Positions 1 through 64,000 of a DNA stretch of 64,000 nt are shown one piece after another. This stretch comes from Candidatus Nomurabacteria bacterium (GTDB lineage: Bacteria > Patescibacteriota > Saccharimonadia > Saccharimonadales > Saccharimonadaceae): positions 3,919-67,918 of the forward strand of contig JAITNW010000012.1 of the NCBI GenBank assembly GCA_031290255.1, written 5' to 3'. Below the pieces are notes generated by a model. The model was given only the letters and a program-made list of their open reading frames with translations. It was not told the DNA's origin and did no database searches. Within the stretch, counting starts at the first letter, position 1. Each line of letters opens with the position of its first letter. A program made the translations under genes and the position numbers.

Positions 1-11
1 ATAATGGAAGT

Positions 12-1160
12 ATGAATCCGGAAGACGGTGGGTTAACCAATCAAGATCGGCAACGCCAAACAGCGGCGGAAATTGCCCGCAAAAAGGTTCTCGAGGCCTA
101 TAAGTTAAAGCCCGAAAATTACGCTACACCAGAGAAAAAGCCCGAAGTAAAAGAAGAGGATTGGCGCAAGTACCATTCCGCTTGGCAAGATTATTACCAA
201 CGCTACTATGGTCAGTATTACGGCAAAGCCGCTCACGATTATGTAGAAAAGGCTAAGCTCAAATACGAACGCGAACAAGCAGAAAAACGACGTTCATTAG
301 ATGATATCATCGAACAACCCAAAACTACAGATAGCCTAAACACCGAGCGCGCCGACGCCCAAAACAGCATCCGTGCCAAGATCCGCGACAAAGCCGCCAA
401 ACGCGCCAGCAAATTTCGCCGTTCTCGTCACTTTATCCCTATCATCATGGGCCTAGCCATTATCTTAATCGGCGTCCTATTCCAATACAATCAAGTCATT
501 GTAGCCAACGCCGTAGCCTATATCACCCCAGGCGGTGGCAATGTTAATGAAATCACCGCCATCGATCCCAATGTTTCTAGCAACATTGGCCCAGAGTCCA
601 AGCTTCTTATCCCCAAGCTCAATGTCGATGTCCCCATCACTTTTGGCTCGGCCAACGATCAAAAATCTATGAACCAAGCCATGAATAACGGCGTAGCTCA
701 ATTTGCAATCAGCGGCGCGTCTGCCGTTCCCGGCGAAAAGGGCAATTTTGTCATTTCTGGACACTCGGCAGGAAATATTTATCAGAATTCCAACTACAAA
801 TTCATCTTTTCCGGCCTCACTCGGCTCGGCGCTGGCGACCTCATTTATGTCAACTACAAATCTACCCGTTATGCCTACTCTGTACTCGGCGCCAAAACCG
901 TCGAACCCACCGACGTCCAGTCCGTCATAAACATAGCAAAACAATACCCAGATAAGCCCCTTATCACCCTCATCACCTGCACGCCACTCGGCACATCCCG
1001 TTACCGCCTCCTAGTCTATGCCGAACAGATCAGCCCCAGCTATGACGGCGCCGCTACCGCCGAGCCAGGTGATGACTCCGCCAACACCGATCTAGAAATG
1101 CCCGCCAATCAACCCTCTCCCCTAGAGCAATTCTGGCTCTGGCTCACCGGCCAATCCTAA
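12..1160 (+). CDS. Sortase-family transpeptidase, membrane-anchored, long charged N-terminal region
   Basis: 382-aa ORF; TM helix IIMGLAIILIGVLF; catalytic-core motifs FVISGHS (His), PLITLITCTP (TLxTC Cys), RYRLLVYAE (Arg). Frame stays open to nt 3, so the start could lie upstream of the window. Confidence 0.8.
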   Translation: MNPEDGGLTNQDRQRQTAAEIARKKVLEAYKLKPENYATPEKKPEVKEEDWRKYHSAWQDYYQRYYGQYYGKAAHDYVEKAKLKYEREQAEKRRSLDDIIEQPKTTDSLNTERADAQNSIRAKIRDKAAKRASKFRRSRHFIPIIMGLAIILIGVLFQYNQVIVANAVAYITPGGGNVNEITAIDPNVSSNIGPESKLLIPKLNVDVPITFGSANDQKSMNQAMNNGVAQFAISGASAVPGEKGNFVISGHSAGNIYQNSNYKFIFSGLTRLGAGDLIYVNYKSTRYAYSVLGAKTVEPTDVQSVINIAKQYPDKPLITLITCTPLGTSRYRLLVYAEQISPSYDGAATAEPGDDSANTDLEMPANQPSPLEQFWLWLTGQS

Positions 1161-1189
1161 GTATACGGGTGCAAGGGGGGAGGGGGGAG

Positions 1190-2620
1190 CTAAAGTCTTT
1201 CTCGCTTTAGGATAAAACCATCATCCTTATAGTCGACAATATACAGCCATCGATCATTTTCAGTAAGTGCCACCCCCTGACCACTGGCCGCCTCAGCAAT
1301 CTCTCGCCGATTGTTGCCATCAAAATCCCGAACAACTAATTTATCATCCCAGATTTCCCAAGTCATAAAATTATCCAACCAATTAACAGTATCAAGCTCG
1401 GTATTTACTTCATAAATCCAATGCTCCTTCAGCTCCACATCCACCGTCACCACCTGTTGCTTATTCGCCGCCACCACGAATCTCCCGCTAGGACTTGCCT
1501 TAATAAATTCCGGCACAAAATCAATATCATGCTCTGCAACTATCTTCATAGAACTTGCCGACTTGCCATATGAAGGATAACTACCGCTTCTCACGTATAT
1601 TCTGTCGTCCAAACTATAGGCAATCCAGTCATCGCCCCAATAGCTCCCAAGTGCAACCTTTACAGTTTCTATTTCTTCGTTTACTTTTTGTATAGTAGCG
1701 CCACCTTGCTCGCCCTCCTTAAATACGCCCACGATTCTTCCCAGCTCTTCGCTATCCTGCACATAGGCTACCGTATTAGCATTGTTCGCAACAACAGATT
1801 CAATATTGCCGACTAGCACTCCGGAAATCGTCGATTCGCTAGTACTGATCAATCTCAAATTCCCACTCTCAAGCGCCCATACTTTGTCTGCAGAATCACT
1901 AGCTATCATCAACTTATCAAAATTGAGTAAAAATTTTGCACTCAAATTTATACTACTCGAAGCTTTCTTTGTGTCCACAAGTATCCAGTTTTCTTTTTTT
2001 TCTATTGTCCATTTGAGCAAAAATTTATCACTATTCTTGTTCCATTCAATAATTTCTAGCTCTCCGCCAGGAATTGCATTTTTTTCCAGCCCCAACACCG
2101 TCTGCAGATCTAGCGTACTATACTTTACGTCGTCATTCTTAATGTTAATCATTTGGATTTTTGTGGTGTCTTCTGGCAACAAGAGCATATATTGGTTGTC
2201 CGGCGATACGCTCACCAGCCTCAAGCTTTCAAATTCATGCACATTCTCAATTATTTTTTCAATAGGGAATAGTCGCGCCCAGTCCACCCGCGTCAGTAAT
2301 CCAGATTCGACATTTAGCACCCTCTCCCACACATCGTAACCTGGCTTGCTAATCCTGATGGTATGTTCCCCAGAGCTAAGCAGTTTGCTCATTTCTGTGC
2401 GACTCATTTGGGCATCGTCGTCAATTTCCACGATGGCTCCGCGGGGGCGCGAGCCTATCTGCACTAGGCCAGACTGCTCCAGGCCCCATTCCTTATTGAA
2501 AGAATATCCCATCGCGATTAGTGTTAATACTGACACTATCACTATCACAGAAAGCCCCATAAACAAATTAGTGGCAATCACTCTAGCTGATCTTAGTTTC
2601 TTCTTTCTTGCTTGTTCCAT
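1190..2620 (-). CDS. Membrane-anchored PEGA-domain protein
   Basis: 476-aa ORF; N-terminal TM (LFMGLSVIVIVSVLTLIAMG); PEGA-like segment GAIVEIDDD...GEHTIRISKPGYDVWERVLNV; remainder unrecognised. Confidence 0.6.
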   Translation of the reverse strand: MEQARKKKLRSARVIATNLFMGLSVIVIVSVLTLIAMGYSFNKEWGLEQSGLVQIGSRPRGAIVEIDDDAQMSRTEMSKLLSSGEHTIRISKPGYDVWERVLNVESGLLTRVDWARLFPIEKIIENVHEFESLRLVSVSPDNQYMLLLPEDTTKIQMINIKNDDVKYSTLDLQTVLGLEKNAIPGGELEIIEWNKNSDKFLLKWTIEKKENWILVDTKKASSSINLSAKFLLNFDKLMIASDSADKVWALESGNLRLISTSESTISGVLVGNIESVVANNANTVAYVQDSEELGRIVGVFKEGEQGGATIQKVNEEIETVKVALGSYWGDDWIAYSLDDRIYVRSGSYPSYGKSASSMKIVAEHDIDFVPEFIKASPSGRFVVAANKQQVVTVDVELKEHWIYEVNTELDTVNWLDNFMTWEIWDDKLVVRDFDGNNRREIAEAASGQGVALTENDRWLYIVDYKDDGFILKRERL

Positions 2621-2718
2621 AAGTTATTCACATTATACTATATAAAATTGTTCAAAATGTTATTGATTATTCTGCATTTGTGTTTTATTATAACACTAGC
2701 ATATTAAAGCGAGGCAAT

Positions 2719-3705
2719 ATGGACGGAATCAAAAAGAACACGGTGGGTAAAACAGGGCATCACTACAGCTCAAGCGACCATCAGACTTTACAAAGATCTT
2801 CCACACTCAACCGCAGATTCGTCAAAAGACCCGCCAAAGCAGCAGTAAACCCACAAATCTCTTCCGCAGCTATGCGTGCCGCAGAAACATTGCGCCGTCG
2901 CCAGCTCATTGCCCCCAATCCTACTCGCGCAAATCTTCAGACCCCTAGCCGTTCAAGCGCAATTCAGAATACCAAAGCCGATGACGGCAAAATCGCTGTC
3001 AAGGTAATCAAGAAAAAAGAAGCCGCCACGCCAGTGACACCTGCGACCCAGCACCCAGTAGCCAGACTAGCCAATGCCCGCACCGCAGCTCGCAAAGCCG
3101 AGCCACCACGTCACCTCTCCGCCCAGGAGCTCAAAGATCGCGCCATCCAGCAAGCGCTACGTCGCGTATCCACTATGAATGAAGATCAAACAGTCGAAGT
3201 CCAAGAGAAAATGAGCGAATCTATCACAAAGAAAAAACCATTCTGGCAAAAACGTAAACTCGCGATTGCTCTTGCGATGTCCGCAGTATCTATCGCACTA
3301 CTTGGGTATTTAGTACATATCAATCTCCCCGATCTATCAGTCAAGGTGGCAGCTATGCAAACTGGCATAGATGGCGCTTACCCAAGCTATATCCCCAAAA
3401 ATTACCGTCTAGACGGTCTAGTTTCAGAGAAAGACGGCAAGATCACCATGAATTTCTCAGGCAAAGACAGCGCATCTTTCACCCTCACAGAGGAAAAGTC
3501 TAACTGGGACTCATCAGCCGTCCTAGCGAACTTCGTCACGCCAAAGTGGGAAAATGAATATTCTATCGTCAAAGGTCAGGGTCTCACCATTTATGTCGCT
3601 GGCTCCAATGCAGTTTGGGTAAATGGCGGAATTCTTTACTTCATAGAAGACACCAATAACTTTCTTACCAAGCAACAGCTCCACGATATCGCAGTCAGCC
3701 TTTAG
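2719..3705 (+). CDS. Hypothetical membrane protein, basic N-terminus, DUF4367-like C-terminal domain
   Basis: ORF-track frame 2680..3705; preferred start is ATG 2719 after GCGAGG. One TM (LAIALAMSAVSIALLGYLV); family call is tentative. Confidence 0.5.
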   Translation: MDGIKKNTVGKTGHHYSSSDHQTLQRSSTLNRRFVKRPAKAAVNPQISSAAMRAAETLRRRQLIAPNPTRANLQTPSRSSAIQNTKADDGKIAVKVIKKKEAATPVTPATQHPVARLANARTAARKAEPPRHLSAQELKDRAIQQALRRVSTMNEDQTVEVQEKMSESITKKKPFWQKRKLAIALAMSAVSIALLGYLVHINLPDLSVKVAAMQTGIDGAYPSYIPKNYRLDGLVSEKDGKITMNFSGKDSASFTLTEEKSNWDSSAVLANFVTPKWENEYSIVKGQGLTIYVAGSNAVWVNGGILYFIEDTNNFLTKQQLHDIAVSL

Positions 3706-3820
3706 CAAAACTCACTCACCATCAGCTGGATTATCACGTCATTTTTCTATCCAAAAGTGCAGCCAAGGAATCCCTATGGTACAATAAAAACGTAACTTTT
3801 TAATTGGAGGATCTTGGATT

Positions 3821-4897
3821 ATGAAAGGATATGGCATGGCAATCGTGGGAGAAGCAACTTGGCTGACCAAACCAAAACCCACCGCAGGGCCACTTGACGC
3901 AATTGTACGCCCCACAGTGTTGGCGCCGTGCAGTTCAGACACGCACGTTTTGCATGGCGGTTCAGGACCAAAAGAAGACTTAATATTAGGACACGAAGCC
4001 ATAGGCATCATAGATAGCGTCGGCAAAGAAGTAAAAAATTTCAAAAAAGGTGACAAAGTAGTTGTGCCTTGCGTCACTCCAGACTGGCTTGCTCCTGGCG
4101 TACAGAACTCCAAATCTTTTTCGCATGACACTCGCGTAATGGGTAGCTTCAAATTTCTCGGTTCCAAAGACGGCACAATGGCAGAATTCTTCCACGTCAA
4201 TCACGCCGATGCCAATCTAGCCAAGCTTCCAGACGACGTCAGCGAAGAAGCCGCCCTCATGACCACAGACATGATGAGCACCGGCTTCCACGCCGCCGAG
4301 CTCGCCGACGTATCTTATGGTGACTCCATATTAGTAATTGGTATTGGCCCAGTCGGCCTGATGGCGGTTGCCGCCTCCGCGCTCAGAGGAGCAGGGCGCA
4401 TTATAGCGGTCGGTACTCGCCCAATCTGTGTGGCAGTTGCCAAGGATTATGGCGCTACAGACATCATTAGCTACAAAGAAGGCGATATTGCCGAGCAAGT
4501 TATGAAACTGACGAACGGTCGCGGCGTCGACAAAACCATCATCGCCGGAGGTGGCGCAGACAGCCTCAGCACTGCCATTCTCGCTACCCGCGAAATGGGC
4601 ATCATCGCCAGCGTCAACTTTTACGACATCAATGACAAACTCTCCATCCCCACCTTAGCCTGGGGCCTCGGCATGTCGCACAAAGACATCCGCTGTGGCT
4701 TCTGCCCAGGAGGAGGCGAACGCATCAGGCGTATGCTCGAACTTATCAGCAACGGTCGCATTGACCCCACAAAACTCATCACACACAAATTCTACGGCTT
4801 CGACCAAATCCCAGCAGCCTTCGACCTCATGGACAAAAAATCCCCCGACCTCATCAAGCCAATCGTCTACATAGACAAAACCCCAAATAAGGTATAA
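3821..4897 (+). CDS. adh: NADP-dependent zinc-type secondary alcohol dehydrogenase (TbADH / C. beijerinckii ADH type)
   Basis: 358 aa, collinear by recall with Thermoanaerobacter brockii ADH: MKG..M, DAIVRP..APC.SD.H, GHEA.G, GIGPVGLMAVA....RGAGRIIAVG.RP, DLIKP near the C-terminus. Confidence 0.85.
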   Translation: MKGYGMAIVGEATWLTKPKPTAGPLDAIVRPTVLAPCSSDTHVLHGGSGPKEDLILGHEAIGIIDSVGKEVKNFKKGDKVVVPCVTPDWLAPGVQNSKSFSHDTRVMGSFKFLGSKDGTMAEFFHVNHADANLAKLPDDVSEEAALMTTDMMSTGFHAAELADVSYGDSILVIGIGPVGLMAVAASALRGAGRIIAVGTRPICVAVAKDYGATDIISYKEGDIAEQVMKLTNGRGVDKTIIAGGGADSLSTAILATREMGIIASVNFYDINDKLSIPTLAWGLGMSHKDIRCGFCPGGGERIRRMLELISNGRIDPTKLITHKFYGFDQIPAAFDLMDKKSPDLIKPIVYIDKTPNKV

Positions 4898-4933
4898 TAA
4901 ACAGATAATTACGTGAGCAGGAGATATTAAGCC

Positions 4934-6187
4934 ATGATCAACTTCAAAAGTTACGCAGAAAACTTCATCTCTGAGCCAGACTATTTAGAAAAACTTGAAA
5001 CCGCAAAAACCTTAATGTCCCGCCTCCAACAAGATCCCATGTCAGGCTGGGTAGACCTACCCATAGACTATGACAAGCCAGAATTCGCCCGCATCAAAAC
5101 CGCCGCAAAAAAGATCCAGCAAGATTCCAAATACCTAGTCTGTATTGGTATCGGCGGCAGCTACCTCGGCCACAAAGCTGTCATTGAGACATTAGGAGAA
5201 AATAGCCCCACCAAAATCCTCTACGCTGGCAACTCTCTCAGCCCGCTTGAGTTGAGCAAAATCATTGATCAGCTCGGCGACGCAGATTTCTCAGTCAACA
5301 TCATCAGCAAATCCGGCACCACCACCGAACCCGCCATAGCTTTCCGCATTTTCAAGCAAAAACTGATCGAAAAATACGGCAAAGCAGCAGCCAGCAAGCG
5401 TATCTACGCCACCACAGACGCCAGCAAAGGCGCCCTCCACAGTGAATCAGTGGAGAACGGCTATGAAATGTTCGTTATCCCAGATAATATCGGCGGTCGC
5501 TACTCAGTTCTCACCGCAGTTGGTCTCTTATCAATCGCCGTAGCAGGGATCGACATAGACAAGCTAATGGACGGCGCCGAAGAAGAGCGCGCCACCTTAA
5601 TTTCTGACGGTGGCAATGCCGCAGAATACGCAGCGCTCCGCAACGTCTTGCTCGACCACAATTTCAATATCGAAATCCTCGCCAACTTTGAGCCATCCTT
5701 CCTCTACTTCAATGAATGGTGGAAGCAACTCTTCGGCGAAAGCGAAGGCAAAAACGGCCAAGGTATTTACCCAGCCAGCGTCATCGACAGCACCGACCTC
5801 CACTCCATGGGCCAGTACATTCAAGACGGCAGACGCAATCTCTTCGAAACTTTCGTCAAGATTAGAGAATACATCAGCGATATTGATGTGCCAGTTATGG
5901 AGACAAACCTCGACGATTTGCGTTACCTAGAAGGCAAAGGCCTTAATTACATCAATGAACAGGCGCAGGCTGCAACCCGAGCCGCCCACCTTTCTGGCGG
6001 CGTACCAGTCCTCGAAATCACAATGCCAGATATTTCCGCCCGTTCTCTAGGCGCCCTCATCTATTTCTTCGAAATGAGTTGCGCCCTCAGCGGTTTCTTA
6101 CTAGGTGTTGACCCATTTAATCAACCTGGCGTTGAAGCCTACAAGAACAATATGTTCCACTTGCTCGGTAAGCCTGGCCACAAATAA
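4934..6187 (+). CDS. pgi: Glucose-6-phosphate isomerase (short Bacillus-type)
   Basis: 417 aa; motifs GIGGSYLG, ISKSGTTTEP, DNIGGRYSVLTAVGL, GESEGK. Confidence 0.9.
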   Translation: MINFKSYAENFISEPDYLEKLETAKTLMSRLQQDPMSGWVDLPIDYDKPEFARIKTAAKKIQQDSKYLVCIGIGGSYLGHKAVIETLGENSPTKILYAGNSLSPLELSKIIDQLGDADFSVNIISKSGTTTEPAIAFRIFKQKLIEKYGKAAASKRIYATTDASKGALHSESVENGYEMFVIPDNIGGRYSVLTAVGLLSIAVAGIDIDKLMDGAEEERATLISDGGNAAEYAALRNVLLDHNFNIEILANFEPSFLYFNEWWKQLFGESEGKNGQGIYPASVIDSTDLHSMGQYIQDGRRNLFETFVKIREYISDIDVPVMETNLDDLRYLEGKGLNYINEQAQAATRAAHLSGGVPVLEITMPDISARSLGALIYFFEMSCALSGFLLGVDPFNQPGVEAYKNNMFHLLGKPGHK

Positions 6188-7215
6188 TGAAAACTATCCT
6201 CATCACTGGTGGCGCAGGCTTTCTCGGCTCAATTCTCAAAAAAGAATTACTCAACAAAAAATACCAAGTGGTTTCAATAGACTTACAGAAAGACGATTTC
6301 GATCACCCCAATTTCACAGCAGTAATTGGCGACATCATAAACCCCAAAGCCCTAGCCAAACTCAGCCAAAAATACACATTTTCCGCCATCTTCCACTTCG
6401 CCGCCATGATGCCCCACGCCGTCAAAAAACGCCAAGATTTCTGGCGCACCAACGTCGACGGCACCAAAAACATCGCCGATTTCGCCAAAAAATATCACAT
6501 TCCCCGCCTAATTTTCGCCTCCACCAACTGTCTCTGGGGCAAAGCCACCAAGCAGGCCATCAAAGAAGACGACCCTCTCTGCCCCCAAGAAATCTACGGC
6601 AAATCCAAAATGGCCGCCGAAACCATCCTCCGCAAATACGAAAAAGACCTCAAGATCATCATCTTCCGCTGCCCACCCATCATCGACGAAAGCCGCATCG
6701 GCATCATCGGCATCATGTTCGAATTCGTCCGCGAAAACCGCAAACTCTGGATGGTAGGAAAAGGGCACAACCGCTACCAATTAGTCTACGCCGGCGACGT
6801 CACTGAGGCGATGCTCTCAGCACTAACATACCCGCAATCTAATATTTTCAACATCGGCTCGGACAGCGTACCCACCTTCCGCGAAATGTATACATTTATT
6901 ATTCAAGAATCCCACTCCAAAAGCCGCCTCGCCAGCTTCCCGCCCTACATCATCCACCCCATAATGCGTCTAGCCGCCACCCTCAGAATCTCTCCCCTCA
7001 GCCCCTACGCCGAAAACATGCTAGACAAAAACGTCTCCCTAGACACCACTAGAGCCAAACAAGAACTAAACTGGCAACCCACTCTAAACAACAGCGAAAT
7101 GCTCCTAAAAGCCTACACCTACTTCACCACCCACCGCAAAGAACTCACAGAAGGCACCACCAACAAAGACCTAGCCAAAATGGGCCTCATCAAAATCCTA
7201 AAAATCCTCTCCTAA
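6187..7215 (+). CDS. NAD-dependent epimerase/dehydratase (extended SDR)
   Basis: 342 aa; Rossmann motif ILITGGAGFLGS; catalytic YxxxK (EIYGKSKMAAE); start overlaps the pgi stop (TAATG). Confidence 0.8.
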   Translation: MKTILITGGAGFLGSILKKELLNKKYQVVSIDLQKDDFDHPNFTAVIGDIINPKALAKLSQKYTFSAIFHFAAMMPHAVKKRQDFWRTNVDGTKNIADFAKKYHIPRLIFASTNCLWGKATKQAIKEDDPLCPQEIYGKSKMAAETILRKYEKDLKIIIFRCPPIIDESRIGIIGIMFEFVRENRKLWMVGKGHNRYQLVYAGDVTEAMLSALTYPQSNIFNIGSDSVPTFREMYTFIIQESHSKSRLASFPPYIIHPIMRLAATLRISPLSPYAENMLDKNVSLDTTRAKQELNWQPTLNNSEMLLKAYTYFTTHRKELTEGTTNKDLAKMGLIKILKILS

Positions 7216-7261
7216 ACCCACAAAAACCCCGAGCGACCTCTCTCAGCCACCATATCTCCTC

Positions 7262-7290
7262 ATTATAGCACACCTTATTAAAAAAGTCAA
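7262..7290 (-). promoter_or_regulatory. Consensus sigma70-type promoter (TTGACT-N17-TATAAT) with no downstream ORF
   Basis: Reverse complement of 7262-7290 reads TTGACT, 17-nt spacer, TATAAT. It points into the 3' end of the + strand epimerase gene. Confidence 0.5.
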
Positions 7291-7303
7291 GCTTAAAAGG
7301 GAA

Positions 7304-7445
7304 GAAAAATAAGCTAGGGCCTCCCAAAGGGGATGTGGAAGAGAGGCGTGCACGCCTCTACTTCCAGCCAACTGCAGCGCCTGCGCCCCGTGAAGACGGG
7401 CGCGCACGCAAAAGGGCCCCTTTGGGAGGCCCTAGCTTATTTTTC
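7304..7445 (+). repeat. Palindromic repeat element, copy A (~142 bp)
   Basis: 29-bp perfect outer inverted repeat (7304-7332 / 7417-7445) around a core shared with copies at 10185-10328 and 63799-63941. Sits 10 nt past the eno stop. Confidence 0.85.
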
Positions 7446-7455
7446 GCCTGAGTAC

Positions 7456-8790
<1,335 letters not shown>

Positions 8791-8872
8791 TTATCACACT
8801 TATACTTAAAAACCATTTAAGTTGTCATTTTTTTGTGCTAACATCGTAGTTAAGCAAGAAAGGTAAAATAAT

Positions 8873-10159
8873 ATGAACAACGACAAAACCAACATTAATC
8901 CAAGCATGGAAGCCAACGATATTCCAGAGCAAAGCTCCCCATGGCAGTCAGCTCCAGAAATAACCCCCGCTCCAGAAACCAAACCAAAAAAGAAAAAAAT
9001 CGCCCTCATAGTCACGATTTGTGTCCTAGCTGTTCTACTGATAGGCGGTAGCGTATTTGCTGCAATATATACAGCGTGGCGCCAATCTGACACGGTAGTT
9101 ATCATGGACGCAGTTACGAGTACCATGAAGAAGTCCAAAATTGCCGTAACCGGAACGATGGACATAGAGTTTAATAAAACCAGTCAAGACGCATCTGGAC
9201 TGAAAGCCATCCATATTACGCTTGGGGCAGCCAATGACGGCGCCGACACCCGCGGCGACGGCACATTTACTATCGTTACGCCAGACAGTAAGGAGACTAC
9301 AATAGTTATCGGTGGCGCATTCGTATCCGATGGCACAATCTACTTCAGGATAGACGGCATCAGAGATGCTCTAGAGACCCTCGATTTACCAGACGAAGCT
9401 GAAGCTGTTCTCGGCTATATAGATAATTTAATCGACGATATAGACGGCGAATGGTATAAAATCCAAATTGCTGACCTCAACCTCGACCAAGAAAATGAAG
9501 AAAAGTATACCTGTATGGTCGACGCCATCAATTACGCCGCCAGCAAAGACAGCAAGAATGAATTAGCCGAGCTTTACACCGCATACCCATTTCTCATCCC
9601 AAATAAACAGCACGACACCGACTCTGACGGCAATGTAGTTTATGGCATTAAATGGGACGCCAATGATCTCGCCAGCTTCACAAACAATTTGCGCACAACC
9701 GAACTCTACAAGACCATCGGTTCCTGCGATCTTGTCGATGACGAAGACGCTACGATTGTCACTCCAGACGACGTCAGCGACGTCAGCATGCCAGACGATT
9801 TCCCAGAACTTAACCTACATATTGACCTTTGGTCACACGAGCTTCGTGGTTTCTCAACAGATTACAGCAAGGACGGCAACAGCCTAAAAGCGGAATTCCA
9901 TTTTGCCTATGACAAAAACGTCAACGTCGAAATCCCCCAAGAAGCAAAATCCATCAACGACCTAGTCAGCAGCATCGAAACCACCCTGAAAAATCTCGTC
10001 ACCTCACTCCTAGAAGACCAAATCTCCGAATACTGCTCCAGCTACACAGGTACCGTCCATGACCAATGTACCGAAACCTATTCCAAACAAATCCAAGATT
10101 ACCTAAAGGAAATGGACTTCAGCGACTACCTCTCCCTCGCCACCGGCAGCCAAGTCTAG
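8873..10159 (+). CDS. Hypothetical membrane-anchored extracytoplasmic protein
   Basis: 428-aa ORF; basic stretch KPKKKK then TM (IALIVTICVLAVLLIGGSVFAAIY); acidic extracytoplasmic part; no recognised domain. Confidence 0.55.
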   Translation: MNNDKTNINPSMEANDIPEQSSPWQSAPEITPAPETKPKKKKIALIVTICVLAVLLIGGSVFAAIYTAWRQSDTVVIMDAVTSTMKKSKIAVTGTMDIEFNKTSQDASGLKAIHITLGAANDGADTRGDGTFTIVTPDSKETTIVIGGAFVSDGTIYFRIDGIRDALETLDLPDEAEAVLGYIDNLIDDIDGEWYKIQIADLNLDQENEEKYTCMVDAINYAASKDSKNELAELYTAYPFLIPNKQHDTDSDGNVVYGIKWDANDLASFTNNLRTTELYKTIGSCDLVDDEDATIVTPDDVSDVSMPDDFPELNLHIDLWSHELRGFSTDYSKDGNSLKAEFHFAYDKNVNVEIPQEAKSINDLVSSIETTLKNLVTSLLEDQISEYCSSYTGTVHDQCTETYSKQIQDYLKEMDFSDYLSLATGSQV

Positions 10160-10184
10160 ATTTTGCCTTCCTAAGAGCGATCGA

Positions 10185-10328
10185 GAAAAGCCTAGCATAT
10201 CTTCTCCAAAGAGGATGTGGAAGAGGGGTGTGCACACCCCTACTTCCAGCCAACTGCAGCGCCTGCGCCCCGTAAAGACGGGCGCGCACGCAAAAGGGCC
10301 TCTTTGGAGAAGATATGCCAGGTTTTTC
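10185..10328 (+). repeat. Palindromic repeat element, copy B (~144 bp)
   Basis: Same core as copy A in the same orientation. Outer stem 10191-10213 / 10300-10322 (22 of 23 complementary). Lies between the 8873 gene stop and uvrC. Confidence 0.85.
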
Positions 10329-10359
10329 ACAACAAAGCCAAAATGATATAATAACCTAA

Positions 10360-11634
10360 ATGACAGACAATCTAAAAACCAAACTAAAAACCCTCCCCAC
10401 CTCCCCAGGAGTCTACTTCCACAAAAACACCGCAAACGAAATCATCTACATAGGCAAAGCCGCCGTCCTCAAAAACCGCGTCCGCCAATATTTCCAATCC
10501 CCCTCCCAAAAAGACGCCAAAACCCGCGCCCTAGTAGCGGAAATTGCCGACACCGACTGGATAGTCGTAGACACAGAACTGGACGCCCTCTTCCTAGAGA
10601 GCGAAATGGTCAAGCGCTATATGCCCAAATGGAACATCCTACTCCGCGACGACAAATCCGTCAGCTACGTCCGCATCGACATGAAGTCCGCAGTTCCTTA
10701 CGTCTCGCTCACGCGTAACCCCGAAGACGACAAAGCCGAGTACTTTGGCCCATATTACGGCAAAAGCGTAGTCGAAAAAGCCCTCCGCATCCTCCGCAGA
10801 ATTTTCCCATATTACAGCAAGCCATATAACGGCAAGCGCACATTAGACACCGATCTAGGACTTTCGCCTGGCGTCGAAATCAACAAAATCACGCCCACCG
10901 AGTACAAACAAAACCTCCGCCACCTCATCAGCTATCTAAAAGGGAACCGCAAACAGCTTATTAGAGAACTAGAAAAACTCATGAAAGACGCCGCCAAAGC
11001 CAGCGATTTTGAGAAAGCCACCGCATACCGCAATCAATTTTACGGACTCAGAGGTCTCGCCACCAAAATCGTCTTTTCCGACAAGGAATTCCTCGACATC
11101 TCAAACGACGCCGCACTCCACAGGCTCCAAATTATGTTACGCATGTCAGAGCCACCCAGGCGCATAGAAGGCTACGACATTAGCCATCAATCCGGTACCA
11201 ACGTAGCCGGCAGCATGGTTTGCTTTATCAACGGCGTCGCCGACCGCACCAAATACCGCCGCTTCAAATTGCGCACCCAGCGCAATGACGACACCGCCAA
11301 CCTTCGAGAGATCGTCACTCGCCGTCTCCGCCACCTCAAAGATTGGGGCAAACCCGATCTCGTCGTAGTCGATGGTGGCATCGGGCAAGTCATGGCCGTC
11401 CACGACATTTTCGCCCAAGAGGGAATTGCTGTCATCGGCAGAGACAAGTCTGGCGACCACAGCCGCAACGCCAAAGTCAAAATCGTCATACCGGAAGCCC
11501 CAGGTGACTATCAGATGGTAGAACTAGCCGAATCCAGCCATGTCGCCAAACTCATCGCAAGAATAGACGACGAAAGCCACCGCTTTGCCATCCAGTACCA
11601 CAGTTTACTAAAACGCAAAAACGCGCTAGAATAA
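10360..11634 (+). CDS. uvrC: Excinuclease ABC subunit C, short form without C-terminal HhH domain
   Basis: 424 aa; GIY-YIG (PGVYFHKN..IIYIGKA..L..RV.QY), UVR-like helix (DFEKATAYRNQFYGL), RNase H-like nuclease (IEGYDISHQSG, VVVDGGIGQ). Ends about 180 aa short of E. coli UvrC. Confidence 0.85.
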   Translation: MTDNLKTKLKTLPTSPGVYFHKNTANEIIYIGKAAVLKNRVRQYFQSPSQKDAKTRALVAEIADTDWIVVDTELDALFLESEMVKRYMPKWNILLRDDKSVSYVRIDMKSAVPYVSLTRNPEDDKAEYFGPYYGKSVVEKALRILRRIFPYYSKPYNGKRTLDTDLGLSPGVEINKITPTEYKQNLRHLISYLKGNRKQLIRELEKLMKDAAKASDFEKATAYRNQFYGLRGLATKIVFSDKEFLDISNDAALHRLQIMLRMSEPPRRIEGYDISHQSGTNVAGSMVCFINGVADRTKYRRFKLRTQRNDDTANLREIVTRRLRHLKDWGKPDLVVVDGGIGQVMAVHDIFAQEGIAVIGRDKSGDHSRNAKVKIVIPEAPGDYQMVELAESSHVAKLIARIDDESHRFAIQYHSLLKRKNALE

Positions 11635-11640
11635 CCTCAC

Positions 11641-12012
11641 ATGATCAAACGACAAATCTTACTATTCCTATTGCGTTGGCTAGTTTCCAGCACCGCCATG
11701 TGGATCTGCATCAAATGGTTCGGCACCGTTGACCCCGGAGGCGAAACTCCCTGGCTCTATATCAGCGCCGGTCTCTTATTCTCCTTAGTAAACACCATCG
11801 TCAAGCCCATCGCTACCATCTTCGCCCTCCCACTCATCTTTATCACTATGGGCATCTTCGTCCTTATCTTGAACGCCCTCATGGTCGCCCTCACCATCTG
11901 GCTCCTCCCAGATGTCCATATGACTTTCTGGGGCACCGTCTTGAGCTGTCTAATGATCTCCCTCATAAACTACCTTGTCAATTTAATGGTACCAGCGTAC
12001 AATAAGAAATAA
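11641..12012 (+). CDS. Phage holin family 4 / DUF360-type membrane protein
   Basis: 123 aa with four hydrophobic segments; layout typical of the DUF360 family. Confidence 0.55.
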   Translation: MIKRQILLFLLRWLVSSTAMWICIKWFGTVDPGGETPWLYISAGLLFSLVNTIVKPIATIFALPLIFITMGIFVLILNALMVALTIWLLPDVHMTFWGTVLSCLMISLINYLVNLMVPAYNKK

Positions 12013-12014
12013 TT

Positions 12015-12242
12015 ATGGATTTAGGAGCGCTTTTTCAAACAACCACATTTGCCTCAGCCATCTTAATGGTCATTCTGATTTTGCTTCAACAGCGTGGCGC
12101 TTCACTTGGCGCCGGCTTCGGCAGTTCTGGCGAACTATATACCACCCGTCGTGGCCTCGAAAAATCCATGTTTAACGTTACTATAGTTTTCGCAGTCGTA
12201 TTCGTCCTATCTATCCTTGCACTATTACTAATCCCAAGCTAA
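12015..12242 (+). CDS. secG: Preprotein translocase subunit SecG
   Basis: 75 aa; two TM helices flanking LQQRGASLGAGFGSSGELYTTRRG, the typical SecG loop. Confidence 0.8.
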   Translation: MDLGALFQTTTFASAILMVILILLQQRGASLGAGFGSSGELYTTRRGLEKSMFNVTIVFAVVFVLSILALLLIPS

Positions 12243-14018
12243 ATGAAAAAAAGCATCAAAAAGAGTGGGCAAAAAATCATCAAGAAGCTCTCCCGAGCCA
12301 GCCATAAGACCGCCGAGAAGTCTAAAGAGCACGTCAAAAAGCATATTTTTCAGCGCGTCAGCAACATTCGCAATGTCCGCCTCTGGGTCTTTGAATGGAT
12401 CCTCCTCGTCACCGTAGTCATCCTTTTCTCCGTCATCCAAAACATTTGGTACCGCAGCTCCTACGAATCAGAAGTATTCGTATCAGGCGGCGGCTACAGC
12501 GAGGGCACTCTAGGCGCAATTAACTCCATGAATCCTCTCTACGCCAGTACAAATTCCGAGAAAACTCTATCAAAACTGATGTTTTCGAGCCTCCTCGCTC
12601 CCGATACTTCAGGACACCTCGGCAATTCTTTAGCAAAAAGCGTCTCTGTCGACAACACCGGCAAAATCTGGACGGTCACATTAAAAGACGACGTCAAATG
12701 GTCTGATGGCGCAGCACTAACCGCCGAAGACGTCATCTACACCATCAACCTCATCAAGAGTTCTGCCGCCAAAACCACCGTCGCCACCAATTTTACCAAC
12801 GTCAAAATCGCAGCCCCAGACGACACCACAGTAGTATTCACGCTCCCTACCATCTATGCCGCTTTCACCGAAACCCTAGATTTTCCCATCGTCCCCAAGC
12901 ACCTACTCGGCAACATCGAACCCGGTCTCGTCTACGAAAATGATTTCTCCACCAACCCCATCGGCTCCGGCCCATTCACCCTCAACGCCATGCAAAAGAA
13001 CCCCACCGGCCAAACCCTCCACTTGAGTCGCAACCCCAATTATTTCTCCGGCGCTCCCACTCTCGCCAACTTCACCCTCCGCACCTACTCCAAACCTAGC
13101 GAAATCGCCGCCGCTCTGAATCGCGCCGAAATCAACGCCAGCGCCGATCTCGGCACCCTCAGTAACAAAGCCGACCTTAACACAGCCACAATTTACGAAC
13201 GCAAAGCTCCCCTCAGCGGCGGCATTTTCGCCTTCCTCAACACCGACAGCCTTATTTTAAGCAGCACCAAAGTCCGCCAAGCCATCCAGCGCGGCGTCGA
13301 CATGGCAGTAGTAAGACAGGGCACTACCGAAGACCAAGCCCTAGATTTCCCCATCCTAAAACGCCAAATCCCAGACCTTAAGTTCCCCGAAATGCCCGTC
13401 CACGACACCGCCGCCGCCATCAAACTCCTCACCGACGCCAAATACCAGCTCACCGAAGGCCAACTTTTTGACCCCACCGGCGCCCGCGCCAGCCTCACCA
13501 TCTCAGTATTGTCCGCCGGCATCCTACCAGAAATCGCCACCCGCCTCTCCGAGCAGCTCGCCGAGCTAGGCTTCGAAGTCACCATAGACGAATTCATCGC
13601 CGAAGAAGCCTCCCAAGATTTCTTTACCGCCGTCATCCTCCCCCGCAGCTACGACATCCTCATCTACGAGATCGATCTCGGCCTCGACGCCGACCCCTTC
13701 GCCTACTTCGATTCTGCCAATGCCACCGCAACTGGCATGAACCTCAGCAACTACCGCAACAGTATCGTCGACGACCTCCTCCTCTCCGCCCGCACCACCA
13801 TGAATAGCCAACTCCGCAAAGCCAAATACGAATCCTTTCTCAAATATTGGCTAAACGACGCCCCCGCCCTCGGCATCTACCAATCCAGCCTCAGCTACTA
13901 CTACACCAAAAACACCCGCATTTTCTCCGAAAACAATGTCCTCACCCACAGCCTCGACCGCTTCGCCGACGTCACCTACTGGGCGACCGAAAAGTCCACC
14001 CGCAACCGCACTCCCTAA
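12243..14018 (+). CDS. ABC transporter substrate-binding protein, family 5 (peptide/nickel type), TM-anchored
   Basis: 591 aa; N-terminal TM anchor; SBP_bac_5-like signature SVSVDNTGKIWTVTLKDDVKWSDGAALTAEDVIYT. Confidence 0.8.
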   Translation: MKKSIKKSGQKIIKKLSRASHKTAEKSKEHVKKHIFQRVSNIRNVRLWVFEWILLVTVVILFSVIQNIWYRSSYESEVFVSGGGYSEGTLGAINSMNPLYASTNSEKTLSKLMFSSLLAPDTSGHLGNSLAKSVSVDNTGKIWTVTLKDDVKWSDGAALTAEDVIYTINLIKSSAAKTTVATNFTNVKIAAPDDTTVVFTLPTIYAAFTETLDFPIVPKHLLGNIEPGLVYENDFSTNPIGSGPFTLNAMQKNPTGQTLHLSRNPNYFSGAPTLANFTLRTYSKPSEIAAALNRAEINASADLGTLSNKADLNTATIYERKAPLSGGIFAFLNTDSLILSSTKVRQAIQRGVDMAVVRQGTTEDQALDFPILKRQIPDLKFPEMPVHDTAAAIKLLTDAKYQLTEGQLFDPTGARASLTISVLSAGILPEIATRLSEQLAELGFEVTIDEFIAEEASQDFFTAVILPRSYDILIYEIDLGLDADPFAYFDSANATATGMNLSNYRNSIVDDLLLSARTTMNSQLRKAKYESFLKYWLNDAPALGIYQSSLSYYYTKNTRIFSENNVLTHSLDRFADVTYWATEKSTRNRTP

Positions 14019-14180
14019 CCACACCGCCATTTCGCTATTGCTTTTTCAGCAAATCTGTGCTACAATACAATCAGGTCTAGCTTGACCCTCTGTTTTTTAA
14101 GCTTCACACTTTTCTTCAAAAACCACGATTTGGCAGAGTTTTTTATCACAAAAAATAGCCCCACAGAGCCATAATAACAG

Positions 14181-14267
14181 TGGTGCGCGCGAGAGGACTT
14201 GAACCTCCACAGACTTGCGTCCATAGCCACCTCAAGGCTACGTGTATACCAATTTCACCACGCGCGC
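14181..14267 (-). tRNA. tRNA-Leu (anticodon GAG)
   Basis: Reverse complement folds as a cloverleaf: acceptor GCGCGCG/CGCGCGC, anticodon arm TAGCC-TTGAGGT-GGCTA, long variable arm, T arm GGAGG-TTCAAGT-CCTCT, encoded CCA. Confidence 0.9.
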
Positions 14268-14381
14268 ATGTGTAATAAAAATACATTCACATTATAACAG
14301 ATTACCCAAAATAAAATAAATTTTCTACAGAAAATCCCCAAAAAGTATGCTACTATAAGCATATTAAGTAAGCGAGGTACT

Positions 14382-15335
14382 ATGAAAAAACGGGCACTAT
14401 TACTATTGGCCCTTTCAGCAATAATCTCAGGCGCAATGCATCTCCCGGCCAGCATTGCCAAAGCGGAAGAAGCAGAATCTTCCATCTTAACTCTCAGCGC
14501 AGATCCAGAACGCCTAGAATACGGCGTCCTAATCCCCAGCAACAGTTACACCAAAACCATTTCAATTACCAACGAGGGCGCAGAAAAAACCTCCTTCACG
14601 CTATCTATAGTAGGTTACTACCAAACTTCCGAACTCGACCCAGCCCACACCGCCATCTCCGAATGGCTCACCTTCACCGGTGCCACCGAATACACCCTAG
14701 CTCCCCAAGCCAGCACCAACATCAGCCTCCGCGTCAAAATCCCCAAAGACGCCTCCGCCGGCGGCCAATACGCCTCACTCCTAGCAGGGAACCCCAATAG
14801 CGAAACCATTACACTCTCCACCATTTCTGCCATCGTCAGCGGCTCAGACCTTACTTACGGTGGGGAAGTCTCCGACCATCAAATCCAAGGCTTCAGCTTC
14901 TCGCCCAGCATCAATTCTTCCGCCACCATCAAAAATTCCGGCAATGTCGACTTTGAGGCCAAATACAAGTTCACCATTACCCCCTTATTCGGCAGCGATC
15001 CCATCTATGACTCCGAAATTTCCCGCACCATTCTACCTAGCGAAACCTCTACCATTCACCAAGACTGGGCAGACGCCCCAATATTCGGCATTTTTAACGC
15101 CACCCAAACCATCACCTACGTGAACTCCGACGGCGAACAGGTCGAGCTCACCACTGCTCGCGTCGCCATCATCTGCCCAATCTGGCTCATTATCGCCATT
15201 GTCGTCGCTCTCGCAGCCATCATCCTTCTCATCGTATTCCTAAAACGCCACAACAAAAAATCCCCCCACGCCCACAAAAACCACAACCACAAAAACCACA
15301 AAAAAGCCTCCTGGGAACAACCCCAAGAGGGCTAA
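14382..15335 (+). CDS. Cell-surface protein, DUF916/DUF3324-like, C-terminal TM anchor and His/Lys-rich tail
   Basis: 317 aa; signal peptide ending IAKAEE; paralog of 15513..16487 (shared AGGQYA and N.GN.DFEA.Y.F...PL motifs); C-terminal TM then KRHNKKSPHAHKNHNHKNHKK. Confidence 0.6.
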   Translation: MKKRALLLLALSAIISGAMHLPASIAKAEEAESSILTLSADPERLEYGVLIPSNSYTKTISITNEGAEKTSFTLSIVGYYQTSELDPAHTAISEWLTFTGATEYTLAPQASTNISLRVKIPKDASAGGQYASLLAGNPNSETITLSTISAIVSGSDLTYGGEVSDHQIQGFSFSPSINSSATIKNSGNVDFEAKYKFTITPLFGSDPIYDSEISRTILPSETSTIHQDWADAPIFGIFNATQTITYVNSDGEQVELTTARVAIICPIWLIIAIVVALAAIILLIVFLKRHNKKSPHAHKNHNHKNHKKASWEQPQEG

Positions 15336-15345
15336 AGCTCAAATT

Positions 15346-15422
15346 TGGTGAGTCCGGTGAGACTTGAACTCACGACACCCTGCTTAAAAGGCAGGTGCTC
15401 TAACCGGCTGAGCTACGGACCC
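15346..15422 (-). tRNA. tRNA-Lys (anticodon UUU)
   Basis: Reverse complement: acceptor GGGTCCG/CGGACTC, D arm GCTC..GAGC, anticodon arm CCTGC-CTTTTAA-GCAGG, T arm GTGAG-TTCAAGT-CTCAC, CCA. Confidence 0.9.
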
Positions 15423-15512
15423 AATGTCAAAAAGTATACACCAAAATAGGCTTTACGACAATGCTAAAAATGCGCTATACTACTACTTAGTAATATCTGG
15501 AGGATTTATTCA

Positions 15513-16487
15513 ATGAAAAGGCGAACAATAATTGTTCCCATTACGCGCATGGTGGTTGCAGGGATGCTTTTGCTAACTAGCGCATTTGCTCTTACGGCCG
15601 GCATCGCGCGTGCAGAAGAAGAAAACAACGCAGCAAAACAAAATTCACCAGTCATCCAAATCTCTCCCACCATGAAGCGGCTAGATCTGGAGCCAGGCGA
15701 AAAGCAAACCGGTGAAATTACCATCGCAAATTCCGGCAAAGTAAACTTTTCATTCAAAGTTTATGCCGCTCCATATACCGTTATCGGCGATGAACATGAG
15801 CCAAACTTCAACACCGAAACTAATTTCACTCAGATCTCGCGCTGGATTAGTTTCGAAAAAACCGAGTACACTATTGCGCCCGAAAAAGAACAAATTATTA
15901 AATACGTCATCAACGTTCCAGAAGACGTCCCAGCCGGCGGCCAATACGCCGCAATTTTCGCTGAAACCATCAATAATGACGATATTGGCGAAAGCTCCAT
16001 CGGAAGTATCAAAACCGCTTCGCGCATTGGCATGATTATTTATGCCAATATCGCAGGCGACACTCGCGCAAGTGCCGAAATCATCCAATTTGCACTACCT
16101 ACATTCTACTCAAGCTTCGGCATGCCAGATGTCACCGCTATCGCTCGCGTCAAAAACACCGGTAATACCGACTTTGAAGCCACCTATCGCTTCAAAGTCG
16201 AGCCCCTCATCGGAGGTGTAGTATATGACGATGAGCAAGTTCAGGTCGTTTTGCCCGACACCGAGCGCCAAGCCGAGCTCAAGTGGGCAGAAACCCCGCT
16301 TCTTGGCATATTCAAGATCACTTTCTCCGTTACGGCAGGGGACGCCACGAGAGAAATCAGCACTGCGGTCTTAGTTTTACCACCTTGGCTTATCATTATA
16401 GTACTTTTGCTATTGACTTTATTGATAGTTTGGCTTATCATCAAAGTTAGGAGGCGTGAACAGCTAAAGTCAAAGTTTAGGCTTTGA
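15513..16487 (+). CDS. Cell-surface protein, DUF916/DUF3324-like paralog with C-terminal TM anchor
   Basis: 324 aa; signal peptide (..GIARAEE); PAGGQYAAIFAE and NTGNTDFEATYRFKVEPL motifs; C-terminal TM LIIIVLLLLTLLIVWLII then KVRRRE. Confidence 0.6.
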   Translation: MKRRTIIVPITRMVVAGMLLLTSAFALTAGIARAEEENNAAKQNSPVIQISPTMKRLDLEPGEKQTGEITIANSGKVNFSFKVYAAPYTVIGDEHEPNFNTETNFTQISRWISFEKTEYTIAPEKEQIIKYVINVPEDVPAGGQYAAIFAETINNDDIGESSIGSIKTASRIGMIIYANIAGDTRASAEIIQFALPTFYSSFGMPDVTAIARVKNTGNTDFEATYRFKVEPLIGGVVYDDEQVQVVLPDTERQAELKWAETPLLGIFKITFSVTAGDATREISTAVLVLPPWLIIIVLLLLTLLIVWLIIKVRRREQLKSKFRL

Positions 16488-16554
16488 TAATTTAGCCCAG
16501 ACACGCAGCAAATACAAAAACAAAATACAAACCATAAACAGCGAGAAAAATTGC

Positions 16555-17433
16555 ATGAGTAGAGTATGCAAAAAAATAGCAGGCCTGTTTGGATTGGCGT
16601 TCGTGGTGGGCATAACGGCAGTCGCTTCAGGTATCCCACCGGTGCAACAAGCATCGGCGGTAAGTGGAGACGTCAATGTGTACTTCAAAGTCGTCAACAA
16701 TGACGAATTTTCGGCACAAATTGTCAGCCCGACAGAGGGTTCGATCTCCTATTCAGATGGGGGCGTAACAGCCAAGATTAGCTACACCGATGCGTCATCT
16801 TTGAGTGTCTATCTAACGTATCCCGACGGACGTCAAGAGTTAGTCGACACTATCACCCCAGGTGACGAGAGTGGAGATTTTGATCTAGCGTTGCCAGTTT
16901 ACGAATATGGCGACTACACTATTACGGTCAGCGGTCAAGATCTGAACGGTAGCTTCGTAGATGGAGATGCCAAAGCGTTTTCTTATCGAGCTATTACCGC
17001 AGAAGTATCAGAAGACGGTGACAAAGTCGACGTCAAATACGGCTCCAACGTCTGTATGCTTGGCTTCCAAGTCTACAAAGCAACCGATACAGCACGCGAG
17101 CACCCTCTCCTTGACCCAGAATACCTGATAAGCGCAGCGCAGAGCGGGGAAATTCCAAATCTTGCCGAAGTCGCAATACCCGGCTTCGATCAGTTTGGTC
17201 CAGATGAATATACGGTAGTTGTCACAGCTTATGACTGCTTAGACAACGTCTTAGATTCAGATGACGTCGCAATGCTTGGCGTGATCAATCCGCCAATCAC
17301 CGGCTCCATCAATATTCTAGGCATCACCATTTCTCAGACCGATTATCTCATCACTGGTCTCGTTGTATTTGTTCTTGCCGCTATCTTTGCCCTATTCTTA
17401 CTTGGTCGTCGCAAAAAGACCACCAAACGCTAA
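16555..17433 (+). CDS. Secreted surface protein with a sorting-signal-like C-terminus
   Basis: 292 aa; signal peptide; acidic beta-rich body; C-terminus NPPITG...DYLITG + LVVFVLAAIFALFLLG + RRKKTTKR (motif, hydrophobic stretch, basic tail). Confidence 0.6.
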   Translation: MSRVCKKIAGLFGLAFVVGITAVASGIPPVQQASAVSGDVNVYFKVVNNDEFSAQIVSPTEGSISYSDGGVTAKISYTDASSLSVYLTYPDGRQELVDTITPGDESGDFDLALPVYEYGDYTITVSGQDLNGSFVDGDAKAFSYRAITAEVSEDGDKVDVKYGSNVCMLGFQVYKATDTAREHPLLDPEYLISAAQSGEIPNLAEVAIPGFDQFGPDEYTVVVTAYDCLDNVLDSDDVAMLGVINPPITGSINILGITISQTDYLITGLVVFVLAAIFALFLLGRRKKTTKR

Positions 17434-17450
17434 GAATTCAAGCATAAGCA

Positions 17451-17481
17451 AAAGTGAGCCAATTTCTAGGCTCACTTTTTG
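17451..17481 (+). terminator. Intrinsic terminator after the 16555 gene
   Basis: AAAGTGAGCC-aatttcta-GGCTCACTTT followed by TT. Confidence 0.6.
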
Positions 17482-17647
17482 TATAAAAGTATGTTAAAAT
17501 ATGTGAAGTTGGGGCAGAGAAGAGTGCTAGACGCTTAGCTCAGTTGCCTGTCCGAGCGAAGCGAGTAAAATCAATACTAGCGTATACGCTCTAGCCAACT
17601 CCAAACAAAACTGCACCTTCCAGTAACAAATCAGCCAAAATTAACCA

Positions 17648-17724
17648 GGGTCGTTAGCTCAGTTGGCTAGAGCGTATCTTTGACGTAGATAAGGTCGTAG
17701 GTTCGACTCCTACACGACCCACCA
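17648..17724 (+). tRNA. tRNA-Val (anticodon GAC)
   Basis: Acceptor GGGTCGT/ACGACCC, D arm GCTC..GAGC, anticodon arm TATCT-TTGACGT-AGATA, T arm GTAGG-TTCGACT-CCTAC, CCA. Confidence 0.9.
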
Positions 17725-17817
17725 ATCAATCATCAGAACGCAAATCATATGTCTCTTATGACAAGGTACATATCATTTGCACTCTGATCTATCAAATTTA
17801 ACTTCATTTAGGTTTCT

Positions 17818-19632
17818 ATGGAAAAATCCAAAATTCGCAATGTCGCCATTATTGCTCACGTCGATCACGGCAAAACTACTCTAGTCGACGGTCTCTTAAA
17901 ACAGAGCCACACTTTTCGCGATAATCAAGCCGAAATGTCCCAAACTCTCATTATGGATTCTGGCGACCAAGAGCACGAGCGGGGCATTACCATCACCGCC
18001 AAACAGACCGCCGTATATTACGACGGCTACAAAATCAACGTCATCGACACCCCAGGTCACGCAGACTTCTCCGGCGAAGTCGAGCGCACCCTCAACATGG
18101 CCGACGGCGTACTCTTAGTCGTCGACGCCCAAGAAGGCCCCATGCCACAAACCAAATTTGTCCTCAAAAAAGCCCTCGACATGCAGCTCACCCCTATCGT
18201 CGTGATCAACAAGATCGACAAACCTGCCGCCCGTATCGCCGAAGTTGAAGATGAAATTGCCGATCTTTTCCTCGAACTAGCCACTTCAGAAGAACAACTC
18301 CGCTACCCCACCTACTTTGCCATCGCAAGAGACGGTAAAGCCGGCATCACCACAGATCTAGAAGACAGCCTAGCCCCCATTTTCCAAGCCATCATCAGCG
18401 AAATCCCCGAGCCACGCACGGATGCCGACGATAGCAAAGGTGCGCAACTTCTCGTTGCCGCTCTTGCCGCCGACAATTACCTCGGCAAATACGCCATCGG
18501 CAAAATCTTCCGCGGCAAACTCAAGAAAAACGAAGCCGTCACTCTCATCAGCCCATCTGGCGACCAGATTCGCAGCAAAATCGACCGTATTTTTGGCTAT
18601 CGGGGATTAAGCCGTGAAGAAGTTCAAGCAGCCACCGCTGGGGACATTGTAGCGATCTCTGGCATCGCTGAGGCCAATATCGGCGATACTATCGCTACTG
18701 GCGACCAACCAGAGGCTCTCCCCACCATTGAGCTTGAACCCCCTACACTTAGTATCTACATCGGTCCCAACACCAGCCCCCTCAAAGGTCGCGAAGGCGA
18801 ATTTACCACCTCTAGACAAATCGGCGATCGCCTCCACAAAGAACTAGAGACCAATATCGCCCTCAAACTAGAAGACCAAGGCCTCGGCTTCAAAGTCTCC
18901 GGCCGCGGCGAACTCCACCTCTCCGTACTGATCGAAACCATGCGCCGCGAAGGCTACGAACTAGAAGTCGGCCGCCCAGAAGTTGTCTACATCGAAGAAA
19001 ACGGCATCAAGCTTGAACCCATAGAAGACCTCACCATAGAGGCCAGTCCAGAATTTGTCGGCGCCGTCAGCCAAGAGCTCGGCATCCGCAAAGCCGAACT
19101 CATCTCCCAAGAACAAACCAGCGTCGGCACCACCCGCTTCACCTACTCCATCCCCACAGCCGCCCTCATCGGCCTCCGCAATACCCTCCTCACCGCCACC
19201 AAAGGCACCGTAATTATGAATTCCATCCCCAAAGGGCATAGCCCAGTCTCCAGTCGCTATAAAGTCGAGCGCAACGGAGCCCTCGTTTCTTCCGAAACTG
19301 GCACCTCCACCGCCTTCGCTCTATTTGCCTCCGAAGCCCGCGGCACCCTCTATATTCCACCCCAAGTTGACGTCTACCAAGGCATGATCGTCGGCCTCTC
19401 CAAAAAAGACGAACTCGACATCAACATCTGCAAAGAAAAACAGCTCAACAACATGCGCACCCATTCCAGCGACGGTACCATCCAGCTCACCCCCTACACC
19501 CAACTTTCCCTAGAGCAATCTCTAGACTTCCTCATGCACGATGAACTCTTAGAGGTCACCCCCAAAAACCTCCGCCTCCGCAAAAGGGAACTCAACCCCA
19601 CCCTCCGCAAACGCGCCAACAAGAACTCCTAA
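17818..19632 (+). CDS. typA: Translational GTPase TypA/BipA
   Basis: 604 aa; G motifs AIIAHVDHGKTTL, DTPGHADF, NKID; EF-G-like domain order. Confidence 0.9.
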   Translation: MEKSKIRNVAIIAHVDHGKTTLVDGLLKQSHTFRDNQAEMSQTLIMDSGDQEHERGITITAKQTAVYYDGYKINVIDTPGHADFSGEVERTLNMADGVLLVVDAQEGPMPQTKFVLKKALDMQLTPIVVINKIDKPAARIAEVEDEIADLFLELATSEEQLRYPTYFAIARDGKAGITTDLEDSLAPIFQAIISEIPEPRTDADDSKGAQLLVAALAADNYLGKYAIGKIFRGKLKKNEAVTLISPSGDQIRSKIDRIFGYRGLSREEVQAATAGDIVAISGIAEANIGDTIATGDQPEALPTIELEPPTLSIYIGPNTSPLKGREGEFTTSRQIGDRLHKELETNIALKLEDQGLGFKVSGRGELHLSVLIETMRREGYELEVGRPEVVYIEENGIKLEPIEDLTIEASPEFVGAVSQELGIRKAELISQEQTSVGTTRFTYSIPTAALIGLRNTLLTATKGTVIMNSIPKGHSPVSSRYKVERNGALVSSETGTSTAFALFASEARGTLYIPPQVDVYQGMIVGLSKKDELDINICKEKQLNNMRTHSSDGTIQLTPYTQLSLEQSLDFLMHDELLEVTPKNLRLRKRELNPTLRKRANKNS

Positions 19633-19748
19633 AGCCTGCATATTTTTGATTAGACGACTTTTTGACCTTCTGTAAAAATACCAAGTACCGAGAGAACAGA
19701 AGGGGAGAGAGCTTTTTGCTACCGTCTTGTATTAAAAGACCAGCTTCA

Positions 19749-19866
19749 AGGTAAAACCTAAGAATGCCCTCTCAAACATTATTGCGAACCAGAGAAAGCA
19801 CCCAGAGGGGCTGCTTTCCTGCGTAAGCACTCCTAATGTTTGAGAGGGCATTCTTAGGTTTTACCT
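19749..19866. repeat. 118-bp hairpin: 33-bp perfect inverted repeat around a 52-nt structured loop
   Basis: 19749-19781 is the exact reverse complement of 19834-19866; the loop holds its own stem GAAAGCA/TGCTTTC. Confidence 0.9.
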
Positions 19867-19928
19867 CAACATAGCCTATTTCACCCACTCAAAAAACCCA
19901 GCAAGCCATCAGCTCACCATATAACTCC

Positions 19929-19957
19929 ATTATATCACACACAACTAAAAAAGTCAA
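19929..19957 (-). promoter_or_regulatory. Consensus promoter (TTGACT-N17-TATAAT) with no downstream ORF
   Basis: Reverse complement reads TTGACT, 17 nt including TGTGTGA, TATAAT. Transcription would run leftward through the 118-bp hairpin. Confidence 0.5.
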
Positions 19958-20561
19958 CCCCCAACTGTTCGGTTATTAAAACACAGAAACGAACAACAAA
20001 AAAGCGTGGAAAACCCACAAAGAATTAAAATAAGTGTTCGGTTTTACACCTTAAAATGCCCAACTTTCCCACCACTTTGTGGAAAACATTACCGGAATTG
20101 AACCCAAAATGGTCTTGCTTTTTTCGAAAAACTTGGATAAACTAAGGACAAGTGGAACAAAAGAAATAAAAACCACTAAAACAAACAACAATTAAGATCA
20201 AAGAAAGGGCTGACCGCGAAGTGAAAAAGCAAAACACAAGCCAAAACAGTCAGCCAACAGATTACATAGTAGTTCAGCTCAAAAAGCGCTGATCTTTTTG
20301 TTAAGCACGTTAACATCGTTCGAATCCGACCATCTAGGAGTTTTGGGCGCGTTTAGGACACGCGTTATAGAAACCGCAAGCACATTCTAAACACACACCT
20401 CCCAATATATAACTCCAAGAGTTAAATACTCTACCTCACACACAATAAGTCTCTCAACAACCACGCAATACAGTTGGCTATACGCTAGCAAGAAATCGTG
20501 GCAGGCTTGTGAACAGGTAATTAAACAAAAATCAAAAAACACAAAAACTCAAGATTTCTAG

Positions 20562-21473
20562 ATGAACGGATTTGAACAATGTATAATAGAAGAAATGAAT
20601 CAGATCCATATCCCAGTATTGTTAGACAATGTTGTGAGCGGGTTGCATCCAGCACTAGGCGAGACTTATCTCGACCTTACTGCAGGGTACGGCGGACACG
20701 CTGACAGGATTTTGGAAGTAACGCAGAATTATAAAGGCGCGGTTTTAAACGATCGCGATGCTAATGCGGTAGATTATCTCAAGGCCAAGTACCAAAAGGA
20801 GAAGCCAGAGATTACGCACGACACATTTTATAATACAGCGTTACGACTTTTAGAGAGTGGAACCAAGTTTGACATCATTCTGGCGGATTTTGGCGTTTCT
20901 TCACCGCAACTGGACAAAACAGAGCGGGGTTTTTCGTTTACTCACGATGCTAGGCTTGATATGCGTATGGACGCCCGGCAAGATTTGGACGCTTGGGAAG
21001 TAGTCAACAGATGGAGCGAACGAAAACTCACCGATATTTTTGTACGATATGGCGAGGAATCAGAGGGTAGAGCTAGGTTGCTAGCTCGGCAAATCACACA
21101 CCATAGGCCGATCAATACGACGGCCGAGCTCGCAGATATCATCAAGCAAAAATCCGGCTATTCTCGGACTCACCCAGCCACCAAAGTCTTTCAGGCGATT
21201 CGTATCGCCGTGAACGACGAGCTTGGCGAGATCACCGAGACGCTGCCGCTTTTGCCCAAATTACTGAATCCCGGCGGACGTGTCGGAATTATCTCCTTTC
21301 ACAGCCTAGAAGACAGGCTAGTCAAGGAATACTTCAAGCATGCCAGCAAGCAGGGAATTGAATCGGAGCTAAGGCTCCTCACCAAAAAGCCTATTGTTGC
21401 GGGTAGCACCGAATTAGCTATCAATCCGCGAGCGAGAAGCGCAAAGCTAAGATTAGCCGAAAGGCTCTCATAG
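20562..21473 (+). CDS. rsmH: 16S rRNA (cytosine1402-N4)-methyltransferase RsmH
   Basis: 303 aa; DLTAGYGGHA, ILADFGVSSPQLD, ISFHSLEDR. An alternative start at ATG 20595 (MNQIHIPVLL) is equally plausible. Confidence 0.9.
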   Translation: MNGFEQCIIEEMNQIHIPVLLDNVVSGLHPALGETYLDLTAGYGGHADRILEVTQNYKGAVLNDRDANAVDYLKAKYQKEKPEITHDTFYNTALRLLESGTKFDIILADFGVSSPQLDKTERGFSFTHDARLDMRMDARQDLDAWEVVNRWSERKLTDIFVRYGEESEGRARLLARQITHHRPINTTAELADIIKQKSGYSRTHPATKVFQAIRIAVNDELGEITETLPLLPKLLNPGGRVGIISFHSLEDRLVKEYFKHASKQGIESELRLLTKKPIVAGSTELAINPRARSAKLRLAERLS

Positions 21474-21537
21474 AGTCAAAGCAGAAGCCGACCGCAAGCA
21501 AACGTAAAAACAAAAAACAAACAAAAAGGAGAAATAC

Positions 21538-21600
21538 ATGGCAAAGATCATCGTTACCAATCGTTCTCGTGCCGAGAAAATCAAAGTACACTTCCGTTAA
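21538..21600 (+). CDS. Candidate 20-aa micro-ORF (MAKIIVTNRSRAEKIKVHFR)
   Basis: AAAGGAG Shine-Dalgarno 6 nt upstream of the ATG, between rsmH and ftsL. No homology evidence. Confidence 0.25.
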   Translation: MAKIIVTNRSRAEKIKVHFR

Positions 21601-21787
21601 TATACCTGCGAAACCTATATGCCCCTTTTTAGGGGTACCAAATAGGTAGAGAGTATTTGGAGTGTGTAAAAATATATGACCTCCTTTTGCCCCGCCCAGC
21701 GTTATTTAAGCGCTGGGCTTGGGCGAAGGCTTTAAGAGGCATCATTAAGAGTGGAAAAATAAAAAATAAAAATTGGAAATAATATAA

Positions 21788-22150
21788 ATGAGTAATGCAA
21801 CTTTTGCGAGCAGGCGCATGAGTGGCGGAACGAATGTTAGCGGTGCTTGGGGGCGCAACCAAAACGCCGTCCGTCATCAGCCACGGGTCACTTTGGGGCC
21901 AATTAGCTATACTGTAACAATTGTATTGTTAGTATTGGTCGTAGGTTTGATCTACGTAGCTCAAGGTGCCAAAGTCACCAGTTATGATCACGAAGCTGCT
22001 GTCATTGATAATGAGATTGCCACTTTGCAAGCCCAGCGCGATGCCCTCGCTGTTGAAAACGCCAAGATTACTGCTGCCGCGGCCACAGATAGCAACGAGG
22101 TCGCCACCACCATGGTGGACACCAATACTGGCAATTTTGTTACAGAGTAG
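21788..22150 (+). CDS. ftsL: FtsL-like cell-division protein
   Basis: 120 aa; single TM (VTIVLLVLVVGLIYV) then a coiled-coil-like EIATLQAQRDALAVENAKI; sits between rsmH and ftsI. Confidence 0.5.
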   Translation: MSNATFASRRMSGGTNVSGAWGRNQNAVRHQPRVTLGPISYTVTIVLLVLVVGLIYVAQGAKVTSYDHEAAVIDNEIATLQAQRDALAVENAKITAAAATDSNEVATTMVDTNTGNFVTE

Positions 22151-22171
22151 TAATATAATGTTAGCCACATT

Positions 22172-23890
22172 ATGAATAGAGTCACTATATTAAAGATTGG
22201 TCTTATTGTGGCGGTCGCCATCATTGGCGTTCGCCTATTTCAGATTCAAATCATTGATCATGAAAAATATGCTCTAGCTGCCGAAAGTGAGCATACGCGT
22301 AAATTCGAGCTCCTTGCCGAGCGAGGCAACATATACATGCTAGATGGCGACAGCGTCACGCCTGTCGTGATGAACGAAACCGTCTGGACGGTCTTCGTCG
22401 ACCCTAGCTATGTAGGTGACAAGGATAAAGTTCAGGCTGAACTCACCAAAATTCTCGGTGAGAAAATTTTTGCTAAGTGGGATGATGTCTGGTCTGACCT
22501 GACAAAGCAGTATTTTGAGGTAGCCAAAAACGTCAGTTACGATGAGATTACGGCCATGAAATCTGTTAATTTGAAAGGTGTTGGCCAGAAAGCCTCCAGC
22601 CGCCGCGTTTACCCTTATGGTACCTTTGCAAGCCAAGTACTGGGCTTTATCAATGCCGAAGGCGTCGGTTACGGTGTAGAGCATGCCCTCAGAAACGAAC
22701 TTGCCGGTACCAACGGCCTGCTCAAAACCGTAGCAGATGTTAATAATATTCCGCTCACCATCGGTGATAGCAATGTTCGGGTACCAGCGATAGACGGCAA
22801 AAATATTGCTCTCACTATTGATGAAAATATCCAGCGCGCCACCGAAAAAGCCTTAGAAAAATCCCTCAAAAAAGAAGACATTTCCGCCGTCAGTGCAGTC
22901 GTAGTCAACCCAAATAATGGTCAAGTCTACGCCATGGCCAATCTACCCGGCTTCGACCCAGAAACTTACTGGAAAGTTTCCGACCCGGAAGTTTACAAAA
23001 ATCGCGTTCTGGTGGATCCTTACGAAGCCGCCAGCGTTTGCAAAACTTTTACTTTTGCCGCCGCCATCGAAAATGGCTCCATTAAGCCCACTGATACTTA
23101 TACTAATACAGGATCCACTAAAGTAGACGATCGCACTATCCAAAACGCACGCTACAGCACGCAATTTGGCAACATTACTTTTCAAACCGCCCTCAGTAAT
23201 TCATTAAATACCGGCAGCGTAGAAGTCCTGCGCCGTATGGGTGGCGGCCAAATCAACAAATCCGCTCGTAATCTCCTTTATGACGCCTACTATAATCGTT
23301 TTGGACTCGGCAAAACCACCGGTATCGAACTCTACGAAGTCCCCGGTGTCGTGATTAGCCCAGACGAAGTGCAGGGTAATGCCGTACGCTACGCCAATAT
23401 GACCTTTGGACAAGGTATGGATATCACAATGATTCAGACTATCGCGGCTTTCTCGTCAGTCATCAACGGCGGAAATTATTATACGCCAACTGTCATCGCT
23501 GGCGAAGTCGTGCAAGGCAAGCTCGTAGCAAATGACACGAAACCCCCCACAAGACAAACCATTAGCTCCAATACCAGCGCCACAATGCGCGATATGCTCG
23601 TAGGAGTCCGCGGTGTAGTAGGGAAGGGAAATGATTTGCCTGGCTACCGAGTAGGCGTGAAATCCGGTACGGCTGAGACTTATGACGAAAAAGGGAATTA
23701 TACTTCCGACCGCACTATCGCCAGCCTAATAGGGTTCGGCGGCGCTGACGATGGCAGTTTGCCAGATTACGTAGTGATGGTTCGCGTAGAAGGTGATAAG
23801 CTACTATGGGGGAGCGTTGATGCCGAACCCATCTTTACCGAGATCAGCAACTTCATGCTAGGATATCTAAAAATAAAGCCGAAAGGATAA
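22172..23890 (+). CDS. ftsI: Penicillin-binding protein 2 / FtsI transpeptidase
   Basis: 572 aa; N-terminal TM; SxxK (SVCK), SxN (SNS), K(S/T)G (KSGTA) motifs. Confidence 0.85.
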   Translation: MNRVTILKIGLIVAVAIIGVRLFQIQIIDHEKYALAAESEHTRKFELLAERGNIYMLDGDSVTPVVMNETVWTVFVDPSYVGDKDKVQAELTKILGEKIFAKWDDVWSDLTKQYFEVAKNVSYDEITAMKSVNLKGVGQKASSRRVYPYGTFASQVLGFINAEGVGYGVEHALRNELAGTNGLLKTVADVNNIPLTIGDSNVRVPAIDGKNIALTIDENIQRATEKALEKSLKKEDISAVSAVVVNPNNGQVYAMANLPGFDPETYWKVSDPEVYKNRVLVDPYEAASVCKTFTFAAAIENGSIKPTDTYTNTGSTKVDDRTIQNARYSTQFGNITFQTALSNSLNTGSVEVLRRMGGGQINKSARNLLYDAYYNRFGLGKTTGIELYEVPGVVISPDEVQGNAVRYANMTFGQGMDITMIQTIAAFSSVINGGNYYTPTVIAGEVVQGKLVANDTKPPTRQTISSNTSATMRDMLVGVRGVVGKGNDLPGYRVGVKSGTAETYDEKGNYTSDRTIASLIGFGGADDGSLPDYVVMVRVEGDKLLWGSVDAEPIFTEISNFMLGYLKIKPKG

Positions 23891-23891
23891 A

Positions 23892-24923
23892 ATGTTAGAA
23901 CAAATTAATTCCGAAATGGTCTATGAGCTCGTTCTCGCGCTTGGCGCCTTTCTCCTAGCTATGTTCTTGACGCCAATCTATACATATTTTGCCTACAAAT
24001 ATAAGTGGTGGAAAAAGCAAAAGAGTGTGGCGGTAACTGGCGAAAAACTGACTGTTATGAACAAGCTCCATGAGAAAAAAATTGCTCGTCATTTTCCAAC
24101 TATGGCGGGCGTAATTACACTGCTAGCAGTGGGAATCACTACTTTCGTCTGTAATTTTGATCGCGCTCAGACTTGGCTTCCTATGGCAGGGTTCGTTGGC
24201 GGTGGCATTATCGGGCTCATTGATGATGTCATGAATATCTTTGGGCGCAAAGCCGTAGCGGGGTTACGCGCTCCAGCCAAATTCGCAATGATTTCCTTAC
24301 TCGGTCTCGCTCTCGGCTGGTTCTTTGCTGTCAGGCTCGGTTGGACCAGCATCTATATGCCATTCTTCGGCCCGATCGTCATCGGTGCCACCCCAATGAT
24401 TTTGTTATTTGCCTTTGCGGTTGTCGCTACCGGTAACGCCGTCAATATCTCAGACGGTATGGACGGCCTGGCTGGCGGTCTCGCCATGCTCGCTTACGGT
24501 GCCTTTGGGGTAATCGCGCTTCTGCAGGGTCAATGGGGCGTCACGGGCTTCTGCTTTACTGTCGTCGGCGCACTCCTGAGCTATATTTGGTTCAATGTCT
24601 ATCCGGCGCGCTTCATGATGGGCGACATTGGTTCGTTCGCCCTCGGCGCTGGTCTCGGTGTCGTCGCCATGATGACAAACTCTTTTTTCCTACTGCCTAT
24701 TATCGGCTTTGTATTTGTCGTTGAGGCCGGTAGCTCACTACTACAGATTATTTCCAAAAAATTCTTCCATCGCAAAATCTTCGTTAGTGCGCCCATCCAC
24801 CATCATCTTCAAGCCAAGGGCTGGGAAGAAAGCAAGGTCGTAATGCGATTCTGGGTGCTTGGTGGCGTTTTCGCCATTATCGGTATTTTCCTCGCCATGG
24901 GCGGAGGCATTGCCGGTGCGTAA
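23892..24923 (+). CDS. mraY: Phospho-N-acetylmuramoyl-pentapeptide transferase
   Basis: 343 aa polytopic protein; GLIDD and NAVNISDGMDGLAGG motifs. Confidence 0.9.
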   Translation: MLEQINSEMVYELVLALGAFLLAMFLTPIYTYFAYKYKWWKKQKSVAVTGEKLTVMNKLHEKKIARHFPTMAGVITLLAVGITTFVCNFDRAQTWLPMAGFVGGGIIGLIDDVMNIFGRKAVAGLRAPAKFAMISLLGLALGWFFAVRLGWTSIYMPFFGPIVIGATPMILLFAFAVVATGNAVNISDGMDGLAGGLAMLAYGAFGVIALLQGQWGVTGFCFTVVGALLSYIWFNVYPARFMMGDIGSFALGAGLGVVAMMTNSFFLLPIIGFVFVVEAGSSLLQIISKKFFHRKIFVSAPIHHHLQAKGWEESKVVMRFWVLGGVFAIIGIFLAMGGGIAGA

Positions 24924-26163
24924 GCATAAATCTGACCTTTTGATCGCACTTTTTACCGTCATCTTGATGGCAGTCGGACTGATTATCATCTACGCCATTG
25001 GGCCTAGCTGGGCGCAGTTTCAAAATACCGTCAATAATACCAGCTATAGTAGTAATTTCTTTTTTAGTAGGCAACTCCTCAGCGTCGGGATTTCTCTAGG
25101 CGCATTCTTCTTTGCCTACAAATTCCGTTATGAGTGGGTCGAAAAAGCAGGCAAGTGGCTACTCATTGGTGGCTTCGCTCTCTGCGCCCTTATGGCAATC
25201 TTGGGCCTTGCTCAGTCAAGCTTCGTCAACTGTTCACTAGGTGCTTGCCGATGGCTCAATTTCCCATTTGGCTTCAACCTGCAGCCCGTAGAAGTCCTCA
25301 AGCTCGGCATCTTGGTCTACATGGCAGGTTTAATTGCCAAACGCCAAAATGAAGGCATATTAGAGAAAAAGGAATTTTGGATCCCCTTTGTTCTAGTCAT
25401 GGCGCTCACGATGATCTTCGTAGCCGTAATCCAAAAAGATCTCGGTAGTACTGTTGTAATCACTTTTATGATGCTTTGCATGCTCGTGGTCTCTAATATG
25501 CGTTGGCGCTATATCGGCATCGTTGTAGGAGCTTTGTTATTGATTGGGACATTTCTTATTGTATTATTTCCGCACCGTATGGAGCGCATGATGAGCTTTA
25601 GCGGCGACGGCAACACTCATCATATCGAGAACGCGCTGATCGCGATTGGTACTGGCGGATTTTGGGGCGTTGGCATCGGCAATAGCGTTCAAGCTACTGG
25701 GTATCTGCCAGAATCTATCAATGATTCGGTCTTTGCCGTGATGGGTGAAACATTTGGTTTCGTTGGATTGATGGCGGTAGTCTTGCTTTTTGCCGCCCTT
25801 TTGGGACGTATCTTGAAAGTCGCTCAGCGATTATACGCACCACCGAAAAAAGCCAAAACTCCATCGCGCAAGGATACAAGTATCGCTCCAGTCACTTCTG
25901 GCTACTTCGTCGTCATAGGGGTCTTCGCTTGGGTCGCCGGACATGTTATAATTAACATTATGGGAATGACAGCCATCATCCCAATGAAAGGCATCACATT
26001 GCCTTTCCTAAGCTACGGTGGCACCAGTATGATGTTTGTAGCCGCAGCTATGGGATTATGTTTGCAACTATCGGGCTGGACTAAAAGAGAGGTAATAAAT
26101 GAAGATAGTAGTGGTAGGCGGGGGGAGCGGCGGACATATCACGCCAGTAGTCGCCATCATTGA
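24916..26163 (+). CDS. ftsW: SEDS-family peptidoglycan glycosyltransferase FtsW
   Basis: ORF-track frame 24859..26163; preferred start GTG 24916, overlapping the mraY stop. Motif PESINDSVFAVMGETFGFVG; 3' end overlaps murG by 65 nt. Confidence 0.8.
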   Translation: MRKHKSDLLIALFTVILMAVGLIIIYAIGPSWAQFQNTVNNTSYSSNFFFSRQLLSVGISLGAFFFAYKFRYEWVEKAGKWLLIGGFALCALMAILGLAQSSFVNCSLGACRWLNFPFGFNLQPVEVLKLGILVYMAGLIAKRQNEGILEKKEFWIPFVLVMALTMIFVAVIQKDLGSTVVITFMMLCMLVVSNMRWRYIGIVVGALLLIGTFLIVLFPHRMERMMSFSGDGNTHHIENALIAIGTGGFWGVGIGNSVQATGYLPESINDSVFAVMGETFGFVGLMAVVLLFAALLGRILKVAQRLYAPPKKAKTPSRKDTSIAPVTSGYFVVIGVFAWVAGHVIINIMGMTAIIPMKGITLPFLSYGGTSMMFVAAAMGLCLQLSGWTKREVINEDSSGRRGERRTYHASSRHH

Positions 26164-27274
26164 GGAGATCTGGAAGATCAAACCGCGCGCGCGCATTGAG
26201 TTCTGGACTGACCGCAAATTCTACAAAAACGTCACCAAGACCACCTCTGGGATGGGCCCTAGCCTGAGCATTAGGAAGATTTCCGCCGGGAAACTACGTC
26301 GCTACACCAACTTTACATTCGTGATGTATCTCCAGCATTTTGATATCGTCCTAGGCAACATTATAGATGTTTTCAAAATTATTGCCGGTTTCATCCAGAG
26401 CTTTTTCCGCCTAATACATCTGAAGCCAGACGTTATCTTTCTAAAAGGCGGTTATGTCTGCTTGCCCGTCGGCCTCGTAGCGCGTCTTCTTCGCATACCA
26501 TACGTCATCCACGATAGCGACACCGTACCTGGCCTCACTAATCGTATCCTTGCCAAACACGCCGTCAAAATTGCCACAGGGATGCCACTAGAATACTACA
26601 GATACCCCAGCGACAAAGCCGAATGGACTGGTATACCTACCAGCGCAGAATTCCACCCCGTCACTGTTAAGCGTCAAAAAGCACTCAAGCGTGATCTGGG
26701 CTTCTCAGCCGACGATTTACTCACGGTTGTCACAGGTGGCAGTCTTGGCGCACAGCACATTAACGAAACCATCCGCGAGATCTTACCGGAATTGCTCAAA
26801 TTCACCGGAATTCTACTTGTAGCCGGCCGTGAACGTTATCCAGAAATGTTAGATCTCAAAAAGCACGAAGTCTGGGAAAAAGGCAAACTCAAGTCCAACT
26901 TCCGCATGATTGAATTTTCCGCCGAAATGTCCAAATTATTTGGTGCTGCCGATCTTGTCGTGAGTCGCGCCGGCGCCTCCACCATGACCGAGCTTGCTGC
27001 CATGCAAAAAGCCGTCATCATGGTGCCAAATCACAAATTACCCGGCAAGCATCAAGTCAAAAATGCAGAAGCCTACGCCCAAGCCAAAGCCGCCATCATC
27101 GTAGAGGACGATCGTATGGTGGACCAGCCTGGGCTCCTTCTAAGCGCCATCAAAAAACTCGCCAAAAACAAAGACATCAGAGACGAAATGGCAGCAAAAT
27201 TGCGGAACTTTACCAAAGGCGACGCCGCTGAGCGACTCGCAAAAATCATTATAAGCGCCGCTGGAGGCAGATAA
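26099..27274 (+). CDS. murG: UDP-N-acetylglucosamine--N-acetylmuramyl-(pentapeptide) pyrophosphoryl-undecaprenol N-acetylglucosamine transferase
   Basis: 391 aa; N-terminal GGGSGGHITP; C-terminal SRAGASTMTELA motif. Confidence 0.9.
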   Translation: MKIVVVGGGSGGHITPVVAIIEEIWKIKPRARIEFWTDRKFYKNVTKTTSGMGPSLSIRKISAGKLRRYTNFTFVMYLQHFDIVLGNIIDVFKIIAGFIQSFFRLIHLKPDVIFLKGGYVCLPVGLVARLLRIPYVIHDSDTVPGLTNRILAKHAVKIATGMPLEYYRYPSDKAEWTGIPTSAEFHPVTVKRQKALKRDLGFSADDLLTVVTGGSLGAQHINETIREILPELLKFTGILLVAGRERYPEMLDLKKHEVWEKGKLKSNFRMIEFSAEMSKLFGAADLVVSRAGASTMTELAAMQKAVIMVPNHKLPGKHQVKNAEAYAQAKAAIIVEDDRMVDQPGLLLSAIKKLAKNKDIRDEMAAKLRNFTKGDAAERLAKIIISAAGGR

Positions 27275-27730
27275 ATGCAAATCCAAAAATCCAAAAATCT
27301 TAGTTCCCATAAAGCCGTCAGACCCATTGCCAAATACGCACAACGCGTTAGTCTCGTTTTCGTCGCCATCAGCATCTTTCTCGTTTCCTTTATGACTATC
27401 ACGAGACTCTTATTCACCCAAGAAGTCGTTGCCACCAATAACCTTCGCGCAATGGCGCGCATCTATTACGAAGATTATTTTTACGAGCAATTCGTCGGCG
27501 AACGTTCCGGCGTCAATTTAGCCACCGCCTTCGAGCCCTATCTCAAGACTGGCTTCCGTCCCGTTACCCTTCGCCAGCTTCTCAGCTTCGACAAAGGTAG
27601 ATTGGCCGCCGAGTCTAACCGCTTCTTAGGCTGTGACAAGCTCGCCACCACCATCCAAATTACGCCTACGCCCCCATTCGGAGCAGAGGACTACCACCTC
27701 GAAACCGCCCTTGTCTGTGACGCAGAATAA
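27275..27730 (+). CDS. Hypothetical single-TM protein at the end of the dcw block
   Basis: 151-aa ORF abutting the murG stop (TAAATG); TM VSLVFVAISIFLVSFMTI; no recognised domain. Confidence 0.45.
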   Translation: MQIQKSKNLSSHKAVRPIAKYAQRVSLVFVAISIFLVSFMTITRLLFTQEVVATNNLRAMARIYYEDYFYEQFVGERSGVNLATAFEPYLKTGFRPVTLRQLLSFDKGRLAAESNRFLGCDKLATTIQITPTPPFGAEDYHLETALVCDAE

Positions 27731-27750
27731 TGCTAAAATATGACTCAGCT

Positions 27751-27826
27751 GGTCGCGTCGTCTAGTGGTTAGGACTCCAGGTTTTCATCCTGGCAATCGC
27801 GGGTTCGAACCCCGCCGCGATCACCA
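27751..27826 (+). tRNA. tRNA-Glu (anticodon UUC)
   Basis: Acceptor GGTCGCG/CGCGATC, anticodon arm CCAGG-TTTTCAT-CCTGG, T arm GCGGG-TTCGAAC-CCCGC, CCA. Confidence 0.9.
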
Positions 27827-27827
27827 G

Positions 27828-27862
27828 AAAAAAGCCTCATCTTCCGATGAGTCTTTTTTCTC
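27828..27862. terminator. Bidirectional intrinsic terminator after tRNA-Glu
   Basis: A-run, CTCATC-ttcc-GATGAG, T-run; usable on both strands. Confidence 0.6.
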
Positions 27863-27898
27863 TTCAAACACCAAAAACCAGAGCCTAAACCAGGCCAT
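27828..27898 (-). ncRNA. Candidate ~70-nt small RNA
   Basis: Bounded by promoter 27905-27933 (TTGACT-N17-TACAAT, minus strand) and the bidirectional terminator at 27828-27862; no ORF. Internal hairpin GGCCU-GGUUU-AGGCU. Confidence 0.3.
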
Positions 27899-27904
27899 AT
27901 CCTA

Positions 27905-27933
27905 ATTGTATCACAGATTTCATAAAAAGTCAA
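27905..27933 (-). promoter_or_regulatory. Consensus promoter (TTGACT-N17-TACAAT) with no downstream ORF
   Basis: Reverse complement of 27905-27933; points toward the tRNA-Glu terminator. Confidence 0.5.
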
Positions 27934-27975
27934 GCACGAACAGGAAACATTAGGCATTTACCCCCATAATATGGT

Positions 27976-29436
27976 ATGCTTGTAGATATGAGCAAATTAT
28001 TTAAAAGAACCAAAATCTTGGCAACCGTGGGGCCCTCCGTGTTTGCCGAGGAAAAACTAAAAGAAATGGTCTACGCCGGAGTCAATGGATTTAGATTCAA
28101 TTTCAGTCACGGCAACTACGAAGAGCGCGACGAACAGCTCGCAATTGTTCGGAAATATGCTTCCGAGCGCGGCAAGAGCGTTGCTGTCTTGCAGGATCTG
28201 CAGGGTCCAAAAATCCGTCTCGGTATTATCAAAGACAATCGTATGAATCTAAAAGCTGGTGACGAAATCATCCTCGATCACGCTGTAGAAGAACACAAAG
28301 GCGACAATGTTTTGCCAGTGCAGTACAATCTTGCCGAAAAAGTCAAAGTCGGCGAGCCAATCTCGATGTTCGATGGTAAAATTCGTGCCCAAATAATAGA
28401 GATTACATCCAAAACCGCTATCCGCATCAAAATCGAAAACGACGGCTTTATCATGAGCCGAAAGGGGATCAATCTCCCCGACACCGATCTCGGCGGCGAT
28501 ATTATCACCGAAAAAGATATGGCCGACATTGAGTTCGGCGCCAGTCGTGATTTTGACTTCGTAGCTATGAGCTTCGTCCAGTCCGCAGACGACATCGAAA
28601 AACTCCGTCAAATCCTCGTTTCTCACGGTAGCACCGCGCAAATCATAGCTAAAATCGAAACCAAAAAAGCCATCGAGAGCGACAAAGTCATGGAAGATAT
28701 CGTCAAAGCCACCGACGGCATCATGATCGCACGTGGTGATATGGCTATCGAAGCTGGCGCCGAAGTTGTACCCATCGTACAGCGCAAGCTAATCGCCCTT
28801 TGCCGCCAATATTCCAAGCTTTGCATCGTCGCCACCCAAATGATGGCAAGCATGGTGGATAATCCTGAGCCCACCCGCGCCGAAGTTAGCGATGTCGCCA
28901 CAGCGGTATTGCTTGGCACCGACGCAGTTATGCTTAGTGACGAGACCGCTAATGGCAAATATCCTATAGAGACGATCAGAGCAATGAAAAAGGTGATCCT
29001 ATATACCCAAAATCATTCCCGCATCATGTCTATTGACGAAGACCCTACCGGCGAATACGAAAACTACGATGCTATCGGCAAATCGGCAGTCAACCTTGCC
29101 GAGCAAATCGGCGCAGACTTAATCGTAGTTGCCACCAAATCTGGTGCCACCGCCGCTGCTATAGCTGCACAGCGCCCCAATATACCTATCGTCTCCATCA
29201 CGAGCGACCCTCGCGTCGCCGGCCAGCTTGCCCTCACCTATTCCAACTCCGCTTTCGTGCGTCCATATTCCGACGACAACACTTATACTTACGCGCTCGA
29301 CACTGCCCGCGACCTCAAAAACAACGGCTACCTCCGCGTCCCAGAAGGCAAAGACGAACTCACGGTGATCTTCATCTCCGGTATTCTCCGCGATGAAATC
29401 GGCGGTACCGACTCCATTCAAATCCGCAAAATCTAA
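27976..29436 (+). CDS. pyk: Pyruvate kinase
   Basis: 486 aa; TKILATVGP, FRFNFSHG, MIARGDMAIE. ATG 27988 is an alternative start. Confidence 0.9.
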   Translation: MLVDMSKLFKRTKILATVGPSVFAEEKLKEMVYAGVNGFRFNFSHGNYEERDEQLAIVRKYASERGKSVAVLQDLQGPKIRLGIIKDNRMNLKAGDEIILDHAVEEHKGDNVLPVQYNLAEKVKVGEPISMFDGKIRAQIIEITSKTAIRIKIENDGFIMSRKGINLPDTDLGGDIITEKDMADIEFGASRDFDFVAMSFVQSADDIEKLRQILVSHGSTAQIIAKIETKKAIESDKVMEDIVKATDGIMIARGDMAIEAGAEVVPIVQRKLIALCRQYSKLCIVATQMMASMVDNPEPTRAEVSDVATAVLLGTDAVMLSDETANGKYPIETIRAMKKVILYTQNHSRIMSIDEDPTGEYENYDAIGKSAVNLAEQIGADLIVVATKSGATAAAIAAQRPNIPIVSITSDPRVAGQLALTYSNSAFVRPYSDDNTYTYALDTARDLKNNGYLRVPEGKDELTVIFISGILRDEIGGTDSIQIRKI

Positions 29437-29520
29437 GCTATGTTAAAATAAAATAATAGCGTAGTGGCTAGCACATAAAAAGCCTGAAGCGCTACCAATA
29501 ATTTAGGAGGTGCGACCACG

Positions 29521-36256: not shown

Positions 36257-38989
36257 CTACCGTCGCCGTTTCTTATCCCCAGAATTATTATTCCCCCTCT
36301 TTTCACTATACAACTTCCCCAAATCCTTCAAACTAGAGCCTCCCCCCTCACGTTCCTCGGCCTGATTCGGGCTAATCTTCTGTTTCTTAAACTCAATCTG
36401 TGGCGTAGGTGGCGCAGCCTTTTTTTGCGGCATAAATTTGAAGTTCGGTTTTTGTACGGAATACTCATTGCCGTAATTCAAGTTAGGGTTCGATGGATTA
36501 TAAAACCCACCACTTCCAGAGCCATTTTGTCCCCCCGCTTCCCTACCTGAGTCAGACAACTCCTGCCTCCACTTCTCCGCCGCCTCAATGCTCTCGCGAA
36601 TTTCTTTCTCCACGTCTGCGCGTGGTCGCGAATAAAGCATTCTAGAGTTAGCAATAATCTGCGAGCTAAGGTCATTTGGAGCCTCTGGGATGCTCAGAGT
36701 AGTAGCAGAGAAGGCAGGAGCCTTCTCGCCAGAAATAATCATCGAAATCACGAAATGACGATTATGCATATTTAGCAGATCCGGTGCTTCAAAAGTTGGC
36801 TCAAACTGCTTAGACAGCATCGGTGCATCGTCCGCAGACACCCTAAACGACACCGTCGTGCCCACGTTGCCGAATACCGCATCCCGCACCGCATCCGTCA
36901 TCTGAGCGATATACTGGTTAGCTACGGTCAAATTGAGCCCATATTTGCGCGCCTCAGAAAGGATCACGGCAAAGGAATCCGTAGCAAAGTTTTGAAACTC
37001 ATCTACATAAAGATAAAAAGGTCGGCGATCTTCCACGCGCGGAATATCCGAACGCGACATCGCCGCCAGCTGCACCTTGGTCACCAAGAACGCGCCTAAG
37101 ATCCCCGCGTTATCCTCACCTATCAGACCCTTAGAAAGATTCACGATCAATATCTTCCCCTCATCCATAATCTTCCGAATATCAAAAGATGATTTCGGTT
37201 GCCCAATAATATTCCTAATAATCGGATTCGCCGTAAAAGCCCCCACCTTATTCAGCACAGGGGCCACGCTCTCGGTCACCTGCTTATCATTCCAGCTACC
37301 AAACTCATGCTTCCAGAACTGCAGCACGGTTACGTCCTTACAATACTCCAAGGTGTCTTTGCGGAATTGTTTATCTGTTAACATCCGAGAAATATCTAGC
37401 AAAGTAGTCTCTGGTCGATCAAGGAGGGCGAGCAGGGTATAGCGCAAAATATGCTCAAGTCTTGGCCCCCAAGACTCTCCAAACATCCGCTTCAGTACGC
37501 CAATCACCTCTGATGAAATATTAGGCTTACGTGACTCGTCGGTAAGTTCAAGTGGGTTAAACGCCACGGGATACTGCGTATCAGCAGGGTTAAAATACAC
37601 CACATCCTTCGCGCGCGATTCGGGGATAAACTTTAAGTTATTGACCGCAAAATCCCCATGCGGGTCAATAATACAATATCCCTGATTATGATAGATGTCC
37701 GACAAGGCAAAAAGCTCCAGAAGCCCAGACTTCCCTGCCCCCGTCTGCCCAATAATATAAACATGACGTGAGCGATCGCGACGCAGCATCCCAAATTGAT
37801 GCTTAATCCCTCGAAAATCCGTCAACCCAAAAGCAGAAATATTCTCATCCGTCGCCGGATTTCCCGTCAACATTGGCAATTTCGCTGGCGGTTCAGCCGT
37901 CTTATTCGTCGCCCATACAATATTTGGCGTTTCCACATTTGTATGTGGCAGATGGTAGACACTAGCGAGCTCAGAAATATTTAGCACAAAACCACTACTA
38001 GTAAACTGACGCATTTTGTATGCATCCAAATCCCCAGGGTTAAAACTTCCACCCAACATCTTAAATCCATTCAGATTTGTCGAGTTAAATTGCTTAAATG
38101 TCCCCACCAATGCTTGCATATTGAGCTTAGCATTTATCTCGCTCTGCCCAGCATAAACTAGACGGATCTTTACATCATAGCCCAATTTTGCATCCTTCTC
38201 TTCAGCCTTAGATAGCTGAGTCTTGACCCGTTCGGATAACTCAACCTTATTAGTCTCAGACTTCTCGCCTCCACCAGCCGGTGGTGCCCACAGCGCCCCA
38301 AGCGCCTCAATGAACCATACGAAATCAAATCCACCCACTCTGAATGACTTCCTGCCGCTCTTGATTTTATTTGCCCATTTATCGGTATTCTTATGCCAAT
38401 CGTCAGATATTGGCCTAGTCAGAATTTGAATCCAGAGCTCTTCATCTCCCTCTGAATTTAGTTTTGCAAGCGTACCCGTAATGCCAGCTAAAGGATCCAC
38501 CTCGAAAGACTCAAAAGTCTTAATCGGGAGTGCTTCATTCTCTATCAGCCCTATCTCTGCAGAATAAATTACTGGATATTTTTTACGATGATCCACATAG
38601 TCTTCATCCATTTTATAAATCTGCACCGAAGGATATTGAGAATAAATTTGCCCCTCTACAAAAGATTGTAAGATCTTCGGCACCCACACAAAGAACCTAA
38701 TCTGCCCACCAGTCGAAGCAATCTCGAAAGACAAATGCTCCTGCACTCCCCCAGAATTTTTTAGCTCCATCTTGTCGCGGAGAATGCCATGCAATGATGC
38801 GAATAATTGCTCTGCGGCCAACTCTTTTTTATCATTAGTTTTTGGAATCTCAAGCATCAATAAGACGCTATCGACATTCAAGATCTTCAAGCGGTTCAAT
38901 TTCTTATAATTCCTAATCGTCAAAAACACCAAAACCAGCACAATAGGGATCCAAACAATCGGCGTCAGCAAGAAACGTATAAACTCCAT
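36257..38989 (-). CDS. VirD4/TraD/TrwB-like coupling-protein ATPase with N-terminal TM and large N-domain
   Basis: 910 aa; Walker A IIGQTGAGKSG, Walker B FYLYVDEFQNF, ARKYGLNLTVANQ; low-complexity Gly/Asn/Lys tail. Confidence 0.7.
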   Translation of the reverse strand: MEFIRFLLTPIVWIPIVLVLVFLTIRNYKKLNRLKILNVDSVLLMLEIPKTNDKKELAAEQLFASLHGILRDKMELKNSGGVQEHLSFEIASTGGQIRFFVWVPKILQSFVEGQIYSQYPSVQIYKMDEDYVDHRKKYPVIYSAEIGLIENEALPIKTFESFEVDPLAGITGTLAKLNSEGDEELWIQILTRPISDDWHKNTDKWANKIKSGRKSFRVGGFDFVWFIEALGALWAPPAGGGEKSETNKVELSERVKTQLSKAEEKDAKLGYDVKIRLVYAGQSEINAKLNMQALVGTFKQFNSTNLNGFKMLGGSFNPGDLDAYKMRQFTSSGFVLNISELASVYHLPHTNVETPNIVWATNKTAEPPAKLPMLTGNPATDENISAFGLTDFRGIKHQFGMLRRDRSRHVYIIGQTGAGKSGLLELFALSDIYHNQGYCIIDPHGDFAVNNLKFIPESRAKDVVYFNPADTQYPVAFNPLELTDESRKPNISSEVIGVLKRMFGESWGPRLEHILRYTLLALLDRPETTLLDISRMLTDKQFRKDTLEYCKDVTVLQFWKHEFGSWNDKQVTESVAPVLNKVGAFTANPIIRNIIGQPKSSFDIRKIMDEGKILIVNLSKGLIGEDNAGILGAFLVTKVQLAAMSRSDIPRVEDRRPFYLYVDEFQNFATDSFAVILSEARKYGLNLTVANQYIAQMTDAVRDAVFGNVGTTVSFRVSADDAPMLSKQFEPTFEAPDLLNMHNRHFVISMIISGEKAPAFSATTLSIPEAPNDLSSQIIANSRMLYSRPRADVEKEIRESIEAAEKWRQELSDSGREAGGQNGSGSGGFYNPSNPNLNYGNEYSVQKPNFKFMPQKKAAPPTPQIEFKKQKISPNQAEEREGGGSSLKDLGKLYSEKRGNNNSGDKKRRR

Positions 38990-39017
38990 ACTTCCCCTAT
39001 TTTATCACACTAGCGCT

Positions 39018-40049
39018 TTAATTCGCTAATTTGTAAGCACCCTTTCCTACGCGAGTAAACAGATCTTTATTTTGCAAGTTCAGGAGCACTGTTGTTTCTT
39101 TAACTTTGCGTTCTTTCAGCACTCTTTTCACAATTTCTTCACGAGTCAAACCTTCTTCTCCGGCTTTCTTTAGCACTTTGCCGATAATATCAGACACCGT
39201 CCCCTTCTCGAACCCCCAGCTGTCCAGCGCATATATCCCGCGACCGATCAACACAAAGCGCGGATCCTTAATCAGTTCATTATGAATCGCCTGCACGGTC
39301 ACATCTTTGCGCTTAAAATCCGAGCTCGCAATAGCTTTAGCAATGTCGCCAAAATGCATTGGCTCCTTATTTTTCTCTAAAATCACAAAAATCTTGTCAC
39401 GAATATTCTTCGGGTTCACGGTTGGCCATTTCGCCAAGCCCCAAAGTCCGTTCAGCTCTGAAAGTAATTTACTAATGCTTGCCACAGCTTCAATATGTGA
39501 AGGATGCTCGTAGCTGAGCTTCGCATCAAGCTCATCCAGTGTCATCGGCACCTTCTGTTCCTTAATCACAGACACAATTTCGTCCACCTTTGAGCGAATC
39601 AGCTTCTCGTCCCCATATTCGGCGATACCAATTGCGCCATAATAGCGGTCATTTTCGTCCACAATAGTAAGAGCAGAGGAAATATCTCCCAAAAATGTCA
39701 AACTGGCTTTCTCTGTAGCAGAAGGCTCATGCCCCAAGATTTTCTTTGCCAAATCGGAAATTCGCGCAATGCGCCCCATTTCCGTAAGATTTCTAATTAT
39801 GATTTTTTCAGCAGCACTTAATTCTTCGATTTTGGTTTCTTCGGCCGCGATTCGGAGACGAATCAGGATGGCTTTCTCGAGTTGGCGTACGCGTTCGCGC
39901 GTAATCGACAGCATTTCTCCAATTTGTTCGAGAGTCTCTTTATGCCCTGAGAGACCAAAACGCCGGGATATGATTTCTCGTTCCCTTTCTTGCTCGATAA
40001 TATTTAGGCTACCAGTTATGGCTTTGGTAATGATTGCGGCATTGTCCAT
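39018..40049 (-). CDS. Sigma-70 region-4-like HTH protein with C-terminal winged-helix (HARE-HTH-like) domain
   Basis: 343 aa; ETLEQIGEMLSITRERVRQLEKAILIRL resembles sigma region 4.2; C-terminal MHFGDIAKAI...AIHNELIKDPRFVLIGRGIYAL. Confidence 0.55.
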   Translation of the reverse strand: MDNAAIITKAITGSLNIIEQEREREIISRRFGLSGHKETLEQIGEMLSITRERVRQLEKAILIRLRIAAEETKIEELSAAEKIIIRNLTEMGRIARISDLAKKILGHEPSATEKASLTFLGDISSALTIVDENDRYYGAIGIAEYGDEKLIRSKVDEIVSVIKEQKVPMTLDELDAKLSYEHPSHIEAVASISKLLSELNGLWGLAKWPTVNPKNIRDKIFVILEKNKEPMHFGDIAKAIASSDFKRKDVTVQAIHNELIKDPRFVLIGRGIYALDSWGFEKGTVSDIIGKVLKKAGEEGLTREEIVKRVLKERKVKETTVLLNLQNKDLFTRVGKGAYKLAN

Positions 40050-40104
40050 TCTGCGGTTTTCCTTTACTTTTTCTCACCTCTTAAATAATATTAGAATTAT
40101 GCTC

Positions 40105-40133
40105 ATATTATCATAATTATGTGCTGTTGTCAA
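40105..40133 (-). promoter_or_regulatory. Promoter of the sigma-like gene (TTGACA-N17-TAATAT)
   Basis: Reverse complement of 40105-40133; about 55 nt upstream of the ATG at 40049. Confidence 0.5.
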
Positions 40134-40258
40134 CAAGTAAATGTTGGCCCCATGTGTTCTATTTTATCACATATTTGGAATAATCAATAATTAGTTGTCA
40201 CGAAGTTTTAAGTATAAGTGGAATATGTGCTGATATGTCGGGGTAAGAGGTCAAAAAA

Positions 40259-42544
40259 CTATTTTTTAGATGCTTTTTTCTTGGTCTTAGCCGTAGAGCG
40301 AGCACGTTTCGGAGCCCGACGGCGGGTTTTTGGCTTCTCTGCCAAAATCTTCTCCGCCTCTTCTTTGGTCAATTTCTTCGGATCTACTTCTTTAGGAATT
40401 TTTGCATTGTTTCTCCTGCCCGGGCCCTTCACGTATGGGCCGTAAGCTCCCACAATAATCTGAACCTCGCCCCAATCCGCAACATACGAATCGCGCTTCT
40501 TTTCATATAGTGGCTCAGCATCTTTCAGCGAGATCGTATACGGGTCATACTCTTTCCCAAGCGATACGTTGTACTTCCCAGCCTTAAGATATGGCCCAAA
40601 CGGACCCGCAGCCGCAATAATCTCCGTACCATCCGCTGCTTGTCCAAGCCCGCGTGGAAGTTGTGGCAACTCCAATTGCTTCAGCGCCTGCTCAAGCGTA
40701 ACGGTCTTGACACTCTTACGCTTCGGCAAAGGCGCAAACCGCGGTTTCTCGCCAGTCTCCTTCTCATTGTCACCAACCTGTATAAAACCACCATTCTTCC
40801 CAATTTTCGCATAGATGGTTTTCCCCGTCTCCGGCTCATGCCCGAGTACGCGAGCGTTATTATAGCGCTCTGCCCCCTCAGAAACCGACACTTCCTGGCT
40901 AAACGGCCCATAAAAATCCCTCAGCATCTTCACGCGCTCCAGTTTCGCCTCCGCCACCAAGTCCAAATCCTTCTCAATATGCGCCGTAAACTTATAATCC
41001 ACGATATTCTTAAAATGATCCACCAGAAAACCCGCAATCAGCTCGCCAATTGGCGTCGGCAGTAACTTCCCCTTATCCGCGCCGTATTTCTCCTGCACGA
41101 CCCCACGCTTCACCGCGTCACGAGTCAATTTGAGTTCAATAGCATCACGTGTTTCACCCTCAGACTCGCCCTTGACCACGTATCCGCGCATCTGCAGCGC
41201 CGTCATAATCGAAGCGTAAGTAGACGGCCTGCCAATCCCCAGTTCTTCCAATTTTTTGACCAAAGAACCCTCCGTATATCGAGCCGGCGGCTTCGCGAAG
41301 TTCTGTCGTGCGACTACTTCTCTCGCCTGCAATTCATCCCCACTCTTCATCTTTGGCAGCTCATTCTGCTTTAATCGCCCATAAACCCTCAAAAACCCAT
41401 CAAAAGCGATAATCTCACCCTTCGCCTCAAACAAATATTCCGTAGGCGTTGTAATTTTTACAACAGTTTTCTCTAATTTTGCATCCGCCATCTGTGTAGC
41501 TAGCGCCCGAGTGCGAATCAGATTATACAATCGCTTCTCATAATCATTCTTTCCCGCTACCTCAACTTCTACATGTGTCGGCCTAATCGCCTCGTGCGCC
41601 TCTTGCGCACCGGTAGATCTGGTCTTAAAATTCCGCACTTTCAAATATTCTTTACCATAATTCTTCTCTACAAAACCCGCCATCATCGCAATCGCTTGCT
41701 TGCTCAAATTCAAACTATCAGTTCTATGGTAAGTAATATGGCCAGCCTGATACAGCGCCTGCGCAGCCTGCATCGTCGTCCGCGCCGAGAATCCAATCTT
41801 ACTATTCGCCTCAATCTGCATCGACGCCGTCGTAAAGGGCGGTGCCGGACTCCGCTTGCCAGGGCTAGTAGTAATGTCCGATATAATATACTTAGCGCCA
41901 ATCAGTTTATTCAGGAAACTTGACGCTTCTTGTTCTTCTACAAACTCATGATTAAGCACAGCTGGAAATCCAAAATCTGCACTTACCTTAAATGAGTACT
42001 TAGAAGCAAACTTCTCAATCTCGCTCTCCCGCTCCACAATGAGCCGCAAAGCCGGCGATTGCACCCGCCCAGCCGAAATCGCTCCAGGCACTTTCTTCCG
42101 CACCACACCCGAAAGATCATACCCCACCAGCATATCAAGCGTCTGTCGCGCCTGCTGGCTCGCCACCATATCCATATCTATCTGACGCGGATGGCTAATC
42201 GCATCCTCAAGTGCAGTTTTGGTAATTTCATGGAAAGTAATTCGCTTAGTATTTTTTGGTAGCCCCAAAACTTCCAAAAGATGCCAAGAAATTGCCTCTC
42301 CCTCGCGGTCTTCATCCGTCGCGAGCCAGACATAATCCGCCACTTTCGTAGCTTTCTTCAGATTAGCAATCACCGTCTTATGATCCGGATCAATTTCGTA
42401 AGTCGCGTCAAAAGTAGTCTTGTCGACTTTCGTATCTTTCCGAATATGCCCAATCGATGCCATCACTTTATAATCCTTACCAAGATATTTCTCAATTGTC
42501 TTGGCCTTAGCCGGAGACTCCACGATCACTAGATTTTTACTCAT
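40259..42544 (-). CDS. topA: DNA topoisomerase I
   Basis: Preferred start ATG 42544 (MSKNLVIVESPAKAKTIEKYLG, Toprim). Active-site region GHITYHRTDS; basic C-terminal tail. The ORF-track start at 42604 is probably too far upstream. Confidence 0.9.
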   Translation of the reverse strand: MSKNLVIVESPAKAKTIEKYLGKDYKVMASIGHIRKDTKVDKTTFDATYEIDPDHKTVIANLKKATKVADYVWLATDEDREGEAISWHLLEVLGLPKNTKRITFHEITKTALEDAISHPRQIDMDMVASQQARQTLDMLVGYDLSGVVRKKVPGAISAGRVQSPALRLIVERESEIEKFASKYSFKVSADFGFPAVLNHEFVEEQEASSFLNKLIGAKYIISDITTSPGKRSPAPPFTTASMQIEANSKIGFSARTTMQAAQALYQAGHITYHRTDSLNLSKQAIAMMAGFVEKNYGKEYLKVRNFKTRSTGAQEAHEAIRPTHVEVEVAGKNDYEKRLYNLIRTRALATQMADAKLEKTVVKITTPTEYLFEAKGEIIAFDGFLRVYGRLKQNELPKMKSGDELQAREVVARQNFAKPPARYTEGSLVKKLEELGIGRPSTYASIMTALQMRGYVVKGESEGETRDAIELKLTRDAVKRGVVQEKYGADKGKLLPTPIGELIAGFLVDHFKNIVDYKFTAHIEKDLDLVAEAKLERVKMLRDFYGPFSQEVSVSEGAERYNNARVLGHEPETGKTIYAKIGKNGGFIQVGDNEKETGEKPRFAPLPKRKSVKTVTLEQALKQLELPQLPRGLGQAADGTEIIAAAGPFGPYLKAGKYNVSLGKEYDPYTISLKDAEPLYEKKRDSYVADWGEVQIIVGAYGPYVKGPGRRNNAKIPKEVDPKKLTKEEAEKILAEKPKTRRRAPKRARSTAKTKKKASKK

Positions 42545-42600
42545 GGTGCATATACTATCACAGTTTTCCCAAAAAGCACAAACGTAAGTAGTGTCTTCAT

Positions 42601-42911
42601 ACAAAAACCAAAAGAGCCATAGTAAGGGTGGGCATCACTATGGCTCATTTGGCCCTTTAACACACCTCTTGGCACCGGGGAAACCCCGGAAGCGTAACCC
42701 ACCTCACACGTTGGGGCCCGCCGGTTAAAGGGATTGCTAGCTCTGGAAAATCTGTTCTAAGTGGAGGTATTACTTTTCACTTGAAATTTATAAAAAGAAA
42801 ATTTCAAGGCCGAACAGTCTTCTAGAGCACGCAACAACTACTAAGATAAATCTTAGTAAATGTTTTGTATTATATAGGTACGGTAGTGGGTTGCAGATGC
42901 ATCCCTTACTG
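42601..42911 (-). ncRNA. Unclassified structured RNA (~300 nt) with its own promoter and terminator
   Basis: Runs from promoter 42918-42946 to hairpin GAGCCATAGT/ACTATGGCTC plus U-run (42601-42646). Several perfect 8-10-bp internal hairpins; no ORF. Confidence 0.45.
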
Positions 42912-42917
42912 TGTTCC

Positions 42918-42946
42918 ATTATAGCACACACTTGAAATTAAGTCAA
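42918..42946 (-). promoter_or_regulatory. Consensus promoter (TTGACT-N17-TATAAT) driving the structured RNA
   Basis: Reverse complement of 42918-42946. Confidence 0.55.
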
Positions 42947-43068
42947 CACCTTTTTCACTTTTTGTTGCATAATCAAGGCTATTTTGGAGCATTTTAGGGC
43001 AAAACTTGGTCGTTTAACAGATGTGATAGTGCTTATTGTTAATTATTAAAAATATGTTAAAATCTAAG

Positions 43069-43593
43069 TTATTTTGGTGAGTTTTTCACTAATTTCACCA
43101 CATTTTGGAGAATTTGCGGAAGTTCTTTCTTCTCTTCTGGCAAGAATTTTGCCAGCACAAAATCCACATCCCCAAGTTTTTTGCGCTCATCATCGTTCCC
43201 AGTACCAATTCTGATTCTCGGAAATACGCCAGTACCAAGATGCTGTACTATCGATTTGAGCCCATTGTTACCTCCGTCCGTACCCTTAGAGCGATACCGT
43301 AAATCTCCAAAAGGCAAGTTAAAATCATCTGCCAGCACGAGCAAATCCTCCGCCAGATCCACCTTGTAGAATTTCGCAATCTTCCCCACACTCTGCCCCA
43401 CTTCATTATAAAAAGTCTGTGGCTTTACGAACAAAGTGTCCCCATCTCGCGCCACAGAGGCCATAAATTTTGGCTCTTCTTTCCATTTCAGCCTCTCAAT
43501 CTTCGCATAAAAATCCAGCGCCAAAAACCCAAAATTATGCCGCGTAAAATTATAATGCCCGCCCGGATTCCCGAGTCCAACAATTATCTTCAT
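43069..43593 (-). CDS. pth: Peptidyl-tRNA hydrolase
   Basis: Preferred start ATG 43593 (MKIIVGLGNPG); motifs TRHNFGF, VLADDFNLPFG, G..GHNG-like GGNNGLKS. Confidence 0.9.
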   Translation of the reverse strand: MKIIVGLGNPGGHYNFTRHNFGFLALDFYAKIERLKWKEEPKFMASVARDGDTLFVKPQTFYNEVGQSVGKIAKFYKVDLAEDLLVLADDFNLPFGDLRYRSKGTDGGNNGLKSIVQHLGTGVFPRIRIGTGNDDERKKLGDVDFVLAKFLPEEKKELPQILQNVVKLVKNSPK

Positions 43594-43619
43594 AAATCCC
43601 ACTTTACCATAAAAATAGG

Positions 43620-43652
43620 GGGCCACCAAGTGGCCCCCCTTTGTGCATATAG
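43620..43652 (-). terminator. Intrinsic terminator after the PhoH-like gene
   Basis: GGGGGGCCAC-uugg-GUGGCCCCC followed by UAUUUUU on the minus strand. Confidence 0.6.
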
Positions 43653-43662
43653 GGAGGATTCT

Positions 43663-45192
43663 TTATTCGCCAGAGTTCCTAGCGGTTTCACGTGCTTCCT
43701 GCTGTCGCTTCACGATTCGCATTACCAAATCGTCCCGCAAAACTTCTTCGGGGTATAGCAATATCTGAGCTACTTCTTCATCGCCTTTTAGTTGGCGGCT
43801 CACGTAGCTTAGCCCGTTGTTATACTCATCGGAATATTCCGAATGGATTTGGAGCAAATCACCCATGAAGACCATTTTTCCGTTATGCCCAAAACGTTTC
43901 ATGATGGTGTCTGCGTCCTTTCCCGAAATGTCTTGGGGCTCATCGACTAAGACGTAAGTGTAAGAGAAATCCCTACCCTTAACGTGCGGCACTGCCACCT
44001 CCTCGACCCAGTTTTCCCAGGTCAACTTAACTCTGTCGGCCAAACGTTTTAGGACGGATTTTTCGGATGGTTTATCGTCGGCACCTCCTTCGTATTGCTT
44101 TTCCTTCTTGCCGTATGCTACCTTCTTGGCGTCCTTGTCGGTCTGGATATAGTAGTTTCTGAGCGCCATTTTCATGGGCTGAGCGTTCGGATCCAATTTG
44201 AGTGTAAGGTCGCCAGGTAAATAGCCAACCCCATCATTTTCTTGGGTGCGAATCACCGCTACGACACCCATGTAGTCGCCAGCTTTAGCTGCCTCCAGGC
44301 CATATGCCGTCGCCATAAAGGTTTTTCCGGTACCTGCCACCCCTGATGCAACCACTATTTTGATATCAGGGTTGCATAGCGCTTCTGCGTAACAGGCGTG
44401 CCCTGCGTGTTTGAGCGGAGTTGGAAAATTATACGCATATTCAAGCGGTACGATTAGCTCTGCCTTTGAGTCATAGCGTCCGATATTGCTGAGATGCTTA
44501 ATATGCTCCGCCCAATCCAGCGGTGTCATAATTATGAACTCATTGGGCACCAAGGGTGCTTCGTCCGGCATCGCAGCTGTCCATTCCTCAAGCGAGATCT
44601 TGTGGTTTTTGTCCCACAAATGATACAGGTCGAATGGTACTTGAACATTGTCGCGTCTTCCAGTGTACGACGCGGGATAGCGATAGCCGTATCGGCTAGT
44701 CTTGATGCCGTTTCCAGCTGCGCAGATCGCAAGACCGTTGTCGTTTGTCAATAAGACGACTTCGGAGTCATTCGGAGCATGCTCTTTTGCGTACAGCGTA
44801 GTTAAGATTATTTGGTCGTCCATGTCTTTTTCGCTCGGATGGAAACCACCCGCGTGGATGAAGTTTCTGTGAACCGGTAGTATGGAGAACAGTCGATCAC
44901 TGCTTTCGAACTCCACTGGTGCCTTTAGATCATACACATCCTCCATCTTGAGCCCTTTATCTTCCACTATTTTACGGATACGGCGCAGGATTTTGCGCGA
45001 TGCCTCACCTCTTTCCGAGCTTTCCTTTTTGAACTTGGACAGCTCGTGAATTACGGCAATTGGCATTACAATATGCGCACCCGAAGTATCAACCGTAGGC
45101 TCATCAGGAACGGTATCTGCTCCGTTCGGGATGATGTTGGGGTAGCTAATCGCGACGTTTGTGTCAATGACAAAAATGGGCTTCGGCTTCAT
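43663..45192 (-). CDS. PIN-domain / PhoH-like ATPase fusion (PhoH2/YlaK type)
   Basis: Preferred start ATG 45192 after AGAGGAGG (MKPKPIFVIDTNV, PIN); P-loop SGVAGTGKT; DEPQ Walker B-like. Confidence 0.8.
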   Translation of the reverse strand: MKPKPIFVIDTNVAISYPNIIPNGADTVPDEPTVDTSGAHIVMPIAVIHELSKFKKESSERGEASRKILRRIRKIVEDKGLKMEDVYDLKAPVEFESSDRLFSILPVHRNFIHAGGFHPSEKDMDDQIILTTLYAKEHAPNDSEVVLLTNDNGLAICAAGNGIKTSRYGYRYPASYTGRRDNVQVPFDLYHLWDKNHKISLEEWTAAMPDEAPLVPNEFIIMTPLDWAEHIKHLSNIGRYDSKAELIVPLEYAYNFPTPLKHAGHACYAEALCNPDIKIVVASGVAGTGKTFMATAYGLEAAKAGDYMGVVAVIRTQENDGVGYLPGDLTLKLDPNAQPMKMALRNYYIQTDKDAKKVAYGKKEKQYEGGADDKPSEKSVLKRLADRVKLTWENWVEEVAVPHVKGRDFSYTYVLVDEPQDISGKDADTIMKRFGHNGKMVFMGDLLQIHSEYSDEYNNGLSYVSRQLKGDEEVAQILLYPEEVLRDDLVMRIVKRQQEARETARNSGE

Positions 45193-45283
45193 ATGAGTAC
45201 CTCCTCTATTATGATAAAGTTCTAATAAAAATGGTGGCAAATTCTTTTCCACCACCATTTCTATCTAACCCTATTCTACACGA

Positions 45284-46576
45284 CTAATCGCGATTGCGAA
45301 AGCTGAAAAAAATTGGCGTGCCCGTAAATGGGAATTGCTCGCGAATTTTCCGCTCCAAGAACCTTTTGTAGCTCCAATGCAGTAAGCCCAAGTTACTACC
45401 GTACACGATAAACCAAGGCGGACAAGTGTCCGATTGCGTAATATATCGTAGTTTTGGCATCGTATTTTTCAGCCCAGCTGGCGTATGCGCCAATACTGCG
45501 TCAGTTAGGATTTTGTTTAGTTCAGAGGTTTTTATCGTCATCCGACGCTCCGCATCAATTTTTAGTGCCAATTCAAAAATCTTGGTCACGTTTTTGCCAC
45601 TCACGCTGCTCGTCAGAATCACCGGCGCATACGGAATAAAATTAAAATCCTCTTCTAGCTGGTTCAAAATCTCGTCACCCTCCTTCCCCTCAAGATCCGT
45701 TTTGGTCACAATCAGTATAATTCCTTTGCCCGCGTCAATAATCTGCCCCGCCAGAGCCTGATCTAGCTTAGCATGCGACTCAGTACTATCAATCAAAAGA
45801 CAGCAAATATCCGCCTCCTCAATCGCCGCAAGAGTTCGGAGCGCTGAAAACTTCTCTACGCCTACTTCGCGCTTCCCCTGCTTGCGAAGTCCTGCAGTAT
45901 CCAAAATCTCTAAATCTTTACCCTTGTACCTAATTTCCGCCCGATTGATATCGCGCGTTGTCCCAGAAATACTCGCCACAATCGCCTGCTGCTTCTCTGC
46001 CATACTATTGAACAGTGAACTTTTCCCCACATTTGGTCGCCCAATCAGGGCAATTTTCAGCGCGTTTTTATCTTGTTCTGGCTCGTAAACGTCCTCGATA
46101 TTATCAAAAATCGTATCCTCAAGCTCATTTATACCCTGCCCAGTCGTAGCAGATGTCTTGACGACGTTTTTGATTCCCAAATTTCGAAACTCATCTAGGC
46201 CCAGCGATCCACCCAAATCAGTCTTATTCAATACTAATATCACTGGCTTACCGCTTTTCAGGGTTTTCCGCGCGATATTCTTGTCATTATGATCTGTATA
46301 TTTAGTGCCATCAAGCGTCAGCAGAATTAAATCTGCCGCATCTATCGCTTCATCGATTTGCGTCTGGATTGAAGCCTCAAAATCGTCTTCCGGATCTTTT
46401 AGCCCCGCCGTATCAATCAATACATAACTGTCCTTTATGCGCGTCATCACATTGTCACGCGTTGTTCCCGCCTCGCGCGCTACAATTGCAGTTTTTTGTC
46501 GCGCCAGCCGATTAAATAAGCTAGATTTGCCAGCATTCGTTTGCCCAATAATCGCTACAATCGGAAGTTTTTTCAT
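45284..46576 (-). CDS. der: Ribosome-biogenesis GTPase Der (EngA)
   Basis: 430 aa; two G domains (GQTNAGKSSLFN and GRPNVGKSSLFN) plus a KH-like C-terminus. Confidence 0.9.
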   Translation of the reverse strand: MKKLPIVAIIGQTNAGKSSLFNRLARQKTAIVAREAGTTRDNVMTRIKDSYVLIDTAGLKDPEDDFEASIQTQIDEAIDAADLILLTLDGTKYTDHNDKNIARKTLKSGKPVILVLNKTDLGGSLGLDEFRNLGIKNVVKTSATTGQGINELEDTIFDNIEDVYEPEQDKNALKIALIGRPNVGKSSLFNSMAEKQQAIVASISGTTRDINRAEIRYKGKDLEILDTAGLRKQGKREVGVEKFSALRTLAAIEEADICCLLIDSTESHAKLDQALAGQIIDAGKGIILIVTKTDLEGKEGDEILNQLEEDFNFIPYAPVILTSSVSGKNVTKIFELALKIDAERRMTIKTSELNKILTDAVLAHTPAGLKNTMPKLRYITQSDTCPPWFIVYGSNLGLLHWSYKRFLERKIREQFPFTGTPIFFSFRNRD

Positions 46577-46590
46577 ATTACTATTGTACC

Positions 46591-47742
46591 CTAATTCCCT
46601 ATCACGCCAGCAATTTGGCGCTTAGCTTCGTCTACTGTGGTCTGATTTGGCAACATCACGTACAGGAATTGGTTCGGGTAAGTATAGGTTTTGCGCATCG
46701 CACTTATGCCATCCACGGCGTAACTATTCACGCTCCAGTTTGGATTTTCTCGGATCTGTTGTTTGGCAAATTTCACGATATTCTCACTTCCAAAGTTCGT
46801 CATAAAACTACCTTCCATTGCGCCTATGATTGACGGGTAATTTATCGCAGTGCTAGGATTGCTAAGCTTGCGGATGATCCCAGCAATTACCCTCTGTTGG
46901 TTCTCGCCACGAGTTCGGTCACCACCCTCAAAAGCATAGCGATTTCGCGAGAATCTCAGCGCTTGATTGCCATCCAAGTGGTTCACTCCCACACGAAACT
47001 CATCAAAAGCATAAGCTGAGTCCACTTCTATGCCACCCAGAGCATCCACGAGGCGCACCAGCGACTCAAAGTTGATTTGCACGTAATAGTTGATGTCCAC
47101 CGCATAAAGGATCTCTAGCGTCTCTATAGACGTATCTAGGCCATAAGTTCCAGCATGAGTCAATTTATCTGGCAAACCTTGCTTGCCCGCCAAATTTACA
47201 TAATAATCCCGAGGTGTATTGATCAGGAGAATCCGGTGTAATTTTGGGTTCACGATCGCCAACTGATTGACGTCAGATAAAGCACCGCCAGCGTCTTTAC
47301 CAGAGATATAGAGTACAAAAGGCGTAGCTAGCACCTCGTCCACTGGAGTGGTCGCAGCACTCATCTCTGCGTTAGTATCAATTTGTCGCAAAAAACCTGC
47401 CGTAGAGCTACCAAAAGTGAAAATCAGTACCTGCACTGCTATCAAGACCACTGAAGTTAGCGAAAATACTGCCGCCGTTCGCGCCCGTTCATTTTTCCTG
47501 AATGTCGTGATAATTGTTACGCTAGTCCACGCTAAAATCAGAATAATTCCCAGCGTAATCAAATTTTCTGGCACTACTCTAGAGATGATCAGCGCACAAA
47601 TCGCCATTAGGGCCGTCACGCCCAATGCGCAAGCCAGTAGCAGTCTTGCAGCACGCAAAAAACTGCCCGCTTTGCAGCTCTGAGCTACTTTTTGCCCTTT
47701 CCCCCTTTTAGGCGCTTCCACCTCTGTCTTTCCCTCTTCCAT
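46591..47742 (-). CDS. LytR-CpsA-Psr (LCP) family cell-envelope phosphotransferase
   Basis: 383 aa; TM region; ILLINTPRDYYV, LTHAGTYG, INYYVQINFESLVRLVDALGGIEV. Confidence 0.8.
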   Translation of the reverse strand: MEEGKTEVEAPKRGKGQKVAQSCKAGSFLRAARLLLACALGVTALMAICALIISRVVPENLITLGIILILAWTSVTIITTFRKNERARTAAVFSLTSVVLIAVQVLIFTFGSSTAGFLRQIDTNAEMSAATTPVDEVLATPFVLYISGKDAGGALSDVNQLAIVNPKLHRILLINTPRDYYVNLAGKQGLPDKLTHAGTYGLDTSIETLEILYAVDINYYVQINFESLVRLVDALGGIEVDSAYAFDEFRVGVNHLDGNQALRFSRNRYAFEGGDRTRGENQQRVIAGIIRKLSNPSTAINYPSIIGAMEGSFMTNFGSENIVKFAKQQIRENPNWSVNSYAVDGISAMRKTYTYPNQFLYVMLPNQTTVDEAKRQIAGVIGN

Positions 47743-48194
47743 ATCTTTTCCACTTCCAGGCGGCGCACCGCCTTATGCTCCTTAGTTCTCGTAAAGTAGT
47801 AAATAGTTGCAAAAATCACTATGCCTGTCAGTCCCGCAGCCGAATCTATCAAAATATCTCTGATTTCTCCACTGCGACCCGGGACGAAAAGCTGGTGCAT
47901 CTCATCCACGCAGGCATAAATAATGGTCAGCATCCAGCTCAACATTGCTGTGAAAGCTGGCGTAAATTTGCTAATGCCATTATTTCTTATGTAATTGTAC
48001 CATGAAGCCCCCAAAGACGCAAACAGGACAAAATGCGCAATCTTCCGGATCACGCCATTTGGTATCCCCAAGAAGTTTGCCAGAGGCACAGATTGCGCGT
48101 CCGAAAGCCGCCCATCCATCGCCGAAAACATCCAAATCGCCACCATTACTGTGATCGGTAAAAAGATTCGCCAATGTTTCCTAACATAACGCAT
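47685..48194 (-). CDS. VanZ-like family membrane protein
   Basis: 169 aa; four TM; KIAHFVLFASLG and DEMHQLFVPGRSGEIRDILIDSAG. 3' end overlaps the LCP start by 58 nt. Confidence 0.7.
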   Translation of the reverse strand: MRYVRKHWRIFLPITVMVAIWMFSAMDGRLSDAQSVPLANFLGIPNGVIRKIAHFVLFASLGASWYNYIRNNGISKFTPAFTAMLSWMLTIIYACVDEMHQLFVPGRSGEIRDILIDSAAGLTGIVIFATIYYFTRTKEHKAVRRLEVEKIWKRERQRWKRLKGGKGKK

Positions 48195-48215
48195 ACGCTA
48201 ACAGTGTAGCACACT

Positions 48216-48995
48216 TTAATGTGTGATTTCTACGCCGCCAATGTTCTGCAGAACGTCCAGAATGTCGGTCGCCTCACGCTTAATCACGCCCACTCTATCA
48301 TCAATTTCGCCCACCGTAGCTTGCGGAGTTTCCGTATCTGGAGCCACGACTGCGCCAATTATATTACTGCGTCGCCTCGCAAATTGTGCGGGAGCATTTT
48401 TGGCGCGATTACTTTGATATTCAAATGCAATAAAAAGCACTATGATCGCCGCAACCGAAGTACCGAGAGCCATCACTGCGACATTTTGTGTAGTTTTTAC
48501 GTTTGTAGTGTCAGGGCTAAAACTTGCTTCGTCAATCACCGTAATAATCTGGTTAGACGCGCCGTCCTCTGCTACTCCAGTATCTAGCCCTAAAGATTCT
48601 AGATTAAAGCTCTCAACCAAGCTAGAGTTGATCGTCTGTGCCAATTCAGGGTTACTCGCCATCACCGAGATCGTAATAATTTCAGTAGATTTCTCATTCA
48701 CAATTGAAATATTTTGATATAGTTCGGCATAATTCATCGTAAGCGCGTTCTTCTCGATAATCGGCTCCAATACTTTGCGGGACTTTAACAGAGTCACGTA
48801 ATTGTTGATCAGCATAGAATCAGGGTTATTTTTGTGTTGGTTAAGAATCACCGTAGAATCGCTATGGAACTGAGGTTTTACCATACTATATGAGTATAAA
48901 GCTCCCCCCCCCGCACCTAGCAAGGTTGCTGTAATAACCACCCAAAGATATTTTAGATAGTGGCGCATTAATTTATCTAAACTAATTTCTTGCAT
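48216..48995 (-). CDS. Wzz/CpsC-like polysaccharide chain-length determinant
   Basis: 259 aa; TM1 after MRHYLKYLWVV, periplasmic-type loop, TM2 near the C-terminus. Contains a G9 tract (48904-48912). Confidence 0.55.
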   Translation of the reverse strand: MQEISLDKLMRHYLKYLWVVITATLLGAGGGALYSYSMVKPQFHSDSTVILNQHKNNPDSMLINNYVTLLKSRKVLEPIIEKNALTMNYAELYQNISIVNEKSTEIITISVMASNPELAQTINSSLVESFNLESLGLDTGVAEDGASNQIITVIDEASFSPDTTNVKTTQNVAVMALGTSVAAIIVLFIAFEYQSNRAKNAPAQFARRRSNIIGAVVAPDTETPQATVGEIDDRVGVIKREATDILDVLQNIGGVEITH

Positions 48996-49035
48996 ATTTT
49001 CCTAATAATTTTATTAAATGAGATAACTTTTTGTC

Positions 49036-49064
49036 ATTATAGCAAAGACAGTCAGTTTTGTCAA
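49036..49064 (-). promoter_or_regulatory. Promoter of the Wzz-like gene (TTGACA-N17-TATAAT)
   Basis: Reverse complement of 49036-49064; about 40 nt upstream of ATG 48995. Confidence 0.55.
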
Positions 49065-49125
49065 CAGTTATCACATATAACGTGCGCTTTACATACACCT
49101 TGAGATTTGTTAAAATGTCTCAAGT

Positions 49126-49202
49126 GGTCCCGTCGTCTAGTGGTCTAGGACGTCTGGTTCTCATCCAGAAAATCGCGGGTTCGACTCCCGCCGGGATCAC
49201 CA
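49126..49202 (+). tRNA. tRNA-Glu (anticodon CUC)
   Basis: Acceptor GGTCCCG/CGGGATC, anticodon arm TCTGG-TTCTCAT-CCAGA, T arm GCGGG-TTCGACT-CCCGC, CCA. Terminator AGCGT..ACGCT + T6 follows. Confidence 0.9.
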
Positions 49203-49402
49203 TACGATAATAATTAGCGTCTAAAGACGCTTTTTTGCTGTTTGCGACAGATTAGAAAAGCCTGAACCGTTAGTTCTGTAATCATATTTATACTATGTCA
49301 ATGGTATATTATGCTTGCAAAATATCACAATCTGTGGTATAATGAGGTTATAAGGCATACGATTTGATCGTAAACCCCGTACCTTGAAAGGAGCTAAACG
49401 CT

Positions 49403-50539
49403 ATGAAAAAAGTATCTGCTATTTTACTTTGTGCTATTCTGTTCGTGATACCCCTGTCTGGCTGCGGCGACAATTCCGCTGCTTCGCAGAACCACCCGGA
49501 GACTATCTCGGCGCCCCCCACTGAAACCCCCGTATCTACCACTGAAGAGCCCGCAGCCATCAAGCCCGCAAACCCCGACCCCGCACCCGCAGAAAGCGCA
49601 GAGCCCGAGGAAGAGCTGGATTTTACCGATGCGTACGCTGCGTACCTGCAGATTTACCGCGAATATACGTGGGATATTGTCAGGTATAATTGGTGTGCCG
49701 GCGACGGTCCGGTGGCATTTTGCAACGTAATCGGTGACGCTACCCCAGAATTTTTCTTTTTCACCGTACCCTCAGTTAAAGGTTACGAAGCCTATCTCAG
49801 CATCTATACTTACGAGAATAACGGCGCGGTAGAGATCTTTCATGAGGGAATCGACATATTGGCAGGAGCAGGCACATCCTATTGCTTGTTCACAACCACA
49901 GACGGTGAAGTATTCCTGTATATCCGCAGCGCCGACGGGCAAAGGGTCTTCTCGTTCACAAAGCTTGAGCTTGATGCTCAAGGAAGAATGGTGCCAGCAG
50001 GTACGTTCTTGCGCGAAGAAAACAAGAAATTCATGCAAGACGACGCCGAAATCACCATGAGCGAATATCGGACTCTCGCGAATTCCCTCATGGGCAAAAT
50101 GAGGGATGTAGTGATCTGGAGTTGCACAGAGTTCGATGAACCTTGGGATAAAATCTCTCAGTTAGGCAGTTCGGCCATGAGCGCTGAAGACGCAGTGGAG
50201 TTTCTGATAGTAGAGTCCGGTCAATCAGGCCCTAGTGTGGTGATAGCCACGGACTCTCCTGGCCAAGATCAAGCAATCGCTTATATGTTGCCACATGTCG
50301 TGGCGGAGTGGCCGGATGAGAATCTCGATGTAGATATGGTTGCGAAATATTGTAGCTTTACTGCAACCGTCTCAGATAGGCTACTAGATAATGAGCCGAT
50401 CTTCCTCATAGAATTTTCTCTCGAGAGTGTTGGGGAAGGCAAAGCTTTGGTGTTCTCCGATGGGACCATCATCAGCGGTCGCAAAGCGGAGTTTAGCAAC
50501 TATAAAGGCTATTTTGATAAATGGCCTTTCCCTGCCTGA
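49403..50539 (+). CDS. Hypothetical lipoprotein
   Basis: 378 aa; lipobox LSGC; Pro/Glu/Ala-rich linker; strong SD GAAAGGAG. Sequence texture differs from neighbouring genes. Confidence 0.6.
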   Translation: MKKVSAILLCAILFVIPLSGCGDNSAASQNHPETISAPPTETPVSTTEEPAAIKPANPDPAPAESAEPEEELDFTDAYAAYLQIYREYTWDIVRYNWCAGDGPVAFCNVIGDATPEFFFFTVPSVKGYEAYLSIYTYENNGAVEIFHEGIDILAGAGTSYCLFTTTDGEVFLYIRSADGQRVFSFTKLELDAQGRMVPAGTFLREENKKFMQDDAEITMSEYRTLANSLMGKMRDVVIWSCTEFDEPWDKISQLGSSAMSAEDAVEFLIVESGQSGPSVVIATDSPGQDQAIAYMLPHVVAEWPDENLDVDMVAKYCSFTATVSDRLLDNEPIFLIEFSLESVGEGKALVFSDGTIISGRKAEFSNYKGYFDKWPFPA

Positions 50540-50550
50540 TTAAGGCAACG

Positions 50551-50579
50551 AACCCCTGCTCTAGAAGCAGGGGTTTTTC
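50551..50579 (+). terminator. Intrinsic terminator after the lipoprotein gene
   Basis: CCCCTGCT-ctaga-AGCAGGGG followed by TTTTTC. Confidence 0.65.
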
Positions 50580-50638
50580 TTTCCCATCAAATTGCCGAAA
50601 AAGCTCTTGGGTCACCTTTGTAAGATGCTTATCCTTTC

Positions 50639-50667
50639 ATTATATCACACCTTGAACTTTTTGTCAA
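50639..50667 (-). promoter_or_regulatory. Consensus promoter (TTGACA-N17-TATAAT) with no downstream ORF
   Basis: Reverse complement of 50639-50667. Lies just past the stop of the 50710 gene and points at the 50551-50579 hairpin. Confidence 0.5.
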
Positions 50668-50709
50668 TATCTACGACACGAAAACTGAATAAAATTCAAA
50701 TTTTATAGA

Positions 50710-51867
50710 CTAATTCCAACTCACCGAGCCAGAATTGTTAGGATAAGCGCTAATCCAAGTTTGCCCGCGATTTAGCAAAATTACATTGCCGTTTCCGTCA
50801 AGCAACTTTAGCTCGTCATCCACTGTTGGCCGACTCCATTTTCCCTCTACCACTGAACCATTTTGGAACACATAAGCAGTACCTGATCCGGTAGTGGTGT
50901 AATTCGCATAGGCGGAATCGGGTCGCGATACGGGCTGTACCCCAATCGCAACTACAGTTGACGGAGCGTATTGCTTTAATGAGCCATCTTGCGCTTTATC
51001 AAAATGCTTCCCGCCGGATTGATGCGAGCGCAAATACGTGTTCGTTTCTGCGTCATAAGTGTAAACGGGGTTATATAGCGCGGAAGACATCTTGATTGTG
51101 ATATTGCTGACCGTTTTGTCTGGAATTGCCGGCGCATCATCTGCATCTAGCCTCTCAAAACCCTCAAAAATCGAGGAAATATAGCCTTTTGAAGTATTCA
51201 GTTTGTCTAGTCGCTCGAAGCTAGTGTATAAATTATGCGGTGCGTATCGCCCAGATTGTCGCCAATAGGCGCTAGAATTTTGAAATTCGTCGATATCGCG
51301 GTAACCATTTGCGACATTTCTGATCAAGGCGAGAGCATCGGACGCTCCTCCGGCATGCGCAATTGAGCAATTATAAGGCTTCGCCCAATGTGCGTAATAG
51401 AGGCGCACGCTCCGCACTGGCCCGATGAAATTCGGCTTTGACTCCTGGTAAATCGCCATAAAGCGCGTAATCCCACCTTCAGCGATTGCCTCATAAATCA
51501 CTCCGGCATCTTTGAGCCCAGATTGTGGCCGCGCATCTGGTGAATTTTCAATCATAATACAGGTCGCAGCTTGTGTTTCGGAAGCTTTATTGGCAACTTC
51601 TCTACCAGTCAAATGCGAATAATAAACAATATCTGGATTAGTGACATCATCTCCATCATCTGCCCCAAGGATTTTCTCATGACTACTGGGCATAAATACT
51701 AGTAGGCTAAGCGCAACAATTATCGCCACGCCAAGCACGCTCGAGATAATTATTAGAGGAAACTTATGTCGTTTTGCCCAAGACTCTTTTTTGGGCATAT
51801 TGTGGGGCGTCTGAAAATCGTCAATTATCACGCCACCATTCTCTGCTTTCTCGCGTCGCAGTTTCAT
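50710..51867 (-). CDS. DUF3048 (YerB-like) domain protein, TM-anchored
   Basis: 385 aa; TM LIIISSVLGVAIIVALSLLVF; RPQSGL..AGVIYEAIAEGGITRFMAIY segment typical of DUF3048. Confidence 0.6.
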   Translation of the reverse strand: MKLRREKAENGGVIIDDFQTPHNMPKKESWAKRHKFPLIIISSVLGVAIIVALSLLVFMPSSHEKILGADDGDDVTNPDIVYYSHLTGREVANKASETQAATCIMIENSPDARPQSGLKDAGVIYEAIAEGGITRFMAIYQESKPNFIGPVRSVRLYYAHWAKPYNCSIAHAGGASDALALIRNVANGYRDIDEFQNSSAYWRQSGRYAPHNLYTSFERLDKLNTSKGYISSIFEGFERLDADDAPAIPDKTVSNITIKMSSALYNPVYTYDAETNTYLRSHQSGGKHFDKAQDGSLKQYAPSTVVAIGVQPVSRPDSAYANYTTTGSGTAYVFQNGSVVEGKWSRPTVDDELKLLDGNGNVILLNRGQTWISAYPNNSGSVSWN

Positions 51868-51889
51868 GCTTAATATTGTAGCACTTATG

Positions 51890-53338
51890 CTAATTGTTGG
51901 CGAGTGCTGTAATCACTGCATTTAGCCGCGCCAGAGTGACGTTTTTGCCAAGTACTTTCATAGTGTCGTGCAGGGCTGGGCTAAATGGCGCAAAGGAAAG
52001 ACTGATTCTAATCAAGCTAAATATCTCGGCAGGTTTTTTCCCGCTTTCCGCTAGGATTCTATTCAATTCTCCTTGCAACACCTCTGCATTCCACTCAGAA
52101 ACTTGATCAAGTTTATCTACGCTTTTCCGTAGCATTTCCATTAGTTCCTGCTCAGAAAATTTCTTCAAAAATTTATTCTCAAAGATCATATCTTGATCAA
52201 TTCTTGGAGCCACGAAGAAATAATCCGTCATAGTTTGGAGATCGGATAAAGTCTTTAGTCGGTCATAAATTATCTCAAATACGGCATATTTCTCTGCATC
52301 TTTGAACCCGCTTGCGCTTTCTGGCCAAAAGCCTTCCGTCCGTGCATATAATGCCTGCGCATCTTCCGTAAAAAGTCGCCGGATCCACTGGCCATTCAGC
52401 CAATTCAGCTTATTCTCGTCAAATCTTGCGCCGGCCCGCTGAACCCGGTTCAGCTTAAATTCGCGCACCAAATCTTCCATACTATAAAGCTCTTTTTCTG
52501 TGCCGTCATTCCAACCCAGGCACGCCAAAAAATTCACCATCGCCTCGCCCAAAATCCCATCATCACGGTAATCCGTCACAGATTTTGCGCCATCGCGTTT
52601 GCCAAGTTTCTTGTTCCCTGTAGGCCCCAAAATATGTGGCAATTGGGCGAAAATTGGGCGCTCTAACTCCAGAGCATCATAAAGCGCCAGATAATTTCCC
52701 ATACTCGGCAGGTATTCCTGCCCGCGCATCACGTGCGTCACGCCCATCGTGGCGTCGTCCACGATATGTGCAAAATTATAAGTTGGCAAACCATCCGCTT
52801 TGATCAAAATAAAATCATCTTGCGTCTCTGGCCCCATATGTAAGTCGCCGTAAACCTCATCATGATAATCATAATCTTTCGGCTCAGCCTTAAATCTGAG
52901 AGGTATACCAGCTTCCCACTTAGGAGTATTCTCCGGACGATAATCACGATACAAAAATGGTTTTTTAGCCCTATTCGCTTCTTCGCGATATTTATTGATA
53001 GTTTCCGAAGGTGTCGAATCCGCATATGCTCGCCCCGCCGCAATCAGTTTCTCCGCCCATTCCTTATAAATCTCCGCCCTTTCCGTTTGAAAATACGGCG
53101 CATGTGGCCCGCCCACACCCGGCCCCTCATTCCAATCCAACCCCAACCATTTAAGCGTATCCATGATCAGCTCAGTTGCACCCTCCACAAACCGCGCCTG
53201 ATCCGTATCCTCGATCCGTAAAATAAAATCTCCATCCGTCTGCCGCGCCACCAAATACGGATAAATTGCCGAACGCACATTACCAATATGTATATAGCCA
53301 GTCGGCGATGGCGCAAAACGAGTCACTGCTTTTTTCAT
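51890..53338 (-). CDS. gltX: Glutamyl-tRNA synthetase
   Basis: 482 aa; RFAPSPTGYIHIGN (HIGH), KLGKRDG (KMSKS-like). Confidence 0.9.
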   Translation of the reverse strand: MKKAVTRFAPSPTGYIHIGNVRSAIYPYLVARQTDGDFILRIEDTDQARFVEGATELIMDTLKWLGLDWNEGPGVGGPHAPYFQTERAEIYKEWAEKLIAAGRAYADSTPSETINKYREEANRAKKPFLYRDYRPENTPKWEAGIPLRFKAEPKDYDYHDEVYGDLHMGPETQDDFILIKADGLPTYNFAHIVDDATMGVTHVMRGQEYLPSMGNYLALYDALELERPIFAQLPHILGPTGNKKLGKRDGAKSVTDYRDDGILGEAMVNFLACLGWNDGTEKELYSMEDLVREFKLNRVQRAGARFDENKLNWLNGQWIRRLFTEDAQALYARTEGFWPESASGFKDAEKYAVFEIIYDRLKTLSDLQTMTDYFFVAPRIDQDMIFENKFLKKFSEQELMEMLRKSVDKLDQVSEWNAEVLQGELNRILAESGKKPAEIFSLIRISLSFAPFSPALHDTMKVLGKNVTLARLNAVITALANN

Positions 53339-53360
53339 ACCCTTATTCTACCATACCTAC

Positions 53361-55331
53361 CTATGCCCCCGTGATATAAGATTTAATATCATCAATCTGA
53401 TCGCGAATCTCCGCCGCCCGCTCAAATTCCAAATTCGCTGCCGCAAGTTGCATTTGCGAGTTCAATTCTTTGATAATGGCCGGATACTCCTCGCGCGGAA
53501 TCCGCTTCAAGTCCAGCTTCTTTGATTTATCCTTCTCTGGGATAATCGCTCTCAGCCCCTCAGAAATTTCTTTCGCCACTGACTGTGGCGTAATGCCGTG
53601 CTCTTCATTATATTTCCGCTGAATATCGCGTCGCCGATTTGTTTCATCGATCGCGCGCTCCATCGAGCCCGTGATATTATCAGCATACATAATCACTTTC
53701 CCCTCCACATTTCGCGCTGCCCGCCCAATCGTCTGAATTAGCGCTTGTTCGCTTCTTAGGAACCCTTCTTTATCTGCATCAAGAATCGCCACCAAAGACA
53801 CTTCCGGCAGATCCAAGCCTTCACGTAGCAGATTGATCCCAATCAGCACATCGTAAACCCCCGCCCGTAGATCTCGCAGAATATCCCCTCTCTCCAAAGT
53901 ATCGATATCGCTATGCAAATACGCCGTCTTGAGCCCCAATTCAATCAAATGCGCCGACAAATCCTCTGCCATGCGCTTAGTCAGAGTAGTCACGAGTACC
54001 CTTTCGCCCTTCGCCGTCCTTTTATCTATTTCTTCAATCAAATCGTCGATCTGATTATCCGTAGGGCGCACTTCCACCTCCGGATCTAATAGTCCGGTGG
54101 GGCGAATTACCTGTTGTGCCGGTTCCGGACTATGTGTCAATTCGTAATCTCCAGGAGTCGCCGAAACATAAACTGCTTGATTGATATGCGCATCAAATTC
54201 CCCAAAAGTTAGCGGGCGATTATCAAGCGCGCTCGGCAAGCGGAACCCATACTCCACCAAAGTCTCCTTCCGCGCATGATCACCGTTATACATTCCCCTC
54301 ACCTGCGGCAAAGTCATATGCGACTCATCCACCATCATCAAAAAATCCTTCGGAAAATAATCCATTAGTGTCGATGGCGGTTGCCCCTGCACGCGCCCCT
54401 CCAGGTGCCTGGAATAATTCTCAATTCCCTTCACAAATCCGGTTTCCTCAAGCATTTCCAGGTCGTATTTCACCCTCTGAGACAAACGTTGCACTTCCAG
54501 ATATTTATGTTCTTTCTCAAAATGTTTTAGCCGTTCGTCAAATTCCGCCCGAATTCGCTTGATTGCCGGCTCCAAAGACTCCTTAGACGTAGCATAATGC
54601 GTATTTGGAAAAATCCCAATCTCATCAGGAGTCGCCAACACTTCTGCCGTCAAAGGGTCAATCATCTTTATATTTTCTATCGCATCAAAACCGAATTCTA
54701 GCCGATATGCCCTATCGCCCGACGCCGGAAAAACATCAATCGTGTCGCCCCGCACCCTGAAAGTTCCCCGCTCAAATGAGATATCATTTCGATGGTACTG
54801 TACTTCTGTTAATAGCCGAATAAATTGCGAAAAGTCCCGCTTCTCACCTTTAACTATTCGCACCGCCATCGCCTTATAATTATCTGGCGAACCAATACCG
54901 TAAATACAGGACACCGAAGCCACAATAATCGTATCGCGCCGCGTCAGCAGTGCCTCTGTCGCAGCGTGCCTCAATCGATCGATTTCCTCATTAATCGCGC
55001 TATCCTTCTCAATATAAGTGTCTGAGCTTGCAATATAAGCCTCCGGCTGATAATAATCAAAATAACTCACAAAATAATGCACCTCATTCTCCGGGAAAAA
55101 ATCCCGAAACTCTGAATAAAGCTGTGCCGCCAAAGTCTTATTGTGCGCCAGCACGAGCGTCGGCACATTCTTCTGTGCAATCAAATTCGCCATCGTAAAA
55201 GTTTTGCCCGACCCCGTCACGCCAAGCAACGTTTGCTCCCTAGCGCCATGATTCAGCCCATGCATCAACTGAGCAATCGCACTCGGCTGATCGCCCGTTG
55301 GTTTGTACTTGCTCACAAGCTTGAAATTCAT
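53361..55331 (-). CDS. uvrB: Excinuclease ABC subunit B
   Basis: 656 aa; [14 protein letters not shown]-terminal UVR helix [20 protein letters not shown] ends 7 nt before the ATG, so the mRNA is probably leaderless. Confidence 0.95.
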
Positions 55332-55370
55332 AAGTAATATTATATCATAATCGCCGATGAGTGGCTTAAC

Positions 55371-55399
55371 TTGACTTTTTCGGTCATCTGTGATACAAT
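55371..55399 (+). promoter_or_regulatory. Consensus promoter (TTGACT-N17-TACAAT) upstream of a terminated short transcript
   Basis: TTGACT 55371-55376, TACAAT 55394-55399. Confidence 0.55.
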
Positions 55400-55405
55400 G
55401 AGAAG

Positions 55406-55486
55406 ATAGGCTGGTCTCTGAGTTATTCTAAGAGCTCTCAGCAAAATCTCACCCCTCAAGAAAAATCCACCGCAAGGTGGCTTTTT
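55406..55486 (+). ncRNA. Candidate ~80-nt small RNA or attenuated leader upstream of uvrA
   Basis: Runs from the 55371-55399 promoter to hairpin CCACC-gcaa-GGTGG + CTTTTT (55467-55486). A second promoter (TTGCCT-N17-TATAAT, 55502-55530) sits between it and uvrA. Confidence 0.35.
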
Positions 55487-55540
55487 CAAGCTCGCTGCAT
55501 CTTGCCTTTTACAGATAAAAAGCGTATAATGCTAGGGTTT

Positions 55541-58396
55541 ATGGATGGTGATCATATTAGCATTCGGGGAGCAAGGGCCAATAACCTCAAAAATATTGAC
55601 CTAGATATCCCACGCGACAAACTAGTTGTAATTACTGGTCTCTCTGGCTCGGGCAAATCTTCCCTCGCCTTCGACACAATCTACGCCGAAGGCCAACGTC
55701 GCTACGTCGAAAGCCTTTCCTCATACGCCAGAATGTTCTTAGGAATAATGGACAAGCCAGACGTCGACACCATCACCGGACTCTCCCCCGCCATCTCTAT
55801 CGATCAAAAATCTACCTCAAGAAATCCTCGCTCTACAGTTGCGACTGTTACCGAAATTTATGATTACTTGCGCCTCCTCTTCGCTCGCATCGGTATCCCA
55901 CACTGCCCCGTCTGCCACAAAGAAGTCGCCCGCCGTTCTATCCAAGATATCATTGATGAGATTATGAAGTGGCCGACCGCGTCCAAGCTAATGCTGCTTG
56001 CGCCAATCGTCTCTCAGAAAAAGGGCGAATTCCAACACGTCGGTGAGCAATATTTGGCCAAAGGTTTCTCGCGCGCTCGCGTGGATGGCATCGTATACGC
56101 ACTTGATGAATGGCCCGAGCTCGACAAAAATATCCGCCACGACATCGAAATCATCGTTGACCGTCTGGTGATGTCGCCCGATATGGCCTCGCGCATAGCT
56201 CAATCCGTTGAGCAAGCGCTAGATCTTGGTAATGGCCTTGTGCAAGTACTACGCATCAAGGACACCGCTACTGCTCTTGGGCAAAGTAACATCAATACAG
56301 CAGATTCGGAAATTGTTACTTATTCCCAGAGATACGCCTGTCCGGATCATACCGACGAGCTCATCCCAGAACTCGAGCCTCGCTTATTCTCGTTTAATGC
56401 TCCACAAGGCGCCTGTCCAATCTGTACCGGGCTCGGCACTCGTATGGAAATCGACCCTGTACTCATCTTAAATCCTAACCTTACTATCGCAGAAGGTGGC
56501 ATCCGCCCCTACAATCGCATCAACCAAGACAGTTGGTGGCTTAAGCGCCTCGCTGCCGTAGGCGTTCGCTATAATTTTAGCGTCCACACGCCGATTCGTA
56601 ACCTTAGCGAGGGTACGATTCATAAGATTCTTTACGGCACCGGTGATGATAAATACAAAGTCAAACTGGCAAATGATTACGAATACGATACCACCTACGA
56701 AGGCGTCATTCCTAATCTCGAACGTCGTCATCGCGATACGGACAGTGAATTTGTCCGCAAAGATATTGAGCGTTTTATGCGTGAGCGTGAATGCCAAACT
56801 TGTCACGGTTCCCGTCTCAAGCCAGCGGTCTTGGCCGTCACTGTCCACGGGCTTAATATTATGGATATGTGTGCGATGGATGTGGATCAAACTATTGAAG
56901 TGTTAAATTCTGACCTGCAGCTTACCGAAAATGAAAGCTTTATTGCTGGCCCCATTATCAAAGAAATTAAATCCCGTGTCAGCTTCATGCAAAATGTCGG
57001 GCTCAATTATCTTGAGCTTGGTCGCAGCGCGGCTACTCTCTCTGGTGGCGAAGCACAGCGGATTCGTCTCGCCACGCAAATCGGTAGTGGATTGCAAGGC
57101 GTACTCTATGTCCTAGATGAACCGTCAATCGGCCTTCATCAGCGCGACAACGATAAACTAATTTCTACCCTAAAACGCCTGCGGGACCTAAAAAACACCG
57201 TAATTGTAGTCGAGCACGACGAAGATACTATCATGCAGGCAGATTATCTCATAGATATCGGCCCGGGTGCTGGAGTTAACGGTGGCGAAGTCGTCGCTAT
57301 CGGCACACCTCAGGAAGTCGCTAAAGACGAGAAATCTATCACCGGACGCTACCTGTCTGGCAAAGAAAAAATCCCTACACCAAAAACCCGTCGCAAAGCT
57401 ACAGGCAAAACCCTAAAAATCATTGGCGCTCGCGAAAACAATCTCAAAAATATCGACGCAGAGTTTCCGCTCGGCATCATGACGGTAGTTTCTGGCGTTT
57501 CCGGATCCGGCAAATCTACTCTGGTCAATAATATTCTAGCCAATGAACTTCTCGCGCGTCTCCACCGCGCCCAGACCGTACCGGGTTTGCATGAGAAAAT
57601 CGCGGGCATCGAAAATCTCAACAAAGTCATCGTCATCGACCAGTCACCTATTGGGCGTACGCCTCGCAGTAACCCTGCCACCTATACGGGAGTTTTTAAT
57701 TACATCCGTGAGCTATTTGCTAAGCAGCCCGAAGCTGAAGTGCGTGGCTACAAAGCTGGGCGCTTCTCTTTCAACGTCAAGGGTGGCCGCTGTGAGCACT
57801 GCCAGGGCGACGGCGTTATCAAGATAGAGATGCATTTCTTGCCGGATGTCTTCGTGACTTGTGACGTGTGCCACGGCAAGCGTTATAACCGCGAAGCCCT
57901 TGAAGTAAAGTATAAGAACAAATCCATCTCCGACATTCTCGATATGACAATTGATGAAGCTGTGGATTTTTTCCAAAATCTCCCATCTATTGCGCCCAAA
58001 CTCGAGACTCTGCAAGAAGTGGGCTTAGGGTACGTCCGACTTGGTCAACCCGCTACAACTTTTTCTGGCGGCGAGGCCCAGCGTATCAAGCTCGCGACCG
58101 AATTAGCCCGCCGCAGCACCGGTCGTACACTTTATATTCTTGATGAACCAACTACCGGTCTTCATACGGACGACGTGAAGCGGTTGATGAAAATCCTTCA
58201 AAAACTTGTCTCTGGTGGTAATTCCATGATTATTATTGAGCACAACCTTAACGTAATCAAATGTGCCGACTGGATTATTGATATGGGCCCAGAAGGTGGC
58301 CAAAACGGCGGTACGGTTGTTGCGACTGGCACTCCAGAACAAGTTGCCAAAAACCCAAAGAGTGAGACAGGTAAATACCTCAAAGGGATTCTCTAA
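55541..58396 (+). CDS. uvrA: Excinuclease ABC subunit A
   Basis: Preferred start ATG 55541 ([19 protein letters not shown]); two ABC modules ([18 protein letters not shown]), zinc-finger CxxC pairs. The ORF-track start at 55502 is a TTG inside the promoter. Confidence 0.95.
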
Positions 58397-58397
58397 A

Positions 58398-59651
58398 ATG
58401 CTCGGGTTTAAGCAGCTAGATGCTAAAATCAATGGCTATCTATCTCCGACGCTCACTTTCACTCACACTGATGAAGTGCCAGATAATATGCTCGAGCAAA
58501 TGTTAAACATCATGAGTGTCCTTGGGCGACCGCAAGGCCAGCTAAAAGTAATTCACGTTGCCGGCACAAGCGGCAAGACTTCGACTGCATATTTTATAGC
58601 ATCTCTCCTAAAATCAGCTGGGCATACGGTTGGGCTTACGGTGAGCCCTCGTATCGACACGGTTCGTGAACGCGCCATGATTGACCTCACTCCTTTGCCT
58701 GAGGCGGAATGGGCAAAATATCTCAATGAATTTTTTGATATTATCCAAAAAGCTCAGCTTCCAGCCACATACTTTGAATTTTATATGGCATTCGCCTACT
58801 GGATTTTTGCCAAGCTCGGCCTAGAATATGCTGTAATTGAAACCGGTATTGGTGGCAAATGGGATGCCTCAAATGTCGTGACATCTCGAGACAAAGTTTG
58901 CGTAATTACAGATATAGGCTTTGACCATACGGAAATTTTAGGTGAGACCCTATCGGCAATTACGTCTGAGAAAGCCGCAATCATCAAGAGCGGTAATACC
59001 GCATTTATCAACCTGCAAGACAGTGAGGCGATAGAGGTTGTTGAGGCGCATTGTCGAGAGATAAATGCTAGCCTAGATATCCTGGATAGCGCGCCAACTG
59101 GTGATTTCATGGAGCGTAATTTCTATCTCGCAAAACACGTAGTGGATTTCGTTTTACAACGTGATGGTTTTTCCGAACTGACAGGCCGACAATTATCAGC
59201 ATCGCGCAATATCGTCATTCCCGCGCGTGCTGAAAAGGTATTATACCGGGGCACGGATGTGATTATGGATGGCTCGCATAACCCCCAGAAACTCGCAGCC
59301 TTTGCAGATTATATCGAAAGCAAGTATCCGGCAGCTGACCGCATCATTTTAGCTACTTTTGGTAGCAACAAGATTGCAACTTTGGACGAGAGTATGCGGG
59401 TGCTGAATCGCTTATCCAGTAAGATTATTCTGTCTAGCTTCAAAGACGAAAGTCTAGAAACCTCAAAACGCGAAGCAATTGATGCTCAAACCCTCATTGC
59501 TTCCGCAGAAAAAGCTGGTTTTACAAGTATTCTATATCAACACGAAGCACTGAAAGCCCTTGATATAGCTATTGCTCAAAGTCCTGAACAAGTCGTGGTT
59601 ACGGGGTCATTCTTCCTGCTTAACCATATCCGACCATACTTATTGGGCTAA
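58398..59651 (+). CDS. folC: Folylpolyglutamate synthase / dihydrofolate synthase (Mur-ligase family)
   Basis: Preferred start ATG 58398, 1 nt after the uvrA stop; P-loop HVAGTSGKTST; DGSHNP. Confidence 0.8.
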   Translation: MLGFKQLDAKINGYLSPTLTFTHTDEVPDNMLEQMLNIMSVLGRPQGQLKVIHVAGTSGKTSTAYFIASLLKSAGHTVGLTVSPRIDTVRERAMIDLTPLPEAEWAKYLNEFFDIIQKAQLPATYFEFYMAFAYWIFAKLGLEYAVIETGIGGKWDASNVVTSRDKVCVITDIGFDHTEILGETLSAITSEKAAIIKSGNTAFINLQDSEAIEVVEAHCREINASLDILDSAPTGDFMERNFYLAKHVVDFVLQRDGFSELTGRQLSASRNIVIPARAEKVLYRGTDVIMDGSHNPQKLAAFADYIESKYPAADRIILATFGSNKIATLDESMRVLNRLSSKIILSSFKDESLETSKREAIDAQTLIASAEKAGFTSILYQHEALKALDIAIAQSPEQVVVTGSFFLLNHIRPYLLG

Positions 59652-59711
59652 CGCTTGATTTTCTCACCAGATTAGCATACTATATCCTAAAGAGTAAATA
59701 ATAGGAATTTT

Positions 59712-60407
59712 ATGAGCGAAGATAAGTTGACACTCGCTAAACGCGAACTGACTGGCAAAAAATTGAAATCATTACGAGAGCAAGGCATTATCCCATCGGT
59801 AATTTACGGTGGAGACAAAGACCCAGTTCTCACAGAATCCCCATACAACGAGACCGAAAAAATCGTCTTGAAGGCTGGCTATCACTCCCCTATCGATCTC
59901 GCTATCAATGGCAAAGAGCAGATGGCTTTGGTCAAGAACGTCGACATCGATCCAGTCAAGCGTACCATTCGCAATATTGAATTTCAGGCAATTTCTGCAG
60001 ACAAGATCGTGGAGGCCACTACCCCCATCGTCTTGGTCGGGTTTGAATCTTCTGAAGCGAACAAGATTCATCTTAATATTTTGCAAGTTCTAGAAGAGGT
60101 TGAAGTTAAGGCTAAGCCAGCTGATTTGCCATCTCGCATAGAAATCGACGCTTCCAAATTAGCAGCTGTTGACAATCGTCTTACGATTGCTGATCTCAAG
60201 CTACCAAAAGGCGTAGAGCTTGCCGATAAAGAGCTTGATCCAGAGCAGGTCATCGCTAATGTCTATGATGCTGCCGCAGAAGCTGCTGCTCGTGAGGCCG
60301 AAGACGAGGCGGATAAGGCTAGAGAAGCTGCTGCCGCTGCTGAGGAAAGCCCTGAAACCCCAGCTGGAGAGGCTGCCCCTGCCGCCACAGAGCCAAAAGC
60401 CGAATAG
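59712..60407 (+). CDS. rplY: 50S ribosomal protein L25 / Ctc form
   Basis: 231 aa; RELTGKKLKSLREQGIIPSVIYGG; Ala/Glu-rich C-terminal tail. Confidence 0.85.
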   Translation: MSEDKLTLAKRELTGKKLKSLREQGIIPSVIYGGDKDPVLTESPYNETEKIVLKAGYHSPIDLAINGKEQMALVKNVDIDPVKRTIRNIEFQAISADKIVEATTPIVLVGFESSEANKIHLNILQVLEEVEVKAKPADLPSRIEIDASKLAAVDNRLTIADLKLPKGVELADKELDPEQVIANVYDAAAEAAAREAEDEADKAREAAAAAEESPETPAGEAAPAATEPKAE

Positions 60408-60420
60408 AAGAGCTAGTAAC

Positions 60421-60454
60421 AAAACGACCTACTTACAAAATAGGTCGTTTTTTA
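60421..60454. terminator. Bidirectional intrinsic terminator between rplY and the aldolase gene
   Basis: AACGACCTA-cttacaaaa-TAGGTCGTT flanked by an A-run and a T-run. Confidence 0.7.
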
Positions 60455-60461
60455 ACTCAAA

Positions 60462-62303
60462 CTATTTTTTCACTAACGCATCGCAGTTAGCGCTAAGTCG
60501 CTTACAAAAAGCTTCGCGGGCCTCATCGGAGTTATCATTGTTGCCCTTCCATGCAAATAGCGCCGCATCTTGGAGGGCGCGCGCAAACGAGAATGTCACT
60601 GGCCAAGGGAACGGCCCTTCATTAGTCACAGCTTGCAGATTATTTGTTGCCTGCTCCATGCCTTGCCCACCACTTAAGAAGACTACGCCAGCGATATTCT
60701 GTGGCACGTGACCTCGTAGTACCGTCGCAGTAACTTTGCCCACTTCTTCTGAAGAAGACTGCTGTTCAAATTGCTTGCCGGCCAGAACCATATTCACCTT
60801 CAATATACAGCTCTTCAGATCCACATGCTTATTTGCTAGCTCCTCAAATAGTTTATCTAAAATTTTCCCAGTTACGTCTGCATTTTGTTGGACCGTATAA
60901 TATCCGTCATAGACGACTTCCGGCTCTACAATCGGTACGATCCCAGCGTCTTGACAATCTTTTGCATACTGCGCCAAAATTTCGGCGTTTTTAGCGATTG
61001 CCATATCTGTGGGCATTTCATCTTTTATTTCAAATGCCGCGCGCCACTTTGCAAAACGCGCGCCCATATCATAATACTCTTTTAACCTATCTGGCAGGCC
61101 CTCTAGCCCAACTGTATATTTCTCGGGGGAGCCATCAAAGTTCTGCAGGCCTTGGTCGACTTTTATACCAGGTATAATACCTTTTCGTTTTAGGAATGTT
61201 ACAAAATCCAGACCATCATCTGCTTTCTGTCTTGCGGTTTCGTCAAATAAAATTACACCACTTATGTACTTTTCTAGATTTGGCGTAGTGAAGAATAAAT
61301 TGCGATAATCTCTGCGATGCTGCTCGTCATCCGTGATCCCCATGCTTTCGAATTTCTTATGTATAGATCCGCCAGACTCATCTGCTGCTAGAATTCCCTT
61401 GCCGGCACTCATCAATTTCTTGGCGTTAGTGCGAAGCTCTAAGGTATGTAGACTTTCTTTGCCACCAACCTCCTCTATGCGATACTCCTCACCGATAATA
61501 TTTTCTTCTAGACTTTTCAGGCCAAGCGTACCATTCAATGTCGCTGTCTCTATGTTAGCGCGCGCCAGGAGGAGCGCTTCTTTGGCGGATTTCCCCAGCA
61601 TTACTGAGGCCAGTACGGTGGCGGCAATAATTGAACGCGTACTCAGATCTGTCATTAAATCTTTCTTCTCTTCTAGACTCCAGCCTACGCGACGACCGCT
61701 AAATTCGATATAATCTGGCAGAATCTTGAACATCGGCCGACTTGTTTCCATATCTATGTCTGCAAAAATCAAGGTTGCTCTTTCGATCAAAGCATTGATG
61801 AAATCCATCTCCTTATTGCAGCGCTTGCTCACGAAAACCGCAAGTCGCACGGCAGAGAAATTATCCAGATACGTCAAGATTTGCTGACTAAGTTCAGCAG
61901 TGATTACTGCAGACCTATCAATATAAATCCAATTTGGTGGCATATTCGGCGCCCGCCAACTGCTTGGCTGTGGATTACCTGGCGTCAGGTAGCTAATATT
62001 CTCATCTTGGCACAACATATAGCGATAAGTGGAAGGCGGATACTTCACGATTACCTGCCCTGATAGAAGACTTGCCGGCGCATCGGAAATCTCTGCCTCC
62101 ACGCCAAAACGTGCCAACACTTCAAGAGAGATGGCTGCGCCACCGTAAATCCCGACGCGCGAGAAAAATCGGTGGCTTGACCCATCAAAGGCGAAATCTA
62201 GCCAGTTTACGTTATTTTGATCGCGCTCAAAGTTGTTTTGCTTATCATCTAAGCGCAAATACACATCTTTGGTGATGTCTCCCACAATTAGAATACTGCC
62301 CAT
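60462..62303 (-). CDS. fba: Class I fructose-bisphosphate aldolase fused to an N-terminal PfkB/ribokinase-like (apparently degenerate) domain
   Basis: 613 aa. Residues ~285-613 are collinear with animal-type class I FBA (GKGILAADESGGSI, ILFDET..QKADDG, GIKVD.G, FAKWR, IVPIVEPE, LKVNMV, FLSGGQ, FSFARALQ). Residues 1-280 resemble the PfkB fold (ILIVGDITKDVYL, GGAAISLEVLARFG) but lack GAGD. Confidence 0.8.
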   Translation of the reverse strand: MGSILIVGDITKDVYLRLDDKQNNFERDQNNVNWLDFAFDGSSHRFFSRVGIYGGAAISLEVLARFGVEAEISDAPASLLSGQVIVKYPPSTYRYMLCQDENISYLTPGNPQPSSWRAPNMPPNWIYIDRSAVITAELSQQILTYLDNFSAVRLAVFVSKRCNKEMDFINALIERATLIFADIDMETSRPMFKILPDYIEFSGRRVGWSLEEKKDLMTDLSTRSIIAATVLASVMLGKSAKEALLLARANIETATLNGTLGLKSLEENIIGEEYRIEEVGGKESLHTLELRTNAKKLMSAGKGILAADESGGSIHKKFESMGITDDEQHRRDYRNLFFTTPNLEKYISGVILFDETARQKADDGLDFVTFLKRKGIIPGIKVDQGLQNFDGSPEKYTVGLEGLPDRLKEYYDMGARFAKWRAAFEIKDEMPTDMAIAKNAEILAQYAKDCQDAGIVPIVEPEVVYDGYYTVQQNADVTGKILDKLFEELANKHVDLKSCILKVNMVLAGKQFEQQSSSEEVGKVTATVLRGHVPQNIAGVVFLSGGQGMEQATNNLQAVTNEGPFPWPVTFSFARALQDAALFAWKGNNDNSDEAREAFCKRLSANCDALVKK

Positions 62304-62315
62304 ACTTCTATATTA

Positions 62316-64000
62316 TCACAACTCGCCCCAATCGTGTCCAATCTGCACGTCAACGGCTAACTTTACGGGGAGTACTGGCGCAATTTGCTCCATAGTTTCT
62401 CGTAAGATCTTAGCAACTTCTTCTTTTTGTGATTCATCACATTCCACGATTAGCGAATCGTGTACCTGTAATAGCAAATCGGCATCTGCGGGTAAGACCT
62501 GATCAAGTTTTATCATCGCAAGCTTCATCAGGTCCGCTTCAGTTCCCTGAATCGGCATATTGGCCGCCGCTCTTTCGGCAGCCGCACGCACGACATAATT
62601 TGGCGACTTCACATCTGGTGTAGGCCTGCGTCGGCCGAAGACTGTTTCTACATATCCCTCATCTCTTGCCTGCGCCAGTGTCGCATCCAGATATCGACGT
62701 ATTGGCAACCTGAGTTCAAAGTATTTTTCAATAAAATCCTTAGATTCTGAGACGCTCATGCCGGTTGCTTCCGATAGACCCTTTGCAGACATTCCATATA
62801 ACACGCCAAAGTTTATCACTTTAGCTGCGCGCCTCTGGTCTGGGGTTACTTGGTCGATCGGTACATGGAATGAGTCGCTGGCAGTTTTCGTGTGAATATC
62901 TAGCCCTGCATTAAAATCTGCAATCAATTTATCGTCGCCAGCCAGAGCTGCGGCCAAGCGAAGCTCAAACTGCGCATAGTCTGCGCTCACAAAAATCTTC
63001 CCTTTGCTCGCTATAAATCCATCACGAATCCGTTTCCCCTCATCCGTCCGTACGGGAATATTTTGCAAATTTGGATTCACACTACTTAATCGTCCTGTCG
63101 CGGTGACGTCTTGCGTATAGGTGGTATGTATCCTTTGATTACTATCCGCAAGTTGTGGCAGCGGCGCTACATACGTGCTAAGTAACTTAGAAATCTCGCG
63201 AATGCGCTCAATCTCTGGGATAATTGGGTGAAGAGCGCGTAATTTGTCGAGTTCTTTTTGTCCAGTAGAATGAAACCGTCGCATTTTTTTGACGCCCTTC
63301 GTCGGCAGCCCGAGTTCTTCATATAGTATTTCAGAAAGCTGCATCGGCGAGTTGATATTGAATGGATGCCCCGCCAAGTTGTAGATCTCCTGCTCAATAC
63401 TCTTAATCTCCTGGTCAAACCCCACCGCCATCGCTGCAAATTTAGCAGGATCTATCGTCACGCCCCGTTTCTCCATTTTGTATAAGATTGGGATAAGCGG
63501 AAAGTCAAGATTCTTTGCCACCCACTTAAGTTTCGGGAACTCAATGAACGCTTGTTGCTGTCTCTCATATTCTTGCGCAGTGACATCCTCAACGCTAAGG
63601 CCAACTTGATCATTCTTCCGAGCCAACGGATCCAGCAAAAAAGCCACCTGCCCCAAATCCCAAAACTTCTCTCCCGCCAGAATCTTCCGAGCAACTTCTT
63701 CATCCTCATGCATAGAATTCTTCACATTCCAACTAAGATATAAATCTGGATCCTCTGCGATTTTGTGATTTTCTCCACTAGAGCCAGCAAGCGTCTGAGG
63801 AGCTTCCAGTAATGGTTCAGAGGAAACTGTGGAAGAGGGGCGAGCCTCGCCCCTACTTCCAGCCGAACGCAAAGGGCGGTGCCCCGTAAAGACGGGCGCA
63901 CCCCCCAAAGTGTTTTCATCTGAACCATTATTGGAAGCTCCCTCACCAACATCTAACTTCCCAAACTTCCACACCAAACTCCGAAACTGAAACCGATTAA
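62316..64000 (-). CDS. polA: DNA polymerase I (partial; continues beyond the window)
   Basis: Pol motifs DYAQFELRLAA, RRAAKVINFGVLYGMS, LLQVHDSLIVE. The frame is open upstream of the ORF-track TTG at 63977 to nt 64000, so the 5'-nuclease domain lies off-window. Confidence 0.9.
   Translation of the reverse strand, partial: NRFQFRSLVWKFGKLDVGEGASNNGSDENTLGGAPVFTGHRPLRSAGSRGEARPSSTVSSEPLLEAPQTLAGSSGENHKIAEDPDLYLSWNVKNSMHEDEEVARKILAGEKFWDLGQVAFLLDPLARKNDQVGLSVEDVTAQEYERQQQAFIEFPKLKWVAKNLDFPLIPILYKMEKRGVTIDPAKFAAMAVGFDQEIKSIEQEIYNLAGHPFNINSPMQLSEILYEELGLPTKGVKKMRRFHSTGQKELDKLRALHPIIPEIERIREISKLLSTYVAPLPQLADSNQRIHTTYTQDVTATGRLSSVNPNLQNIPVRTDEGKRIRDGFIASKGKIFVSADYAQFELRLAAALAGDDKLIADFNAGLDIHTKTASDSFHVPIDQVTPDQRRAAKVINFGVLYGMSAKGLSEATGMSVSESKDFIEKYFELRLPIRRYLDATLAQARDEGYVETVFGRRRPTPDVKSPNYVVRAAAERAAANMPIQGTEADLMKLAMIKLDQVLPADADLLLQVHDSLIVECDESQKEEVAKILRETMEQIAPVLPVKLAVDVQIGHDWGEL
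63799..63941 (+). repeat. Palindromic repeat element, copy C (~143 bp), inside the polA reading frame
   Basis: Same core and orientation as copies A and B; outer arms 63799-63827 / 63912-63941 nearly complementary. Translated in the polA frame as GASNNGSDENTLGGAPVFTGHRPLRSAGSRGEARPSSTVSSEPLLEAP. Confidence 0.8.

What the first reader, a model, noticed from the sequence alone, without database searches (positions are those of the whole stretch)
7304..7445. Family of ~143-bp palindromic elements whose stems keep pairing through compensatory changes
Seen: three copies lie in the same orientation on the + strand (7304-7445, 10185-10328, 63799-63941). They share the core ..TGTGGAAGAG-stem-CTACTTCCAGCC....GCCCCGT(G/A)AAGACGGGCGC.., enclosed by a long outer stem of 29 bp perfect in A, 22/23 in B and about 26/29 in C. 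The inner hairpin GGAAG-[7 bp]-loop-[7 bp]-A-CTTCC differs between copies only by paired substitutions: A has AGAGGCG/CGCCTCT, B has AGGGGTG/CACCCCT, and C has AGGGGCG/CGCCCCT. The inner part of the outer stem of A and B also covaries (CTCCCAAAGGGG/CCCCTTTGGGAG versus TCTCCAAAGAG/CTCTTTGGAGA), while the distal arms are almost unrelated in sequence yet still pair. Copies A and B sit 10 and 26 nt beyond stop codons. Inference: selection acts on the structure (RNA or cruciform DNA), not the sequence. Possibilities are a MITE/REP-like mobile palindrome, a terminator or mRNA-stabiliser module, or a new structured-RNA class. I do not recognise the sequence.
Basis: seen in the sequence. Interest (0 to 1): 0.65.

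Follow-up and report, generated by a model that had tools for sequence, protein, structure and literature searches.

The report
In-frame palindromic repeats of Saccharibacteria
These are copies of a roughly 145-bp hairpin-forming repeat from termite-gut Saccharibacteria that sits between genes and also, in frame, inside essential genes such as polA; it resembles the Rickettsia palindromic elements but has a conserved two-hairpin core and arms that differ at every locus.

Summary
Three same-strand copies (7304-7445, 10185-10328, 63799-63941) each fold into a 28-30-bp outer stem around two inner hairpins. Sixteen copies were found in all, from termite-gut Saccharibacteria metagenomes. Covariation is strong: 95% of cells are paired, 20 of 37 pairs changed on both sides, and 0 of 500 shuffles did as well.

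Copy C lies inside the polA reading frame. About half of all copies lie in frame, with no stop codons, inside housekeeping genes (polA, obg twice, ileS, uvrB, rplV, dnaX twice, methyltransferases), in either orientation.

The ~85-nt core is about 90% identical between genomes whose synonymous sites are saturated. The distal arms are unrelated between loci yet pair. In obg and polA the upstream arm is native coding sequence, so the other arm is an inverted copy of it. Arm mismatches are G·T on the element strand 25 times and A·C 4 times.

There is no Rfam match, target-site duplication, transposase or recurring neighbour gene.

Best reading: a selfish, non-autonomous palindromic repeat like the Rickettsia palindromic elements, translated where it is genic, whose arms are built from local sequence, probably by template switching. 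It is a new variant of a known kind and appears unreported.

The parts
7304..7445 (+). Copy A, whole palindrome, between the convergent epimerase (6187-7215 +) and enolase (7456-8748 -) genes
   Evidence: CM 119 bits
7304..7332 (+). Copy A left arm. It pairs perfectly (29/29) with 7417-7445. The arm sequence is locus-specific, with an A-run on its outer end
7336..7366 (+). Copy A hairpin P2: invariant base UGGAAGAG/CU-A-CUUCCA with a bulged A, and a variable, covarying apex
7377..7409 (+). Copy A hairpin P3: invariant apex CCCGU-RAAG-ACGGG, a bulge on the 3' side, and a covarying lower stem
7417..7445 (+). Copy A right arm, ending in a T-run
10185..10328 (+). Copy B, whole palindrome (arms 10185-10214 and 10299-10328, core 10215-10298). 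It lies 25 nt after the stop of ORF 8873-10159 and 31 nt before uvrC. A promoter-like site for uvrC overlaps its right end
63799..63941 (+). Copy C, whole palindrome (arms 63799-63826 and 63914-63941, core 63827-63913). It is antisense to polA and in frame within it, encoding ...GASNNGSDENTLGGAPVFTGHRPLRSAGSRGEARPSSTVSSEPLLEAP...
62316..64000 (-). polA reading frame that carries copy C in the linker after the 5'-nuclease domain. The frame is open to the end of the window, and the Pfam DNA_pol_A match covers residues 181-552
53361..55331 (-). uvrB without the element: an empty counterpart of the occupied uvrB in locus L008 (80% amino-acid identity)

Best explanation
The three copies belong to a multi-copy family of non-autonomous, selfish palindromic DNA repeats in termite-gut Saccharibacteria (Patescibacteria/CPR).

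Shown:
- Each copy has an ~85-nt conserved, asymmetric core of two hairpins (P2 and P3), closed by a ~10-bp semi-conserved inner stem (TGAAGARG/CYTCTTCA, with a tandem G·A mismatch) and by 20-37 bp of distal arms that are specific to each locus.
- Copies lie in spacers, typically at the 3' ends of convergent genes.
- About half lie inside linkers or termini of housekeeping proteins. There the host reading frame always runs through them without a stop, in either orientation.

Inferred:
- Genic copies are translated as inserts of roughly 45-60 residues, as the Rickettsia palindromic elements are. They are not spliced out.
- The core is the unit that spreads or is homogenised between loci, presumably because a trans-acting protein recognises its invariant nucleotides. 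That protein was not identified.
- The arms are built locally. One arm is pre-existing flanking sequence and the other is its inverted copy, most likely made and repaired by intramolecular template switching during replication around the stable core. Once arms exist, the core can flip between them or be replaced.
- Folding of one particular strand matters for persistence, as single-stranded DNA at the fork or as RNA.
For: Family and copy number: 3 copies in the window, 1 in a Ca. Saccharibacteria MAG, 11 more in termite-gut metagenome contigs and 1 via a protein hit. In the source sample, word depth is 11-14x in the flanks and up to ~500x over the core, with 25 contigs laid. The assembler's contig L016 breaks inside the cores of copies A and B.

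Genic copies: polA (window), obg in L002 and L007, ileS in L004, uvrB in L008, rplV in L009/P0122, a UPF0020 methyltransferase in L003, YraN in L018/P0124, YjbR in P0123, and dnaX in P0125 with two copies in opposite frames. All have the frame open across the element and domain matches on both sides. Only about 19% of frames are open across the intergenic copies, so seven of seven by chance is about 1e-4 or less.

Mobility or turnover: flanks and neighbouring genes are unrelated. uvrB is occupied in L008 and empty in the window at 80% amino-acid identity.

Core conservation: between L002 and L007 the core is ~90% identical, while fourfold-degenerate sites of the surrounding obg are 47% identical, i.e. 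saturated.

Local origin of arms: in obg, four genes with three core types (L002, L007, L021, L022) all start the palindrome 1-2 codons after LLRxL. The upstream arm encodes the helix that element-free Obg homologues also have there. In polA, the upstream arm of the window copy (GASNNGSDEN) aligns with KSENNAFEE of a 39%-identical orthologue that carries a different core in the opposite orientation.

Template-switch signature: a duplicated fragment of the element's left end lies just outside the non-native arm in L002 and L008. Template switching is a documented source of perfect stems (PMC8794818).

Strand-specific folding: the arms hold 425 Watson-Crick pairs, 25 G·T and 4 A·C on the element strand (p = 1e-4). 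The element strand is the C-rich strand in 13 of 16 copies.

Negative results: no Rfam family, no target-site duplication, no transposase in the window.
Against: - No enzyme, donor copy or transposition intermediate was found.
- No pair of near-identical genomes with and without a copy was available, so the exact inserted unit is undefined.
- In L008 uvrB the visible arm and the fragment both lie within the segment that is extra relative to the window's uvrB. The hidden upstream arm does not look like the conserved SCIYGIG coding sequence, so 'one arm is native' may not hold at every site.
- In obg, the outer boundary of the palindrome is the same in four lineages. This could equally mean one ancient palindrome inherited vertically, with cores replaced later.
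- The G·T bias and the strict pairing could reflect a real function of the folded strand rather than selfish persistence.
- Translation of the inserts is inferred from open frames only; no RNA or protein data exist.
- Sixteen copies from perhaps ten genomes is a small sample.
Confidence: 0.6

Rival explanations
1. A functional structured nucleic acid. The element strand folds, as RNA or as single-stranded DNA, into a three-way junction that the cell uses. Possible roles are a bidirectional terminator or 3'-end stabiliser, a processing site, or a replication-linked protein-binding site. The copies would be kept by selection for that function.
For: Strong covariation and about 50 invariant core positions. 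G·T over A·C bias on one strand, independent of host-gene direction. Orientation bias relative to GC skew, 13 of 16. A, B and L012 have A-runs and T-runs outside the stem and lie at gene ends; several other intergenic copies sit between convergent genes. The core is conserved beyond neutral divergence.
Against: About half the copies are inside essential ORFs, in both orientations, where a terminator or processing site would be harmful. Genic copies lack T-runs. No conserved promoter can lie in arms that differ at every locus. There is no Rfam match. Presence is not conserved at orthologous sites, as uvrB shows. There is no recurring neighbouring gene.
Confidence: 0.17
2. A purely mutational by-product. 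These genomes, with GC skew of 0.3-0.5, are prone to replication template switching. This creates and keeps perfect hairpins around any stable GC-rich nucleus, with no transposition and no selection on the structure.
For: P2 and P3 show only double changes and no G·U intermediates. One arm is native sequence in obg and polA. There are duplicated end fragments. Several other long-armed palindromes with different cores occur in the same contigs and in the window (19749-19866). A 17-nt inverted copy of part of tRNA-Val lies 60 nt upstream of that gene. Published mechanism: PMC8794818.
Against: It cannot explain how the same ~85-nt core, ~90-100% identical, comes to lie in at least 16 unrelated loci and in different genomes. 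It cannot explain the roughly 40-fold excess depth of the core. It does not predict the strand-specific G·T bias.
Confidence: 0.12
3. An intron-like or bypassed intervening sequence. Genic copies would be removed from the mRNA, for example by cleavage of the long stem and ligation, or skipped by the ribosome, so that the proteins stay intact.
For: The long perfect stem brings the two ends together. The copies lie in essential genes.
Against: Every genic copy keeps the host frame open and in register through the element. That would be unnecessary if the element were removed. Whole-palindrome lengths are mostly not multiples of three. No ribozyme or intron family matches. Many copies are intergenic.
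Confidence: 0.04
4. A member of the REP/REPIN-RAYT or IS200/IS605-derived (PATE) class, moved as single-stranded DNA by a Y1 HUH transposase that recognises hairpins.
For: The constraint is strand-specific and orientation is biased relative to GC skew. An invariant GTAG lies on the antisense strand directly 5' of the variable P2 apex, as in REPs (from memory of the REP literature). In the sister types, both hairpins carry the same loop motif, GTAACGAC or GACG. There is no target-site duplication.
Against: No Y1 transposase is encoded in the window or beside any copy examined. P2 and P3 of this family are unlike each other. Locus-specific 20-37-bp arms and in-frame genic copies are not features of REPs. 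The GTAG is only four bases.
Confidence: 0.07

Closest known systems
Rickettsia palindromic elements (RPE-1 to RPE-10)
   Same: Both are palindromic repeats of about 100-150 bp in a reduced-genome bacterium. Both are found in spacers and, unusually often, in frame inside unrelated housekeeping ORFs, where they add a peptide segment. Neither has a known transposase (review PMC10969869; here).
   Different: The host phylum is different (Saccharibacteria). No sequence relationship was tested. In this family only the asymmetric two-hairpin core and about 10 bp of stem are conserved, and the long arms differ at every locus. At least one arm is native gene sequence in obg and polA. The core occurs in both orientations at the same gene site.
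MITEs (Correia/NEMIS, ERIC, Nezha and similar)
   Same: Small, non-coding, multi-copy and hairpin-forming, and sometimes fused in frame to ORFs.
   Different: MITEs are defined by conserved terminal inverted repeats, a target-site duplication and a related autonomous IS. Conserved termini and duplications were looked for and not found, and no partner IS was seen.
REP / REPIN elements with RAYT transposases
   Same: Structure is conserved more than sequence, the behaviour is strand-specific, and a GTAG lies next to a variable palindrome.
   Different: REPs are 20-40 nt and extragenic, and whole REPINs are conserved within a genome. No RAYT was seen here. The arms here are locus-specific, and many copies are genic.
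Double-hairpin elements and GC clusters of fungal mitochondria (from memory; not checked here)
   Same: Mobile elements with a core of two adjacent hairpins that insert into spacers and into variable parts of coding and rRNA genes.
   Different: They are organellar, short, and lack the long locus-specific outer arms.
Hairpins created by replication template switching (PMC8794818)
   Same: A single event makes a perfect inverted copy of neighbouring sequence. This gives 'compensated' stems without intermediates and leaves small duplications at the return point.
   Different: That process explains the arms, and perhaps the stem apices, but not the spread of one conserved core to many loci.
Parvovirus/AAV terminal repeats (analogy only)
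   Same: A T- or Y-shaped fold of about 145 nt, with two small internal hairpins closed by a long stem. The internal part occurs in both 'flip' and 'flop' orientations relative to the stem (L002 versus L007).
   Different: Those are ends of a linear viral genome with Rep-binding sites. These are internal chromosomal repeats with no link to any virus.

Membership tests
MITE | Terminal inverted repeats conserved between copies | tested here: not met
   Only the inner ~10 bp (TGAAGARG/CYTCTTCA) recur. The distal 20-37 bp are unrelated between 16 copies.
MITE | Target-site duplication flanking the element | tested here: not met
   No direct repeat occurs outside the arms in 15 copies.
MITE | Autonomous IS with the same ends in the genome | tested here: inconclusive
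   No transposase was found among 47 window ORFs or 10 neighbours of intergenic copies. No whole genome was available.
Rickettsia palindromic elements | Palindromic repeat of about 100-150 bp inserted in frame in unrelated housekeeping ORFs as well as in spacers | tested here: met
   polA, obg (twice), ileS, uvrB, rplV, dnaX (twice), methyltransferases, YraN and YjbR all have open frames through the element.
Rickettsia palindromic elements | Sequence belongs to one of the RPE consensus families of Rickettsia | not tested
   No RPE consensus was on hand. The host is a Saccharibacterium, so this is an analogue and not a member.
REP/REPIN-RAYT | 20-40-nt imperfect palindrome preceded by a conserved GTAG | tested here: inconclusive
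   GTAG is invariant on the antisense strand next to the P2 apex in 13 of 14 copies, but the element is about 145 bp with two unlike hairpins.
REP/REPIN-RAYT | Cognate Y1 (RAYT) gene | tested here: inconclusive
   None was found in the window or beside the copies. No complete genome was searched.
Any Rfam RNA family (riboswitch, ribozyme, sRNA) | Score at or above the family's gathering threshold | tested here: not met
   Only tRNAs pass in the window. At E up to 10 there are only sub-threshold chance hits (best 23.5 bits against a threshold of 42).
Intrinsic terminator | GC-rich stem directly followed by a U-run | tested here: not met
   A, B and L012 have T-runs outside the stem. C and all genic copies do not. 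The scanner does not call A or B. This is not a property of the family.
Integron attC site | Conserved R''/L'' and L'/R' boxes at the base of the stem, with a variable centre | tested here: not met
   The arrangement is the reverse: the centre is conserved and the base varies.
Intron / intervening sequence | Removed from the transcript | not testable with these tools
   No RNA runs hold the locus. Open, in-register frames through every genic copy argue against removal.

The most novel reading that the evidence does not exclude
The element represents a so far undescribed way for DNA to spread. A small two-hairpin core enters or is copied into a site and then builds its own long stem out of the host's flanking sequence by inverted duplication. 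It can afterwards flip or be replaced within that stem. This would create locus-specific hairpins and new peptide segments in essential proteins across Saccharibacteria.
Probability: 0.3. Interest if true: 0.8.

Novelty: new variant of a known kind. Interest (0 to 1): 0.64.

Why it matters
- It would be a second, independent case, after Rickettsia, of palindromic repeats colonising essential protein-coding genes in frame. This time the host is the Candidate Phyla Radiation, whose tiny genomes are usually thought to be poor in repeats.
- The repeats add 45-60-residue segments to PolA, Obg, IleRS, UvrB, DnaX and L22. They break short-read assemblies at their cores, and they can mislead gene calling and orthology.
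- The combination of locus-specific arms with a conserved core gives a natural system for asking how hairpins are made and kept: by selection or by template switching.
- It also points to an unknown protein that recognises the P2/P3 hairpins.

Tried and rejected
- **Rfam.** Searches at gathering and permissive thresholds returned only tRNAs and chance hits.
- **Genome collection scan.** It gave only one true extra species. The Algimonas hit L001 is chance.
- **Metagenome scan.** L005 is chance, and L010 duplicates L002.
- **Viral contigs.** Two chance hits and no link to phage.
- **RNA evidence.** No RNA run holds the locus, and the DNA runs are kept only as contigs. Flip/flop variants and excision therefore could not be examined.
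- **Peptide searches for insert-bearing proteins.** These were limited by short-query statistics: 3 hits and 1 hit. The counts do not measure abundance.
- **DNA of P0123 and P0125.** Not retrievable.
- **Empty-site search by synteny between loci and the window.** Only uvrB gave an occupied/empty pair, and L008 is cut inside the core, so the upstream arm is unseen.
- **Target-site duplications.** None.
- **Transposase, reverse transcriptase or nuclease partner.** None in the window or beside the copies.
- **Segmental duplication.** Rejected, because the flanks are unrelated.
- **Archaeal origin.** Suggested at first by the look of the tRNAs, then rejected because of PolA, UvrABC and the Saccharibacteria hits.
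- **Nested insertion into the P2 loop of an older copy, as an explanation for the end fragments.** Rejected, because the matching right half is absent.

Full report
**1. The observation**

The repeat finder reports their arms as 29 nt at 100%, 30 nt at 93% and 28 nt at 93% complementary, separated by 84-87 nt. The 19-mer GCCCCGTRAAGACGGGCGC occurs three times against 0.01 expected by chance.

Each copy folds into one long outer stem that closes two hairpins, which I call P2 and P3. The z-scores are -11 to -13, and they are about the same on either strand. The flanks of the three copies share nothing, so the copies are not duplicated loci.

Two details need correcting. Copy A is 10 nt from the stop of the minus-strand enolase gene and lies between convergent genes. 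Copy C is not intergenic.

**2. Host and family size**

The window encodes PolA, UvrA, UvrB, UvrC, enolase, PBP2, FtsW and similar proteins, so the host is a bacterium. A pattern scan of one genome per species found the element once, in a Candidatus Saccharibacteria MAG from termite gut (L002).

A metagenome scan found eleven more true copies, all in termite-gut contigs. A protein hit led to one more copy (L018). The window itself is found in a termite-gut metagenome run.

In that run the flanks have a word depth of 11-14x, while the core reaches about 500x, with 25 contigs laid on it. The assembler's contig ends inside the cores of copies A and B. The family therefore has tens of copy-equivalents in the sample.

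A covariance model built from 14 copies finds only the three copies in the window. In other loci it also finds weaker 'sister' elements. These have the same architecture and a P3-like hairpin, CCYGT-AACG-ACRGG, with the same bulge on the 3' side (L008:5775-5915, L017:1296-1396, L014:5140-5260).

**3. Anatomy**

The alignment of 14 copies has about 50 invariant columns. These include UGUGGAAGAG, CUACUUCCAGCC and CCCGU-RAAG-ACGGGC.

Pairing statistics:
- 95.0% of cells are paired, against 81.5% in shuffles.
- 20 of 37 pairs show changes on both sides (0 of 500 shuffles reach this).
- Versions with the partner columns slid give 38-54% paired.

Within P2 and P3, every change is a full double change; there are no G·U intermediates. 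Outside the core lies a ~10-12-bp inner stem that is semi-conserved (TTCTGAAGAAG/CTTCTGAAGAA) and contains a tandem G·A/A·G mismatch. Beyond that, the arms (20-37 bp) have no similarity between loci yet pair almost perfectly: 425 Watson-Crick pairs in 15 copies.

Transition mismatches in the arms are G·T on the element strand 25 times and A·C 4 times (binomial p = 1e-4). This holds also in copies that are antisense to their host gene. What is constrained is therefore the fold of one particular strand, not of the host mRNA.

The host genomes have very strong GC skew (0.3-0.5). The element strand is the C-rich strand in 13 of 16 copies. The mutational pressure implied by that skew would favour A·C mismatches, not G·T, so the bias looks like selection rather than mutation. 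This last step is inference.

**4. Genic copies: the main new fact**

Copy C lies in the minus-strand polA frame. The frame is open from the window edge through the element into the DNA_pol_A domain. The upstream residues (RFQFRSLVWKF) are the end of the 5'-nuclease domain, so C sits in the inter-domain linker.

Host genes of the other genic copies:

| Host gene or protein | Locus or protein | Note |
|---|---|---|
| obg | L002, L007 | between the GTPase and C-terminal domains; the core is in opposite orientations in the two |
| ileS | L004 | |
| uvrB | L008 | |
| UPF0020 methyltransferase | L003 | |
| L22 C-terminus | L009 / P0122 | |
| YraN N-terminus | L018 / P0124 | |
| YjbR-like protein | P0123 | |
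| dnaX | P0125 | two copies, read in a sense frame and an antisense frame |

A RumA-like gene in L008 holds a fragment of this element followed by a sister-type element, plus a third palindrome.

Four of the six frames of the core are free of stops. In intergenic copies only about 19% of frames are open across the whole element. All genic copies being open and in register is therefore far beyond chance. Whole-palindrome lengths are mostly not multiples of three. This argues that the inserts are translated, not removed. No RNA data exist to confirm it.

**5. Spread, and where the arms come from**

Flanks and neighbouring genes are unrelated, and no gene recurs beside the copies. uvrB is occupied in L008 and empty in the window, at 80% amino-acid identity.

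Between L002 and L007, fourfold-degenerate sites of obg are 47% identical, which is saturated. The two cores are about 90% identical and inverted relative to each other. The core is therefore either under strong purifying selection or recently spread or homogenised, while the arms diverge freely.

In obg, four genes with three different cores (L002, L007, L021, L022) all begin the palindrome 1-2 codons after the LLRxL motif. The upstream arm encodes the helix extension that element-free Obg proteins also have at that position. In polA, the window's upstream arm (GASNNGSDEN) aligns with KSENNAFEE in a 39%-identical orthologue. That orthologue carries a sister-type core in the opposite orientation at the same place. 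In these genes, then, one arm is native coding sequence and the other arm is its inverted copy.

In L002 and L008, a duplicated fragment of the element's left end (TGAAGAAGCTGTGGAAGAG...) lies just outside the non-native arm. This is what a template switch would leave if it returned upstream of its point of departure. Template switching is known to create and repair perfect stems in one step (PMC8794818). It would also explain the absence of one-sided intermediates in P2 and P3.

The same contigs and the window hold further long-armed palindromes with other cores. The window also holds a 17-nt inverted copy of part of tRNA-Val 60 nt upstream of that gene. Local inverted copying therefore appears common in these genomes.

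Against a simple rule: in L008 uvrB the visible arm lies in the extra segment relative to the window's gene, and the unseen partner does not look like the conserved native sequence.

**6. Explanation and rivals**

Best reading (confidence 0.6): this is a selfish, non-autonomous palindromic repeat that behaves like the Rickettsia palindromic elements (review PMC10969869). It is tolerated at gene ends and, when translated, in protein linkers. The conserved core is the part that spreads, through an unidentified trans-acting factor. Its long arms are made from local sequence.

Rivals:
- A functional folded RNA or single-stranded DNA module (0.17). Supported by the covariation, the strand bias and the terminator-like look of A, B and L012. 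Contradicted by genic copies in both orientations and by non-conserved presence.
- A purely mutational hairpin without mobility (0.12). It explains the arms but not one core in at least 16 loci.
- A REP/RAYT-like or IS200-like single-stranded DNA element (0.07). Supported by a GTAG next to P2 and by strand specificity, but no Y1 gene was seen.
- An intron-like sequence (0.04). Contradicted by the open frames.

**7. Comparison and novelty**

No Rfam family matches. The MITE criteria of conserved termini and target-site duplication are not met. The arrangement is the reverse of an integron attC site.

The behaviour matches RPEs, but the host phylum, the asymmetric conserved core, the locus-specific arms and the flipping differ. 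Literature searches for palindromic or MITE-type elements in Saccharibacteria or Patescibacteria found nothing. I rate it a new variant of a known kind, with interest 0.64.

The most novel reading not excluded is a core that builds its own stem from host sequence, which would be a new insertion mechanism (probability about 0.3).

Noticed in passing
window 19749-19866: A second long palindrome: 33-bp perfect arms around a different 52-nt structured core (z = -13.6), in the spacer after the BipA/TypA gene. Its core was not found in any other locus held. The architecture is the same as in the finding but the family is different.
   Followed up: partly
whole window, and loci L002-L018: GC skew is extremely strong, about -0.1 to -0.34 across the window and |0.15-0.5| in related contigs. 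In the window it is independent of gene orientation, whereas AT skew flips with gene direction near 32 kb. This is unusual for bacteria and may be linked to asymmetric replication or repair.
   Followed up: partly
window 17584-17600 versus 17661-17677: A perfect 17-nt inverted copy of the D-arm region of tRNA-Val lies 60 nt upstream of the tRNA gene. It is either a local inverted duplication of the template-switch type or a pairing partner for the precursor.
   Followed up: no
window about 32000-39000: A low-GC island (35-39% GC against about 47-50%) holds small ORFs of unknown function, a Zot-like P-loop protein (34517-35194), a DUF2726 protein and a 910-residue TrwB/TraG-like coupling protein (36257-38989). 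It may be an integrated filamentous-phage-like or conjugative element. L006 carries a 92%-identical copy of the coupling-protein gene.
   Followed up: partly
L004 4131-4245 and 1028-1121; L008 5011-5141; L003 3693-3816; L013 75-199: Further long-armed palindromes (18-28-bp arms, 54-93-nt cores) of other core types. Two are inside ileS and the RumA-like gene. Several have hairpins with GACG or AACG tetraloops and a bulge on the 3' side, like P3.
   Followed up: partly
L022 (obg of protein P0004), linker region: A palindrome of about 190 nt with arms of about 55-60 bp occupies the same obg linker site and starts two codons after LLRE. P0003, P0050 and P0059 also have long unrelated inserts at this site.
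   Followed up: partly
L002 5535-5562; L008 7718-7735 and 5725-5757: Isolated fragments of the element's left end (TCTGAAGAAGCTGTGGAAGAG, plus or minus the 5' half of P2) lie directly outside an arm of a complete element. In L008 one such fragment lies in front of a sister-type element.
   Followed up: partly
window 7262-7290 (-) and 10324-10352 (+): A strong sigma-70-like site (TTGACT-17-TATAAT with TG) lies next to copy A and points away from it, antisense to the epimerase gene. A second site uses the T-run of copy B's right arm as its -35 element and points into uvrC.
   Followed up: no
window 60462-62303 (-): The class-I fructose-bisphosphate aldolase ORF has 613 residues, but the Pfam domain covers only residues 289-611. 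The 288-residue N-terminal extension is unexplained; it could be a mis-called start, a fusion or more inserted sequence.
   Followed up: no
protein P0125 (DnaX, from the representative library): One DnaX protein carries two element-derived segments about 60 residues apart. One is read in the antisense frame (GGAPVFTGHR...ARPSSTVSS) and one in the sense frame (ETVEEMAASHLLPAEREGRNPVKTG).
   Followed up: partly
L015 2779-2938: The stop codons of both convergent neighbours (a SpoU methylase and a thioredoxin-like protein) lie inside the two arms. The palindrome therefore supplies or overlaps the last codons of both genes.
   Followed up: no

What the first reader, a model, noticed from the sequence alone, without database searches (positions are those of the whole stretch)
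63799..63941. One copy of the palindromic element is carried in frame inside polA
Seen: copy C lies within the polA reading frame. The frame is open from nt 64000 down through the element into the polymerase motifs and has no stop. The element is translated as about 48 residues (GASNNGSDENTLGGAPVFTGHRPLRSAGSRGEARPSSTVSSEPLLEAP), rich in Gly/Ser/Pro/Arg. This stretch appears to be the linker between the off-window 5'-nuclease domain and the rest of the enzyme. Read in the same frame, the minus strand of intergenic copy B gives a related peptide (..APVFTGRRR..). Established: Rickettsia palindromic elements (RPEs) are the classic case of palindromic repeats inserted in frame into protein-coding genes. 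Inference: this is an RPE-like phenomenon in a different reduced-genome lineage, tolerated because it landed in an inter-domain linker.
Basis: partly seen in the sequence, partly recalled or inferred. Interest (0 to 1): 0.65.

Follow-up and report, generated by a model that had tools for sequence, protein, structure and literature searches.

The report
Palindromic repeat translated inside polA
A 143-base hairpin-forming repeat found in many places in termite-gut Saccharibacteria genomes sits in frame in the disordered linker of DNA polymerase I; it is one of at least a dozen housekeeping genes colonised this way, a previously undescribed parallel to the palindromic elements of Rickettsia.

Summary
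Window 63799-63941 is a 143-nt palindromic element: a 28-bp outer stem and two inner GC-rich hairpins. It lies in frame, with no stop, in polA on the minus strand. It encodes residues 293-340, which AlphaFold2 models as a disordered linker.

The organism is a termite-gut Saccharibacterium. The element belongs to a family of at least 28 copies, 3 of them in this window. The consensus fold is a three-way junction with strong covariation. About half the copies lie in frame in housekeeping genes: polA, obg, der, a class I aaRS, dus, two methyltransferases, uvrB, rplV and dnaX. They occur in both orientations and in four frames. A wider superfamily shares only the hairpin apex CCYGTRAMGACRGG.

- Each copy has a locus-specific 20-50 bp stem. 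True empty sites have no hairpin there. One flank was rewritten as the complement of the other with no change in length.
- The two arms stay complementary as orthologues diverge.
- Cores stay 85-96% identical where synonymous sites are near saturation.
- One strand is the folding strand, and it lies mostly on the C-rich replication strand.

My best reading is an RPE/MITE-like selfish element, kept only where insertion is tolerated. How it moves is unknown.

The parts
63799..63941 (+). Element copy C. The folding ('pattern') strand is the + strand. It is antisense to polA and is translated from the minus strand as PolA residues 293-340.
   Evidence: (CM hit 63815-63925, 111 bits)
63799..63826 (+). 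Left arm of outer stem P1. The outer part is locus-specific. The inner part, GGTTCAGAGGAAAC, is shared with the subfamily.
63914..63941 (+). Right arm of outer stem P1.
63830..63861 (+). Hairpin P2: TGGAAGAG-stem-loop-stem-CTACTTCCA.
   Evidence: 6 of 14 pairs have compensatory changes; 99.5% of cells paired
63874..63906 (+). Hairpin P3. Its apex CCCGTAAAGACGGG (63883-63896) is the most conserved motif of the superfamily.
62316..64000 (-). The part of polA in the window, ending at the stop codon 62316-62318. It covers the C-terminal end of the 5'-nuclease domain, the linker that carries the element, and the polymerase domain. The gene runs off the window end.
7304..7445 (+). Element copy A, intergenic, between the convergent epimerase (+) and enolase (-) genes. 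It has a 29-bp perfect outer stem, with an A-run before it and a T-run after it, like a bidirectional terminator.
10184..10328 (+). Element copy B, intergenic, downstream of a 428-aa ORF and upstream of the uvrC promoter. The outer stem is 29 bp and is followed by a T-run.

Best explanation
Copy C belongs to a previously undescribed family of small, non-coding, palindromic repeat elements of Saccharibacteria.

What it is. The conserved unit is about 85-100 nt. On one strand (the + strand here) it folds into a three-way junction: two GC-rich hairpins (P2 and P3) closed by a stem (P1). The P3 apex CCCGTRAAGACGGG is the part conserved across the whole superfamily. I infer that it is the recognition site for an unidentified trans-acting enzyme that copies or moves the element as single-stranded nucleic acid.

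How the stem forms. During or soon after insertion, one flank is rewritten over about 20-40 nt as the reverse complement of the other flank, with no change in length. This gives every copy its own long stem. The arms then stay complementary over long evolutionary times. I infer templated intra-strand repair, template switching or arm-to-arm conversion as the cause. The core can also be inverted between its arms, or lost while the arms remain.

Why it survives in genes. Only insertions that keep the frame, carry no stop codon and fall in disordered linkers or tails survive. The polA copy is one of these. It entered the linker between the 5'-nuclease and polymerase domains before the window organism split from the GCA_047974525.1 lineage. 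It is translated as 48 Gly/Ser/Pro/Arg-rich disordered residues and is tolerated by an enzyme that remains under purifying selection.

Shown: the repeat family, the in-frame insertion, the disordered location, vertical inheritance, covariation, arm co-evolution, core conservation and strand asymmetry.

Inferred: mobility, its mechanism, the templated rewriting of the arms, and the selfish rather than useful nature of the element.
For: Family size. There are 28 full-length CM hits at 103-128 bits in the window and in 25 loci from independent assemblies, plus degenerate copies.

Structure. 95.7% of cells are paired, against 81% in shuffles (0 of 500 shuffles reach it). 23 of 37 pairs show double compensatory changes. 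Structures slid by 1-3 columns pair only 38-53%.

Presence and absence among orthologues. This is seen for PolA, Obg, Der and the TrmA-like methyltransferase. The net insertions are +96 nt and +99 nt. The two true empty sites have no inverted repeat beyond chance (5-6 bp).

Flank rewriting. In the methyltransferase, the right arm KSEEILD is native; the empty orthologue reads KSEDVLD there. The left arm is its inverted complement and replaces native sequence, so the flank length is unchanged at 20 aa on both sides.

Outer stems. The median is 38 bp, against 8.5 bp when the core is placed between random flanks.

Arm co-evolution. The 5' arm in Obg is orthologous codon by codon in L001, L032, L033 and L010. 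In each locus the 3' arm matches its own 5' arm. L033 has lost the core but keeps a 19-bp perfect inverted repeat. L010 has the same arms with the core inverted.

Signs of repeated activity. Partial second elements lie next to full copies. A copy of the same subfamily is in dnaX, in the same metagenome sample.

Filter on coding copies. All coding copies keep the ORF open, yet the element is not unusually free of stop codons (2.8 open frames per copy against 2.4 in shuffles). The chance that 10 unfiltered insertions would all stay open is about 7e-9.

Location. The polA linker is disordered. Other insertion sites are also at domain boundaries or tails.

Host gene. polA is under purifying selection: 78% amino-acid identity against 41% identity at four-fold sites.
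Against: - No autonomous partner or transposase with matching ends was found in about 290 kb of loci.
- No consistent target-site duplication was found.
- Cores of orthologous copies are 85-96% identical while four-fold sites of the host genes are only 33-57% identical. Dead copies of a selfish element should not be this well kept.
- The folding strand lies mostly on the C-rich (lagging) strand, 24:5. This is the opposite of the polarity I recall for IS200/IS605 elements and group II introns, which favour the lagging-strand template.
- No transcript or protein data exist for these organisms.
Confidence: 0.6

Rival explanations
1. The element is a functional, host-selected single-stranded DNA (or RNA) signal, whether domesticated or never selfish. 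On this reading the conserved junction and P3 apex are bound by a protein of replication, recombination, repair or DNA uptake, in an orientation tied to the direction of replication. The in-gene copies are kept because the signal is needed about once per 20 kb.
For: - The core is far better conserved than neutral sites in orthologous copies (0.85-0.96 against 0.33-0.57), while the arms diverge like host DNA.
- Mismatches in the arms are G.T on the pattern strand 40 times and on the complement 12 times (p = 1e-4). The ratio is the same for sense, antisense and intergenic copies. This is opposite to what the compositional skew predicts, so it points to selection for folding of that one strand whatever the direction of host transcription.
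- The orientation follows GC skew 24:5 (p = 5e-4), or 20:5 after collapsing orthologues (p = 0.004).
- The P3 apex is conserved at the Obg linker across Saccharibacteria that share only 66-70% identity.
Against: - Many orthologues and whole lineages do without the element at each site.
- Cores are lost (L033) or decay (L013 5794-5891, L022 5158-5241).
- Nested and partial copies and sequence subfamilies look like transposition.
- Part of the conservation signal may come from ascertainment, because most copies were found with a strict core pattern.
- Gene conversion among copies could also keep the cores alike.
- No candidate binding protein is known.
Confidence: 0.25
2. The element is a cis-acting RNA element of the host transcripts: a transcription terminator or attenuator, an RNase III site or an mRNA stabiliser. 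On this reading the polA copy regulates polA expression.
For: - Copies A and B sit at gene ends. Their long stems have an A-run before them and a T-run after them, as bidirectional terminators do.
- The L029 polA copy also has A6 and T6 runs around its stem.
- The structure is well supported.
Against: - Coding copies occur both sense (5-6) and antisense (about 11) to the host mRNA.
- The wobble asymmetry is the same in both orientations, so in polA the better-folding strand is not the mRNA strand.
- Orthologous Obg and Dus sites carry the core in opposite orientations.
- Copy C has no T-run after its stem.
Confidence: 0.07
3. The segment is removed before the protein is made or matures, as an intron-like, RNase-excised or intein-like insertion. 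On this reading the translated peptide is not part of PolA.
For: CPR bacteria are known (from my own knowledge) to carry rRNA insertions that are absent from the mature rRNA. A long basal helix could mark an excision site.
Against: - Every coding copy keeps the host frame and has no stop, in four different frames. That is expected only if the copies are translated.
- The 48 residues show no intein features in the translated sequence; no domain scan was run on this segment.
- No Rfam intron or ribozyme family matches.
Confidence: 0.03

Closest known systems
Rickettsia palindromic elements (RPE-1 to RPE-10)
   Same: - Palindromic repeats of about 100-150 bp with no coding capacity of their own.
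- Often inserted in frame in unrelated housekeeping genes of a reduced-genome bacterium.
- Translated as extra segments compatible with the host protein fold.
- Also found in intergenic regions.
- Mechanism of mobility unknown.
(Review PMC10969869.)
   Different: - A different phylum (Saccharibacteria/CPR).
- No sequence relationship was tested or is expected.
- The conserved part here is the centre (a three-way junction), while the outer stem differs in sequence at every locus.
- The arms co-evolve, the core can be inverted, and old orthologous copies keep 85-96% core identity.
- Four reading frames and both orientations are used, rather than one conserved peptide per family.
Bacterial MITEs (Correia/NEMIS, ERIC, BOX/RUP, Nezha and others)
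   Same: - Small, non-autonomous, multi-copy and hairpin-forming.
- Occasionally make in-frame fusions.
- Can act as terminators or promoters when intergenic.
   Different: - MITEs are defined by terminal inverted repeats shared by all copies and with a parent IS, and by target-site duplications.
- Here only about 10 bp of the inner stem is shared. The rest of the 'TIR' is made from local flanking sequence.
- No target-site duplication and no parent IS were found.
REP/REPIN elements with RAYT, and IS200/IS605-derived PATEs
   Same: - GC-rich imperfect hairpins recognised as single-stranded DNA.
- Strand-specific, with orientation biased relative to replication.
- No terminal inverted repeats or target-site duplication needed.
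   Different: - REPs are extragenic, 20-40 nt long and carry a conserved GTAG.
- In REPINs the arms are the conserved part and the loop varies, which is the reverse of what is seen here.
- No Y1/HUH transposase gene was seen in the sampled loci.
- The strand polarity here (folding strand on the C-rich strand) is opposite to the lagging-strand-template rule I recall for IS608.
Quasipalindrome correction by intramolecular template switching (Ripley model; E. coli thyA and lacZ hotspots). This is a process, not an element.
   Same: Length-preserving templated changes make imperfect inverted repeats perfect and can extend them. This is the signature seen in the methyltransferase and Obg arms.
   Different: - The known cases are mutational hotspots of a few bases.
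- As far as I know, they are not a systematic builder of 20-50 bp stems around a mobile core.
- Not demonstrated here.

Membership tests
Rickettsia palindromic elements (RPE) | Repeated palindromic element of about 100-150 bp | tested here: met
   The element is 143 nt with a 28-bp stem. There are 28 full copies, and most hairpins are 137-152 nt long.
Rickettsia palindromic elements (RPE) | Recurrent in-frame insertion in unrelated protein-coding genes, with the ORF preserved | tested here: met
   At least 12 host gene families carry in-frame copies.
Rickettsia palindromic elements (RPE) | Sequence homology to an RPE family and occurrence in Rickettsia | tested here: not met
   The occurrence half of the feature was tested and fails: the host is a termite-gut Saccharibacterium, not Rickettsia. 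The homology half was not tested: no RPE sequences were available for direct comparison. I therefore file it as working like an RPE, not as a member.
MITE | Terminal inverted repeats conserved among copies | tested here: not met
   Only about 10 bp of the inner stem is shared. The outer 20-40 bp of each arm is locus-specific.
MITE | Target-site duplication (direct repeats flanking the element) | tested here: inconclusive
   The consensus TTCTGAAGAA on both sides is nearly its own complement. Copies with divergent inner stems (winA, winB, L012) show no direct repeat (my reading).
MITE | A parent autonomous IS with the same ends | tested here: inconclusive
   No solo ends flank an ORF in about 290 kb of loci. 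Whole genomes were not available.
REP/REPIN-RAYT | Extragenic location, a 20-40 nt palindrome with conserved arms, and an associated RAYT gene | tested here: not met
   About half the copies are intragenic. The arms vary while the centre is conserved. RAYT was not searched genome-wide.
IS200/IS605-type single-strand elements (PATE) | Strand-specific folding and orientation bias relative to replication | tested here: inconclusive
   Strand-specific wobble is 40:12 and the orientation bias is 24:5. However, the folding strand is on the C-rich strand, opposite to the polarity I recall for IS608. No TnpA was found.
Known structured RNA families (Rfam 15) | A match to a curated covariance model | tested here: not met
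   Only tRNAs reach the gathering score in the window. At E-value up to 10, the element region gives only chance hits to a snoRNA and a miRNA model.
Intein or self-splicing intron | Splicing motifs or a ribozyme core, with no constraint on the frame of the insert | tested here: not met
   The insert is 48 aa with no intein motifs. There is no Rfam intron hit. Every copy preserves the frame.

The most novel reading that the evidence does not exclude
The element may be more than tolerated junk. On this reading, its conserved three-way-junction core is a strand-specific single-stranded-DNA signal under purifying selection. It is used by an unknown Saccharibacteria or CPR enzyme and is oriented with replication. 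It is also coupled to an active 'palindromising' process that keeps rewriting the adjacent coding sequence into the complement of the opposite flank. That would be a new way of generating and turning over protein linkers in reduced genomes, and a new kind of genome-wide DNA signal.
Probability: 0.25. Interest if true: 0.85.

Novelty: new variant of a known kind. Interest (0 to 1): 0.7.

Why it matters
- It extends the phenomenon of selfish palindromes inside genes from Rickettsia to the Candidate Phyla Radiation. A sizeable part of the hypervariable linkers of essential proteins there (PolA, Obg, Der, DnaX, IleRS-like and others) is built from repeat DNA.
- It offers a clean natural system for two open questions: how such elements move, which is still unknown for RPEs, and how long palindromes are created and kept perfect. 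The rewritten flanks and co-evolving arms are direct footprints of a templated process.
- Practically, the family confuses gene callers, alignments and assemblies of Saccharibacteria. De Bruijn unitigs break inside it.
- The conserved hairpin apex is a handle for finding the enzyme that recognises it.

Tried and rejected
- **Rfam.** Scans at gathering and at permissive thresholds found no family.
- **Phage origin.** The core pattern is absent from 2.9 million viral contigs.
- **Pre-existing hairpins as targets (for example terminators).** Rejected for the Der and methyltransferase sites. Their empty orthologues have no inverted repeat beyond chance.
- **Compensatory point mutations building the outer stem.** Rejected as too slow. 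Cores of different loci are up to 99% identical while their arms are unrelated.
- **Element evolved to be stop-free in all frames.** Not supported: 2.8 open frames against 2.4 in shuffles.
- **Target-site duplication.** No consistent direct repeat.
- **Profile search with the translated a1-frame peptide.** The first attempt was too short for the tool. The 45-aa profile gave 27 word candidates, none significant, so that search was largely wasted.
- **phmmer of the polA peptide against 1.84 billion representatives.** It gave one true hit (DnaX, P0241) and one spurious repeat protein.
- **Look-up of the P0241 contig.** Not on record.
- **RNA runs.** None available.
- **Solo element ends flanking an ORF (an autonomous partner).** None found.
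Full report
**1. The observation**

Window 63799-63941 is a 143-nt palindromic element. Its terminal arms, 63799-63826 and 63914-63941, are 28 nt long and 93% complementary. They enclose two GC-rich hairpins. Either strand folds far better than shuffled sequence: the + strand at -96.9 kcal/mol (z = -11.4) and the - strand at -94.0 kcal/mol (z = -8.7).

On the minus strand, the frame that begins at 63998 stays open down to the stop at 62316-62318. It reads NRFQFRSLVWKFGKLDVGEGASNNGSDENTLGGAPVFTGHRPLRSAGSRGEARPSSTVSSEPLLEAPQT..., followed by the DNA polymerase I motifs. The element is therefore translated as 48 residues.

The full protein is in the public protein collection as P0001. It is 833 aa long and has the 5'-3' exonuclease and DNA_pol_A domains. 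Two further copies lie in the window:
- A CM hit at 7321-7428, between the convergent epimerase and enolase genes.
- A CM hit at 10203-10310, between an unknown ORF and uvrC.

An independent Logan assembly of a termite-gut metagenome run tiles the element and both junctions with polA with zero differences. Its unitigs break inside the element because another copy shares a 30-mer with it.

**2. The organism, and whether it is an insertion**

The closest PolA proteins are all from Saccharibacteria. The DNA comes from termite-gut metagenomes.

I aligned the 40 closest orthologues. The segment between the conserved F-x-S-L-[IV]-x-K-F and L-S-W-[ND]-V-K blocks varies greatly in length and sequence. 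The pattern among orthologues is:
- P0002 (MAG GCA_047974525.1; 74% identity by BLASTP, 78% over the aligned residues) and P0004 carry the same peptide, APVFTGxRPxRSAGxRGxAxPSS.
- P0006 carries the element in another frame (..ARPSSRGAGAGVRLEV..).
- P0003 carries an 89-nt element of a related, shorter family. That element is 94% identical to a copy in the obg gene of a related contig from another sample.
- More than 30 other orthologues have nothing similar.

AlphaFold2, run with this alignment, gives high confidence for residues 1-288 (5'-nuclease) and for 356-833. For residues 291-352 it gives pLDDT of 24-34 and no secondary structure. The element encodes residues 293-340.

The window and P0002 copies have homologous arms, so the insertion predates the split of these two lineages. 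polA itself is under purifying selection: 78% amino-acid identity against 41% identity at four-fold sites.

**3. The family**

A strict core pattern found one species-representative genome and 22 genuine metagenome loci. Four further hits were chance matches in high-GC DNA.

I aligned 27 non-redundant copies. The consensus is a three-way junction: P1 (closing stem), P2 (TGGAAGAG...CTAYTTCCA) and P3 (apex CCCGTRAAGACGGG). Support for the structure is strong:
- 23 of 37 pairs show changes on both sides.
- 95.7% of cells are paired, against 81% in column shuffles (0 of 500 shuffles reach it).
- Only 38-53% are paired when the structure is slid by 1-3 columns.

A covariance model built from the alignment recovers 28 full copies at 103-128 bits and a few degenerate ones. 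The window holds just three. No Rfam family matches. The pattern is absent from viral contigs. Literature searches for palindromic or MITE-like repeats in Saccharibacteria or Patescibacteria found nothing relevant.

**4. In-frame copies are the rule**

About 16 of the 28 copies lie inside long ORFs that are recognisable genes:
- PolA, four times, in two frames.
- Obg.
- Der/EngA, between its two GTPase domains.
- A class I aminoacyl-tRNA synthetase, between the catalytic and anticodon-binding domains.
- Dus.
- A TrmA-like methyltransferase and an RMKL-like methyltransferase.
- UvrB.
- The C-terminal tail of ribosomal protein L22.
- TatD (a degenerate copy).

A phmmer search with the polA peptide found DnaX (P0241), which carries two copies in opposite orientations. 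A unitig in the same run that holds the window encodes exactly the DnaX flank, at similar depth.

Both orientations and four of the six frames are used. The element is not unusually free of stop codons: 2.8 open frames per copy against 2.4 in shuffles. The intact ORFs therefore reflect selection acting after insertion. Ten unfiltered insertions would all stay open with probability about 7e-9. This also argues against any removal at the RNA or protein level.

Review PMC10969869 describes RPEs as the extreme known case of this behaviour and speculates that it may occur elsewhere.

**5. Locus-specific arms**

Only the core and about 10 bp of the inner stem are shared among copies. Outside that, every copy has its own well-paired stem.
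- The arms are 89% matched overall.
- The median stem is 38 bp, against 8.5 bp when the same core is placed between random flanks from the same loci.
- Whole hairpins are mostly 137-152 nt and reach about 220 nt.

Two true empty sites show how this arises.
- The window's own der gene (45287-46576) differs from its filled orthologue (L025) by a net 96 nt. The L028 methyltransferase differs from L004 by a net 99 nt.
- Neither empty site has an inverted repeat beyond chance.
- In the methyltransferase, removing 99 nt leaves flanks of equal length (20 aa on both sides). The right arm (KSEEILD) is the native sequence (KSEDVLD in the empty orthologue). The left arm is its inverted complement and replaces native residues.

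So the stem is made by rewriting one flank as the complement of the other, with no change in length. It is not made by insertion into an existing hairpin, and it is not added DNA.

**6. The arms co-evolve, and the core can flip or be lost**

In Obg, the 5' arm is orthologous codon by codon in four loci (K-L-[AVN]-[NQ]-[LIV]-[QRHG]-[HLY]). In each locus the 3' arm is complementary to that locus's own 5' arm. L032 has 22 perfect pairs. The genes are only 75-80% identical at the DNA level.
- L010 has the same arms but the core in the opposite orientation.
- L033 has no core at all. It keeps a 19-bp perfect inverted repeat around a 21-nt loop (CGCGAATTCTTCAGAATCGCC) that contains TTCTTCAGAA. The region's MFE is -39.2 kcal/mol, against -14.6 +/- 3.2 in shuffles.

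Similar co-ordinated changes are seen in the pairs winC/L028, L003/L018 and L012/L017. Dus carries the element at the same linker in both orientations, but there the arms are unrelated. Partial second elements lie next to full ones in L001 and L013.

**7. Core constraint and strand asymmetry**

*Core constraint.* Across orthologous-site pairs, the core is 85-96% identical while four-fold sites in the host genes are 33-57% identical. The window's polA core resembles its orthologue in L028 (92%) much more than it does copies A and B in the same genome (my comparison of the rows).

*Folding strand.* Transition mismatches in the arms give G.T on the 'pattern' strand (the + strand in this window) 40 times and on the complement 12 times (p = 1e-4). 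The ratio is about 3:1 in sense, antisense and intergenic copies alike. Pair 21/42 in P2 is G-C in 16 copies and G.U in 11. The compositional skew predicts the opposite bias. I therefore infer that the pattern strand is selected to fold as single-stranded nucleic acid, whatever the direction of host transcription.

*Orientation.* The pattern strand lies on the C-rich strand in 24 of 29 copies (p = 5e-4), or 20 of 25 after collapsing orthologues (p = 0.004). In the window, the skew follows the strand and not the orientation of the genes. All three window copies are on the + strand.

**8. A wider superfamily**

Obg linkers of more distant Saccharibacteria (66-72% identity) also hold long structured palindromes whose only shared part is the P3 apex CCYGTRAMGACRGG. 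These include L034, L035 and L036. L035 has a second copy inside a sensor-kinase gene. About 14 of 32 Obg orthologues show element-like sequence in this linker.

**9. Interpretation**

*Best supported (about 0.6).* This is a selfish, non-autonomous palindromic element of the RPE/MITE kind. It spreads by an unknown single-strand mechanism. It survives in genes only where an in-frame, stop-free insertion falls in a disordered linker. The polA copy is an old, vertically inherited, translated passenger.

For the arms, the footprints are length-preserving rewriting, continual complementarity, inversion of the core, and a relic with arms only. These fit templated intra-strand synthesis (quasipalindrome-type template switching) and/or arm-to-arm conversion. 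That step is inferred and not shown.

*Main rival (about 0.25).* The core is a host-used, replication-oriented single-stranded DNA or RNA signal. The core conservation and strand asymmetry favour this reading. Frequent absence, decay, nested copies and subfamilies speak against it.

*Other rivals.* A cis-regulatory RNA role is plausible for intergenic copies A and B, whose stems have A- and T-runs like terminators. It does not explain copies that lie antisense to their host gene. Excision at the RNA or protein level is contradicted by universal frame preservation. An artefact is contradicted by independent assemblies.

**10. Comparison, novelty and limits**

It works like an RPE but is not a member: the phylum is different and no homology was tested. 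It fails the MITE definition on conserved terminal repeats. It fails the REP/REPIN definition on location and on which part is conserved. It shares strand specificity with IS200/IS605-type elements, but the polarity is opposite to the one I recall for them, and no transposase was found.

I rate it a new variant of a known kind. The phenomenon of in-gene palindromes is known. The lineage, the conserved-centre and private-stem architecture, the rewriting and co-evolution of the flanks, and the constrained core are new as far as the searchable literature shows.

Limits:
- The sample is about 30 copies, from a few metagenome projects.
- Most copies were found with a strict core pattern.
- No complete genome, transcript or protein data were available.
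- The mobility mechanism is unknown.

Noticed in passing
window 7254-7303, 19921-19970, 27897-27946; inverted copy 55370-55415: A conserved promoter-like repeat, TTGACT-17-TATAAT with an upstream TG. The copy at 7290-7262 (minus strand) is followed at once by a minus-strand terminator-like hairpin at 7251-7232. It may give a very short transcript or an antisense RNA opposite the end of the epimerase gene.
   Followed up: partly
window about 32000-36000: A low-GC island (GC 0.29-0.41, against about 0.47 elsewhere). It contains a Zot-like ATPase ORF (34517-35191) and a DUF2726 ORF (35187-35726). It may be a remnant of a filamentous (ssDNA) phage.
   Followed up: partly
L022 8711-8819: The left arm of an intergenic copy carries TGTATAAT. 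The complementary right arm carries the ribosome-binding site and ATG of the downstream gene. Copying the arm may have created a promoter.
   Followed up: no
L029 4655-4765 (polA of P0004): The polA copy in this lineage has A6 and T6 runs flanking a 34-bp stem. This looks like a bidirectional terminator inside the coding region.
   Followed up: no
P0241 (DnaX, 537 aa), residues 312-359 and about 410-448; unitig 3 of run X1 at window 63814-63843: DnaX carries two copies in opposite orientations. A unitig from the sample that holds the window encodes its flank RPSSTVSSEPPSEAPPQRE at depth 10.5 (the window contig is at 13.5). The window organism therefore probably has the polA-type subfamily in dnaX too.
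   Followed up: partly
L001 5516-5560; L013 5735-5790: Partial 5' halves of a second element (GAAGAAGCTGTGGAAGAGGGGCGAG...) lie directly beside full copies in obg and in the TrmA-like methyltransferase. This suggests nested or repeated insertion at sites already occupied.
   Followed up: partly
L033 503-1780 (Obg P0123): An in-frame relic with arms only: a 19-bp perfect inverted repeat with no core. It reaches into the conserved K-L and L-P-V codons of Obg.
   Followed up: yes
window 62316-64000 and alignment A1: Polymerase motif C reads H-D-S (H786 D787 S788). These positions are invariant in all 40 Saccharibacteria PolA orthologues. Pfam reports no 3'-5' exonuclease domain.
   Followed up: no
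window (whole) and loci L002-L034: GC skew is unusually strong (absolute values 0.3-0.45 in many loci). It follows the DNA strand and not the orientation of the genes.
   Followed up: partly
L003 1164-4571 (class I aaRS): Besides the element, this synthetase has other Ser/Ala/Pro/Arg-rich extra segments (for example SPTPAVAGSARF and DTSSADALLARSMPNTARSATPAFSS). They may be older, decayed element insertions.
   Followed up: no
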